Below, piece by piece: positions 1 through 64,000 of a DNA stretch of 64,000 bases. Origin of the DNA: Yuukianura sp. NJ FZ-2021 (lineage: Eukaryota). Every line of letters starts with the position of its first letter. Positions within the stretch are counted from its first letter, which is position 1. Below the pieces are notes generated by a model, which saw only the letters and a program-made list of their open reading frames with translations, was not told the DNA's origin and ran no database searches. The position numbers and the translations under genes are program-made. Location of the stretch: NCBI GenBank assembly GCA_046563655.1, contig CM102286.1, positions 1,488,001-1,552,000 on the forward strand, written 5' to 3'.

Positions 1-3000
1 ATTTGTACGAACATTTTAATTTTGGCAAGAGTGCCAAACGCGCTAAAATTTTAAAACTTGAACATAGTAGTATATACAAGCTTAGGAGTATGAAAATGAG
101 CATGAGAATTGTGCGGATTAAGACCATTTTGCCTTGTTGTGAGTTGGTTTACCGTAAATCTACAAATAACACCCTGTTCCCAAATAATTGTTCGCAGTAC
201 CCTCCCCCAAAAGTTGTTGAAAAAATCAGTACCACGCAGCACTATGAGGAGATTTACGGTATTCGGGTATTCTCAGATTCAGAATAATTAATCCCCGACT
301 GTCTTCTTCTTCCAACAGTTTCAGACATTATGGAAATTAATTCTAGTGAAAGTGGAGAGTAAATGACGGAAAGCTTAGACTCTCAGCATAAGAGACTTTA
401 TGAGAAAAGAACTTTGTAAATGAAAACTAAGTACAAATAGTATATACAAGTTCATAATTACAGTGAAACTTTAATTCCAAGCTGCTGAAGTTCATTTTTG
501 GGAAAAAACATCTAAAATATATGTGGGCAAGGATCAAAATGTTGAAAAAAAAACGGAAAAGCCTAAGAAAAAATATAATGAGCAGTCATTACATCATGGG
601 GCTTAACAATTAAGACTTTGTAGGGAAAAGCTTACAAAACTTTTTCAACCTTAAAAAAATTATATTTTTGCAATTTTTCAAAAGCTTAACTAACCTAACT
701 TTGAGTTTTCAAAAACCTAACAAAAGATCGCCCTAAACCTCACAAAGTTGATTTAGAAGCGGAACTAACATGCAGAACTTGTGTACTTTGCCAAAAAATT
801 TCAAAATTCTCATTTTCAAAAGAAATGCAAATGAGCAAAATTAACAGAATACACTCACCCTGTCTTAAAATATAAAAAAAACGAGCATTTTTTCTTTAAA
901 ATTTGAATCGACACATTTTGAATCTTTTGTTAAAAATGTTATTCAAGTTTTGAATTTTTTTAGGTTTATGTTAGACTAGTTGTGTTACGTAATTTTTTCT
1001 AGTTTTAGTTTATTAGTCAGTTTCAAGTTTGGACCAAAAAAAAGTTTGGTGTTCTACTTTTGACTGTTACATAAAATGAAATTGCCGCTTGAAATCCGCT
1101 ACGGTTTATTTTTTTTTTCGCAGTAGGAATTATGTTAAGACGCTTTAAGAACGAGAGACGAACTTAATTTTGTAGAAAGCGAAAGGAGGAGAAAGCTTCT
1201 TTTTATGTCCATTTGTGTATCCATTGCCTCTTGTGTTCTGCGTAATTTCAAACTTTTTTAACATCCTTTCGTCTAAAAGTAAGTTTGGATACAACGACTA
1301 CCTCATCAGCGTTACAAAGTCATTCAAGTATAGTGACGCTGCAGCTTCAAAAGAACAAGCGTTGTGCTTCATTCACTATTAAAACTTGTACTTTTTTGAA
1401 TTTAGAATGACACAGTGTAGTTTCCCGCCTTAGCTAATGTTAATTTCCAAATTGCAAAAGTTTTACTTTCACGTTACTCGATACACTCCCGCTCCCCGAC
1501 GATGGTCCAGTTTCATGGTGTACTTAAACTGAATGACGACTGCTGTTTGAAAAAAATACGCGCCAAAAGAGCGGGAAAAGTCTTAAAAGTAGAAATAACC
1601 AAGCTTATTTTTCGTTTTCATGAGCAGTACAGGGGAGGCGGAGGTGTATTTAATTTAAGAAATGGAAAAATTAAGTAATTGGATGTGAATGAAAAGGCAT
1701 TAGTAGATTAAGGGGATTCGGAAATCTTTTGTTCCTCAATGACAAAGATATAAGAGCAAAGTAGTAAGTTTCAAAGCACAAAAGTTTCTTTAGCAAACCT
1801 AATGTTAACCTAATCCTGACGTTAAATCTTCATTTGAGAGTGGCTCGTAGTAAAAGCTAAACTCAATTAATCAACTTCACCAAATGGCATCTAACCTTGT
1901 TAATCAATGTAAACCTAACCTAATTACAATCACATGCGAACATTTTTGGTTTTACATTAGAGTGAAAAGAGCGGCTAACGTAAATTTTGAACTTGAATTT
2001 AAAAAAAAAACACTTTTTTGTTTTAGTTTTTTGTGACAGAAGGAAACAAAAGAATTTTTTGAGATTTGAATAGCTGGGCGCGAAAATTTTGAGGTGCGAC
2101 GTTGCCAAACTTCGGAAATCAGGAATTTCGCAAGCGGATTTGAGTTGATTATGGCGCGAAAGGAAAAGTTTTGAAAATTAATGAAGGTAAGAATGAGATT
2201 TTCCCCATTGGAAACTTTCCCCATCAACAAAACTCTGAGAAACTATACTTAATTTATGAAGTTACCAAAATCTCTTCCAGTTGAACAGGATTTTCAAATT
2301 ATTAAACTCGCGCTCTACAGTTAGAAATGTAAGTGCCGTTTAATCAGATCTCATTCAACAAGGATTTAAGGGATTACGAACGACAAAGTTTCAAAAACTT
2401 TCATTTTGGCGCCAATTTTTCCAACAAAAGATTTTCCCAACTTCATAATTTTCAAATTGAAGAAGATTATTTTCCACTAATTCAACAACTGTCAAAACAG
2501 AAAGCAGGAAAAATATTTTAAACTTTCATTTGAATTTATTTCTAGCAAATTCTTCTAAAATTATTCTGTTTTTGCGAGTTCTCATGTTTGAAATTTTTTG
2601 AGTAACTCCTAAACTCCAACTTTTTAGCGCCCTAATAACTTTTTTGTGTGTTAAAACTAATGTTAAGAATACGCGTCTTAGGAGCGAAAATAATTCGCGC
2701 CAAGTATTAAAAACTTTTGTTCTAGTCTTAGCAAAACGACTTTTGGTTTGACCCTGGAGGCCTCGACGGCTTTTATGGCTTGTAACTTTCCACTAACAGA
2801 CAATTCTTCACTTGGCGCCAACTTTCAAAACTTTCAAAAATAATTTTTGAAGAACTTGTTCAAACCATAATTTCATTTTCAGAAAATCTACTTTGTGCGT
2901 AACTTCTCACTTTGAAAATTTAGACTTTGAGGTATCGAACTTTGTGAAAGTGGTGTACATTTTCAAAAATTCCATTCTGGCGCCAACTTTTCCCGCTTCG

Positions 3001-3633
3001 ACGCACAAGCCCAATTACTTAAATGACTCTGACGCTGACTAAATATGAATAAGAAGAATGGATAGCGCAGTTTGGAGGGATTAAAGTTCCAGCAAAACGT
3101 CGGCCTTTTCTCCACTTTCTCTTCTGTTATGAATGGCACTAGGCAAAAAGCCAACTTTTTCCTCAACTGGAGTCCCTTCTTTTGTAATGGTGATGATTTC
3201 AAGCGAATCTCGGGCTACAACGCGGGAAAAAAAACTTTCTTTTTGAAAAACTCCCGCAGTGAAAAAAGGCCCAGAGACCCGTGACCCCCTCATTTTCAGA
3301 CAATAGACTTCGCTGATGCGAACACCGAAAAAAAATTTTTTTTGGCAACCGATTTTTCACCGACTTTTTTCTTCCTCTTTTTTTCTATGTTCCGCAGTGT
3401 AGCATAACCCGCGAACACTAGTTTTTCAAAAAAAAAATTTCCAAGCAAATGAGAGCGGCCAGGGTCAAACCGCCTGCTGGCGGCACATTTAAAATCTCGT
3501 TTCCCGCTCATGAACATTATGAAACCCATTTTCATAAAGTTGTTGCGTTGTGAACCCTGACTAATGACCTCCGTACTCTAAATCCTAAAACATAATAACA
3601 TAACAAAAACGAAAATTTAACATTACCATTCGC

Positions 3634-3826
3634 CGGATGGACAAAACATTTCATCCATACAAATCAAATCGAAAATGGGGACTGCACGAGGCTTAGGAAA
3701 GTAGGGGCTGCCTGAGGGTTTAATTAGTTTCAGCCGGACAAAACATTTCGTCCACTCAAATCGAAAGTAGAGGTTGCATGAGGATTTAATTAGTTTCAGC
3801 CGGACAAAACTCAATTTCGTCCATCC
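3634..3826. repeat. Short composite repeat with ~67-bp tandem units and imperfect terminal inverted repeats
   Basis: taattagtttcagccggacaaaac occurs twice and ggacaaaac three times; ggatggacaaaa at the left end is inverted relative to tttcgtccatcc at the right end. Confidence 0.5.
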
Positions 3827-3998
3827 ATTACTGGATTTTGTCTAAATTGAACATTTTATCCAATGGACACTTTTTAGATAGTTACAAAATATGCAACTAC
3901 AAATATGTACCGTACAAAATGTCGAAAAGTGGATTATCTAGCAAAACCGCGGAAAGAAAAACCTTACTTAACCTTGATTTTTGATTTCTTTCTTACAG

Positions 3999-6900
3999 TT
4001 GAATACTCTACTAGTGATTCTCTCTCTCCGTCACTTATTGGCTCTTAGAAAAGTCTGGGAAGAGCCAATGTCATTAGAGGAAGAAGTTCTGGACGAAAAG
4101 GCGGTCAGTACTGGCATCCGGGCGTCGGCCATGTTATTGCCACTTTTGGCCATCAGCTGGTTCCTGGGCGTCGTTGCACTCGAGAATCCAACTTCCATTT
4201 TTTTCCAAGTCGTTGCTGCACTCGGAAACATTGCCTTGGTAAGTTAACCTAAGCTTAGCCTAATCCTTAACCTAACATTACTCGTAACCTAACCTTTTAT
4301 ATTAGGAAAATAACACAGGCAGGGTTTTTGTGGTTGAGTTAATTGAATCCGACATGCCACACGAAGGTCTGGAGCTCCATTGTTGTCATTCTTTGAATTC
4401 CATTTGACACCGTCCGTTTTCCTCCACTTTTCTACCAAATATTTTCTGAAACTCGTACAAACAAATGGCTAGGAGAAAGTTTTTACTCTTTTCCGTCTCT
4501 TTTTCTCTTTAATTTATCGTTCTCCTCTGCTTTGCAATTTATTTTCCCGCCAAAACTATTGTTATTGTGTTTTGCGTCTTGTTTTTCACAGTGGTCGTCC
4601 GATTCCTGCTTTCCTATTCCTATTTTCCAAAAAAAAAGTTTTAGGTGAGATTTTTCAATGAAAAGTTTGCACTTTTTACTACAACTTTCTCCTTGCTTTC
4701 GTAAAATGACAAATGGAAAGTGAAAGAACTTACGACGGTGTTAGTATTTTAAAAAGTTTTCTTTTAAAAAATTTTTTTTTTCAATTTTTTGAAAAACGAA
4801 TGTGAAGGTTCACAAATGTTTGCTTGCTGCTGAGTTTTACCGTTTTTTTTTTGGGAGAGGTTTTTCAATTTTGAAAACTCGTAAGGTTGGCGCTCTGAGA
4901 AGATTTTTGGTTTGAAATTTGTTGAAGTAAGGCACACACTAGCGACTTGTTTTTCTTAGCTTGAAACTTTTTTGGCGCCAAATTCAACCTGATGCTCAAC
5001 CTTTCCTTACGTCAACAACAACTCTTGAATATTTTAGATTTTGGACAAACTTAGAAACGACTTCTTAGGAAAACTGTCACAAGATTCCTGTAACGAACTT
5101 TTCCAGTGGTAAACATCAATCCAAAAGTCCATTAGAGACAAAAAGCTCTTTGACATTACTCATTTAAACTGTAGACTTTTGAAAACACCATTTTTTGAAA
5201 ACTCTAAGTCAAAGTTGCTTGACTTGTAAACTATGATTCTGGTTCTGGTAAACCAAAGCTAACTTACCAGAAAACTTAAATTTCTGGTAGCTTTTGTGCC
5301 AAATTCCATGCCGGTACTAATTTATTAAGTCAGTGCAAAATTTGAGAAATGAAGTTCCAAGATTAGTGTCAGGTTGTGACACTTAGCCTTTCATTTTTTG
5401 ACACTTTGATCTTGTAACTGCTTCTGCTAGTCACATGATGTAAAGATGTGTTTGCGTATCGCATGAGTTTAAAAAAAATGTTGCTCGAGAAGCAGGAAAT
5501 GAAAATTTTGTTTGCTTTGAATTTTTTTTAAAGCTTGGAAATTGGAATTTGATGGGTTGATCCGCGCCGCCAACGGAAGTCTAGAGAGGCTTTTCAGAAA
5601 ATTTCCCGGAAATTTGATTTAAAAAAACTTATATGTTTTTTTTTTCGAAAAGGCTTCTCTTTTTTTGCTCTTTTATATCTCAATCCATAGATTATGATCT
5701 GATTGACACGAATTGGAAAAAGCAGGTTGCTCCCGGCAACGCTTTTTTTTACATCAAGCCTCTTAGGATAAAAACCACACATACTCACATAGCGTAACGG
5801 AGGGCTGCAGTGATTGATGACTTGAACAAAGTAAAAACGAAAGTTTGTTTTTTTTTTTTTAGAAAAAGCGCGGCAAGGAAGGGAAGTGAAAAATATTGTC
5901 CAAAAAATTCAGAAATCGCATTTTTCGAAAAACTTCATCATCGTTATTCAGTTGATTTTGTTAGTGTTACGACGATGCATGACGAAGCTGAGTTATAGTT
6001 TTTTTTTCAAAATTTGCACTTTTTTTCTAAAATGATATCCATAGGGTAAAATGGTACCATTTTAGATTTTTTTTCACAATTATAATCCAATGAGGTAACT
6101 TTAACTTTGTAATCCATTTTGAAAATGGCATTACAGAATATGCAGGTTCCAAAAAAAGTTAGGCTTCAACGACGCCTAACTTGGCCTAACTAAATTCAAA
6201 ATTTTATAAACCTATTATCTTCCATAGTAAAGGTTATGTGCTTTCCAAAATTTGAATTTCCCTCCACTTTTTTTTTGAAAATTAGGTTTAAGCTCTCCTC
6301 CCTCACCTAATCCACCATGGAAATACTCCAACATAGTAAAAGCATGTTGAACTTTGGTTGCACCGTTAGCGTAGGCTGCTCTTGTGTCTTAAGTGAGCTT
6401 ACCGTTCTGGTAAAACGCTCTACATAAAAATTTATCGCTTCCTTTCCTCAACATGAAGTCGATTCGAGGGAGAAAGTGGTGAAAGTTAGGCAAAGTGGCT
6501 TAGGTGACTCAATTTGGAAGCTCAGAAGATGATATGTTCTGAACAAAACTTAGAAAAAGTGAAAGTTATACGAGCTAACCTAAACTTAGGTTCCAAAAAA
6601 CTAGACAAAGTTAGGAAGACTTAACTCAATTAAGGGCTCCCCTCGTTCTCAAAAAAAGTTCCAAACTGAGTTTTCTTCTGGTTGGAAAATTCAAAATTCG
6701 ATCATGATTCCAATCAGGAAAAGAGCTTCTCAACACATTTCCATATTGATGGGAACACAAAATTTCAAAAAATGGCGCCATTTTCTCCTCAACACAAAAT
6801 CCAGTCTCTTCGTCCTAGTTTTCCAAAATCCTGATGGCACAAAGTACTCCTTGCAGAAAGTGAAAGTAACACTAAAAAAATCAGCGAATTCAAAAATTGA

Positions 6901-7758
6901 TTTCTTTGACATTCAATTTCAGAATTTTGGAGAAAAAAAAAGCGGCCAATTTTTCTCCCTTGAAATTTTTATTCACTCACTTCAAAAATTTCCCAGAGAT
7001 GCGGAGATGTCAAACCTTAAATTCAAAAATTTTTAGTTTTTTTATCGCATTGTTTTTTTTTTCTTTGTTGTCCTTTTTTTTTGAATTTGAAAAACGCGGG
7101 AATCCGCCCACGCGGTTTGTCTTTTTATTAATAAATGATGGATGACACTTTGGGGATGAAAAATGGAGAGACTCGCAAAATTTTTTGCCACTTTGGACCA
7201 CTTAAGGTCTGTCAAATGCGTTTTCTTCCAGAAATGGACTCTGGAGACTTTTTGTCACTTTGTCATTGATCAATATTGTGACATGTTTTGGGCTTCACGT
7301 TCTGGACAACAAACAGTTTATTGTCCAAATGACCTCAATTTCCCCAATTCTGCGCAGAATCTAAAAAACTTTTCTGATGACAAAATTTTACTTTTGTCTA
7401 ACTTATTTTCTCTTGTGTGGCCAAATTCTTGCAGAGTTGGCTTGTGATGTACTTCTTGGGAGATGAAATTTGGCCCGACATCTGTTCCTGTCTATTTGTC
7501 CAGCACCAGAGCACGACGCAGTCGCATTTGTCATCGTCAATTGAAGAATCTCCAGAAAATTTGAGTGTCCAGCCTTCTCAGAGCATTCAACTGTCGCTTG
7601 AGCCAGACCAATCGCTGGACGCTGATCCAGCCGAGGCCCTTCCAGGCCCCTCGACAGCCCTCCGTTGGCCAAACAAAAATCGGTTCAACTGGACTCGGCC
7701 TGGTGGCAATGAAATCTATGAATTGAGTCATGACGCCATCAGCACAATCTACAAATGA
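3999..7758 (+). CDS. 3' part (TM5-TM7 and C-tail) of a class B / adhesion-type GPCR; exons 3999-4238 and 7435-7758
   Basis: ttcttacag|LNTLLVILSLR...GIRASAMLLPLLAISWFLGVVAL...FFQVVAALGNIAL|gtaagt joins in phase 0 to ttgcag|SWLVMYFLGDEIW...TIYK*. LLPLLAISWFLG resembles the class-B TM6 signature LLPLLGxxWxxG. Upstream exons not found in the window. Confidence 0.75.
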
Positions 7759-10700
7759 ACGTGTCCAAAATTTCTAAAAACGAACTTTCGTGTCAACCGA
7801 TGTGAACGTGCCAGTCATACTAAGGGCCCCCTTGTCTCCTGCGCCCTTAACTTTTCTTCAAGGCTTAAAGCCCCTAGACAAAAGACAAACTCTTCATTTC
7901 TGGAAGAAAAAAATGTAAGTTTGTAGAGGTAGAACATACAAAAAATAAACTTGAACTTTTTTTTTTTGCAAAGTTTCCTGGTTTTACGCCTTGACATTTT
8001 AGGCAACATAGCTTGTACTACACAACGCGTAGATTTTTTTCTTATTGAAAAAAACTTCTGTTGGGCAAACATTATTGTCCAACTTTTGGATTTTTTGAGA
8101 ACCCTAACAAAAAAGTTACGTAGAAAATCAAACAACAATTTTAAAAGTTTCCGGAATCCGGAGCAAAAAGTTCATTTTTAGAAAAAGTTTTTTTTTTCGT
8201 TCGTGCGTTTTTGAGAAAAAAAAACTGGAGAAAAAATTACAAGTTTGTATGCTGCTGCCAAAAATTTTCAATTTTCGTGATGTAAAAGTTTATAAGCATC
8301 ACTTTTTCAAAAAAAAAATATTGTATTAGTTGAGTTTCGGTGAGTCAAAAATACATGTGAAAGTTGGATATTTTGACTAGAAATGAAAGTTTTATGAAAA
8401 AGTTACTGTGTCGACAATACCGATTCAATTAAACAATTATAGATCCTGTTCAACGGTTTTCAGCAAACTAAGAATGTTAAAAATGACCATTCAAAATTTC
8501 GTTAAATTATAATTAGTTGTATTATTACGGTATAAATTACTATCAAATGTACTAAATAGTAAAATTATTGAACAAAAGAAGTGGATGACAAATTTAGGGG
8601 ATTTCAGATAGTGACGCTTAATGTTAAACTACAACCGAACATTGTAACGGAATTAAAGATTTTAAGATTGGTGCATTGTATTGATTGCTTAAAATAAAAT
8701 ATATTATAATATAACATCTAAAGTTTACATACAAAGTTCAAAAAATTCTCTCCCAAGAATTCTAAGCAGAACACAAACAACTTCACTGACCTCGAGTTCA
8801 CCAACGGTGATAAACCTTAAGATGTTTTCGAAAAGTCAAAAAAATTCTAACCTTGTCGTCATAAATTTCAATTTTCTGTTTATAATTTTCTAACGTTAGC
8901 ACTAGAATTGTCGGCTCGACAGGACTTTAATGAAGATACATTACATTTTACGTATTAAAACGTAAAACTTAAACGCAAAACGTAAAAAAGTAAGTCTGTT
9001 TCACGCAATGACATCATTCATGCAATGAGCTATGTACCTCAAAATGATTTATGATTTGTCGCTTTTAAAAAAAGTTAAAATGTTTAACGTAACGTTTTGT
9101 TCAATTTGTTAGGTATTTCTTTACAATTTAATTTTGTCAACAATTTCTATATTACTTTTTTATTTCACATTTCTTATTACATAGAGAAATGCTGAGCAAT
9201 TACTCTAAAAACTCTAAACATTTTCAGACTTTGTTTAATAACTTTTCCTGCCTCAGGCAGTTTCTCCTTTGTAGAGCAACAAACTTACTTCCACAAATTC
9301 TGTACAAAATGTCCAATTTAAACCAACAACCAAGCGCCCACCATTTTGATTCTTCATCTCATTATTTCCTGTGCTGCAAAGCCAACAAACAGCGGAACTG
9401 AAGCGGGTAAGTTCAAAAGCCACTCCCGTCATGTCATATTCCTTCCAGCCACAATTACAAGATTACAAACTTTTGACTCCAACAGCCTCCCATTCATTCC
9501 AAATTTGAAATTCTGTACAGCTTTATTCTGAAACTATGAAATCCTTGGTCCGTTTTGTCTCTCATTAAATACTAAATGGTAGCTACCATAATGGTTTAAT
9601 TAAAGGCTCCAACGACCTTAGGAAGCACAGGAATCTGGGCCAAAGGAGCAGGAAACAGCCATAGAGACTTTCTCTTCCCTTTAATTAACTCATCCCACCC
9701 CAACATTTTCAAATTCAAAACTTCCGCCTTTATGCCCTCACGGAATTCCCTCCTTTCACCTCTCTTCTATTCACTCAATTTTCAGTTTGGACGGAACAAA
9801 TTTTGGCAAATGAAAAGCAGCAGCTTCTTATTTTTTAACATTCCCGCTCTCTATCTCTCCAAAAACTCAAAACCTTCAACCCTAATTAGTTTCAGTTTTC
9901 AACATTTTTTTTATTTTAAACTTTGAATTTTGTGCAAGGGTGGAAGGATTTCTAAATCAGTCAAGAAAATGTGGTTTTATTGGGGGAAATTTAAAGTTTA
10001 CAAAAACCAAAATTTTCAAATATAATTTCGAATTCAAAAATAACAAAAATTTTGCAGTAGTTTGTTTATAAGGATTTGGAGTTTTCTACTTTCGCTCAAT
10101 TTTCCTCATTTTTTTTTAAGTTTGAAAAATGTTCTGGTATGATCTTGTAAAGGAGTTATAAATTTTTTGGGTGAAGTTAGTTGCTTTTGCTTTGTTAAAT
10201 TGCACTAATCGATTAATTGAAGAGTGGTTTTAATCATGCAAAAATCTTGGTTGTAGTATACGTTGTTCATCCAGATTTGCTCGAGGGGGTTTTGTTTGTT
10301 GAGATTCTTAAGCAACAACATGGTTAATTTTGAGTCCGGAAATGAAAGATGTGTTACATAATTAATTTTTTGCTTTTTGTTTAAGAATTCTGAGTAGTCT
10401 TTTAGTAAAAAAATCACAAAGAATTTGTAATGAAAACAAACTTTCTCATTCTTTGTTTAAACAACTTCATTTTAATCTCTAGACGCGCTCTACTTCCTTT
10501 TGAGTTTTAATTTTTTCAAAGAGACTCGCACTTTTACTGTAAAAAAATGTTTTAATCTCTGATGTTAAATTCTTCAACTGTGTGACAAATTCAAAAAACG
10601 GCGCCTTCATGTTCTCTTAGCACCTTTTTCTCCATTTAATTAATTTGGTATTTTCAAAAAGTGACATAATTCCTTCTTTTTAGAGTCGCGGAAGTGAAAG

Positions 10701-13700
10701 TTTCAACTTTCACTTTCAGTTGCCCCAAGAGAAAGCAAAAAAGAACAATGAAAAGGCACTTTGCTCATGTTTGAACTAAAACGCGCGGGCTTTTTGAAAC
10801 GGAACAAAAGGCTTCCTCCCCCGCTTTCGTTTTTTGGCACATCGCTACTCTGTTCTCTTATTTTGTTCAAAAAAGTAGTTAGAAATGGATCTTCTTTTAT
10901 ATGGAAAGTGGAAAATGAAGATTAAGTGCCGCGGAAATTTTTCAATCTTCCTAATTAACATGTCAAAAGACTTTCACTTTTGTCAAATGTCACAAACTCT
11001 CATCTTTTATCCTCAAAGTTTTGTTCGCGTTACTAATTTTTAGCACTAACTTATATTTTAATAAACTTTTAAACATTTCCTACTCTTGTTCAAAAATTAT
11101 CGTTTTTGAAAATGTTGAAAATTACTTCATAGAAAGTTTTGGATTAAACAAAAGGAGAGTTTCAATTTGCGAAAAATTTATAAATTGCGGCATTATCTAG
11201 TTATCGAAATATTTTAAATTGGCCGTAAAATTTAAATTTCAAATTTTAATTTCCTTAAAACTAAAGTTATCTTGCTTGACATGCTGAGAAATTCGCAGTT
11301 GTGTTAAATTATGCTTAACTCTAGACCGAAAACTGACAGTTTTGATATGTCGTTGAGTCAACAAAATGCTTCCGAGAGATTACGGGAGCAAAACGTGGTT
11401 GGAAGGACCAATCGAACTACTTTGTGTGCGAGGAAGCAACTGGCGGAAAATTTGAACATAAATTTTATGATGTTCAAACATTGTTAAGAATTTGCCACCA
11501 AAATCGCCAAAGAAAGTTTCAATTTTTTAACTTACGACGTTATACAATCTACGATAAAATCCAAACGTTTGCAGTTTTCTAAACCAAGCTTAGCTGTTTT
11601 TATAACCGAAAGGTCATTGACCTCTGAAGTATTTACAGCCTTTGGGGTTTGAATTAAATTTTGTGGGAAATTTAAAAAAAATTGGGTGGATTCAAAGGCA
11701 AAACCCTCCTAAATTTTTCCCACTCAAAGTTTTGAATTCCGGTAAGGTGCTAGTTGAATAGTACCGAAAACCGAAGTTATTGTCAACCGGAAAATTCCAA
11801 TTCAAAAAAAAAATGGCGGGAAAGTATTTTTCGTGGGTATTTTGTAAGAAAAAAACGAGATACAATTTATTTAACTTTGTTCAAACACTTATCTTTCCTC
11901 TTCAGTTAGTGGCCTTTTGGCCTTATTTTTGTTTTATGAGAAAATGAAACTTTTTTTCTGGTTCTGGCGCGAAACTCACTACAGAAAAGCGGGAAAGTTT
12001 GAAAATAGTTCGAGTTTCCTTTAGGTACCACCAAAAAAAGCAATAAGGAAATATTATTACTATTACGCTTCAAGGAAGCACATTTTTATGTTCAAAAAGG
12101 TTAAACAAAAGGCCGTTAGCCGTTACCGTAAATAAAGCACGCGTTCTCTCAAATTTATTAGTTTCAATTCTGCCGCCCAGAACCACAAACTTCCTTATTT
12201 GATGATCAAACTTTTTCAAAATTTCAAAACTTTAAACAAAAAGTTTCAAAATTGAGGCCGGAGGCTTTTTTGGTACTCGTAACATTCCGGTGGTGTGTGG
12301 TTGTGGGCTTTCCACTTTAACAGAATTCGGCACAGTTTTCAAAAAATAAAAAGATTCTATTTTTTGGACAAATTGTTCAATTTGCAGGAGAAGTTGAAAA
12401 AAATGCTGAAAGTAGAGAATGCTTAGCAATTGAAGTTAAGTTGGGCAATTACATGCTTAATTGCAGCTTAGAAAGTAACAATTGTGTAACTTTTAGACAA
12501 ATGATAAATTTTGATCAGGTCAAATCCATTTTGTAGCACTGAGAACACGACTTTCGTCTCAAAAGTTGTATCGGCACGTATAGTTCCATTCCCGAGACAC
12601 CCGAAAGTTCTGGACGTGACACAAGGTTTAATTGACCAACGACTTGAGCTCGCGCGTTTCCAAATGTTACGCACGACAGAACCGTCGTTTTATGTTTCAT
12701 TTCGTTTTTTTGAAAAACCTTGATCAAAAACCCAAAGAGCGTGAACGTGGTTTTGTGACACACCAAAGCGTAATACATCTCTAATTAAACTTTTTCCTGC
12801 CCTTGTTAGCTCCAATCCAATCAAAAAAGCTTTCACTACTAAACTTACTTTTGTTAACAAAAGATTTGCCCTTGTTCTGTCAGCTTTAAATTTTGCCGCC
12901 TCTGCTTTTTCCAAAATCCTCCAAAACTAATCCGCTTTTTGAAGTTCGAAATTTTGGAAAACCGGAGGGAATTTTGGACTTAATGTAATGAACTTAATTA
13001 ATTTTAATTACAACAAAGTTAATTCTAGAAAATTAGTTTAAAAAAATCAATTTTTCAGGCAAAATTTTGACAACGTGATCTAAATTTTCAAATATTTTAA
13101 GAATTCAAAGCTCAGATGAAACTGTGAAAATTTGAAGCGACTTGCTCAGGATTCATGAACTATGGATACTCGTCTCTGGGGTAATTTGAAATTTCCCGCA
13201 CTTTCAAAATTTTGAATCCACTTCTGAGGAATATGGTGGGACACTAAATCATTGAACCAAATACTTGATTCATGGCACATTCACTTTAGTTCAGGTTGGT
13301 TACTATAGTCTACGTCTATAAAAGTTATAGACTAAAGACTAAAAAAATCAAACTTTTTGTTCCTGCAGGACGAAAAAAAAGTTCTGCCTTATTAAACTTA
13401 TTGACCTCTGGGGTCATAACTTTCTCCCAAGAGAAAAGCCCGCCAATTTTTTTTTCTTCTTTGAAAACTAAAGAAAAACGGGAGAAGAATATTATATTTG
13501 ACCTTTCCACAAAAAAAGAGTAAGAAAAAGCAACAAGGCAAATAATAAATCTTGTGATTTTTTCCCAAAGTCTCTAAAACCCTCTACTCGATCATACATT
13601 TTCTCATATATTCTGTTTTTTCCTGCTTTTTCACAATTCGTTAACATAAATCATCCAACGACGATGTTAGAAAAAGAGCAACGAAAAAAGCTCCTTATGG

Positions 13701-16700
13701 TATCGCATCATCATCTGTACAGAGTATGACGCACAAACAGTTTTTCCGCTCTGTAGATTCGCATTATGCTCACAAATCGAAAACACCCGCCAATTTTTTT
13801 TTGTACTTTTCAAATGACGCAAGTACTTGATCAGTTTTGGTTGAATTGCTAAACATACATCAATTTTTACGACTTTGTTTTTACAGAGTTGAGCTCTCCT
13901 AGGCGCCATTTCAAACTTTTTTTTTTGTAATAATTAAAAAAAAGTACTCGCTTTTCTTTTTACGTTCTGTTGTGTAGCAGGTAAAATTTAAAATTACTAA
14001 ATTAAGTGCTTTTAAAAATGATGCTGGATTAAATTTTGATGTTTTCAAAATTTTGAAAAACTTGGAGCGGAAAAGTTGAAGTTTTATGATTGTCTAGTAA
14101 CTGGGAAAGCTCCAACATTACGCTGAAGTACTCCCGAAATGACGTGAAGATTACGGTGCATGAAGGTTCATCAAAATTTGAATTTTGGTGGGATTCAGTT
14201 GTGTTTGACGTTAGCAGGATTTTAATTAAAATTTGGAAATGATCTGGAAGATTATATACTTTCTGCATGTTTAAACCACAGTAACTTTCGGATTGTTTTA
14301 CCTTGTTATAGTAGTTTTTGAGTTTACAGTACTCTTTAGTGTTTATTTTGATGCGGTAGTTGAACATAACCTAACAAAACGTACGTTAACCTTATCTAAT
14401 CCCAGTTTTACATGCTCTAAAAGTAAGCTTTTCACTCGATGGTTTTTGAGGGATTTATGCAGAAATTAATCGCGGAACAAATTGGATCATAATTTTCAAA
14501 AACTTTGAAAATTAACCGTCCGTTCATATTTTTATGAGCCGAATCAAAACTATAACTTTTGTTTAATCCGATGTCCATTCACTTTCTTGGCGCCAAAATT
14601 TTCAGGTTTTAAAATTTCCAATTTCAGCTCAACCGTTTCAAATTGGTTCTATTGTGTGGGTGGATAGAAAAAGCATTTTTGACAACAAATTTGAAAGTTT
14701 TTGAAAAAAGTTCTACGCAGGGTCGCTCAAAGGCTGAGACTTTTATGACTTCAACGGCTGCTGGTGACAAAAACTTTAAAAACAGAAAACTTTTTACTTT
14801 TCTTTAACTTATACACAAAGTCCCTAGTGTCCCATTTTCTTTAAACTCTATTTTCAAATCTCCCGCACTTTTTTTCCCTTCAACCCACACACTTCTTCCC
14901 AGTTTTACAAACAACAACTCATCCTCAATGGGGAAATCAAATCAAAAAACAAGAAACAAAAATCAAAAAGCTTTTCAAAAAGAAAAAGAAGAGAAAACTT
15001 TTCTTTTCAGTTTGAATTATCCGCCGTCTTTTTTTATTTGTGGTCTAAACCTTACGGAAAAGAGAAACGGAAGATTGAGTTTTGTTTTTCCCGCGGGATA
15101 AAATGAAATTTCCATTAAGACTTTTCAACATCATGGTGAAAGTCACATGATACGATGAATGACTCTGGAGGGGCTTGTGGACTCAATCTTTATGACATTT
15201 TGGATTTTTCGTTTTTTTGGTCACTTCTGGTCCAGTCGACTCAATCCAAAAAAAGTAAAGAAAATAAAGTTTTACTACTTTCAAAAAAAGTGTAACATAA
15301 CCATAGGCATTCACAAAATGTACAAGATGGTCCAAAATTTAGCTCTGAAAAATTTCATCTTCACAAATCATGACGCTTCTTTCCAATTCTATTTTCACTA
15401 ACTTTTTCTTTACTTTCACCCCCAACTTTTGAACCACGGTGTACATTGCACTCAAATGCTTATATACTGCTCCACAGTGTACATTGAAACCAAAATCCTA
15501 ATTCCAAAATAAATTTGGGAACAAAGTCAAACAATTCCATTTCCAGGAATTACTTTCTTTTTTTAGAAACCACAAAACCAACAAACAGGCGAGTGTGGTG
15601 GAGAAAGCACTTTTTACTATCGATGGGCAGCAGTCAGTGTGTACTGCCGAAATCACATAGATGGGCACTCGTACCAAAGTATTAGGCAGGATCAAATGAA
15701 AGTTGAAAATCCAAATGTAAAAAGTCGAAACTTTCTCAACCCGCCAAATCCTCTCCGTTCCAGAATCCTATTTCTTCTAATTCATTTTCAAAAAGTTTAA
15801 AGCCCCCAAAGCCCCTTCTCTGTCATGCTTTTAATAAGATGTTCCATTTCTAAAACTTTTCTGTAACTATAGAAACTAGTTAAGCCTTCCTCCATAAGAT
15901 CTGATTTGTTCGTCTTTTCTAACTTTTTGAACCAAAAGAAGCTTTCACTTTCGAAAACTTCAAGATCTTCACAGTTAATATAGCCACAAACCAAACCAAA
16001 TTCGTGAAAGTTAGTAAAAACTATAACCAAAATGGCATTTTTGTCAAAAAATGTGAAAAATATTTCGAAAAATGAATGAAATTGCGGGTGGGGGTGGAGA
16101 AAGTGATGCTGAGAGTATGAAAGAAGATGATCATCGGAGGATTGTGGGGGGGGGGGGTTCCAGTGAGGGGGGGGGGTGCAAGATGACCTGGAAAATTCAT
16201 ATTGACAAGAACTTGGAGAGGTTGTTGGATCCATAAATTGAAGAGGGTGAACACAAATATATTTTCCGTAAATCAAATAACCCGCGCTTCTCGCGCGCCC
16301 TCAAGTACTCTAACTCAAATGGAGTGAAAATTCTGAACTGGAAGGTGTCTCGCCTGGTTTTCGCTTTTCTCCGACCAGGGTTAGCCTAATCCTCAGAAGT
16401 AGCGGAAACCCCCGACTTTTACGAATTCAGATTTTTAGTCAACTTAACTTTTTTGTTTGTAAATTTTTTTAAATATTTCTCAGTTTTTCCAAAAAATGTT
16501 TTTTTTTGAATCCATAACGATGTGCCTAGAGGGCATTGTCGTACATTTGATGTCGCTTTTACCCGAAAATATTTGGGATTAGTGACTCCTCTGGAAGAGT
16601 TCGGTTATTTAAAGCGGTGAAAGTCAAAACGAGTTTTTTCTTCAATGTTTGTGATGAGCTTGCTTTTTTCTGCTTGTTCTTTAGCTTTTGGCTTTTCAAC

Positions 16701-19204
16701 GCCCAACCTTTTATTCTAAAAAACTGAAAAGAGAAGCAAAAAAGAAGTCTGTCAGTGACAGGTCTATTCTTCTTTGACTTTGCAATTCCAAGGGAAAATA
16801 GAAGAAAGAATAAATTGCCCAATGCTAAACAGAGGGCGAGACAAGGTCAGTTCCACCACTGCTTTCTCTCTCTTCATCACAACTTTCTCCTCCTTGCTTT
16901 TTTCTGCAATTTAATCAACAGCAAAATGATCAACATCAAAACGTTCACCAGAAAGTATTAGCGTGTAAAAGAACTTTGGCAGTCAACACTCCAACAAATA
17001 CTTTATTGTATTTTGTTGAGCATTTTGTAGTTGAACTTTTTGCATAATGCTTATGTACTATTTTTAAGTTCTGGTACTTGGCAGTCTGCCGCCGCCGTTG
17101 CTACCATCACACAGCTTTTCTCTTTTGTTCAAATTTTTTGTCTTCATCTTTTCGTATTTCTGTTCAATCAAAATGTCTGTTTGAAAGGAGGAGCCAAGAA
17201 TGAATTAACCTGCCAAAATCCAAAACCTTGCACATCACTCGTTGTATGGAATCAATAACTACGCGCCATGGGGTACGTTCTGACATGGTTTCCAACGTTC
17301 ATGACAGGAAAATTTTGACGAAAACGATCAAAAACACGCAAAAACGAACTTTTTTTCAGAGATTTTTATATCAAGAATATAAGCAGATTTCAAAAATTAA
17401 AAAAATCTTGTCAAAAGTTAAAAAATTTGTGACACCAAACTGTCACTTTTACCAAAACTGCCTTCAAAAACTTTAAAGTATGAAGACAAAAACTAATCAA
17501 GTTACAGGCAAGGACGTTGGACTTTCTCATGCCTGAATTTTTAATGTTTTATTTATATAAATTTTATATTAATATTTTTCTTTGATCTGGACAGACTTTC
17601 TCCCTGCTGTTTTTTCTTCCAGATTTCCTTCAATCTGTCAAGAATTGACATTCTGCTGCTTTCTCCACGCAAGTTCTGCCTAAAACCGAATCGGAATCGC
17701 ACAAGAACTTTTTTCTTTTTTTATGATCTTCAGTTCAGAGAAGTAGTAGACGTTCGTAACAAAATAAAAAAAACTCTTGACCATTCTGTTTTCATTCTGC
17801 TTTCACTCAAATTCTAAACAAGAAAGTTCGCCAACATTTGATTTTCCAGTTCCATTTGGCTTCTCAATCATTCACAGACGGTTTGAAAAGTTGAAAAAAC
17901 ATGTAAACTTGTCAAACTCCGAAAAAAAACAACTTTCCATCAGTTTTCCTCAAGATTGAATTTTATTGTGAAAGTCCTGCTGAGGACAAAATCGAAAAAT
18001 TGAGATCAGTCGGTCCAACGCTTCTACAAAACCAAATTTTTAAAATATTCAATTCAAACATATTACAAAAATTCAAGCAAATTCAAAATTCAGACTCTTT
18101 TTTTTTCTAAAAACTTTAAACTCCGAATACCATATCTTAAAGATCTTGTGGATAATAAACAAAATTATTTCTGTTCTTTTTCAGAAATTTCAACTGGCTG
18201 CTTAGCTATTCTATAAACTTTTCATTTAATGAAGTTAATTTTCAGTAAATTTTGAAAACTGTTTCGGAAAAGTTAAAATTTGTTGTGACAGAGGACAAAT
18301 AAGGAATGATTGATTGCTTTTTCTAAATTTTGGGTTACAATGAAGGAATAAGTGATGAAATTCATGGGTGAGTCTCAAGAGAACTTTCTCTTTCCAATTC
18401 ACTTTCACTCGTCTCCAATTCCCTCTCATGCGACATCCCTCAAAAGCTATAAGAGTTCAAAGGTTACGTCAAATATAAGGTTACAGTAGGCAAAAAAGTT
18501 AGGTTTTGTTAGGTTATGAACTCATGCTAACGTTTCTACTTTAGTATCTCTTGCATCATATTTCAAAAACGCTGTCGTTTCCTATTACATTCACAAAAAA
18601 ATAAGTAAAAAGCCATTACAACTTATTCCCCGAGAGACCCCTACTTTCTCTTTGGTCTTCATCTTTAATATTGGATTTTCCATAAAATATTTTCAGGCAC
18701 AGAATATTTTAACAAGATTCGGAAAAAACTTCAAATTCGTTTCACTTTTTCGGTTTTTGAGTTACTTTTGCTGCTCCGATCTTTCATTTCGTATTGTGTG
18801 TCATTGCATTTCGAAAATCGAATAAAACTAATGGCATCTCCCAAGATGAAATACAATTTTGAATTTTCGGATTCCAAATTTAAGAATTCCCGAGTTTTCA
18901 ATTTTGAATTCTCTCTAGGTTGCCGCCATTTTCATGAGCAAGGGCTAATGGATACTGCCTCCAGGGACAATTTTTAAAATTTTGGAAATGGAAATTCAAA
19001 TTCATTTCGAAAATTTTGGCACAAAGTTTGTAACATCATGTTTGAATTCGACGACATTTTAATCGGATTCTGCTGGAAGTTACGAATTGTTCAGTTCTGC
19101 ATAGTATTGGCAAAAAACGGTTAAAAATATTTCATTTTTGAAGATTCTATGGTACGAGAGCTGTGATTTTTGAATGTGCTGGATCATGTCAGACTGTTCT
19201 TTGC

Positions 19205-20271
19205 TTATTCTCCAGTATATCTTGGTGGTCTTTTCTCTCGGAAAGCAGTAAGTCCTTCGATACGATCCTTGGTTGGGATTACTTGGGAGTAACAGGCTTC
19301 TTCAATGGCAAGTCCACTAGCCAAATCCACTTCTATACCACGACTAATGGCAATTTTGGCCATCCGAACTCCAATCGGGCCATTGGGGGCAATTTCTTGA
19401 GCTAATTCGACAGCCTTGTGATAAGCAGCGTCTCCATTCTGGTTTTGCTCTACGACTTGATTAACCAATCCCAGCTCGGCTGCTTGACCTCCATCGATGA
19501 TACGGGCAGTGTAGATTAACTCTTTGGCTTTTGCTAATCCAACGACTCGTGACAATCGCTGCGTTCCACCGGCTCCTGCAATCATAAAAAATTCAGCAAA
19601 CGTTCAGGTAACGTTATCGTTTAAACATAAACTTTACCTGGAATAATCGCTAATCTCGTCTCAACCAGCCCCAGTTTAGCTGAAGAAGAAGCAACACGCA
19701 GATCACAGGCCAAAGCCATTTCTAAACCACCGCCCAGTGCTGCTCCATCTAAAGCAGCAATGACAGGCATAGGTAGCTGCTCCAACCGGGTGATCAATCC
19801 TCTTCCTTTAGCAACCGCCGGAGCAACTTCGGATACGGCCATTTTGGCACGTTCTTTCAAATCTGCCCCGGCGCAGAAGATTCCCGGAACGAGACTTCGG
19901 ATAATCACCACACGAACGTCCTTGTCAAACCAAATCTGGTCTAGGAAGTCTCCCATTCTTGACAACAGATTTCTACTCATAGCATTTTTGGCTTGAGGAC
20001 GATTCATTCCGATCACGGCAATTTTACCTTCTCCCTTCCCTTCTATGAAGTTTAAAGCAACTTCGGATTCTGGAGATGCAGCTTCCTTTGTGACAATTTG
20101 ATCTGGACCGGATGGAACAGCGTACGAACGTAGTTGAGTATTTAATGTCGGCGTTGAAGCAATCCTAACATGGCATTGCTGGAATGAGCTCCCATTTCTG
20201 GGTACTGAAATCCATTGAATGTTGGCCTTTGATAGCTGATGAAGCAAGCCACGGGCGTTTCTAAAATACAT
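19205..20271 (-). CDS. AUH: Methylglutaconyl-CoA hydratase, mitochondrial (crotonase family), 334 aa; exons 20271-19638 and 19575-19205
   Basis: [68 protein letters not shown]; 62-nt GT-AG intron restores the frame; basic presequence-like N-terminus. Confidence 0.95.
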
Positions 20272-20603
20272 CACGAAGGATCTCCAGAGACGTCAATTAA
20301 CAATCCAGTAAAATATCTGCATACAAATATTAAAAAATCATAGATTAATCGATTTGTCAACTGTTATAAACATCATAAAAGCAAAAGTGAATGAAAGCAA
20401 ATCAAGAAAACTTGCTTTTTGGTTATAAAGGGCGAGTTGACGGCACACCAGCAGTTGCCACCTCGTTCCTCCTCAACCGATGATAAACTTACGAATATAA
20501 ATTCGGACTAATTGAATCCCAAGAACTCACAGGATTTATGAATTTATGATTAAAACAAAAGACAAAGCGATCACCTGTGATTGTTTTGATGATCGACAAG
20601 TAA

Positions 20604-20613
20604 ATCAGCTGAT
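20604..20613. promoter_or_regulatory. ATCAGCTGAT E-box (Ohler motif 5-like) in the AUH/OST4 divergent promoter
   Basis: Exact match to AWCAGCTGWT between the divergent genes; same motif recurs at 22507-22516. Confidence 0.45.
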
Positions 20614-21096
20614 CAGAAAATGCCGACTGACGGATCTGAAACACCGCCTCTCTCCACGTTGCAAAAAAAAATTCTGCTCAAGTTGTCATTCGGGAATTGG
20701 AGAGAATTTTAGACAGCAAAACCTGATTAGATTCAATTGAAGCCTAAATCGGCAACTGTTAATTCCGCAACGTTTGTTCTACAATCTGCTGGGTAACGGT
20801 AAGAAAAATTAAGTTATCAAATCAATTAAAGTTGTGGCATTCTCACATTGTACCTTGTAGACCGGTTTGCCTTGAAGTCTGGTACGACATATGATAATCG
20901 TTTAATGTTGAACGAATTCTTTGTTTTTGATAGGCCGATAAGTTGGACACGGACGGATCCTTAACAATCTTGATCTCGAGTGCATTCCACCGTAAAGGTT
21001 CCCTAGGAAGGTGAATTCTTTAACATTGTCATCCGCATTTAAGGTCATTTACACCATAATTTTAATACTAATTGGTTTGTGTTTGCCTTTGAATAG

Positions 21097-21207
21097 ATGA
21101 TTACCGACGTTCAGTTGGCCGTATGCGCAAATCTGCTTGGAGCAGGGCTATTTCTTCTCATCGTTCTTTATCACTACATTGCAGCTAATCACTCCTCCAA
21201 ACAGTAA
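21097..21207 (+). CDS. OST4: Oligosaccharyltransferase subunit 4, 36-aa microprotein
   Basis: [36 protein letters not shown] is nearly colinear with metazoan OST4 ([28 protein letters not shown]...). The ATG directly follows a splice acceptor (gaatag|ATG). Confidence 0.95.
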
Positions 21208-21360
21208 ATTGATCGATACAATGGGCCAATCAAGAGCCCATTCCATCCTACCCGGAATGAAAATTAAGAATAAGTATTTAGATCTGCGGTGAGCTCTTTA
21301 AAACATCTTTCAATTAATAAATCTTCAAACATGTTTGGCTAAATACTAACGTTCTTTTTT

Positions 21361-22006
21361 TTATTCATCACAAACTCCACTACTCCATCCATCTCTCCAT
21401 CGTTCGTCAACTAAGGAACAGTCAAATTCTTCTTTTCCAAGTTTCCGGTTGACTATATTGTGCATTTGACACAGCCATTGACTAAATGCAATTCGGGAAC
21501 TTGTTTCTGGTGGAGACAAGCGAATTCTGAGCAAAAAAGTTAGAAGCATTGCAATAAGTAATCGAAGACAGATTTTATAGTTTATGAGAGTGACTTACTC
21601 CTTCCGGAAGTCCTTTGCGCAGTGATCACATGGGTAGTACTTTGAAAAAAGTTTCATGAACACGGACATTTCTTTCTGCTGCTGGGCCGAGGGATGGTCT
21701 GGGTAGTATGCTGCCATGGTGTGTAGGAATGACCAAGTATGGCGTCCTAAATTGTCTTTGTCCAGTGGACAATCTTTTGGGGGTTCATAGACTTCCTGTT
21801 CCTGAAAATAAAAACGTTTCTGAATGATTCTGACTGCTGCGTCGGGGTAGACACTTCCATTTGTAATTTGGTAAGCTGACCTTTACATTATTTTCATCGA
21901 ACATTTTCGCCCTCTTGTTCTTGACCCATGATTTGAAGTCTGAGCACGCTCGACAGGGTTTGCCAGTACCATCATCCTGTTTCTCTGTTGCTTTGGTGGC
22001 AAACAT
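21361..22006 (-). CDS. GFER: FAD-linked sulfhydryl oxidase ALR/Erv1, 164 aa; exons 22006-21881, 21801-21599, 21526-21361
   Basis: N-terminal [12 protein letters not shown] shuttle motif; [24 protein letters not shown]; redox [26 protein letters not shown]...ERWRDGW. Splice phases consistent. Confidence 0.95.
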
Positions 22007-22506
22007 TTAAAATGCAGAGTCCGGTTTAGTGGCAGTGTTCAGTCCAGGACGTTGACTACCTGCAAAGTTACATACGACACAAAAACGAAATTACGTTAGC
22101 AATACTTCGGAAGCAAATGGTGACGAAATACAATTTGGTTGCCATTTGAGATTTGGCAATCTACGCCGTGCCCTTAAGACTTCATTGTGTGCAAAATGAG
22201 ACCAGAATGGACAAATGTACTAGTAGTAAACTGAGTAACTGTCTGTGCAAATGTACTTAAATTAAGGAAAACGATTAAAGTTACACGGCGGCGCACGCTA
22301 GAGCCTACCTTATGTATTTACAAAGATTTTTGCTTTTCTTGTTTTGTTTACATTAATTTGCATAAGCTAAATTCAAAATTTATTTCACAAATTTTTCCCG
22401 CGAATAGATTTTCTCAACAAGCCCCAGCACAGACGTCTAGAAAAAGACTCCCGCGAAATTCAAACTCAAAAACAGAAACAAGGAAAAACCAAAATCAAAG
22501 TTTTGG

Positions 22507-22516
22507 AACAGCTGAT
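22507..22516. promoter_or_regulatory. AACAGCTGAT E-box (Ohler motif 5-like) in the GFER/NDUFA3 divergent promoter
   Basis: Match to AWCAGCTGWT about 100 bp upstream of the NDUFA3 ATG. Confidence 0.45.
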
Positions 22517-22608
22517 TAATTTACCTTGAATTGAGTTTTCAAAAACGATCAAAAATTAAGTAAACCGTCAATTTTAAACGGCTTGGGTCACCTTAACCCA
22601 AATTTGTA

Positions 22609-23221
22609 ATGGCGGCGGCACGTTCTGCTAGAAGGGGAGCTTCACTTTACGAGAAAAGTAAGTTTAGACACTACAAGCAATCAAATAAATTCGATTTAAA
22701 GAGTATAGTTACGGTTAGATCATAATTTGTATAAGAACTAATCATGGTTAATGAATTTTATTGTTTCAAAACAGTATCATTTCAGTGGAAGCGCGGGTGG
22801 AATGAAATACCAGAAGTCATGGGAGGTTCCGTCCTCGGACTCATCGGTACTAAATTTATGATTGATTCATGTAGCATTAGTACCCTGTCTGTATCACCAA
22901 TTTAATTCGAGTGTAATTTCTTATGTTAAAGGGGCGGGCTTGGTTTTGTGCTCAACATACAAACTCATGACCGCGGAGAATCCAACCAGGCAGTTTAAGT
23001 ACGACTGGGCAAGTGAGTGGCAAGACAAGTTTTAAATTCAATGCACAATGCTATTTTCGAGTCCGAAGGCACCGCACCGTTTGTTTGTCTTATGTGTTGA
23101 ATTCTGTTCATTTGCAGTTATGAGACCAGATCACCCGGATATCAAATATCTAAAACGAAACGACGAGAGCCCTCCATTCACTAGCACGAAAACAACAGGC
23201 AGTAGTAATAAGTTTTGTTGA
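22609..23221 (+). CDS. NDUFA3: Complex I accessory subunit NDUFA3/B9 (arthropod CG9034 type), 101 aa; exons 22609-22657, 22775-22846, 22932-23012, 23118-23221
   Basis: Spliced product MAAARSARRGASLYEKISFQWKRGWNEIPEVMGGSVLGLIGAGLVLCSTYKLMTAENPTRQFKYDWAIMRPDHPDIK... shows the recalled KRxWNEIP-x-[IV]-x-GS / single TM / R-x-[FY]K-x-x-x-x-x-x-RPD pattern; all introns GT-AG, 306 nt in frame. Confidence 0.8.
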
Positions 23222-25848
23222 AAACGCAAAGCAGGGGAGAGGAATCGACGTCAACTTCAAACTGAGGAATTGAGCTAACCTAACACTTAACATCATTTAT
23301 CGATTTGTATCAGTTCGAAACTACTGCCAACTCGATGTCAATTGAGATAAACCGTCGTCGCTGAGTTTTAGTGAATTCATTGTTGTAGTAAAAGCATTTA
23401 CGCTATAAGAATAAATGAACACAGATGGAGATGGAACGACATGCTGTCTGTACAAAACTCATGTCAAGTTTACCTAATTTTTGTTTTATGGTTAGTTCAT
23501 TGCTTTTTGTGAGTTTAAAGTAACTTTTCGTTTTAATTAGTCTTTTTAGGTCAACATCCTCACAAATCGTAAACAGGCAACGTATACAGAGAAAGTTGAA
23601 TATGGAACGGTCGATTCGTCATAAAAATTGCCGAACTCTGCTGAATTTTGAAAAAAAAAAAACATAAAAGATTCAAATCCAGAGACGTTTTTCTGAAACG
23701 TGGCAGCCGCAAGTTGCGACCCGCACTAAAAAGTAACACAATCCGCACCCGGTGCCGCCCCCTGCCCATCGATATGCGAGCACTTCACCCACCGAGCGTC
23801 ATTGTGCAAACACTCACCGACGACGGAGTAGTACGTGTGAATTACATATGGTTGTGTTTAGTGTATATTTATTGTGAAGTTCGCGTAAAAATTATAAGGT
23901 CACCGGAAACGATTAAGTACCCTTCGTCACACGGTAAGTTTTAATTTTGCTTTTAATCCACAGTATGGATTCGACAGCGACAGCATTGCAGACGTCCAAG
24001 CGAAGATAGGATAAGGTGCTACTGCCTTGCCCTATTTTTGTCTAGTTAAGGGCCGGGGCCCTTAATTAGTCAAATTCAGGGTGGTTAGGCTAGTTTTATG
24101 TTAGGGAGTGTAGTTTTTAATGTTTCGCGTTTTTCATTCCGGTATTTTCTAATGGTAAGGATAGGTAAGTTTTATTTTTCTGTTCATTTCCGGCCATTGG
24201 CCTGATTTCTGTTGGTGTCATGGCGGCGGTAGCCCTTGGTAAGTTGGCTATCGTCGCAATGGACGAAGTGGCTTGGGCGAAGGTGATGGCGAGCGATTCT
24301 AATTTCCACCCCAAACGCACAGAAATGTTGGGTGGTGTAGTTGAAAATTGGTCCCTGTTTGACCCCTGGCTGGTCCCTCCTTGTCCTTCTGTATTTGCAT
24401 GTCGGATCTGTCTGCTACTGTGTTCGGCGTCGGGTGACATTCTAGCATAGCAAACTCGAGCTGTGATTGGTGCATTGTGTTCGAAGTGGCTACACCATAC
24501 TACTAAATGTAGGAATTCAGTGGGGGAAGAGGGTAACGTGGTAATACCATATGTGAAATCCCCGGTTTAAATAAGGGGTGCGAGTGTGGTTCGCCTTCTT
24601 TTCGAAAGAAAGACGGGGTTGAGAGAAGTCGGAATTGCATTGGTTGCAACCGCCAATTGGATCATCTTAGTTGTCGCTGTTTTTGTACCCAATCTACCCA
24701 TACAACGAGCAGGGTTGTTTGGTTTTTATTGAAACAAAAAAAATTCTGGTTTTTGGTTTAAACGATGGGTTCTTCTAAATCAAAATTTGGTAAAAATTCC
24801 AAATAAGCACAAAGACGTCGTGCAGTTGATCCCAAATTCTGTTGTTATTCGATTTTTATCCGTTGGTTGCTTGCAAAGCAAGCAATCTAAACATTAAAAT
24901 ATTAGTACGAAGTGAAAACAGAGAAAAACTATGCACTTTGGTAATTTTTTTTCCAAATCATCTAAGATTTTTAATTTGTTTTCGTTTTTACAGTGTAATT
25001 TTATTTGGAATTTAAACCGGTTTATATTTTGAAAAAGCGACATGGTTTAAATCAAGGTTTAAATTAATTGGTTTAAACGAACTCACCCAGACAATAAGTG
25101 GTTACAATGGAACGAATTCTGGTGTACTTCAACCCAATGGGAAGTGGTAGTTGATGTTGGGGTGGCGCGCTCATTGGGGGTGTGACTGTAGGTAGATATA
25201 GGGATTTCCCTCCTAAAACACGTCTGAGAAGGAATGGCGCGAAAAAAGTTTGCAGATGCGCATTGAGTCAAAAATTGAAAAATTTTTATAAAATGTGGTT
25301 GAACGAAGGCAACCTCATGATGATTGCGGTCACAAGGCTAAAGTAAAGCTGTGTTTAATTTTTTTTGCTTATAATGTGGAAAAGCAAAGAGAACAATTGG
25401 TTGCATGGACCTCACGTCATTCCTAAATTTATGTCTTCTGTTTTCTTTGAATTTTCAGATTTACCAGCTGAGAGCTGAGCTGGATAGCGTTCCTCTTGGA
25501 TGTTGATCAATTCGGTAACTGACTTGAAGAGAACTGGAAGGATCTGTCAAGTGACAACAATTGAGATTTAGGCGGCTCGGGCTGGCTGTTTGCCTTGTAC
25601 GGTGTGTTACTAATTCGTTTTGTGCTTGAGGAAATGCTCAGTCAATTAAGGTAATTTTAAGAGTTTTTGTTTACTCTTACTGTATATTTATTTAAAAAGG
25701 CAGTACAGCAAAATCCTTACAATTTGATTATGTTTCTTAGGTCAAATCATTGTTGACAAGTCTATAGTGTACAAAGTCTATAACTATCAAAGCCGAGGAA
25801 GAGCGACCAGCCAACTTCGCACGGAATTCTTGATTCAATTTTGTCAAA

Positions 25849-28483
25849 ATGTCATCTCGACCATCGACGTCGAGCTCCAGTTCGAAACACCACAGGAGCA
25901 GCAGTAGCAAAAAGCCAAATGGGACATCCAGGCCCGCTACAAACTCGAATGGCGTACGCTCACCGACGAGTGATGGGGGGACTTCCCTTAAGGTAAACCT
26001 TTGAAAAAGTTCTGTTATGTTTAATATTACTTCAGTAGCGGCTGAGTTGCAGTTTCATTCTACAGTCTGAGGTGGTAGTGGCAATGGCTTGGCTGAGTTG
26101 CAGTCCGAGGTGGAAGTGGTAGTGGCGGTGGTGGTGGGTAGTGAAATTAGGGAATAATTTTACCAGTGATGTTTTATTCAATTACCGAGCGGAGCGAGGC
26201 CAAATAAGTTAGGTTGCGTTTACCTAAAATCCGAAATACCGGCCGAAAGTAAAATTATTCTGTAAGCTAGACGTAATCAGTATTACGAACGTTAAAAAAA
26301 CCTAACAACGCGCCTTTGGCGCGCGAAAATGTAATAATATTTATAGATATATATACCTATAACTAATATACTACTATAAAAATAATTCCGCCACTGCCAC
26401 TACCACTACCACCTCGGAGGACTGTTGAATGAAACTGCATGCAACTCAGCTTCAGCAGCACTTTACTGGCTGACCGCGTTATATTGTTAAACACTGCTTA
26501 ATAATAATTAAGCAGTGCTCTAAGTGTGATTTTTTTTATTGCACTATAACTTTATTAAACTAATGTCGATTTGAAAAAAAATATTTTACAGGCTACGACA
26601 TTACGATTCTTACATGCTCCAGGCTCACACCCTAATAAGGATATAGTCTGCGGTAATTCTAAAACCGAGAAGGAATTAACGTTGAAACTGGCCACTTCGC
26701 CTAATGACACCGTGATTGAGGAACAGGCAACGAACGGCGTCATTACGTTAGTCAGATTCCGAAATCTTTCAAACCCTCCTCCAGCACTGCCACTGCCGAT
26801 GTATGCTCACGTGGCCACGCTTCACGTGAGCTGCGTATTTCCAATACGCTGGATGTTCTCACACTTCAGCGGCATGCCGGAATTAAGAAATGTCGCCTTC
26901 GGAACTGGATGCTTTGCTGAAGACAAGTACGTCTTCAAGGACCAAACCATGCTGAAATTGGAAGCCAGCAGTTCGGTGAAAGATTTGAACATCCGAGTGG
27001 ATGTTTACAAGCATGCGAACTGTTTAGATCCAATTGTGAAACATAGAATTACTACGATCTTCACGTCCGCAGCGACTTGCTGTAAGGAGTTGACTTCCGT
27101 GGACTTCACAATTCCAATGAATACTGAGGAAGCGCTAGCAGAATTCCGCACCAAGCTATCGCAATTCCAAAAGATTGGACTCGAAAGTCGAGATTTGGAC
27201 AGGCATTATATGACGTTCAAAGCGTCTGTCAATCATCACGGACCTGCGCCTTCCTCCAGCAAACGACCTTCTACTTCTAGTGATGAAGGGGTAAGCAAAT
27301 ATTTTTAACCAAATTGAATTGGCCGAGTTTATTTTTTGTTTTAACTGTATTTTTGCACATTTAGGGCATTACTAATGCGGCATTAGGCACTATTTATTCC
27401 CATTTTGCCAATACCAATGCTTCAGTTCTGCTATATTTCAGTAACTAAAACTAAGATTGACTGAATATTTTTTTCAAGGTGGGTCACAAGAAGGCCAAAG
27501 AGGACGACTGTGAAGTTATTTACGTTTCCGATGATGAGCCAGAAGACTTAGAACTCACTCAACAAATTCCTGCTTCAGTTATTTCTCCACCGCCGCCGCC
27601 TCTACAAGCACAAAATGTAGAACAACCCCCGCCTAAAACACAACAAGCAGATCCGCCCCCGTCTACACGACAACTGGCAAATCAACAAACACACGTAAAT
27701 CCGCCACCACAACTCCCAAATCGACCACTACAACATCCAAACCCAACACCGCCGGCTGTACGACAACAGAATGTCGATCCACCCCCCGCTATACGACAAC
27801 AAAATGTCGATCCACCCCCCGCTATACGACAACAAAATGTCGATCCACCCCCCGCTATACGACAACAGAAGGTAGATCCACCCCCGGCAGTTCGACAACA
27901 AAGTGCAGTTGTACCCCCGCCTACTGTACGACCACATTATGCAGGAGACCCACCGGCTGTTCCACCACCACGACGACATACTGAAGATCCACCGCCGTCA
28001 GTTCCACCACCACGACGACATTCAGGGTCTACGCCCTCTTCCCATCAGGTTATCCAACAGAATATCAAACCTATTATGCCGAATACAGCAAAAACTAAGT
28101 TTATCGTTGGTGGACCAATCGTGGAGCAGAGTGGCGTAGACATTACTGTTCCAGTCCGTCCGATGCTGGATCCACGAACACTCCCGCGGGAAGAAAGACG
28201 CACCCGTCAACGTTCTAGTCGGGTTCCGTCTGGTACACCCCGTAGTCCACTCCCTATCTCTATCCCCCAGAGGGAACCGTCGGTCAGGATCAGCAATAGG
28301 GCATGTCCAGCGTCTGGTGGGTCATATTTAAATATTACAATTTATATATTATTGATATTTTAACTCAAACTGTCAAAACTGAATGGCTCGTCATGTTTTT
28401 TAGCAAAGGCAAGGATGGCGCAGGCGATGGCCGCCAAAAGGGAACGTGCTAGTAGCCCGTCACTTTTGGGCGAAAATGATTGA
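25849..28483 (+). CDS. Uncharacterized 586-aa protein: Ser-rich N-terminus, ~230-aa globular (possibly LRR-like) domain, Pro/Gln-rich repeat region; exons 25849-25992, 26592-27290, 27479-28316, 28404-28483
   Basis: Four exons with canonical sites join in frame (1761 nt); probable 5' UTR exon at ~25460-25650. No family recognised. Confidence 0.75.
26040..26450. mobile_element. Intronic non-autonomous inverted-repeat element (MITE/foldback-like)
   Basis: gctgagttgcagtttcattctacagtc..gaggtggtagtggc (from 26041) is inverted relative to ccgccactgccactaccactaccacctcgg..actgttgaatgaaactgcatgcaactcagc (26388-26450); interior has gagcggagcgagg and gcgcctttggcgcgc motifs. Confidence 0.6.
27746..27905 (+). 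repeat. Coding 33-bp tandem repeat (PPPA[IV]RQQ[NK]VD, about 5 units)
   Basis: ccaccccccgctatacgacaacaaaatgtcgat repeated head to tail. Confidence 0.95.
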
Positions 28484-29537
28484 GATGTCAAGCCCAGGAA
28501 AAACTTCTCCGGTCAAGTATTCCAGTTTTATCCAGCACGAGCTTCCATGAAACAAAACGGCCAAGTCAACTTTATTTTTTAGTGTAAATAGTACGGGAGA
28601 GTATCAAATTTGTTTGTATTGTAACACAAACTCATACAGTTCCTTTGCTTCATATTGTATTTTTTCGGGAAGTGTTAGTTAATTTGGCCGTTCCTTGTTT
28701 AAGTTTTCTTTTCTTGTAATATATGTAATATTTTGTAATATAATTTATTTAAAATCTTCGTTTTCTGTCCCCCCAGATGAACTTTTAGCGTAAGTACTAA
28801 GTAGGTCACATGATTTACTTAGATTTATTTTTTACATTGGGGGGCCTTAGTTCGGTTTTCAGCATTTCAACTGTTTTAACTTGGTTACTTACTTTATACA
28901 ATTTTTCCATTTTAGCTTTTAGTTTAAGTTTAACTTAACATTAGTTTTAACTTAGACACGAGTTTTAGGTGTAACTGGGTTGAACCGGGCAGCATCTTGA
29001 ATTGTTAATGTGATCAGTGATAAGTGAGGCTCAAACGGTGAAGAATGTACGTCCTGGTCTCAACCAAATTAATTTAAAATGTGCAATCTAACATGAACAT
29101 GTTGTTAAACAGTGCCTTTTGCTAAGCAAGTACTCAAATGCAAGTCAATTGATTTATGAAAGTGATGCTGTCTAATAGTTAGAATAGTAAGTACAAACAA
29201 CAAAAATGTGTTCTATATATTGGGGAATTTGTGGGAATTAAAGTTCAAACTTATTTTGTTTTGCATAACCTAATCTAACTTTTGAGAGAGTTTTTCGTTA
29301 ATCACGATGTAGTTACGTGTATTGGAGGGAATGATGATTTCATTTTTTTTTCTGGGTTTGACGTACCGTTAGATTCTAATTTTCGTTTTTGCATAGCTTA
29401 CAGTTAGTTTAATTGCCGATTTTAAGTTAAAGTTGACTAACGGTAAACAACTTTGGTTCGGTTTGGAAATAGTTTGAACGGTAAGAATTCTCAGTTATTC
29501 TTGTTTTGGCTACTGCCAAGCATCCAGTTTTTACAAA

Positions 29538-32118
29538 ATGAATCTAGGACTAATAGTTCTCATTTTTTGTGTCACAGGTTCGATTACATTTGCAACAACT
29601 TTGTCCAATCAGCACTACGAAGTTAATCAGCGGAAGTCTAAGGAATTTGACTTTTTAGGATGGCTTTTTGGCGGAAGAAGTCAAAACAGCACAAATTCTA
29701 CTGCTCTTGCTCCTGGAAGCGCCGCTGAAGGTTCACTTCAACTTCAGCCCAGTTCAAACACGACGAAAAATGAAACCAAAACGAATGTTGACAAAATCAG
29801 CGTCATTTTTAGCACTGGTGGTGCCACTAGGAACCGAACAAGAAAATCAGTCAGCGATTCTAGACAAGGAAAGCAAATGTTTCCAGGTCCGTACTTTCAA
29901 TATCCAATTCTCCCGCCTTATTATGCTTGGACTCTTCATCCTAACTTTATGGCAAACTTAAACCCGATTTCAAAGCGAATTCAAAAGCAGAAGGCGCCCA
30001 TTTATAACATTTATACAGATGAGGACGACCAGGGAATATTTGAACCTGAACGTTATCCAGACGATATCGAAAAGCCAAATAAATTTGAGGATCCGATGGA
30101 CGAAAATTTTCCGGCTGACGAAGACTCCGATGAACTTGAACATGGCAGGATCGTCGCAGTTAACTTGGGCAAAGGTGAGTACTTACTTAAACAATATTTA
30201 TAAAAACTTTTGTATGAAAAGTTATTTTCGTAACTTTTTTAGATCATACTGCCCGACGTGGTACTGGCGCCAGTAATGAAGATTTTGACACCAGTCGAGA
30301 GCAACTGTCATTCGAAGACTACGAATCCAAAGAAAATGACGTACAAGGCAGGAAGTCCACAAAGCGCAAACGCGATTTGTCCAAAACCCATGTCCAGCAC
30401 GACTTCACTGGAAACTGCCCATCTCCAGGAGGATGTCACTTTGACCAACGAAGGCCACTTTTGCGCGGGAAATTTGAACCTTCCCGGAATGACCAATCAC
30501 AGCACGAAGCAACTCACCATTTACCTTCAAAGTTAAACAATAATCAAACTACTGCCGTACCAGAGACACAGCTGAGTGAATCTCCTGCACCGTTGGCCAA
30601 CTCCTGGTCAACTACAGAATTTCCTATACTTATCGCTAGTATGGTTTCCCGACTGAATGGAACTGGTGACATGACAGGCACAACCAATGTCCCAGTTGGC
30701 AGTTCAAATGAAAATGACATTGGGCAACATCAAACCACCACCGAAATTAATGTGTCCAGCTCAGTTGCTTCTTCGTTTACACCGTCGCAGTCTCCCGATT
30801 CTACCGAATCTAGTATCAACTCCACCGAATCCATTATCAATTCTACCGAATCCAGTATCAACTCTACCGAATCCAGTATCAACTCTACCGCATCCAGTAT
30901 CAATTCTACCGAATCCAGTGTTAACACTACCGTGAATTGTCAAAACTCAACGACTTCCGCCCATGACGCAAATATCACCGAAGCGGCTACTCCTGAAGCT
31001 GCTCGTCCCACGATCAGCGCCGTCCTTGATTGTCGTAAGTTAATACAGCTCAAGTTTGAGTTATCACAGAGGTGCTGATTAATTAAGTTCGCTAACTAAT
31101 TCTTTTGGTAAATGTTCTAGAATGTGGAGTTCAAACTGTGGCGGGAGAGAGGGTGGGTTCAGCCTTTATCCGAGTAATGACAAGTCCATGGATCGTAGAA
31201 GTCATGTCAAAGAGTAAACACCTTTGTGCAGGATCACTGATCAACGACCGATACATTCTGACAGTCGCCAGTTGTATTGACATGTTCGAGAAAAAGAGTT
31301 TGAGGATAATCACAGGCCTGCAGTCTCGCCGTCCCCAAGTGTTTACTGTTACGAAAGTCTCTATTCACCCCAAATACGATCCATCAACGTTCGAGAACAA
31401 CATTGCTCTGCTCAGACTCTCCGAATCCAAGAAATCTACGAGACATATCCGTCCCATTTGTCTACCACTACAAGAACTAGGTTATGCCAGACATACTGCT
31501 CATCTGGTGACATGGCTCCAAGCCAAGTCACATGCCCATGGCCATCACAATGAAGTTAAGTTCAACGCAAGGCGACATCTACAACTAATACAAACGGAAG
31601 TGGAACTACTCAACTCCACGACATGCCAAACCATGGTCACTGATGCTGTCGACGGAGCAATAATTTCCAATGGAACTTTGTGTACACATCCACCACCTCA
31701 GAAGAAATGCGGTGTAAAATTTTCAAAAACTTTACTAAAAAAATTTTCTCTTTCGAAAACGTAACCTAAACGTTATTAAATCAATTTACCCTAGGGCGAC
31801 ATTGGCGGACTACTGCAAGCATATGCAACCAGATTTTCTTATGAACAAATCGGCGTCGTCAGCATGACCGTGGGATGCAGAACGAACAGCCTTCCTGGAA
31901 TCTATACCGGTAAATTTAAAATTTCGAAAATTTCATGTCCACGCAAAAGTTCTCTCGAAAACTGCGAAAATTCAAAATGTTTTTCAAAATTATTCTCATA
32001 TTTTTCTTTGTATGTCCTATTAGATATCAGACACTACCTACGTTGGATTCTGTTTCAAACCCAAGATGCTCATTATTGTCGCGAACCAAATGGAGGCAGT
32101 TTTTCAGAAAATCACTAA
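29538..32118 (+). CDS. Secreted non-catalytic trypsin-family serine-protease homolog with long acidic and Ser/Thr-rich pro-region, 743 aa; exons 29538-30174, 30243-31034, 31121-31713, 31795-31909, 32024-32118
   Basis: Signal peptide MNLGLIVLIFCVTGSITFA; S1 motifs PWIV, HLCAGSLINDRYILTVASC, ENNIALLRL, IRPICLP, GDIGG, QIGVVS, PGIYTDIRHYLRWI. His, Asp and Ser of the triad are all replaced. Confidence 0.9.
30799..30925 (+). repeat. Coding 21-bp tandem repeat (STESSIN, about 5-6 units) creating repeated N-S-T sequons
   Basis: tctaccgaatccagtatcaac repeated with few substitutions. Confidence 0.95.
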
Positions 32119-32632
32119 CCTTTTGCATAGATTTTCATAAATTTTGAAAACGAATTTACTGTTTTTGTTTGGTTTTTTTTTGTGTCTTTAAGGGAATTGA
32201 AAATGGCCGATGTAAATTTCAAATTGAGTACCTTTGATTTGTATTGTACTATTAACATAGTTAATTGCATAGAGGTTTGACATGTATGAATTTGAAAGTA
32301 TTGAGGTTAAAACTAGGTTGGGTTCTACGCAGCGATCTTTTGCGTTATTAAATTTTCTATGTTGACTTACAGGGATTGCAAGTTGAACTTATTTAAAGTA
32401 GCGGTTTTTGATTTCTCCGTTTAAGCCGATCCCTGTGGTGCATTTTTTTTTGACTGATTGGTTCTGTGGTTTTAATTTTTATATAACTTCAATTGCGTTG
32501 AACCGTAAACTACTGATAACTTTTTAACTTACGGTTTAGAAAACCAAGAACTTTTTACTCTTGGATTACACTTCTAAGAATAGTTGAGCACATGAACATA
32601 TTGTGAGGATTTGATCAAATAGTTTGACTAAA

Positions 32633-35600
32633 ATGCCTTACAGAGAGCCAACAACGCAACGAGTGGTGTACTTGGTAAAAATTTTTTCCAAAATCTTTAA
32701 TTTTTTTTTCAAGCGTTTGTTTTAAAAAAGTTTTGTCCAATTTTTGTAAGCTTGGAGAGAGCGGAAGTGGATTTAAACCGAGATGCTTGAGCGGACCCAA
32801 AGACATCAACAAAGTCAAGGAAACATGCAAGAAACAGAAACTGATGTTTGAAGATGAAGAATTTCCAGCCAATGAGGAGTCGATTGGCACCAAAGATGCT
32901 GCCGAGTACACTTGGAAACGCCCATTTGTAGCCCTTTTTTTAAATTTTATTTCTGAAATTCTCAATTTCTCAAAATCCGAGTGAAATCTCGTTTTCATGT
33001 ATTTGATTTTCAGGAAATTGTTCCTAAAGGCAAAGCTCCTGAATTTATAGTCGATGGGGCTAAAAGATTTGACGTACGACAAGGAAACATTGGTAAAGAA
33101 ACAAAAAAAAAATCATTTTTAAAAAAAAGTTAACATTTTTGATGAAAAAGTTGAATTTCGATTTTTAAGGAAATTGTTGGCTTCTGGCTGCAATTGCTGA
33201 CTTGACTTTAAACGAAGATGTCTTGGATTTTATTTTGACAAAAGACAACAGTTTTACTAAAAAGTACTGCGGAGCGTTTCACTTCAGGTGACGAACTAGA
33301 AAATGTAGTTTTGAACATTTTATGATTTTGAAAATTTTGAATTTTTGTTTTTGAAGATTCTGGCAGTACGGTAAATGGATTGACGTTTTAATTGACGATC
33401 GATTGCCAGTGTACAAGAAAACTGGAAAGTTGGCTTTCATGCGATCAGATGACGACAATGAATTCTGGGGACCGTTGCTTGAAAAAGCCTTTGCAAAGTA
33501 ACTTTTCCAAAATTTTAACTCAATTTCCGAAATTTCATAAAACTTTTCTTTTTTAGATTGAACGGCTCGTACAGAGCTCTTGAAGGTGGATTTACTTTTC
33601 AAGCTCTGCAGGACTTGACCGGCGGATTTACTGAAATTTTCAAACTGAATTTACCGGAATTAATCAAAATGGATTTGGCAAAAGATGCTTCCAGTGTTTT
33701 CGATTTGATGGTCGTTGCTCAGCAGTACTCTTCGTTCATGGGGTCATCAGTCAAGGTCAGAAATTGAAAAAAAACTTTTTCGAAACTTTTTTCAAAATTT
33801 TCAAATTTTCACAGGCTCATGCCAGCAAGAAAGAGAAAAGGCTGGCCAATGGCTTGGTCGCTGGCCACGCCTACTCCATCACCGACCTCAAGCGGATTCC
33901 CATCAAAGACAAAAGTGGAAACTGCATTGAGCTTTTGCGACTTCGAAATCCATGGGGCAACGCAGTAGAATGGAACGGAGATTTTTCAGACAAGTATAAA
34001 AAAAAGTTTAAAAATTGAAAAACTAAGTTTTTGTTTAAAATTTGATGACAAATTGAATTTTTTTTGTCTTAGTTCTCCCATGTGGGACGAATACTTTGAT
34101 GCGCAAGTGCGACTTGACCTCGGAGTGACCTACCGTGCCGATGGAGAGTTCTGGATGACCATCACTGACTATATTGAGCAATTCGATCGAATCGAAGTGT
34201 GTCATCTTTTCAAATCGGAGACTTTGAAAGATGGTTCGCATATTTCTAGGTTCGGTGACTTCGTTGTTCAAGGGAAAGAGGGGCAATGGTCCATGGGAGC
34301 CACTGCGGGAGGACCACTGCTGATTCAAGTTGTAACGGCCGAAGGATCGCCAGGTTAACTAACCTATGACCTTTGACCTTTGACCTCTGACCCGTGACCT
34401 TTGACCTTTGACCTTTCAGTGGGCGAAATCAACCCGTCATACGAAACTAATCCACAGTATCTCCTGACGGTTGATGATGTTGACGAAGATGGGGCGCCTC
34501 AATTGGTTTTTGTGTGTCTGATGAAAAATGACCGGAAAGCAGAGGGACCTTGCGGCATAAAACGATTTGCAATTGATTTGTTCGATGTAAAAAAAATCCA
34601 AATTTTGGAGTTTTAAGTTTATTTTTCAGCTATTTTTTGGAAATTTTTTTTAGATTACAAATCTAGATCCAAAGAAAGTCCCGGTTCCGCTGAACACGGA
34701 ATTTTTTGAAGAAGAAGAGAACGATCCGATTGAAAAATTTACTCCGCCAGGCGGCGCCCGAGAAGTGACACTTCGGTATCTGTTGAAACCGGGAAAATAC
34801 GTTATCATCCCGTCAACTGACGAACCAAACTCTTGTGGAACTTTTTTGTTACGAGTTGTCACGCGACCTGAAAATAAGTTCACGTAAGTCTTTCATTTTT
34901 GAAATCTTAGGGTTTTATATTTTGAAAAACAAAAAACTCAGGTTTTTAGATTTCTCAAAAACTTTTTGTTTCAGTGTCTTTGACAAGAGTTTGCAGTATG
35001 CCGAAGCGGACGTGAGTTTTGTCAATTTAAAATTTTTCGTCAAATTTGAGAAAATTTTGTAAATCATTTTGAGAATTTGATTGAAAATTTTTAATTTTTG
35101 TAGACTGATGTCAAAGAATCGACGGAGCAACAAATTGCTGAAATGAAGGAGTACCAAGCATTCTTTGCTGAAATTGCTGACGAGGACCAACAAGTTGACT
35201 GGTGGGAGCTGAAAATGTTGCTGGACAAAACTTTTCACAAAGGTTAAATTTCAGTTTTGATTTTTTACTTTTTCGACTTTTCAAAATCGGATTTCGTTAT
35301 TTCAGAATTTCGCTACGAGGCGTTTGGTTTTTGCGAAGATGAGTGTCGCTCTCTGGTGGCAGTGTACGATTCAGATTTGTCTGGAAGACTAGATTTTTAT
35401 GAGTTCATGAATCTTTGGCTCAACATTAAAAAGTGGAAAGTACGAAAACGAAATCTTGAAATTTTAATTAAGTTTAACTTTTTCAAAAATCTTTTGCCTT
35501 TTTAGACAATTTTTGACAAATATGCCAAGAGTCAAGCCGACACTGCTCCGATAATTAAAACCCCGAACCTTGGAATGGCATTTGCAGAAGCCGGGTATTC

Positions 35601-35861
35601 CGTAAGTAAGCAAGTGATGTCCGGAATTATTCTGAGGTACGGAGATCGCAAAGGACATTTGACGCTTGGAAAGTTTTTGGCGGGAGCTCTCAGACTAGAA
35701 TCCACTTTCTGTAAGTTTCAAAAACCAAAAATCAAACACTTTCCTCAGCTGAATGTTTTTTAAAATTTATTTCAGGCATGTTTAAGAAAATGGATATCGA
35801 TTCCCATGGAGAAATTAAAATCAATCTAGAAACCTGGCTGAGCTGCGCCATGTACTGTTAA
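32633..35861 (+). CDS. Classical calpain (arthropod CalpA/B-like): CysPc, C2-like domain III, penta-EF domain; many short introns
   Basis: [32 protein letters not shown] (Cys), [40 protein letters not shown] (His), RLRNPWG (Asn), [33 protein letters not shown], ending WLSCAMYC*. Confidence 0.93.
34367..34415. repeat. (TGACCTT)7-like heptamer array filling most of a 66-nt calpain intron
   Basis: tgacctt tgacctt tgacctc tgacccg tgacctt tgacctt tgacctt followed by the tcag acceptor. Confidence 0.9.
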
Positions 35862-36374
35862 AAGTGAATACTAAAAAAACGATTAAAGTTCACTTATTTG
35901 CACATTTGCAACAAACCTAAACATAATTTCAAAAAATGGAAAAATCTAAAATATCTTTGGTTATGTAAGAACATTTTGGCTAGTGTTGGAACTTTCAAAA
36001 TTTCAATAAAATTTCATTTTTTTTGAAAAGCACTTCCTCTTCATTCTCCTATGAAAATGTGAGTTGGTGGTTTACAAACAGGAGAGGGGGATGAAAAATC
36101 CGTGACAAAAATCACCCCCTGAAATTTCGTGTTTGGCATTTAGGAATAACAAAGGAGAAAAAAACTGGAAGAGGGATGAAAAAACTTAGCTGACGTCGGT
36201 TGAATTTTCAATGTCAAAAAGAATAAAAAAAACGAACGAAAACATCTGCTTTTGTCACACAAAATATAAAGCAAAACTATTTGAATTTTGAGTGTACAAA
36301 CCTAACTTAAACTAACTTTTACATTAACAATTTTAACTAATTGTTACCCAAGTGAAGTAATTGTTAACTTAACA

Positions 36375-37113
36375 ATGTGCAATAGAAATAATAGTCAGAA
36401 CATGTCACTAGTTGGATTTGGTGCCATTTTTGTTACTTTAGGATCCTTGATTTATTTAATCCACATCACACATTCCACACTTGAACAAACTAGAGAACGG
36501 CTAAGTATTTCGGATCAAAAATTACAAGTGACCTCCAAACAACTCGAGTGTAAGTTCAAAAAAAAATCAAAATTTTGGAAAACTGTATTTTTTTATATTT
36601 TTTCATACATTGTAATTGTAAAATTTTGTTTTTTAGCACTTTCAACATATACAACCAGATTGGAACAGGCTTTCATAAACATGAAATCCGAAAAAGCTTC
36701 GATAATCCAAAACGACCAAACAGCTAAACAAGAATTGGATGAAGAACGAAACTTGTGTGCCAAAAAACTTAGACTTTTACAGGTAAAGTTAAAAGTTAAA
36801 ACTTGGCTAATCATCATACACAACCGTCAAGATTTTAACTGAAGCAAGTTGAAACTCGAGATTTTGATTTTAGGCGGATCTGAGGTCATGTCAAGGTCAA
36901 AGGTCAACTGACCTCAATACACAAGATGAAGCATCAAAAATTATAATTCAAAATGCACCAATTGTCGGCGTTCAAGACTACAAGTACTCCGTACGTTCCG
37001 AGGTTTCTGGAGGAGATCAGCTAAAGCGGAATGCAGGACGTGCCGACGGCGTCACTTCGGAAAATGTTAAACAAGATCCCAATGAAGACTTGGCGGGAAA
37101 CGTTCTGATTTGA
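36375..37113 (+). CDS. Small type II membrane coiled-coil protein, GOLIM4/GOLM-like, 186 aa; exons 36375-36549, 36637-36782, 36874-37113
   Basis: Short N-tail MCNRNNSQ, single TM (LVGFGAIFVTLGSLIYLIHI), heptad region KLQVTSKQLESLSTYTTRLEQAF reminiscent of GOLIM4 SLSAQLQVVYEHRSRLEKSL; exons in frame. Confidence 0.6.
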
Positions 37114-37307
37114 AAAGTATTGTTTGAAAACTGTTATTTCTTTGATTTAGCGAGTTGTAAATTGGATTAAGTTAAGCTAAGCTAAGTGCCAAAGCAGTAT
37201 GACGCAGTCGCAGTTGATACTGGACACAAGATGTTTCACACACAAGACGTTTCTTAGAGGTCACGAGTTTTTACTAAAAATAGTTGCTTTCAAAATTTTG
37301 CGATAGT

Positions 37308-37617
37308 AATTTCCCAAGAGCAAATACCAACACGGACCAAGGTGTATACTAATTAAAATTTTAATTATAACGACATTTTTATGAAAACTTTTTTTTTGTT
37401 AAATTTTGTGTATTAAAAGACTCCTTATCCTACAAGTATCAACAGTCTCACGGTCTGATGTGAGTCGTAACCCTCTGGGAAAAATTTTTGAAAATTTTTG
37501 TGGTTTGATGACGAAAAATAGAAAACAAAATTTAAGAATGATTTTCGACTTTGGACTTATGTCAATCTATACAGTCTTAACTTAAGGTTTAAGCATAACA
37601 AAGTCATTGTTGTTTAG
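37308..37617 (+). pseudogene. Decayed duplicate of the last intron and last exon of the downstream asparagine synthetase gene
   Basis: acacggaccaag|gtg...aag|actccttatcctacaagtatcaac...cataacaaagtcattgttgtttag aligns by eye with 40018-40370; contains an in-frame TGA and deletions. Confidence 0.85.
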
Positions 37618-37931
37618 AAACTTGAAACCGCGGTCCCAAACCTTTGCTATGCTTTTTAAAAAAATAAAAATCCCAGAAAAAAACTTTCCTTCATGTTTTC
37701 AGAAAGTTTGTTTTTCAGAAATCTTTATCTGTAAATCTTGACAAAAAAAATCAAAGTTGAAATGTTGCAGAGGCTTGTGGTTCTGTTCTCAGTGAAAAAA
37801 AAATTCTCAAGAAACGAATCACCAGATCATTTCAAAAGAGCTTGCTAGAAATTGCGAGTTTTAGTTGCGCACAGTCCCATCAACATCAAACTTTTATAAA
37901 CTGCTGTTGAAAAATTGAGGAGTTAGAAAAA

Positions 37932-40370
37932 ATGTGCGGAATTTGTGGATGGATTTCGTTTTTGAAAAGCGGGGAAGATGGGGAAGAGCAATGTGTTCAA
38001 GAATCTTTGGAAAATCGTTTAAACATTGCCAATTCCTTAGTTCAAACGCTTATCCCAAGAGGGCCGGATGACCAAGGCATTTGGAATTCTGAAGACGAAT
38101 GTTGTATTTTTGGACACACGAGACTCATCGTTGTAGATCCAGAAGGTAAACAAGAAAAAATCAGAAAATTTTGAAAAAATTTTTGAGTAGCAAGGTTTTT
38201 TTTTTAAATTCACTGATTTGCTCGGTATTGTGCAGGAGGAAAACAGCCAATGACAGCTTGTGACAAAAATGGCGTCTCTTATACGATTACTTACAACGGA
38301 GAGTTGTACAACACAAATGAGCTCAGAAATGAACTCATCAGCAAAGGTCAATAGTTCAAACCAAATTTCATCAACATTACATTATTTCAAAAACTAAAAT
38401 ACGTTACAAAAATTTTCATACCTTTGAAGGTCATTCTTTCAAGTCGTATTCGGACACGGAAGTACTTTTGCATGCTTACATGGTACAAAAACTCATCAGA
38501 CTTTTTTAAACTACTTTTCAAACAATTTTTTAAAAAGCCATTTCTTCAAATTTTGAATGAAAAAAATGAAATTTTTTGCATTTTAGGAGTGGAACTCAAA
38601 ATGTTTGGCCCGCTTGGAAGGAATTTTTGCTTTTGGAATTTGGTCCAAAGGTCAACTGTTTTTTGCAAGAGATCGCCTAGGGGTCAAGCCCTTCTTCTAC
38701 TCAGTTTTCCCGCAAAATTTCATTTTTGCAAGTGAAATGAAGGCTCTTCTGGAACATCCACTCGTGTCACGTGACGTTCCGTTTGATGCTCTCGCAACAC
38801 TTTTTGCCGTTGGATATATTCGACCTGTTGGATTCGTTCCGTTCAAAGACATCCAAGAACTACTGCCAGGATTTGCTGGAACGGTAAGTTGAATTTCAAA
38901 ATTTTAGAAAAATTGTTGTTTTAAAGTTAACTTTTTTGTAAGTTTTCTGAAAATGGACTTGAACTTTGGAAGTACTGGGACCTCGATCCGTCTTTTACGC
39001 AAGATTCTTTGGAAGAAGCGAGTTCAAAAATTCATTCCCTTCTGAAAAATGCTACTTCCAGACAAACATTTGCTGATGTTCCATTTGGAACACTTTTGAG
39101 TGGAGGGATTGACAGTACTGCGTTGATGCATTTCGTGTACGAAAAGTTTTTAACCGACGGCGGGAAACCGAAACTTCAAACATTCAGTCTGGAATTGCCT
39201 GAGTACAACAAATATTTTCAGGTCGGACTATTTTGAAACTGAAATTTTTTGAAATCGTTCGAAAATTCGTTGTAAGTTTTCAATATTTTAGCCAACGGTC
39301 GGTCGAGCTGATAATGACGAAGATTTTATCCGACTGTGCTGTTTCAAATACGAAATCAACCATACTTGGGTGGCTGAAACAAGTGAAGAAATTGTTTCTG
39401 CCGTGGAGGGAGCAACTATGGCCAAAGACTATCCAATTATGGGTGACCTTGACCTGACCTTGTTTCTACTTTTCAAAAAAGTGAAACCTACAGTAACCGT
39501 GCTACTATCGGGAGAAGGAGCTGACGAAATATTTGGAGGCTACAAGCACATGTACTTCGATAACTGCTATCCTGGCATTCCGGTGGCTTCAACTGCAGTC
39601 AGTTATGGGTCACTTCTGAAAGATGAGGTCAAAGGTCAACTGGATCTCGAAGCAAAAGTTATCGAACTGTATCAGAATGTTGTCAAGGGCTATGTACCGC
39701 CTTCTGAAGGCAGTCCAGAAGAAGTGGAATTTCAAAGACGAACGTACTTCCATATCAAATTTTGGCTTCCGTTTATGTTAGAGAGAAAGGTTAGGAAAAC
39801 TATTTTTTTCCCGAAATTTTGATTGTTTTTAATTTTGGATTTTGGATCAAAATTTTGAAAAAATAGGACCTTATGAGCATGAGCTCGGGAGTAGAAGTTC
39901 GCGTACCGTTTACGGACCACACTCTTGTGCAATACGCTTTTCAAATTCCAAAGTGTTGCAAAATGCACGACGGAGTGGAAAAATATGTTTTTCGAAACAG
40001 TATGAAAAATGAGAAAAAATTCCCGGAGGAAATACGTACACGGACAAAGGTGGCGCTAAGGAAATTTTTAATTTGAAATTTTTTTAAAACTTTTTTGAAA
40101 ATTTGCGTTTTCTAATTTCAGAGTCCTTATCCCACAAGTATCAACACTCGCACGGTTCAACTGTGTGGTAACCTTCTGGGAACTATTTTTCAAAATCCAG
40201 AACAAGAACCACTTTTTCAGTGGTTTGATTACGAAAAATTGAAAATCGAACTTGAAAATGATTTTCAAAATTACACTGAAAAATTCTCCGTGACGTCACG
40301 GCTTTGGATTTATATCAATCTCTACAGTCTCAACTTTTGGTTTAAACATAACAAAGTCAATGTTGTTTAG
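37932..40370 (+). CDS. asnO: Glutamine-hydrolysing asparagine synthetase-family amidotransferase of bacterial AsnO/LtsA type, 627 aa; 8 exons (37932-38145, 38236-38346, 38430-38482, 38587-38883, 38943-39221, 39292-39789, 39867-40049, 40122-40370)
   Basis: MCGICGW (Ntn Cys), RGPD, FGHTRLIVVDPEGGKQPM, YNGELYN, SDTEV, ARDRLGVKPFFY, FASEMKALLEHP, LLSGGIDS, LSGEGADEIFGGY, LERKDLMSMSSGVEVRVPFTDH, KSPYP. Exons total 1884 nt, open frame. Confidence 0.9.
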
Positions 40371-40694
40371 CAACTAAACACAAGTTTTAAATTTAAGTTT
40401 TTGAAAAATTACTTTCCAAAATCATCCTTCCAAAAATTGAATTAAAAAAGTATGCAAAAGCATGAAGACCATGGTTACCATGGAAACATTTTTTTCAAAA
40501 AGCCAGGTTTGTTGATCTTCTTTGTTTACAAAGTTCACGGCCGTCTCCACTACCACTCTTGCGCCATTTTCAAAATTTGAATTTTCGTTACTCCTCGCTC
40601 CGGCAGTCACGCCCGTCGACCTCTCCAGGAATTTCAAAATTTTGTCCACTTTTTCAAAACTTTCTTGAAGTAACTACAACTCATCGTCGTCATA

Positions 40695-43600
40695 ATGCCT
40701 GGGAGAGGCAACGCACGTCAAAATGTCGCCAACAAGCGATGTCGCTGCTCATCGCCCACCGAGACTCCGCGCAAAATTCGCCGACCTCAAGCTCCGCCCC
40801 CTTTCCGAACACTTCCGACGCCGATTACGCCCCAAAACGACTCGGCCGAATACAGACTCATCAGACTCCGGAACGGTCTCAAAGTATTGCTCATTTCAAG
40901 TCATGAAAATGAAAACGCGAATCCTGATTGGACGCTCAAGTTTCCTGGATACAGTAAGTGACCTTTGACATTTGACCTTTGACCTTTTGACACTTTTTTG
41001 TGTTTTCAGTGTCGAATGAGCCTGATGTCGAGAAATTGTCGTTGACCCCGAAACTTCCAAGCTACTTGCCCGTGAATCGCCCATCTCTGGGCTGCGGTGG
41101 AGGTTCTGACGGATGTTCGCGTGGGTGCGGATGTTTCGCAGGCCCAGAATGCTCCATTTCGATTTCTGTTAAGGCTGGCAGTTTTGCAGATCCATTGCAG
41201 TTTCAAGGCATTGCCCATTTTGTTGAACATGTTGTTCATCATGGCACGACAACTTTTCCAGGAGAGAATTCGTTTTCTGAATTTATTCAAGTAAGGTTTT
41301 TAGAAAAATGGAATTTAGAACAAAAAAAAATTTCAATGTTTGTTTTTTTTAGAAACACGATGGCATTACAAATGCCTGTACGGACAAGACTTTCACGAAC
41401 TACTTCGCCGCGATCAAATCCGGAAGAGATTCAGTTCGCGAGCTGTGCAAACGTTATGGTTCTATGCTAACTGAGCCATTGTTGACCGTGGATTCTATTA
41501 CACGCGAAATTGAAAGTGTGGATAACGGTAACTTTTCAAAATTTTTAATTTTTTTGGATTTTTTTTTAACCTTGGACTTTTTAAATTTTAGAGTACTTCA
41601 TGCGCAAGTCTGGCCACGGTTTTCGTCAAAACCATTTGCTTAATGTCACAACTGTGAAAAATGAGCAGCATCCACTACGCAAGTTTTCTGTTGGATCAAA
41701 AGAAGGCCTAATGAACCCCTCTGTGCCAAATTCTAACATTCTTCTGCGAGATGCCTCTGTTCGGTTCATTCGAACGCATTACTTTGGACCAAACATGTCC
41801 GTTGTCGTGAAGGTAACTGTTTGCTTTTTAAATTTTGAAAGTTTTTGAAATTTTGGATTTTGAAATTTTAGTCTCCAGAGAGCCTGGATTTCTTACAAGA
41901 ATGTGTCGTGGAGAGTTTCTCAGGAGTTTCTGCGGAAAGCCAGTATCCAGATGACCTTGAAGAATGTGCTGAAGAGCTGCCCTATGACAAAGCATTGTTT
42001 AACAGAGCATATTCTGTCAAACCTTCGAATATGGACGGTCACATGGTAACCAAATTTTGAAATTTTGGATTTTTAAAAAACGAATTTTGATTTCAAATTT
42101 TGAATTTTAGCTTTTCATGGCATGGGCTCTCCCACCGACAGTTTGGAAAGACTACAAATCAAAAACGCTGAAATACCTTGAATGCATTCTAAGCCACAAC
42201 GCTCCTGGTGGCCTCGCACATTACCTCCGAACACGGTTTTTTCAAAATTTGAAAAATTGAAAGTATTTTGGAATTGAAAGTTGAAATTCATAAATTTGAT
42301 TTAGTGGTTACATCATCTCGCTTAACGTGGCCAACGAAGGTGGAATGTTCCGAAACGACTACACGACACTTTTGCAACTGCAATTCATTCTAACAGAATC
42401 CGGTCGAAACTGTATCAAGGAAGTTCTGTTGGCCACCTTCTCTTACTTGAAATTGCACCGGCAAAAAGGCCCTCAAAAACTGATTTTTGCACAACTCGAC
42501 GAGGCTGACACAATTCAGTTGGAAAATTTTGAAATGCTGACATCTTTGGATCAAATCATGCGTATTTCGAACCAAATGCATACCTACGATGACCAGGACA
42601 TTCTCGTCGGAGATTCAACTCCACGCGGGAGATTTGTGCAAAAACGAATCAAGAAATGTCTTGACCTTTTGACCCCATCGGCAGTGAATATGATCTTGTT
42701 TACTTCCAAAATTAGCGAGCCGAATCTAACCGAACAAATTTTCGGTTCACGCTACATCGTCGGAGGTATATTATGCTTAACTGATTAAAACTTAATTAAA
42801 ATTAGATAACTGGACTTAATTATGACTAAAATAACTTAAAATTTTAATATTTTTGATAGAGATTGGTTCTCATTTGGATTCCTTTGAAAACGTCCGAATT
42901 TTCGACGATTTCTGCATCATTTCGGCACGGAACGCCCATCTCACCCAAATGCTTCAATCGACATCGGAAAGTGGAGAGGGCGATGGGCAATTCGTTTCCG
43001 AAGCTGGAGTTATTCGTAATTTTTTAAATTTTGAAAATTTTGAATTTTTTAAAATGATTTTGAACGATTAAAATTTTCCCGCGCTTTTTAATTTTAGACG
43101 CCTCCGAGAAAGTGGCCATGAGTTGCATTCCTGGTGGGCGCATGACATCGGATCAAGTTGGTTTTTACTTGGAGGCCAAGTTCAGCATGATGCCACAAGA
43201 TGCCCATGTCAATCACCCGCTTTTTGAAGTTCTGGCCTTCATGCTCTACCTTGACCTCCTCCCGCGAATTTTTCATCAAGTTGATGCTGGATTTCAATGC
43301 GGAGTGGTTGCCCAAGATGGAGCAATTGCTTTTATTGGACGTGGATTGATGTCACGAGGGGTCATTGACTGCGTCATGGAGTACATCAATCGCTTTGACA
43401 GTTTCTCGTCCAACATCAGCGAAAGAATTTTCGAAGCAGCCAAACAAATGTGGCTCCACATCAATTTTTTCCAAGCTGCCCAACCCTGGACAATGGCACG
43501 GTAAAACAAAGATTTTAAGTTTGTGGATTTTTTGAATTTGGATTTTTCTAAACTTTGGATTTTTCGAGTGAATTTTATTCACTTTGGAATTATTTGGATT

Positions 43601-44945
43601 ATTTTAGGCTTTGGATTTGTTAAAATTTTGGATTTCTTTGAATTTTTGAACAGAAGTTTGAGCCTGCGCCTCAAGCACATGGATTTTTTGACGCCCGTTG
43701 AGGCCTACGATAAGATCAAATGTTTTACGTTTGACGACATGCGTGGACTTGTGACTGAGGTCAAACGGAACATGTTTTTCTGCTGCCAAGCTCTTGGCAA
43801 AGTGCGCCGCTCAGATGCTGCCCGATTGTACACACGACTGGAAAATTTTGATACTTGCGCCATTTCTCCACAAACCTTACGTCAGATGATGGTGAGCAGT
43901 TGAATTTTTAAAAAATTTGATTAAAACTAAACATTTTTTGTCATTTCAAAATTTTAGTTTGCTCAAATGCAACCTGAAGTGAACACATATCCTGTGGGGG
44001 ATCGTTGTCTTCGCATGAAGTCGCTTGTTCAAGATGAAAAAGTTTTTGTTGTGGCCAATGACTACCAAATGGGAACTCGAGATCCATTCAACGATGCAAT
44101 GACAATGATGATTTGTGTAAAATTGGATTTTATTTAAATTAGTAATTGAATTAATTAATTTATATTATTATGTTTTTAGGAGTCACTTTCAGAGAAAATC
44201 TATTACAAGCTACGCACTGTGGAGCAATTGGGTTACCTCGTCGCTTTAGTGCCATTTGTAACTCCGGAGCACTCTGGAGTGACCATCTACGTTTGCGCAC
44301 ATATTGACAAACACACGTCAGAAACTTAAAATTTTTAAAATCTAGTAAATTTTCAAAAAAAAAACTTATTTAAAAAAATTTTTTTTTTGTTTCAGTCCGT
44401 GTTTTATTGATCACCGGATTGAAACATTTCTGGCGGAGTATTTTCAAAATGATTTCACCTGTGAGAAGGTGTCGCAGACTATTGCCAAAAACCGCGTCAT
44501 GTGTGTCGTAAGTTTCAAAATTTTGAAAAAACATGAAGTTTTTAATTTTAAAGTGACATTTTTGAACAATTTAAACAAAAGTTTTTTGATAAATTCCAGG
44601 GTCCTCGTACAGTTCGAGAGTACTACGAAACCCATCTCCTCAATCCAGCTTTCAAGTCAAAAGTGTCGATTCAAGTAATACAGTGCAATTCAAAACGAAA
44701 CATTTTTGGAACTTTTTCAAAATTTTGAAACTTTTTTTCAGGTTGTCCCAAATGATGATTTTGACGCTCCAAATGGAATGGGTAACGCAGAGTCAAGTGA
44801 CTTTCAATGTCATCGCTCCCATTGGCTCCCTCCGGCTACGCAAATCGGAAACGAAAAGGTTGATGTGATGTTTGCAGCGGGCATTGATTGCGAAAGTCAA
44901 AGTTACTTCATCACGTCAATTGACGGCTTCTATCAGCAAAACTGA
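40695..44945 (+). CDS. Divergent M16A metallopeptidase (insulysin/nardilysin family), multi-exon
   Basis: DSAEYRLIRLRNGLKVLLIS, VKAGSFADP...GIAHFVEH (HxxEH), FPGENSF, TNACT, REIESVDN|E (third Zn ligand region), HPLRKFSVGS, LRTVEQLGYLV, KVSIQVV. Confidence 0.88.
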
Positions 44946-45375
44946 ACTCATCGAAATTTCGAAAACTTTTCAAAACCAATTTTTACCCATAACGTATACC
45001 ACCCCAATTCAAAATTGTCTAAATTTTTACAAAATTTGGTAAGAAGTTGAATTTTTGTTGGAATTAAAGTCTTCGCATTAACAAAACCTTGAATTAATGA
45101 ATTTCATAAAAAAAACTTGTTCTTGTTTCAAAAAATTTTGCTGAACTTTTTTTTTTGTAATGGATAGAATTAGGTCACAAAAAATAGAGCTAAACGGAAG
45201 GAAAAGTTGCCGGAAGTGGAAATGTGGTAAATTTTTTTTTTAAACTTTACAATTTATAGTAAAGCTTGCATGTTGCATGTAAAGCATTATTTGCAAAAGT
45301 CACATTTTCAAACATTTGAAGATAAAATTCTTAAGACTTGGTAAAAACTAAATTTTTGAAACACTTTTTTCCGAC

Positions 45376-48300
45376 ATGAAGATGTTGCGAATTTTTGTCG
45401 CTGTAATATTGGCCAATTGCGTTATTTGTTCTCTGGCGGCGCTAAAAGGTTTTTAAAAAATGTATTTGCAAAATAATTTATAATAACGAGACAAATTGTG
45501 TAAAATGTTATGTTTTTATTTAAAGCAGAACAAAAGTCATTGACTGATTGGAATTTTAATGAACATGGACATCTACCACCAGAAAATGAAAATTTTGGAC
45601 AAAAATTTGGACATAAAAAGAGAGCTTCTCCGGGTCAAATTTTTACAAAAATCCGTGAAACTTTTGAAGATGTGGTGAAACTTGATGCTCTTTTTGGAAA
45701 ACACATGGACTTGCTGGACAAATTTTTGAGTGCCAATTTGCTTCCAAAAGGCTCTGGTCCACTGTTGCCAATTCCAAAGGCTCTCCTTGATCTTGGAGTT
45801 TTGCGCCAACTTTTTCATAGCGGTTCACAAAATGTTCGATCAACAGCAGTCTGTCATGCTTGTCGTGTCGGCGCAGGACTCTTCATGTTCAAGGTACAGA
45901 ACAAAGGTTTTTCAATAAATATTGGAAGTGAATGTTTTGAAAATTCCCGCCAATTTTGAATAGGCTCGAACTGGACTTGCTTTTAAAGAACTGCAAGGAA
46001 TGGCTATTCTTGCATGCAAAATATTCAAAATTTCTTCTGCCGAAGTCTGTACCGGATTGGTTGAAATTTACGCGCCAATTTTGCAGTTCATTTCAAACGA
46101 ACGGCAAGATTTGACTCCAGATCGTTTTTGCGGAGTTGTTTTGCAGTCGTTCGGGTGCATTGCAAGAGATTGGAAAAAATTTGAGTGGAACATTGACCTA
46201 GACGATGGAGAATCTGAGGAACGTGAAATCGACGACACTTATATACCAGTAACCACTCACGAGGAGAGGCTTTCAGCCTTTTCTCAAAATAAAGTATGGG
46301 ACTAGTCGTAAAAAATTTCTTATAATTAAAAAGAAATTTTGACTTTTTCTTCGGATTGTGAAACGAAAATAGTGTCAAAATTTTTCTTTAATTATAAGAA
46401 ATTTTTTGCGACTAGTCCCATAATTTATTGTAAGAAACGCCTGATAGCCTCTCCTCGTCAGAATTTGAAACTTTTTTGTATGAAATTTTAAAATTTAAGT
46501 TTTTTGCGTGTTTTTAAGTTAGGTGTGTATGATCCGCTTGTGAAGATTGTTCATTTAGCGGACATTCATGTTGACCCACATTATGTCGTTGGGTCACGAG
46601 CTGTTTGTGAAAATGAATTGTGCTGTCGTGACAAAATGAGCGACACAGAAGCTTCTGCTCAGCCGCAAAATGGTGCCGGATTTTTTGGAGATTTAAGAAA
46701 ATGTGATGTTCCTTATCACTCCCTTGTGAATACACTGGAACACATTGCATATAAGCATCCAGTAAGCCAAAATTTTAGAAACTCCAAATTTTTGAAATTT
46801 AAAAACCCAACTTTTCTGAAATTTTAGGATACGGATTTGATTTACATGACTGGAGATTTGGTGCCGCATGATGTATGGAGCACTGACCCCAACACGAACA
46901 TTGAAATTATTGGCAACATTTCTGTTTTACTCAAAAATTATTTTCCAAACGCCCAAGTCATTCCAGTAATTGGGAATCATGAGAGCCATCCAGTCAATTT
47001 GTAGGATTTGCAAAATTTAGCTTCAAAAAAGTGAAATTTTTTGGGTTTTGTCATTTGAATTTTTTTTTTAGATTTGCTCCATCGGGGTTAAAAATTTTGA
47101 AAAAATATTCAACAAATTGGCTCTACTCTGCTGCTCTATCAGCATGGAGCAATTGGATTCCAGAATCTGAACACGAACAATTTTTGCGTTCGGGGTATTA
47201 CACGGTCAAAGTTCGTCAAAATTTCAGAATTGTTGTCATCAACACAAACTTTTGTTATGGATTCAACTTGTAAGGATCCAAAACTATTTGTAAAAAATGA
47301 TCTAGAATTTCCTCTCTTTTTTTTAATTTTGAATTTGAAAAACAAATTTCTGAGAAATTTTGAAACTTTTAGTTGGCAGTTGTACAGCTTCAAAGATCCA
47401 GAAAATCATTTGAAGTGGCTTAACAAAGTTCTCGGACATGCCAAAAAACATGGCGAATTTGTACATATTGTCGGTCACGTGCCAGCGGGAATGGAGGAAT
47501 GCGTGTCCAGTTGGAGTCGAAATTTCTACAACATCATTCGCAAGTAAAAACCACACACTTTTCAGATGAGGTCAAAGGTCAAGGTTACAACTTTTTTAGA
47601 TATAAAAATACTGTTCGAGCCCAGTTCTATGGTCATACACATTTTGACGAACTGCAATTGTACTATGACGCCAAATCGGAAGTGGCCACACCTATGACAC
47701 CCGTGTTCCTAGGCCCATCTCTCTCACCTTTTATCAATCTTAACCCAGGATACAAGGTTTACTACGTAGATGGCGCCAGAGGTCCCGATTTGTCGTCTTG
47801 GCAGGTCATTGACTTTGAGACGTGGATTTACAACTTGACACACGCAAACCTTGACCCAAGCACTTCTCCGCATTGGTATCCTCTCTATAGAGCTTCTGAA
47901 GCCTACGACATACCGGATGTTCTGCCAAAGTCAATTGATAAGCTAATTCAACGTATGGCGGGAAACCAAACGCTGTTTGAACAGTATTACAAGTAAGACA
48001 TACATTCGATTCCTTGCCATTTCTTCGAATAGACATTATCGAATTGAATTGTTTCCAAAAATAATTGTTCCGATTTATTTGCTCAATTTTATGCCTAATC
48101 TAATCCAAATTAATCTCACCTAAGCCTTTAACCCTAAACAATTTGTGTTTCGAAATAATTATTTTTCGGAACAATTTGCGTTCGTAACAATCTATTCAAA
48201 ACAATGGCGTGTTCCCTTAAAATACAAATTCCATGCCACTGCTTCGAATAGACATGTTTTGAATTGAATAGTTTCGAAAAAACAATTGTTTCGAAACGCC

Positions 48301-48690
48301 CAATTTTATCCCTAAAACCTAATTCCACCATAATTTTGAAAATTTCAACAATATTTTAACTTTGAAAAATTGGTACTTTTTGCAATTATTTTTCAAATTT
48401 TCAGATTTTACTTCAAAGCTACTGAGGAGTCACTGAAAGAGGAATGCAACGAAGTATGTCGTAAACGAATCATGTGCAACATGGTGACCTCTTACTACGA
48501 AGGTCAAACGGAGTGCGTTCAACTCGAAAGTGGAATTGATGGCGTCATTCTTCCGAAACAACTTTTTGAAAAATTTCGAACAATTGTTATCCAACCTCTG
48601 GATAAACTTTTGTTAGCTCCACTGGACAAAGCCATTGTAAAGCCACTGGAGCGAGTTGGGAAAAAGTTGGTGAACTTTTTCAGGGGTTAA
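45376..48690 (+). CDS. Acid sphingomyelinase (SMPD1-like): signal peptide, saposin B domain, calcineurin-like phosphoesterase
   Basis: MKMLRIFVAVILANCVICSLA; saposin Cys pattern CHAC...C...EVCTG...FCGVV...GC; DIHVD, LCCR, GDLRKCDVP, TGDLVPHD, GNHESHP, GHVP, FYGHTHFDE, NPGYKVY. Metal-ligand motifs intact. Confidence 0.93.
46260..46457. mobile_element. ~198-bp foldback MITE with 3-bp TCA target-site duplication (PIF/Harbinger-like) in an ASM intron
   Basis: tca|CGAGGAGAGGC...gggactagtcgtaaaaaatttcttataattaaa...ttttgac is mirrored by gtcaaaa...taattataagaaattttttgcgactagtccc...GCCTCTCCTCG|tca; arms about 85 bp. Confidence 0.8.
48010..48300. repeat. Intronic imperfect direct repeat (~60 bp, ~220 bp apart), probable transposon remnant
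   Basis: ttcgaatagacat...gaattgaat..tttc.aaaa..aattgtt occurs at ~48024 and ~48243. Confidence 0.55.
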
Positions 48691-49023
48691 TTTATTTGAC
48701 CTCCTTTATTAGTGTTCTAGACGCGCAATTAAGCCTGTAATGTATCATTGCTTAAACGTTTTGAATTTGGAACTTTAAAAATATAAATTTTAATCCAGAT
48801 TTATGCGTCATCCTATTTGATATTTAGTGTGACTACTTTAGATTAGAAGTGACACAAGGTCAGATAGTGGCAAGTGTCAATTGAAAAAACTTCAAATTGG
48901 TGGTGTATTTTGAACTTTTCGAAAGTAGTTTAGATTTTGACGTTGACAAATAAACAAAATCAAAAACTGAAACGCAAATTCGAGAGATAAAGAAACGTTT
49001 TTTGAAAAGTTAAACTTTTCAAA

Positions 49024-49964
49024 ATGAGACGATTTGCGCTATTGGTACTGATTTTAGGAGTAGTGCGAGCTAGAAATATTTTTCAGCAAGGAGTCGAAAA
49101 AGGTAAACTTTCATAATTTTGAAAAACTTCTGAAATTTTGCAAATATTTGTGAAATTTTTGGATTTCGGGCTTTAGGCTTGATTCCTATTGGTTCGCGCC
49201 CACTTGAAAGTCGAGAACGCCGTTCAGTTGATGACGATGACGATCGCGGGGCTCAAAATATTTACTACGTCAGTCGTACTCCGGTAAGTTTTAAAATTCT
49301 CTAAAAAAAATAGGAATAAATTTTTTTGACCACCAAAATTTTTCAAAATTTTTGAACTTCTTTCAAATTTCAAGGCCGTTTGGGGCACTGCTTGGTTGAC
49401 CTGTCGTCAGGCCATGAATGGTCAACTGCTCACAGTTGAAACTGAAGCCGAAGACCAATTTATCCGTGACCTTCTCATTGAAAATCACATTGGTGAAATC
49501 CAGTTTCAAAATTTTGAATTTTTACTTTTTTTTAAAGGATTATTATGAAAATAAGTTCTGTTTGGTTCTGTACAGCAAGCGTGTGGACTTCTGGAGCATT
49601 TGATGCCGACCTTGGAATTTGGCGTTGGGTTTCCACTGGAGGAGAGATTGTTTACAGCAAATGGCTGCCCAATCAGCCATCGGCATCAAACGGCGCCGCT
49701 CGAATCGTAATTCAAAATTCTTTGTTTTCAAGTGGTTGGGCCACTGTGGAAGAAGATACGGCAGGTCACTACATTTGTGAGGTCAGGTCAGGACCAGTGT
49801 CTCAACCTACCCCATCCACAACTGTAGCCACTACAATTCCAACTGAAACTCCCGCTCCAACTACTCCTCTCCCACCAGAGACTACCACCTACGTACATCA
49901 AGATCCACCACCACAATTTGAAGAAGTTCATGAAGATACTGCCACAAGTGCTCCAGAGTACTAA
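49024..49964 (+). CDS. Secreted C-type lectin-domain protein with Thr/Pro-rich tail (paralog 1), 4 exons
   Basis: Signal peptide MRRFALLVLILGVVRA; YYVSRTP|AVWGTAWLTCRQAMNGQLLTVETEAEDQFI; VWTSG; WRWVSTG; WLPNQPS; YICE. Confidence 0.88.
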
Positions 49965-50528
49965 AAATTAAAAATCTAACTAAATTCCAAAATATCTGGT
50001 GTCAATTAATACTTTTGATTTATTAGAAATTAGCAAATCACGAATTTTAAAATGTCGACGCACGTCCAGGAAAACTTGTGAAACGCAGATTTCATAGTCT
50101 CGCATAAAAAAAAGTGAACAACCCCTTGCACAATGCCGCAGGAAAAATCAACCCTCATGCATTTCCAATGAAATTGACGTCAGAAATTCCCTTACTGCTA
50201 TAAGAATTTAGTAATGTGTTATGCACATACACAAAAAATAATAATTTTACTATGTTGACTGTTATTCAATGTCGAGATTCACTTCTGAGAAACACTTTCA
50301 ATAAAATAGTTGCAAAAACAAAATTGCCAAAACAGGTTTCAACAATTTACGTCTACATTTCCACCGAAATTGTAACTTTATTTGCGTACTTTCTACTTTT
50401 TAGCAAGAAAAACAAAACTTGTCTTGAGTGTTCAAATTCAGTGCCAAATATAATACTAAACTGACAACAATTTTAGAAAAGTTGGTCAAAAAACTGAAAA
50501 ATTGAAACAGTCACAAAAACTTTCAGAA

Positions 50529-52038
50529 ATGGCGGAACTCAACAAAACCAATTCAGCAACAGCCAAAAAACCAAACGGATTGGTAATATAAGATTCAGTT
50601 TTAAGTTTTTAAATTTCACTTAATTTGAAAGTTATTGTCTTTCGACAAAGTTTAACATTTTTATTTAACAAATCAGTTCAATTGACGTGAATTTTTGTTA
50701 AATTGTTGCTGAGATCTTATGTGTTTGAAATGTCGTTGTTGTTTTTTTTTTATTTTTAGCGTGAACTAATTCGATCAAATTCGGAAAAACTTGGAGATGC
50801 TGCAGAAATTTTGGTTTTACCAAAAAACAAAAGAAGTTTAAGAAGGCGACACACGACAGACAATAATGATCCGGAAACGGTTTCCGTTGAATCCGATATG
50901 GATCCGAATAAGCGCTACTGCCCATGGCTATTCAGCGTCATCGTATTTTCTCAGGTCAGTCAAATGCGTTTTTACATTTTTACGTATTTACAAGTTTACA
51001 TTTTTACGTTATTTTAAATTTAAATGACCTTTGACCTTTAACAATCCTGCATGTTATAGGTCGGTGTTTTGCTCTTCGCAAAGAATTTCACGTGGCTCAC
51101 GCTTTGCTACGATCCGTTCCGTCGGCACGAAGTCTGGAGATTCGTGTCCGTAGCATTTGCACATGCCGAGTGAGTCTAAAATGCAATTTTCTAAAATTCA
51201 AATTTTGAAAGTTTAGAAATGATGAATATGATTTTGTTTGTCTTGTGTAGCGCAGCGTATTTAGCGAAGCTCGCTGTGTTTGAAATCATTCTTGGCGCGA
51301 CGTTAGAAGCAACGCATGGATGGTTGCGTACTGGTCCAATTTTTGTGTCAGGGGTCATCACGGGGTCACTTTTCAGAACAATATTCTCACCACAATCATA
51401 TGCTGTGGGAGCAGGAGGTGGTATTTACGGCTTGCTAGCTGCACATATCGCAACACTAGTTTTCGTAAGTTCAAATTTTAAGGGCTTAAACAAAAACTAA
51501 GCAAAAAGTTTCCAATTTTAGAACTACTTTTCCCAATTTTTTTTAGAACTGGAAACAAATGGAATGGAAACTCTTTCGAATTCTGCTTCTCACTGTCTTC
51601 ATTTTGCTGGACGTTGTTTTGCCCGCTGTTTTAATACCGAAATATGCGGTAATTTAAAAACGATTCAAAATTTTTAACATTTTAGAAAACTAGTTGATAT
51701 TTTGTTTCTAATTTTAGATCTACTATTCGGGCACCTTTGGTGGAGCTGTGGGAGGATTCGTTGTGGCGCTTTTTCTGTTGAAAAATTTTGAAGTTTTGCC
51801 GTGGGAATCAAAATTTAAGAAAATTGTGGGCGGAATTGGAGTGGCCATTTTTGTTGTAATTGTTATTGTGAACGTGGCTTACCCCAGTCACTACTACCCC
51901 ACTGAATATAGCACTGACTATGTTCAAACATGGGTTAACTACATTATTGGAAAGATTAGACAAGCGTGTCTTTTGGATGAAGAGTGCAAGACAAGGTTGC
52001 TTGCCAATGCCACTACCACTGTCAGTACAATTTCATAA
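50529..52038 (+). CDS. Rhomboid-family membrane protein (Rho/RHBDL type), predicted catalytically inactive, 6 exons
   Basis: YDPFRRHEVWRFVSVAFAHA, ILGATLEATHGWLR, VGAGGGIYGLLAAH, NWKQM, LLKNFE...WE; GxSG is GAGG and the TM6 His region reads YSGTFGGAVGG. Confidence 0.85.
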
Positions 52039-52234
52039 AATTTCAAATTTTACAAACAACTAAATCTATTCCATTTCAATTATCGATTTCATTCACATAG
52101 CAAGTTAAAAACCCAAGAATTGTTTAAAATAGTTTTGGACAAATAATACACTGATACTCTAACATTTGTAAAAGCTAAATGAAAAATTTAAAAAATTCGA
52201 GCAGGAAAAATTAAAAAGGGAGTAACAGTGACTT

Positions 52235-53021
52235 TTAGGCCGCTGGAGCTGGTGTAGGTTCGGGCGTTGGTGCGGGGGATAGGTACTCGCAGATGTAGCG
52301 ATTCCTCTTATCATCTTCTTGAGATGCCCATCCATATGAAAACAGAGTATTTTCAATAACAATTCGAGCATCGCCATTCAGCTGCGACGGCTGATTGGCT
52401 AGCCAGTTGACGTATCCAAGCTCTCCTCCCGTGGAAACCCATCGCCAAATTCCAAGCTCCGTATCGTAGGCTCCAGAAGTCCAAACACTTGCTGTATATA
52501 GAAGTTACTTTTAAAATTTGGGTTATTTAAAAAAAATAGAAATTTGAAATTGAAAAGAATCCATTTTACCAACGTGGTTTTCAATGAGAAGGTCACGAAC
52601 AAACTGATCTTCAGCTTGTGTTTCAATTGAGAGGAGTTGACCATTCATGACTTGGCGACAAGTCAACCACGCTGTACCCCAGACGGACTAAAATTTAGTG
52701 CAAAGCGGTTGAGTAGTTTATTTTTATTTTTGGAAATTTGAAGCTTACTGGAGTTCGACTCATGTAGTAAACGGTTTGAGCACTGATGTCATCATTGAGA
52801 TCAAGTCTTTGCCTATGGTTTTTATCCAGCCGTGAACCGAGACGAATAAAGTCTGTTTCAAAGATGCAAATTTAAATATTAGGAAACACTTCCGAAAAAA
52901 AATTATTTGAAAATATTTTCAAAAACTTACTTGATTCTTCCTTGTCGTCAAAAACCTTTTTTCCCTGGACAAGCAGAACAGAAGCAACAAAAACTGAAAT
53001 TGCTTTAATAAATTTTGGCAT
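52235..53021 (-). CDS. Secreted C-type lectin-domain protein (paralog 2, short tail), 4 exons
   Basis: MPKFIKAISVFVASVLLVQG; YYMSRTP|SVWGTAWLTCRQVMNGQLLSIETQAED; VWTSGAYDTELGIWRWVSTGG; RYICEYLSPAPTPEPTPAPAA*. Same intron positions as paralogs 1 and 3. Confidence 0.87.
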
Positions 53022-53596
53022 GTCAAATGTAAATGAATTTCAATTGGTTGGAGAATTTAAATTCTGGATTCAACCAAGGTTTAAATCAAAGCAAGAATTT
53101 TACGCGAAAAGAAGAAAGAAACTCGACTTTTTTTGTTCGTTTTTGTCAATCTATTTTTATTTTCTTTCTGAAAACCCAATACCTTTGGTTGCTTTCCTTG
53201 TTTTTCTTTGAAAAATGCAAAGACTGAAGCGTAGTCATTGTTACTTCATTACTGCCCTGTAGTTTTTTTCAGTTTGAACACAGAAACAGCTTAGAAACAC
53301 AAAAGGCAGCCAAACTGCGGTTCATCCTTCAACAGGGAAACACTTAAATACTTCTACTTAATACCGACTTGATTTTGATTTGAATGATTTGACTTGTGTT
53401 GCGTTTTTCTTTTGCCAAGCAGTCCCATGAGCAAACTCATAAAAAAACAGACACGCCGAGGTTATCTTACCTAGAGCCATAATTGAAAACGGATGTCATA
53501 AATCATAGACATAAATCATAGGAACAATCATAAGCGCTAGTATTTAGTTTTGATCACAGGAAAACAAACGTTTTGTTGAAAGCTGTTTTGCCAAAG

Positions 53597-53676
53597 AGCG
53601 TGTCTTTAGAAGAAAAGTACAAAGCAACCTTGCTAGCCAATTCCACGATCAGTACAATTTTGTAAAATTTCAAATT
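53597..53676 (+). pseudogene. Decayed copy of the rhomboid 3' end carried along in the lectin duplication
   Basis: agcgtgtctttagaagaaaagtacaaagcaaccttgctagccaattccacgatcagtacaattttgtaaaatttcaaatt aligns with 51963-52050. Confidence 0.75.
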
Positions 53677-53814
53677 CATAAGAACCAGATTTAGGCCATT
53701 TCACGTTTAGGAATATTCAATTAGCAGGTTAAAAGCTAGAATCATTTAAAATAAGTCTAGTCTAACATTTGTGAAAGCTGAACGTAGAGTTATAAAAATT
53801 TGAGCCGGTGATTG

Positions 53815-54661
53815 TTAGGCCGCTGGAGGTAGTGCAGGTACGGGCGTTGAATCTGGGATCGGGGGTTCAGTGGTGGGTTCCGTTGTGGGTGGTGTTTCAG
53901 TGGAGGGTGTAGGTTGTTCGACCGGGGCTGACCTGACCTCACAGATATAGTGACCTGTCGTGTCCTCTCCAACAGTTGCCCACCCATTGGAAAACAAGGA
54001 ATTTTGAATTACAATTCGAGCGGTAATATCTGACGACGCCGGCTGATTGGCCAGCCAGTTGACATATCCGAGCTCTCCTCCAGTAGAAACCCAACGCCAA
54101 ATTCCAAGCTCTGGGTCGTAGGCTCCAGAAGTCCATACGCTTGCTGTAAACATGTTTTTAGAATTTGGATTACTTGTAAAACGCGAAATTTGAAATTAAA
54201 AAGCTAATTTACCAATGTGGTTTTCAATGAGAAGATCACGAACAAACTGATCTTCAGCTTTAGTTTCAATTGTGAGGAGTTGGCCGTTCATGGCTTGACG
54301 ACAGGTCAACCAAGCTGTGCCCCAGACGGACTAAAATTTGATTCAAAATTTTAGTTTTCAGTAATTTTTTTCATACTTCAAAATTTTGGAACATACTGGA
54401 GTCCGGCTGACGTAGTAAACATTTTGAGCACCGGTATCATCATTGAGGTCACGTCTTTGGCGATGATCTTTTTCCAACCGTGAACCAAGCCGAATGAAGC
54501 CTTTTAAAAAAAAATCCCGCTTAAAAAGCGTTTCCAAAAAAGTTGTTTGAAATTATTTTCAAAAGCTTACTTGGTTCTTCCGTGTTTTCAAAAATGTTTC
54601 GTCCCTGGACAAGCAGAAGTGTAGCGACGAGAACAGAAATTGTTCCGAAAATTCTCGCCAT
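53815..54661 (-). CDS. Secreted C-type lectin-domain protein with Pro/Thr/Glu tail (paralog 3), 4 exons
   Basis: MARIFGTISVLVATLLLVQG; HRQRRDL; YYVSRTP|SVWGTAWLTCRQAMNGQ; VWTSGAYDPELGIWRWVSTGG; WLANQPA; HYICEVRSAP. Confidence 0.88.
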
Positions 54662-54755
54662 GTTGAATTTCAAAGGGAATTATGAAAATTTAAATTGAAA
54701 GTTTTGAATTTTGCGCTTTGTTAAACTATGAATAATTTTGCAACGTTTGTTCAAC

Positions 54756-54763
54756 TATTTATA
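54756..54763 (-). promoter_or_regulatory. Putative TATA box of lectin paralog 3
   Basis: TATAAATA on the - strand about 30 nt upstream of an Inr-like TCATAGT and ~100 nt upstream of the ATG. Confidence 0.4.
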
Positions 54764-55337
54764 TGCTAATTGCTTAACAATTTTTCAATGGTGATTCACG
54801 ACTAAATGTAGTTCCGACTAAAGTCGATTAACGTCGATAATGAACCCCTGGAGAAGATAGTTATTCAAAATCATAATCAATTAAAGTGAAAAGTTAGTTA
54901 AACTTAACAACAGTTCTCTAATCTTTACAACCAAATCTGTCAACATGTAATCGGTAATCTGCGCTGGAAAATTGATTTGCTGTAGAAACTTCGTACTTCC
55001 CAAACTCCATTTCGGAAAATTTCCACAAAATTTGCAAATTCAAAATCCATTCCAAGAATTAAGGTTCAAAAAATGTCAGTTGGCGTTTTGTTACAGTTGT
55101 AAACTTTATCCACTCAAAGTTCAAAATCGCTTGATTAAAGTTGAGAATCCCAAAACCATTTCCTGCTAATCATAAGTAAGTGAGTATAGATGCAAAACTT
55201 CACGATCAGTCACTAATTTTAAGTGGTGGTTTTTAAATTTTCCATTTAATAAAAAAAGTGAAGCGTTTTTGAAACATTTTCCAATGTTTTAAAATTAAAG
55301 TAACTTTGGATTTATTTAAATATTTTTTGAAAGTATG

Positions 55338-58300
55338 CTAATGTGGAACTGCTAGTTGGTAAAAATGAATGTCTTTGAGTAGGTATGAAGAGTAGAGCAG
55401 GGAAACTGCCATTGGAAGGAGGTGGACAAGGATTGCCCAGCCGAGGATCCATGTTGTCGTGGTGAAGCTCCGGTCATCTACGGGGTCAATGACCTCTTGA
55501 CCTGTGTAGTTTGACCTTTGACCTTGACTGGCTAATGAGTCAGTGGAGTTTGTGTGTAGTCTATAGATGATATTTGAATGTAAGCTGAGTATGGTGTAAT
55601 TAAATGCTGGAATGAGACCACACAGTCCAACTACATGGACCAGGAAAAGAGCCTTGGGATTTGTCTGCTGAGTGCCAACCACTGTAACAATTTTAAACAA
55701 AAGTTTAGCAATTAGAACTAATGAACGTCAACATAGTTTTTGGGTTTTAGAAATTTAAAACTTCCCACCAAAACTTCTCTTTGAAATTTAATTATACTTT
55801 GGGTTTGACGGACTAAAATTAAACCTAATTCAACAAGAATGAAAAGCAAAGCTTTCTAGCAAATTTTTGAACTAATTTAGGCGTATCTTTTGAGCTATTA
55901 CAAATATTTTGAATCGGAAAATTCAAAACGCGGAAAATTTTTGAAAAATACTAGAAATTGATTTCCGACTTTCAAATTAGAGTTTAATTATGTGTTGTTA
56001 GTTAATTGAGTTTTAGTTAATAAGGTTATTACATCTTGTCAAAATACACTTGAGAGCTTCTATTTGGGGCAGTAATTTTCATTTATTTTCATTTTTCAAT
56101 GAATTTGGCACGTTTCAGCAATAAATTCATGTTGTGTGACATATAACCGTAAACATTCTTTTGTTTTGTTCTCAAAAGCAATGCCTCTCTCATAACTGCG
56201 TGTTACTTTTCAAAAATTCCCGGGAGAAAACTTGCAAAAAAGCATTTTTTTCCTTACAACTGTCCGAAGACATGCAACTGATTTTCAGGTGAGGTTATAA
56301 ATTTTAACTGACGCAGTTTTCAAAATACTGTATGCTCCAGAAAACATAAAACACAATCCCTAAAAAAAATTAATGAAATTTTATGGTAGTATAGTACTTA
56401 ACGGTGGCTTAAGCTGTTTTGGCTGCACTTTCCTGGAAGTTTGTAATCAAAAAGCGCCAAAAAATTTTTGGAATAGGATTTCGGATTTCCATATAATGAA
56501 AAACGTGATTAATGCGCATCAGCAAAAACTCAATAACAAACTCCCAAACGCATCTACGTGTTTGTGTTCATGATGAAGCGAATTTCCATTTCAAAGAATT
56601 CCTCAAGCGCACTTTTCGTTCAAAATTCCTCAACTGGAAAATTCAAAACATCTATAAATTCCTCCACGCCGCTTGCATTCAGCACTAGCATTTTTTTAAA
56701 ACCAAAGTCACTCAAACGCAGCACTACTTTCAAAAAACCTGACATTTTTAAATCCTTGCCATTTCCGCCGATTTGCAAATTGAAAACGTCTACGTGTTCT
56801 TTTTAATACTTTTCAAATTCCTGGCTTTGAATTGTGCAAATTGAAAATGTCAAGTTTTAAGCTTAAGAGCTGTCTTCAAGCAAAAATTTAAACACAAAGC
56901 GGAAAGAAATCGACTGAGGCAGAAGCTTTTGTGTTGTCTTACGATAAGACCAGAAAGTGAAAGTTGCTGAGAACAAAATTTGAAATTGTAGGAGTAAACT
57001 ACTAGTAAAACAAGAGCTCCTGTCACTTTCTAATCCTGTCTGATGTCAGCTCCTATTTTAGATAAACCCAACTCAGAGTTTTAGTAGCTGCTGGCTAGAA
57101 TTTTAGAAGAATAGACTTTAGTATACAACAGGCAAGATTCCCTAGGGAAAAGTGGCAGAAAAGGATAAATTTCATTTCTGCTGACTACAACTAATGTTCT
57201 TTCGGTCGCTTCTTTTTGTACCGAGAGACACTTTGTAGCCATCTATCACCAACATACCGCAGTCGTATTTACAAGAAAAGTGACACTTCTGGGACTTAAC
57301 GCAAATCACATCAAGTTTTTGAAGTTGGGAAACGACAAATGTTTGACAAGCCATTTTACATTTCTGACGCACTTATAACTAAAAGAGAAGAAAAGAGAAA
57401 AAGGCGGGTAAAGTTACAAAGAAAGGAGAAAAAATCTGTTTGAATCTTCGCTAACTTTCTCTTCTTTTTCTTTTTTTCTGTCTAAAAAGGTTTCTAATGT
57501 GGTGAAAGTCTTTTGTTCGCAAGAACAACCGAAACGCGTCTTATTTGTCAGAATTCTGAGTAATGGAAATGCTCTTTTCCACTTTCTTGGATTGACATAG
57601 ATTCAATTTTTGTGCAAAACTTTTTCCTTTTGTGTTTGTTCTGAGATGAAAGTAATTTTTTTTGTACCTGAACAACAGATGATGATCATGGCAGAGATGA
57701 GACTGAATCCAAGTCCCAGCAGAATTCTTTCTTCTATGATAGCCATTGCACTGAGGATCATTAGAGTAAGCCCAAGGACAATCTAGAGCAAAGTTGAACA
57801 AAAGAAAAAAGTGAAACTTTGTTGGTGAAAGTGAAACAAATTTCTTGAGGGTAAATGTACAAAAGTTCCTGTTTTTTAACTTTTTAGAAAATATTTTAAT
57901 GAGGAAAGCATAGAATTACACTGTGAAACCAGGAAATATGATAAGCAAACAGAGAGAAAGTTGAAAAGTAAAGTGAAAACTGATTTGGTGATTTCGAAAA
58001 TTTTAACAGCAAAGAACAACGTTCTCCACTTTCATAGTTTCATCACATACTTCAATTTCAACTTTTCAACTTCCGTTTTGCTTATCTTTGAAAAGCTCAA
58101 TTTTGAAAAACGCGGTTGTACATGTTACATTTTGGTATAATGTTTTGTTCAAAATCGATTAACCTATCGCCAGGAGCCAAATTTTGAAAAAAAAAGTTTA
58201 AAAAAAATTTTTTTTTCTTGTCCATAGATAAAATGCTCAAACGTCAATGCAATTTAGTCAACTTATGTACCAAGTTCAACCAAGTCCTTCAGAAATTTCC

Positions 58301-60418
58301 GGGTGTAACTTTTTTTAAGTTACAAAAAAATGTTGTCCGTAGGGGCCACTTTAAATTTTCAATTACTTTCCTCGTGTTATTTGTTAAAGTAGTAAAAGTT
58401 TTTTCAATTTTATTTTTACTTTTGCCATTTTTTACAAAGAAATTCCTCACAGGAGACTCACTTCCGTAAAGTGATTCAAAAGTGTAACTTTTTTGTGACT
58501 TGTTTGTACACATTACATTAGATTACGCCATGTCAAATTGAAGGATTTGAGTACTGTTAAGGTTACACTTTTGATAAAAACAATGCAATCAATTAATGCT
58601 AATCGGCCGTTACACTCTGACATTTTTTTCTCTCCAGGAAATGAAACCTTGACTAAAATTGCAAATTCAGTAAACCAACCTTGACAAACTTGAACCTCAA
58701 AACATTTAAAATGGAATTCAAATTTCACTTTTTTTGACTTCACAATTTAATTAGTTTTTACGCACATACTACATGGTAAACCAGTGATCTCGTCCTAAGA
58801 ATTACCTCAACATGCGGAAGAAATCAAATTTTTGATGAAAAAATACAAACCAAAAAAGTTCAAGTTTAGAGACACCAAGGATATCAACATTTTTAAGACA
58901 AACGTGCACAAAAGCTGACCTTTTAGTAATTTTTCTTATTTTTTAGTATCTACCACTGTTAAGTAATTTATGTTAATTGCAAATGCATTTGTTAATTCTA
59001 TTTACAAAAGAATGTTTTCACAAAAATTCGAAATGAAAGTTATCCAAAATTTGTAAAATTTTCCCCTCTTATGCCAGAGAAATTAGAGAGTTGACTTTCA
59101 ATTTTTTTGATTTTTTTTTTCAAAAAAACAAAATTACTTAAACTGAAGAAACTTTATGTACACTTCCAGAAATGTGTTTGATCACACTTAACCTTGACTG
59201 GAGCTGAGCAATTAAGCGTATAACGTCGATCGATTAACTTAAGTCAATGTTGACCTTTCATTTTTTTTTTGTCTTTTTTAGGCTACTCCACGCGTTCAAG
59301 TCACAAAGCCTTGTGTTAACAGCTACCCTAATTGTTTTCCGATGCTTTAGAAGAAAATACCGGGAGAATTCAAATAATCATTTGAAATAATGGTGGCAAT
59401 TTCATGGCTCTGAGTAGCCTAGTTAAGCCAATGGTCACAAGAGTCCTTGTTTTCCAAAGTGTTATATATAATGAACAAAATAGAGTTCATTTGTAAAGAT
59501 TTGTTCTCAACTTTCCTTTTTCTTTTGAACTTTTGTTTTCTTTTTTTCTCTCCTGTTAAAAACACGTTTTCTGGAACAAATCCCGGAAGCTGTAGAGCAC
59601 CACTTGGTCAGCAAAAAAGTTTCTGATATTTTTTCTAACAAAATTGAAAATTAGTTCTAAAATGCTTTTTTATGGTATTATAGACGCAAGTTCTACAAAG
59701 TTTTCTTCTACAAAAGTTGCCAATTTTTATTAACTTTGGTTCAGAAGTTAAGAAATGGTTACAAATTCTTCTGAGCAAGAAGTTTAACAAAAAAAAGACA
59801 AGCTGTTAGATTAAAAAAATGTAGAAACGGACATAATTTTGAACCTAAAAATGGCCACACTAGAATTTGAAAGAAATTTGCTAGGAGAAGTAAAATGTTT
59901 TTTTGTCTGATTTGATCAAAAACCAATTTCACATCTGAGTCAACATTAAGTGAACCTTGAGAACGGATTTCAGCAAGTTTTTTATCAGTTTGCGTCAGCT
60001 GCCTTGTACCTCTTCTTCTACCTTACATTTTTTACTCTTTTCAAAAATCCATTTCAATTTGGAAACTTTTGGTTGCATTTCATCTTCAGTCAACATTTAG
60101 CCAAAGGCAATGACAGTGAGACTGACAAATGAAAGTTGTGAATCTTTCTAACTCTGACTTCTGAAACTTTTTTCTTTTAATGAAAACAAAAAAGACACAA
60201 AATTTTGGTACAATTCTCGTTTTGAGAACTTTTTGAAACTAAAAGTAAAATTTGAAAATTTTGTTTACCTGCATGACTTGTAGCCTTAATATTTTCTGTT
60301 GGACGTTTTTTAGTGCTGGATTACGTCTAGCTCCTTGTCCGTAGCAAGGATCATTTGAAGTTGTTGGAAGAGCTTCACTTACAAAACTTACAGAAATCTT
60401 TCTAGAGTTTCCAACCAT
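55338..60418 (-). CDS. Four-TM membrane protein, CD20/MS4A-like topology, ~202 aa; exons 60418-60269, 57782-57668, 55681-55338
   Basis: Exons join in phase 0 then phase 1 (609 nt): ...KILRLQVMQ|IVLGLTLMILSAMAII...GLGFSLISAMIIICCS|VVG...LFLVHVVGLCGLIPAF...WILGWAILVHLLPMAVSLLYS. Four hydrophobic segments; LQxxQIxLG TM1 pattern; N-glycosylation sequons in the last loop. Confidence 0.65.
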
Positions 60419-63400
60419 GTTAAAATTTTTGCGGGAATAGTCAAATTTTAGTTTTTGGTTTTAGAAATTACACTTTTTAGAACAGTAGGAGTTACTTCTC
60501 CGGAGGAGCCAGGGATGTTACTGGATTCGGATTGAAGAAAAAACCGGATTTTGGCTTTCTCCACTTCCGTCTGTGTTTTGGATGGAGAAGAAAATTTTCC
60601 TGCAAGGACTTCGACGCTCCAGGTTTTCATGTGCAACAGCCAAAGTGAAAGCAGCTTGCTTCCATTTCAAGAGTTTTTTTGGTGAAATTATTCGCAGAGT
60701 TTGTAGTACATATCACCGAGTTTCAAAAAAATGCATTATACAAATTGAAACTGTAAAAACAAAAAATCACACACAAGTTATTTTTAATGGCTTTCACTTT
60801 TCCACCGACGCTCTATTTATTTTCTCATGGATTCTGATTCACTCAACAGTCAACAGCGAAAAATGTTTCTCAAATCTAAAAAATGGCTCAGAGCATCGTT
60901 TTTCTTTTCTTTTCTTTTTTGTTTTCTTTCTTTTTGTTTTTTTTTTTTCTTTATTTTTTTAAAATACAAAATGTCCCAAACTGTACGGTTGTGCAAGCTT
61001 TAAATTTTTCAAAAAAAAAAAATTATTCACAAAGAGTTACACTATCTTAATTAAAATTCAAATCAGCCTATGTTTGTTTCAAATGAAATTAAATGAAAGC
61101 GACGGCGTTTGATCCGTATTTGTAAACAGCAGTCGAACGACGACCCATGCCTTGGTCACATCCTGCGCAAAGCGGTTTTGCACGCCGTTCTGTTTTTGAA
61201 TACATTAGATTAGGTTAACTTTTGTGAATATTTTGTTACGTTAGGCTAAGCTTGTCGAAAATGTTAGGCTAACTTAGGTAAGCTTTTGAGTAAAGTTTAT
61301 TTGCGTCATTCTCACATCATTTATCACAACATCAAAGCGAACTGGAGTAGCAAAAACAAATTCCAGGAAATTGAGTATTGCCTTAAGCCTGAACCTGTAA
61401 TATGCTCTAAGAAGTATGACGCTAAAATCAAGCTGTTTCAAATTTTTGATTTTTAGAAACCACGTTTTTTCAAATTTTTGCTCAAATTTTTTAACCTGAG
61501 CTGTGAAGTGATGCAAAGCAGGTGGATCCACCTTGCTTTATTTTTTTGTGTTTAAGTTAAGTGATTTCCAAGGATCAACAACTTTTAGCGTTGAAGGATA
61601 AAGCGCCTTTAGACTCCGCTTCCGGTTCCGAAGTCTACAGCTTTTTAGAAGCATACTAAAATGAAAATGTCGTAACGTGTGTTATTAAATGGACTATAAA
61701 CTAGAAAACTATAGACTTTTTTAGGCTTTCCATTCTCCCTCTGATCCATTCTGAATTTTGTTCGGAATTTAGAGCTTGTGTGCCAACTAGAACTTCCGAC
61801 GGGCATTCTGTTGCTTTCCAATTTTAAATCTTCCCGCTTTTTTTACTAGTTCACAAAATCCCTTTTTCTCGGAAAATGCGGACAGCAGAACCTTAACCTA
61901 AATGGGAAAACATAACCTTAACCTGAACGCCCAACGTAATGTACATCACATGGGAACAACGAAACATAAGCTTAACTCAAGCAATTTTGAAATTCTAGTT
62001 TTTTAGATACACACTCACGTTTTATAGTCAAAATAAACGTAACGTAATCTTGATTTTTATAACCTTACGTTGTCTTACTGTTAGTTTTTACAACTCAAGT
62101 AAAGCTTTAGTTTTTCGGAAATTTTGAATTTTGTTGCAAAATTTTGAAAATGTTGGGTGAAGAATTGTGAGAAACAAATTTAATTTGGAACGGATTTAAT
62201 TTCCGAAACAGAAAAGTGTATTTTGTTTGAAACTTTCGTGACTCCACTCAACCAATGTAAATTTTTGTGTTGAAATTCTAGTTTGAAAAAGTGTCAGGTA
62301 ATTCATTTGAACATGAAATGGAGGATTTCCTTTTCGTACAAACTTTTTTGACACATTCAATTATCCTCTTTTCCTTCTGGGTTTGCCACTTTTGAGCACC
62401 TAAAGTGGAAAGTACAGAAAAAAGTTTTACGTAAAACCAAGCTCTTTTTGAGGAAAGCTTTTTACTACAATTTGTTTTAAATTTTAGCTCAAAAACTTCT
62501 TTTTGGACTCTTTTTTCATTACTCTTTTAAAAAGTTTTGCTTACTTTTTTTATTACTTTATCAAAAGGACAAAAAAGTTAACACCTTTTTATGACCAATT
62601 TGAAGCAAAAGTTTGAAGGACTTTGTGGATTTGGAGGTAAATGTGCATTTTTTTAAATTGTGCTAAATCCCATTGCGAAAATAAAGGAAGTACAAAACGA
62701 CTCGGTAGTAAAATATGTTAATGAAGGTTTAGCACCTACCTTAACTTTTGGCGGCATTTTCAAACTTCCTTCCTCCTTACAAACCGGTTTCCCTCCTTTT
62801 CCATTTGACCAAACGACGTTTTTTACTGTCGCAAACTTTGTCCATGACCATGAAACTGATCTTGACAATGAACTTGATCTTGCTTCCTTTTTACACAAAA
62901 AAATTGCAAAATTTTGCAATGTAATCGTAGAACATCCAAAAAGTCAATTTGTCTTGCACTCATTCAAGAAAAAACTTGTTCAAATTTGCGAATTTTTGGT
63001 AATTAGCAACTCATCTCATGCGTTTCTTTAAAAGTGACTTAATCGCGTCTGTGCAAACTAAAATTTTGTAATTACTATTTAAACTTACAAATTGAATAAA
63101 TAAAACGTCTTTTTAAATTTGACAAAATTACAGTACATTTTTTTAGAAAAGAAAAATGTAAAGTCACCTACGTCAATTCTTTTTTTAAATGATAAAGTCC
63201 AAGGTCAAAATGTTAAAACTTTTAAATAAAAAAAAGAAATGTAAGGTGCAAACTCCAAAGTTCAGAAAATCAAAAGCAACTTTTTTATGATAAATTAGGT
63301 TTATTCAAATTGTATAACAAAAGTTGTAGTCAGAGCAACTGGTTTTCATGCTAGCAACTTTTTTTTTGATACAATGAAACAAATTTCAGAAAGTGTAAAT

Positions 63401-63497
63401 CAAATTTGACACAAAACGAGACCAAGTATGCAGCCAGAGTAATTTTTGAAAAAGTTTGCTTAGGGTGAAATAATTTTTAAAAAAACGAACCAGGAAG

Positions 63498-64000
63498 ATG
63501 AAAAAATCGGATTCGCGTGAAGCGGGAAAACCTGGAACTCCAAAATCACCAGGAAAAAATGAGCCTCGAAAATCCCCGGGAAAAGTTGAAACTCAAAAAT
63601 CGGCGGGAAAAGATGAAGTTCAAAAGTTATCGAGAAAGCGTGACACTCAGGAATCGATGGGAAATGTAGATTGGACAATCCAAATGACGGAACCATTGGA
63701 GGAACTTGAATATGCATCATCTCGGGAGTCAGGTCTTCAACAACGTCTTTTCCAATCTGATGACCATCATCAAATTGATCGAATTCGACGTCTTGCGCAT
63801 GAGCACCGCCTCAACCGGTCAAGATTTCAAAGAGTTCGGGAATGCCACTTTGTTCGCTTCTGGAAACATTTGCCTCATCTCCTCTGGAGTTTTTTCATTG
63901 AAGCTCTGTACATTCCTGCCTATAGATTTGAGTGGGGCAAATTCCGAAATTGGTCATATGAGGAACATGGACGGAGAAACTATGAGTTGGATTCAAAACG
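63498..64000 (+). CDS. 5' part of an uncharacterized ORF running off the window, with N-terminal 9-aa KSPGKxExx-like repeats
   Basis: ATG at 63498 opens at least 167 stop-free codons: MKKSDSREAGKPGTPKSPGKNEPRKSPGKVETQKSAGKDEVQK...WKHLPHLLWSFFIEALYIPAY...; composition shifts to coding-like GC. Confidence 0.6.
   Translation, partial: MKKSDSREAGKPGTPKSPGKNEPRKSPGKVETQKSAGKDEVQKLSRKRDTQESMGNVDWTIQMTEPLEELEYASSRESGLQQRLFQSDDHHQIDRIRRLAHEHRLNRSRFQRVRECHFVRFWKHLPHLLWSFFIEALYIPAYRFEWGKFRNWSYEEHGRRNYELDSK

Follow-up and report, generated by a model that had tools for sequence, protein, structure and literature searches.

An intron-bearing asparagine synthetase gene of bacterial type in a Yuukianura genome and in sciarid flies, probably derived from an old horizontal transfer

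The window analysed here is a 64,000-nucleotide stretch of the Yuukianura genome, and its forward strand holds an intact reading frame of 627 amino acids (37932-40370, +) which, according to a splice model built from the window DNA, is divided into 8 exons by 7 GT-AG introns. The ATG at 37932 is the first methionine codon downstream of an in-frame stop, and the frame closes with a TAG stop codon at 40368-40370. When joined, the exons amount to 1884 nt, that is 627 codons and the stop, with no internal stop. The introns, every one of which begins with GT and ends with AG, have a GC content of 19-27%, as opposed to 41.6% in the exons. Alternative acceptors exist for introns 1 and 3, and the sites chosen are those that fit when the protein is aligned with its relatives from bacteria and Bradysia. 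A calpain gene lies upstream and an M16 peptidase gene downstream; together with the splice model, these flanks confirm the earlier note, made from the sequence alone, in its description of an intact 627-aa gene of 8 exons among animal genes. The features of the locus are as follows.

37290..37617, + strand: partial, decayed second copy of the 3' end of the gene, from the last part of exon 7 through intron 7 and exon 8 to the stop, with deletions of 19 nt and 33 nt and an in-frame stop
37932..38145, + strand: exon 1, aa 1-71 plus 1 nt; opens with Met-Cys-Gly-Ile, the N-terminal Cys being the glutaminase nucleophile; TIGR01536 31 bits; Cys2, Arg43-Gly-Pro-Asp46 and Arg64 kept
38146..38235, + strand: intron 1, 90 nt, phase 1, GT..AG, GC 27%
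38236..38346, + strand: exon 2, glutaminase-site segment Gly-Lys-Gln-Pro-Met and Asn-Gly-Glu-Leu-Tyr-Asn; TIGR01536 30.9 bits
38347..38429, + strand: intron 2, 83 nt, phase 1; no intron at this site in the sciarid-like genomic fragment P0327
38430..38482, + strand: exon 3, 53 nt, Ser-Asp-Thr-Glu motif
38483..38586, + strand: intron 3, 104 nt, phase 0; no intron at this site in P0327
38587..38883, + strand: exon 4, last part of the glutaminase domain, then the linker; Pfam GATase_7 2.2e-16; TIGR01536 79.8 bits
38884..38942, + strand: intron 4, 59 nt, phase 0; position common to sciarid-like genomic fragments
38943..39221, + strand: exon 5, PP-loop Ser-Gly-Gly-Ile-Asp-Ser (ATP pyrophosphatase motif); Pfam Asn_synthase 5.6e-11
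39222..39291, + strand: intron 5, 70 nt, phase 0; same position in the fragment P0317, where it is read through as an in-frame intron
39292..39789, + strand: exon 6, 166 aa, Ser-Gly-Glu-Gly-Ala-Asp-Glu-Ile-Phe-Gly-Gly-Tyr motif with catalytic Glu393; Pfam Asn_synthase 1.5e-19
39790..39866, + strand: intron 6, 77 nt, phase 0; position common to 13 of 14 sciarid-like fragments and to the animal-like loci P0013 and P0002
39867..40049, + strand: exon 7, Glu-Val-Arg-Val-Pro-Phe motif, Lys523, Arg543 and Lys545; Pfam Asn_synthase 7.5e-17
40050..40121, + strand: intron 7, 72 nt, phase 0; also present, in decayed form, in the upstream fragment
40122..40370, + strand: exon 8, C-terminal 82 aa and TAG; no Pfam or NCBIfam match; aligns with bacterial and Bradysia C-termini

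The gene looks like its surroundings. The introns of the neighbouring calpain gene, at 63-66 nt and 23-26% GC, are of the same style as those of the amidotransferase gene, as had been claimed before, and the GC (0.416) and GC3 (0.392) of the gene fall within the range of its neighbours. Some 300 nt upstream lies the decayed duplicate, intron 7 included, which retains a mean column identity of 78% to the gene at the DNA level (37230-37650 against 39960-40400, over the whole alignment) and an identity of 48% at the protein level. Parts of the locus also recur in data from elsewhere. None of the 6 sequencing runs found was listed with RNA data, and the contigs compared are of DNA. Run X4 from another study covers the exon 6/intron 6 junction and the stretch from intron 7 through exon 8 into the flank (records 9 and 10), and run X6, a soil metagenome, covers the intron 1/exon 2/intron 2 junctions (record 18). 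Run X1 shows a second copy, of lower depth. Six exonic differences from these runs are listed for the window gene; four are synonymous, which we take as a sign of constraint. Linkage to host genes, spliceosomal introns and presence in independent DNA data are as expected of a domesticated gene. The bacterial affinity of the encoded protein, and nothing further, would speak for bacterial contamination or a chimeric assembly, an explanation to which we give practically no credence: seven spliceosomal introns in the style of the host, host-like composition, animal genes on either side within one sequence, a decayed duplicate upstream and junction-spanning contigs from other studies' runs together rule it out, and we regard it as refuted. 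Two minus-strand open reading frames inside the gene (38037-38381 and 39732-40055) match no Pfam family, and Rfam and tRNA scans of the 64-kb window returned no matches.

The exons, scanned one by one against Pfam, describe a class-II glutamine amidotransferase domain (GATase_7) followed by an asparagine-synthase PP-loop domain (Asn_synthase). Five of the six exons scanned match GATase_7/GATase_6 or Asn_synthase, with E-values from 5.6e-11 to 1.5e-19; the matches are colinear, those of exons 5, 6 and 7 to Asn_synthase (PF00733) running across profile positions 2-285, and lie far beyond chance. Exons 1 and 8 have no Pfam match, while exons 1 and 2 do match the NCBIfam model TIGR01536. In the ESM Atlas, the clusters matching exon 6 were all generic ones of the type 'asparagine synthase domain'. 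All of the signature motifs listed in the earlier note occur in the spliced protein, three of them straddling splice junctions. The protein starts with Met-Cys-Gly-Ile without any extension and keeps Arg64, Gly93-Glu94, Asn97 and Asp117, as a class-II (Ntn) amidotransferase does, and the PP-loop domain has both Ser278-Gly-Gly-Ile-Asp-Ser283 and Ser391-Gly-Glu393...Tyr402. Of the 70 columns with at least 90% conservation among 49 relatives, 67 keep the conserved residue, including Cys2, the Asn-Gly-Glu segment, Asp117, the PP-loop, Glu393/Asp396/Glu397/Tyr402, Lys523 and Lys545; for the columns conserved in the bacterial sister clade the figure is 85 of 91.

With this set of residues the enzyme would be expected, from what is known of the family, to work in the usual manner. 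The free N-terminal Cys, bared by removal of the Met, would hydrolyse glutamine in the Ntn domain, and the ammonia released would reach the C-terminal PP-loop domain by way of a tunnel inside the protein. ATP would there adenylate a carboxylate, most likely the side chain of aspartate, and ammonia would displace AMP to yield the amide, in this case asparagine.

Two types of asparagine synthetase model can be told apart by score. TIGR01536 (asn_synth_AEB, an equivalog model) has a whole-protein cut-off of 267.1 bits, and NF006949/PRK09431 (asparagine synthase B), built on the E. coli AsnB type and, as we assume, also the type of eukaryotic ASNS, one of 499 bits. TIGR01536 scored higher than PRK09431 on each of the 5 exons of the window gene matched by both, and the rough sums over exons, which are not equivalent to proper whole-protein scores, are 300.6 against 162.6 bits. 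A full-length comparison is offered by the orthologue in the fungus gnat Bradysia coprophila (P0326), which reaches 422.1 bits with TIGR01536, above the cut-off, and 253.7 bits with PRK09431, below it; neither this score nor the window's exon sum of about 163 bits comes near the 499 bits of PRK09431. Solved structures give the same picture. The Bradysia orthologue scores 268 bits over residues 1-591 against Streptomyces TsnB9 (7ylz), in contrast to 121.5 bits against E. coli AsnB (1ct9) and 121 against human ASNS (6gq3), and TsnB9 is also the top structural match for exons 4 and 6 of the window gene. The latter two enzymes share the two-domain chemistry and the catalytic residues; however, in our tree E. 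coli AsnB, with its long branch, falls outside the rest of the rows. Judged by these comparisons, the window protein is of the bacterial TIGR01536 type, other than that of E. coli AsnB and human ASNS, and its gene is distinct from the canonical animal enzyme. The earlier note had assigned the protein to a bacterial type rather than to animal ASNS, and model scores, structure scores and the tree all bear this out.

The 'LtsA-type' half of the label that went with this assignment is not supported, and the label 'AsnO/LtsA-type' as a whole merges two subfamilies. The tree contains a Bacillota clade (Lysinibacillus, Paenibacillus, Trichococcus, Romboutsia) which we take to be the AsnB/LtsA type, and the window protein falls outside this clade; an animal host moreover has no peptidoglycan. 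The resemblance to Corynebacterium LtsA and B. subtilis AsnB, which are peptidoglycan mDAP amidotransferases, extends to the broad family only. LtsA itself goes with B. subtilis AsnB, to which it is 56% identical as against 31% to AsnO, and deletion of asnO left the muropeptides unaltered, according to excerpts of PMC5485061. An AsnO-like identity for the window protein is plausible, the indirect pointers being the '3-like' in the RefSeq name of the Bradysia orthologue and the signature motifs.

Where the relatives of the protein are found was asked of several collections. A HMMER search with exon 6 against 1.84 billion representatives, a library which includes NCBI, UniRef and EukProt, listed uninterrupted proteins of about 600 aa at 24-43% identity, apart from fragments; the animal-like matches among those listed were five exon-sized fragments only. 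Of 150 listed matches 30 were looked up, and the nine that carry names are six bacterial proteins (from Gemmiger, Ktedonobacter, a Bacilli MAG and Psychromicrobium), two Bradysia proteins and one EukProt entry; five others among the 30 have only a JGI or MGnify label. A word-prefiltered protein search with exon 6 gave a single weak match (P0001); the bacterial relatives and the Bradysia protein alike escaped it, a limit of the prefilter. In prokaryote contigs, where the scan yielded at least 600 pattern matches, the closest genomes among the matches listed were Clostridia, Erysipelotrichaceae, Defluviitaleaceae, Bacilli MAGs and Brenneria, with 33-36.5% identity over the full length. An exon-6 alignment scan of metagenomes listed at least 80 loci, all of low identity to exon 6 and the best twenty at 31-39%, and none among the matches listed was animal-like. 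The bacterial AsnO-like subfamily of the TIGR01536 type (Firmicutes, Chloroflexota, Actinomycetota and some Proteobacteria) resembles the window protein at 33-39% full-length identity, with a length of about 600-615 aa and the motifs through Lys-Ser-Pro-Tyr-Pro. It differs in having uninterrupted genes, a Phe-Pro-Trp segment and one C-terminal segment that are missing from both animals, and other residues at three sites. At these sites Trp, Trp and Arg are invariant in 34-36 of 36 bacterial relatives, whereas the window protein and its Bradysia orthologue alike have His404, Val416 and Leu486.

Among the matches looked up, the named animals with the gene are two Bradysia species only. The RefSeq protein of B. 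coprophila, XP_037030569.1, 'asparagine synthetase [glutamine-hydrolyzing] 3-like', is 46.9% identical to the window protein over 614 columns and agrees with it in length (628 aa), domain order, catalytic residues and the three departures from bacterial invariants; the second is a partial protein of B. odoriphaga, KAG4067098.1. The gene is therefore not private to the Yuukianura genome, as an annotated sciarid orthologue exists. The window protein differs from this dipteran orthologue by a 9-residue N-terminal insertion, and the sciarid-like contig P0327 lacks introns 2 and 3. The positions of introns 4, 5 and 6, in contrast, are common to the window gene and the sciarid-like genomic fragments.

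In a maximum-likelihood tree of 54 rows, the window protein, the Bradysia protein and 3 fragments form a clade with 100/100 support on a stem of 0.42. This animal clade groups at 100/100 with 36 bacterial rows, presumably the subfamily that holds B. subtilis AsnO, while E. coli AsnB and a further clade of bacteria stay outside. The rows were picked by similarity to the query and include neither eukaryotic ASNS nor ASNSD1, and the sole outgroup is E. coli AsnB with its long branch; within this sample, the animal clade is the sister of the bacterial subfamily and is not nested in it. Given that sciarid fungus gnats have the same intron-bearing gene, all animal copies would trace to one acquisition. 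It is very improbable that the window lineage and the sciarid flies took up the gene independently from similar bacteria, even though the gene is patchily distributed and soil bacteria surround both groups, as this is hard to square with the fully supported animal clade and its stem, the three intron positions in common and the three substitutions shared at otherwise invariant sites.

The sister position of the animal clade, together with introns whose sharing implies a long eukaryotic history and one EukProt entry within the subfamily, could also be read as vertical descent of an ancient eukaryotic paralogue that was lost in nearly all animals, without any transfer. We consider this improbable, if somewhat less so than independent uptake. 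The EukProt entry (P0107) pairs with Ktedonobacter (100/99), apart from the animals, and the wider family surrounding the clade is bacterial. The five exon-sized fragments that were the only animal-like matches listed from so large a library, and the two Bradysia species as the only named animals, likewise argue against it.

Taken together, the window most probably holds a functional nuclear animal gene that goes back to an ancient horizontal transfer of a bacterial TIGR01536-type (AsnO-like) glutamine-dependent asparagine synthetase, and an old transfer from bacteria, as proposed in the earlier note, is still the best reading. After the transfer the gene would have gained its spliceosomal introns and the base composition of the host.

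The function of the transferred enzyme is most likely glutamine-dependent asparagine synthesis. Many AsnB-family enzymes amidate carboxylates other than that of aspartate, and animals normally possess ASNS already. The enzyme may thus have come from bacteria as described but now amidate another carboxylate, for example that of a defence compound, of a peptide or of a small metabolite, a possibility that we hold to be real, yet clearly the less likely one. The three replaced residues, altered in both animals, could signal a changed substrate, and the absence of the Phe-Pro-Trp and C-terminal segments points the same way. So does TsnB9, the best solved relative, which is by its depositors' name a hydroxyamidotransferase and not an asparagine synthetase; its kinship is one of fold and family and does not speak for a shared substrate, and it presumably acts in trichostatin biosynthesis. 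In addition, the Brenneria member of the sister subfamily adjoins genes for a KAS III, an AfsA-like hotdog protein, an OYE reductase, an SDR and an MFS transporter, a putative natural-product cluster. In contrast, the nearest relatives in four Firmicutes genomes stand alone among housekeeping genes, and within the window no partner biosynthetic genes lie beside the gene. The complete catalytic set is retained, and the Bradysia orthologue exceeds the equivalog cut-off for asparagine synthase. Furthermore, AsnO-type enzymes of B. subtilis are able to supply asparagine: any one of the genes asnB, asnH and asnO sufficed to complement an E. coli asparagine auxotroph (Yoshida 1999, quoted in the excerpts of PMC5485061). 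Asparagine synthesis remains our preferred function; why an animal keeps a second amidotransferase, of bacterial type, and whether its acceptor has changed are the questions that the gene raises.

That soil arthropods have domesticated bacterial genes is already known. Our literature search turned up no paper that describes an amidotransferase of the asparagine synthetase family among these genes, and none that treats the sciarid gene as foreign; the sciarid orthologue stands in RefSeq under an ordinary enzyme name. A psyllid paper and a dipteran GRC preprint mention no such gene, and the main text of an arthropod fusion-gene paper does not contain the word 'asparagine'. The nearest parallels are terpene synthases and dae2, foreign genes with a patchy occurrence across springtails, mites and sciarid flies, as described in portions of PMC11665903 and bioRxiv 10.64898/2026.03.13.711553. 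Although these belong to other gene families, the pattern may be the same, with a microbe-derived gene common to sciarids and a soil microarthropod-like genome, and the old bacterium-to-arthropod transfer proposed here may add a further gene common to soil microarthropods and sciarid flies.

Intron positions common to two lineages whose proteins are 47% identical provide a rare internal clock. Either the shared introns are older than the split of the lineages, or the gene crossed from one arthropod lineage to another as eukaryotic DNA, and the shared positions allow this arthropod-to-arthropod route to be put to a direct test with a further gene family. We tentatively propose a scenario in which the microbe-derived gene gained introns 4-6 in one soil arthropod lineage (e.g. 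springtails or mites) and then passed as eukaryotic DNA to an ancestor of the sciarids, or the reverse, with the three shared replacements reflecting a new acceptor specificity that would have arisen within arthropods. The same arthropod-to-arthropod route figures in published proposals for the sciarid terpene synthases.

The coding sequence of the asparagine synthetase-family gene was reconstructed by listing every frame-compatible donor-acceptor pair between eight open segments. As the earlier note had described, the frame is intact, in eight exons separated by seven introns; all seven are GT..AG. Two features are referred to below:

37932-40370, forward strand: coding sequence of the gene, from the ATG at 37932, the first Met past an in-frame stop, to a TAG
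37290-37617, about 300 nt upstream of the gene: decayed partial tandem duplicate of its 3' end

The introns (90, 83, 104, 59, 70, 77 and 72 nt; phases 1, 1, 0, 0, 0, 0 and 0) have a GC content of 19-27%, against 41.6% in the exons. Introns 1 and 3 each offer two possible acceptors, and the sites chosen agree with the alignment to relatives. Once joined, the 1884 nt translate into 627 aa and the TAG stop, and the motifs on which the earlier note based its family assignment are all found in the spliced protein, three of them across splice junctions.

For family assignment, each exon was scanned separately against profile models. Exon 4 has a Pfam GATase_7 match (2.2e-16), and exons 5, 6 and 7 give colinear Asn_synthase matches at profile positions 2-57, 56-226 and 227-285. 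TIGR01536, the general bacterial and archaeal asparagine synthase model, outscores PRK09431, the E. coli AsnB model, on all five exons matched by both NCBIfam models (rough sums of exon scores, 300.6 versus 162.6 bits). Among solved structures, the best match for exons 4 and 6 alike is the Streptomyces hydroxyamidotransferase 7ylz; the E. coli AsnB structure is matched weakly by exon 6, and the human ASNS structure was matched by neither exon 4 (E limit 0.01) nor exon 6 (E limit 1). In an alignment with 49 relatives, the protein keeps 67 of the 70 columns conserved at 90% or above, the three departures being conservative (Met to Leu, Ser to Thr, Leu to Phe). It starts directly at Met-Cys, a requirement for an Ntn amidotransferase, and retains Cys2, Arg64, Gly93-Glu94, Asn97 and Asp117 in the glutaminase half as well as the PP-loop Ser278..Ser283, Glu393, Asp396, Glu397, Tyr402, Lys523, Arg543 and Lys545, which align with the glutamine-site and synthetase-site residues of E. 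coli AsnB. Given this retention of conserved family residues, by every sign in its sequence the gene would encode an active two-domain amidotransferase.

A HMMER search of 1.84 billion cluster representatives with exon 6 returned 496 matches at E <=0.001, the top three being exon-sized fragments (43-51% identity) and the remainder mostly proteins of ~600-615 aa (24-43%). The best full-length match to the spliced protein, P0006, is 38.8% identical over 634 columns. Among the 30 checked of the 150 matches listed, organism names include Gemmiger, Ktedonobacter, a Bacilli MAG and Psychromicrobium, and one entry, P0107, comes from the EukProt collection. In prokaryote species genomes, MAGs of Clostridia, Erysipelotrichaceae, Defluviitaleaceae and Bacilli, together with Brenneria rubrifaciens, supply the best among the matches listed, with full-length identities of 33-36.5%. 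In the main tree (IQ-TREE, LG+G4, 54 rows chosen by similarity to the query and without eukaryotic ASNS and ASNSD1, rooted on E. coli AsnB by a long outgroup branch), the window protein, its Bradysia orthologue and three metagenome fragments fall together in a single clade (100/100), which groups with 36 bacterial rows at 100/100, these rows being supported among themselves at 89/78. Outside this group lie a second bacterial clade, which holds a tight Bacillota group of Lysinibacillus, Paenibacillus, Trichococcus, Fredinandcohnia and Romboutsia, and then P0092 and E. coli AsnB. The same picture emerges from a quick tree to which extra fragments were added. The core of the earlier reading, a bacterial-type enzyme acquired by an old transfer and since domesticated, is probably right. 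P0107 (612 aa) groups with Ktedonobacter at 100/99, away from the animal clade, and is either data-set contamination or a separate transfer.

That reading was nevertheless incomplete, as orthologues are present in sciarid flies. A profile search with the exon-6 fragments led to a partial 'hypothetical protein' of Bradysia odoriphaga whose 90% cluster includes XP_037030569.1 of Bradysia coprophila (628 aa), 46.9% identical to the window protein (288/614 columns). It scores 422 bits with TIGR01536 (cut-off 267) and 254 with PRK09431 (cut-off 499); against solved structures it reaches 268 bits with 7ylz, compared with 121.5 for E. coli AsnB and 121 for human ASNS. RefSeq names it 'asparagine synthetase [glutamine-hydrolyzing] 3-like', and '[glutamine-hydrolyzing] 3' is what Swiss-Prot calls B. 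subtilis AsnO; on that naming, AsnO was probably the best reviewed match seen by the NCBI pipeline, which offers a lead.

Sciarid-like fragments also share introns with the window gene. Prokaryote gene callers split eukaryotic contigs into exon-sized ORFs, so the ORF ends can be used to place introns. Thirteen of the 14 sciarid-like fragments covering exon 6 lose their match at Bradysia residue 486 (window residue 484) and continue with Val, as a GT donor would be read, like the window ORF; P0013 ends its match at the same boundary, and P0002 nearly so. Four fragments start matching at residues 318-320, the start of exon 6. Fragment P0317 begins at the exon 5 start and, where exons 5 and 6 meet, continues across an intron that stays in frame; P0327 terminates at the exon 4/5 junction. 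P0327 is continuous where the window gene has introns 2 and 3, so neither of these is shared. That three introns occupy identical positions in lineages with only 47% identity means that they predate the divergence of these animal copies.

The gene resides among animal-type genes. Pfam identifies a calpain upstream, three of whose introns measure 63-66 nt (GC 23-26%); ORFs nearby match M16 peptidase, acid sphingomyelinase, rhomboid, trypsin, Erv1/Alr and enoyl-CoA hydratase. For the enoyl-CoA hydratase exon, the best matches that carry a name come from springtails (Orchesella 60%, Folsomia 58%), from other arthropods and from fishes, and a quick single-gene tree places it in a 15-row clade including both springtails (SH-aLRT 91), which at most hints at a springtail-like soil hexapod as the host. 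Coding GC (0.416) and GC3 (0.392) both fall inside the range of twelve neighbouring exons (0.37-0.47 and 0.25-0.50). Contigs from X4, a run of another study, differ by 1-5% and bridge both the exon 6/intron 6 junction and the intron 7/exon 8/flank stretch, and 151-nt contigs from X6, a soil metagenome, agree without any difference with exon 1 and with the intron 1/exon 2/intron 2 stretch; four of the six exonic differences listed are synonymous. Contamination is excluded by the neighbouring genes, the host-like introns and GC, the decayed copy and the contigs from independent runs.

The upstream duplicate covers the last part of exon 7 together with intron 7 and exon 8, and its stop codon and the first bases of its flank agree with those of the gene. 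Mean column identity is 78%, and the copy carries deletions of 19 and 33 nt and an in-frame stop. Since it includes intron 7, it is a DNA-level duplication that postdates that intron. In run X1, contigs at a depth of ~48-55 (main depth ~200-400) match exons 5-7 over 39184-40051, skip the introns and link 40051 back to 37347, which suggests a second, diverged copy or haplotype with a 3' end like the upstream fragment.

The label 'AsnO/LtsA-type' given to the gene merges two different subfamilies: PMC5485061 gives the identity of LtsA as 56% with B. subtilis AsnB but 31% with AsnO and 23% with AsnH, and reports that deletion of asnO left muropeptides unchanged. The window gene goes with the non-LtsA subfamily, and the LtsA half of the label is not supported.

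If active, the enzyme would hydrolyse glutamine, tunnel the ammonia, and adenylate a carboxylate with ATP before amidating it. Aspartate would be the most likely acceptor, at an even chance or slightly better. It is favoured because the Bradysia orthologue passes the asparagine-synthase equivalog model, because the nearest Firmicutes genes are solitary among housekeeping genes, and because an E. coli strain auxotrophic for asparagine was rescued by each of the three B. subtilis enzymes (Yoshida 1999, as cited in PMC5485061). Against it, the best solved relative (7ylz) uses another substrate, the Brenneria relative sits in a putative natural-product cluster, and both animals share three replacements (Trp to His404, Trp to Val416, Arg to Leu486) of residues kept in 34-36 of 36 bacterial relatives and lack two segments present in those relatives. 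In Brenneria rubrifaciens (L086:13-7965), the neighbours of the AsnO-like gene are an MFS transporter, KAS III, an AfsA-like hotdog protein, an old-yellow-enzyme reductase and an SDR, an arrangement that resembles a small cluster for a signalling molecule or natural product. In a Clostridia MAG (L081:6230-7406), the nearest clostridial homologue is followed, after ~1.3 kb, by an anti-sigma-type HATPase kinase and a sigma-70 family factor, a neighbourhood reminiscent of the sporulation link of B. subtilis asnO.

Full-text searches, beyond which supplementary tables of insect HGT surveys may list the gene, found no paper on an asparagine-synthetase-family gene as an animal horizontal acquisition and none citing XP_037030569.1. 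Two reports describe the same odd distribution for other genes: terpene synthases of Sciaridae, springtails and mites, for which a mite-to-sciarid transfer is proposed (PMC11665903), and a dae2 clade uniting mites, a springtail and B. coprophila (bioRxiv 10.64898/2026.03.13.711553). The window gene may be another such patchily distributed case; if so, its shared introns would make the transfer route testable.

Other open frames in the window include two of opposite orientation, ~4 kb apart (49536-49964, forward; 53815-54195, reverse), with a long near-identical stretch in common (Thr-Ala-Ser-Val-Trp-Thr-Ser-Gly-Ala ... Gly-His-Tyr-Ile-Cys-Glu-Val-Arg-Ser, then Pro/Thr-rich tails) and no Pfam family at E <=0.001. 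A proline-rich 300-aa frame (27461-28363, forward) contains ~4 tandem units of ~11 residues (..Asp-Pro-Pro-Pro-Ala-Ile-Arg-Gln-Gln-Asn-Val..). The Ser/Thr-rich frame at 30218-31078 (forward), with Ile-Asn-Ser-Thr-Glu-Ser-Ser repeats, is directly followed by a trypsin-domain ORF (31096-31764; Trypsin, 7.9e-23) and may be the mucin-like stalk of this adjoining serine protease.
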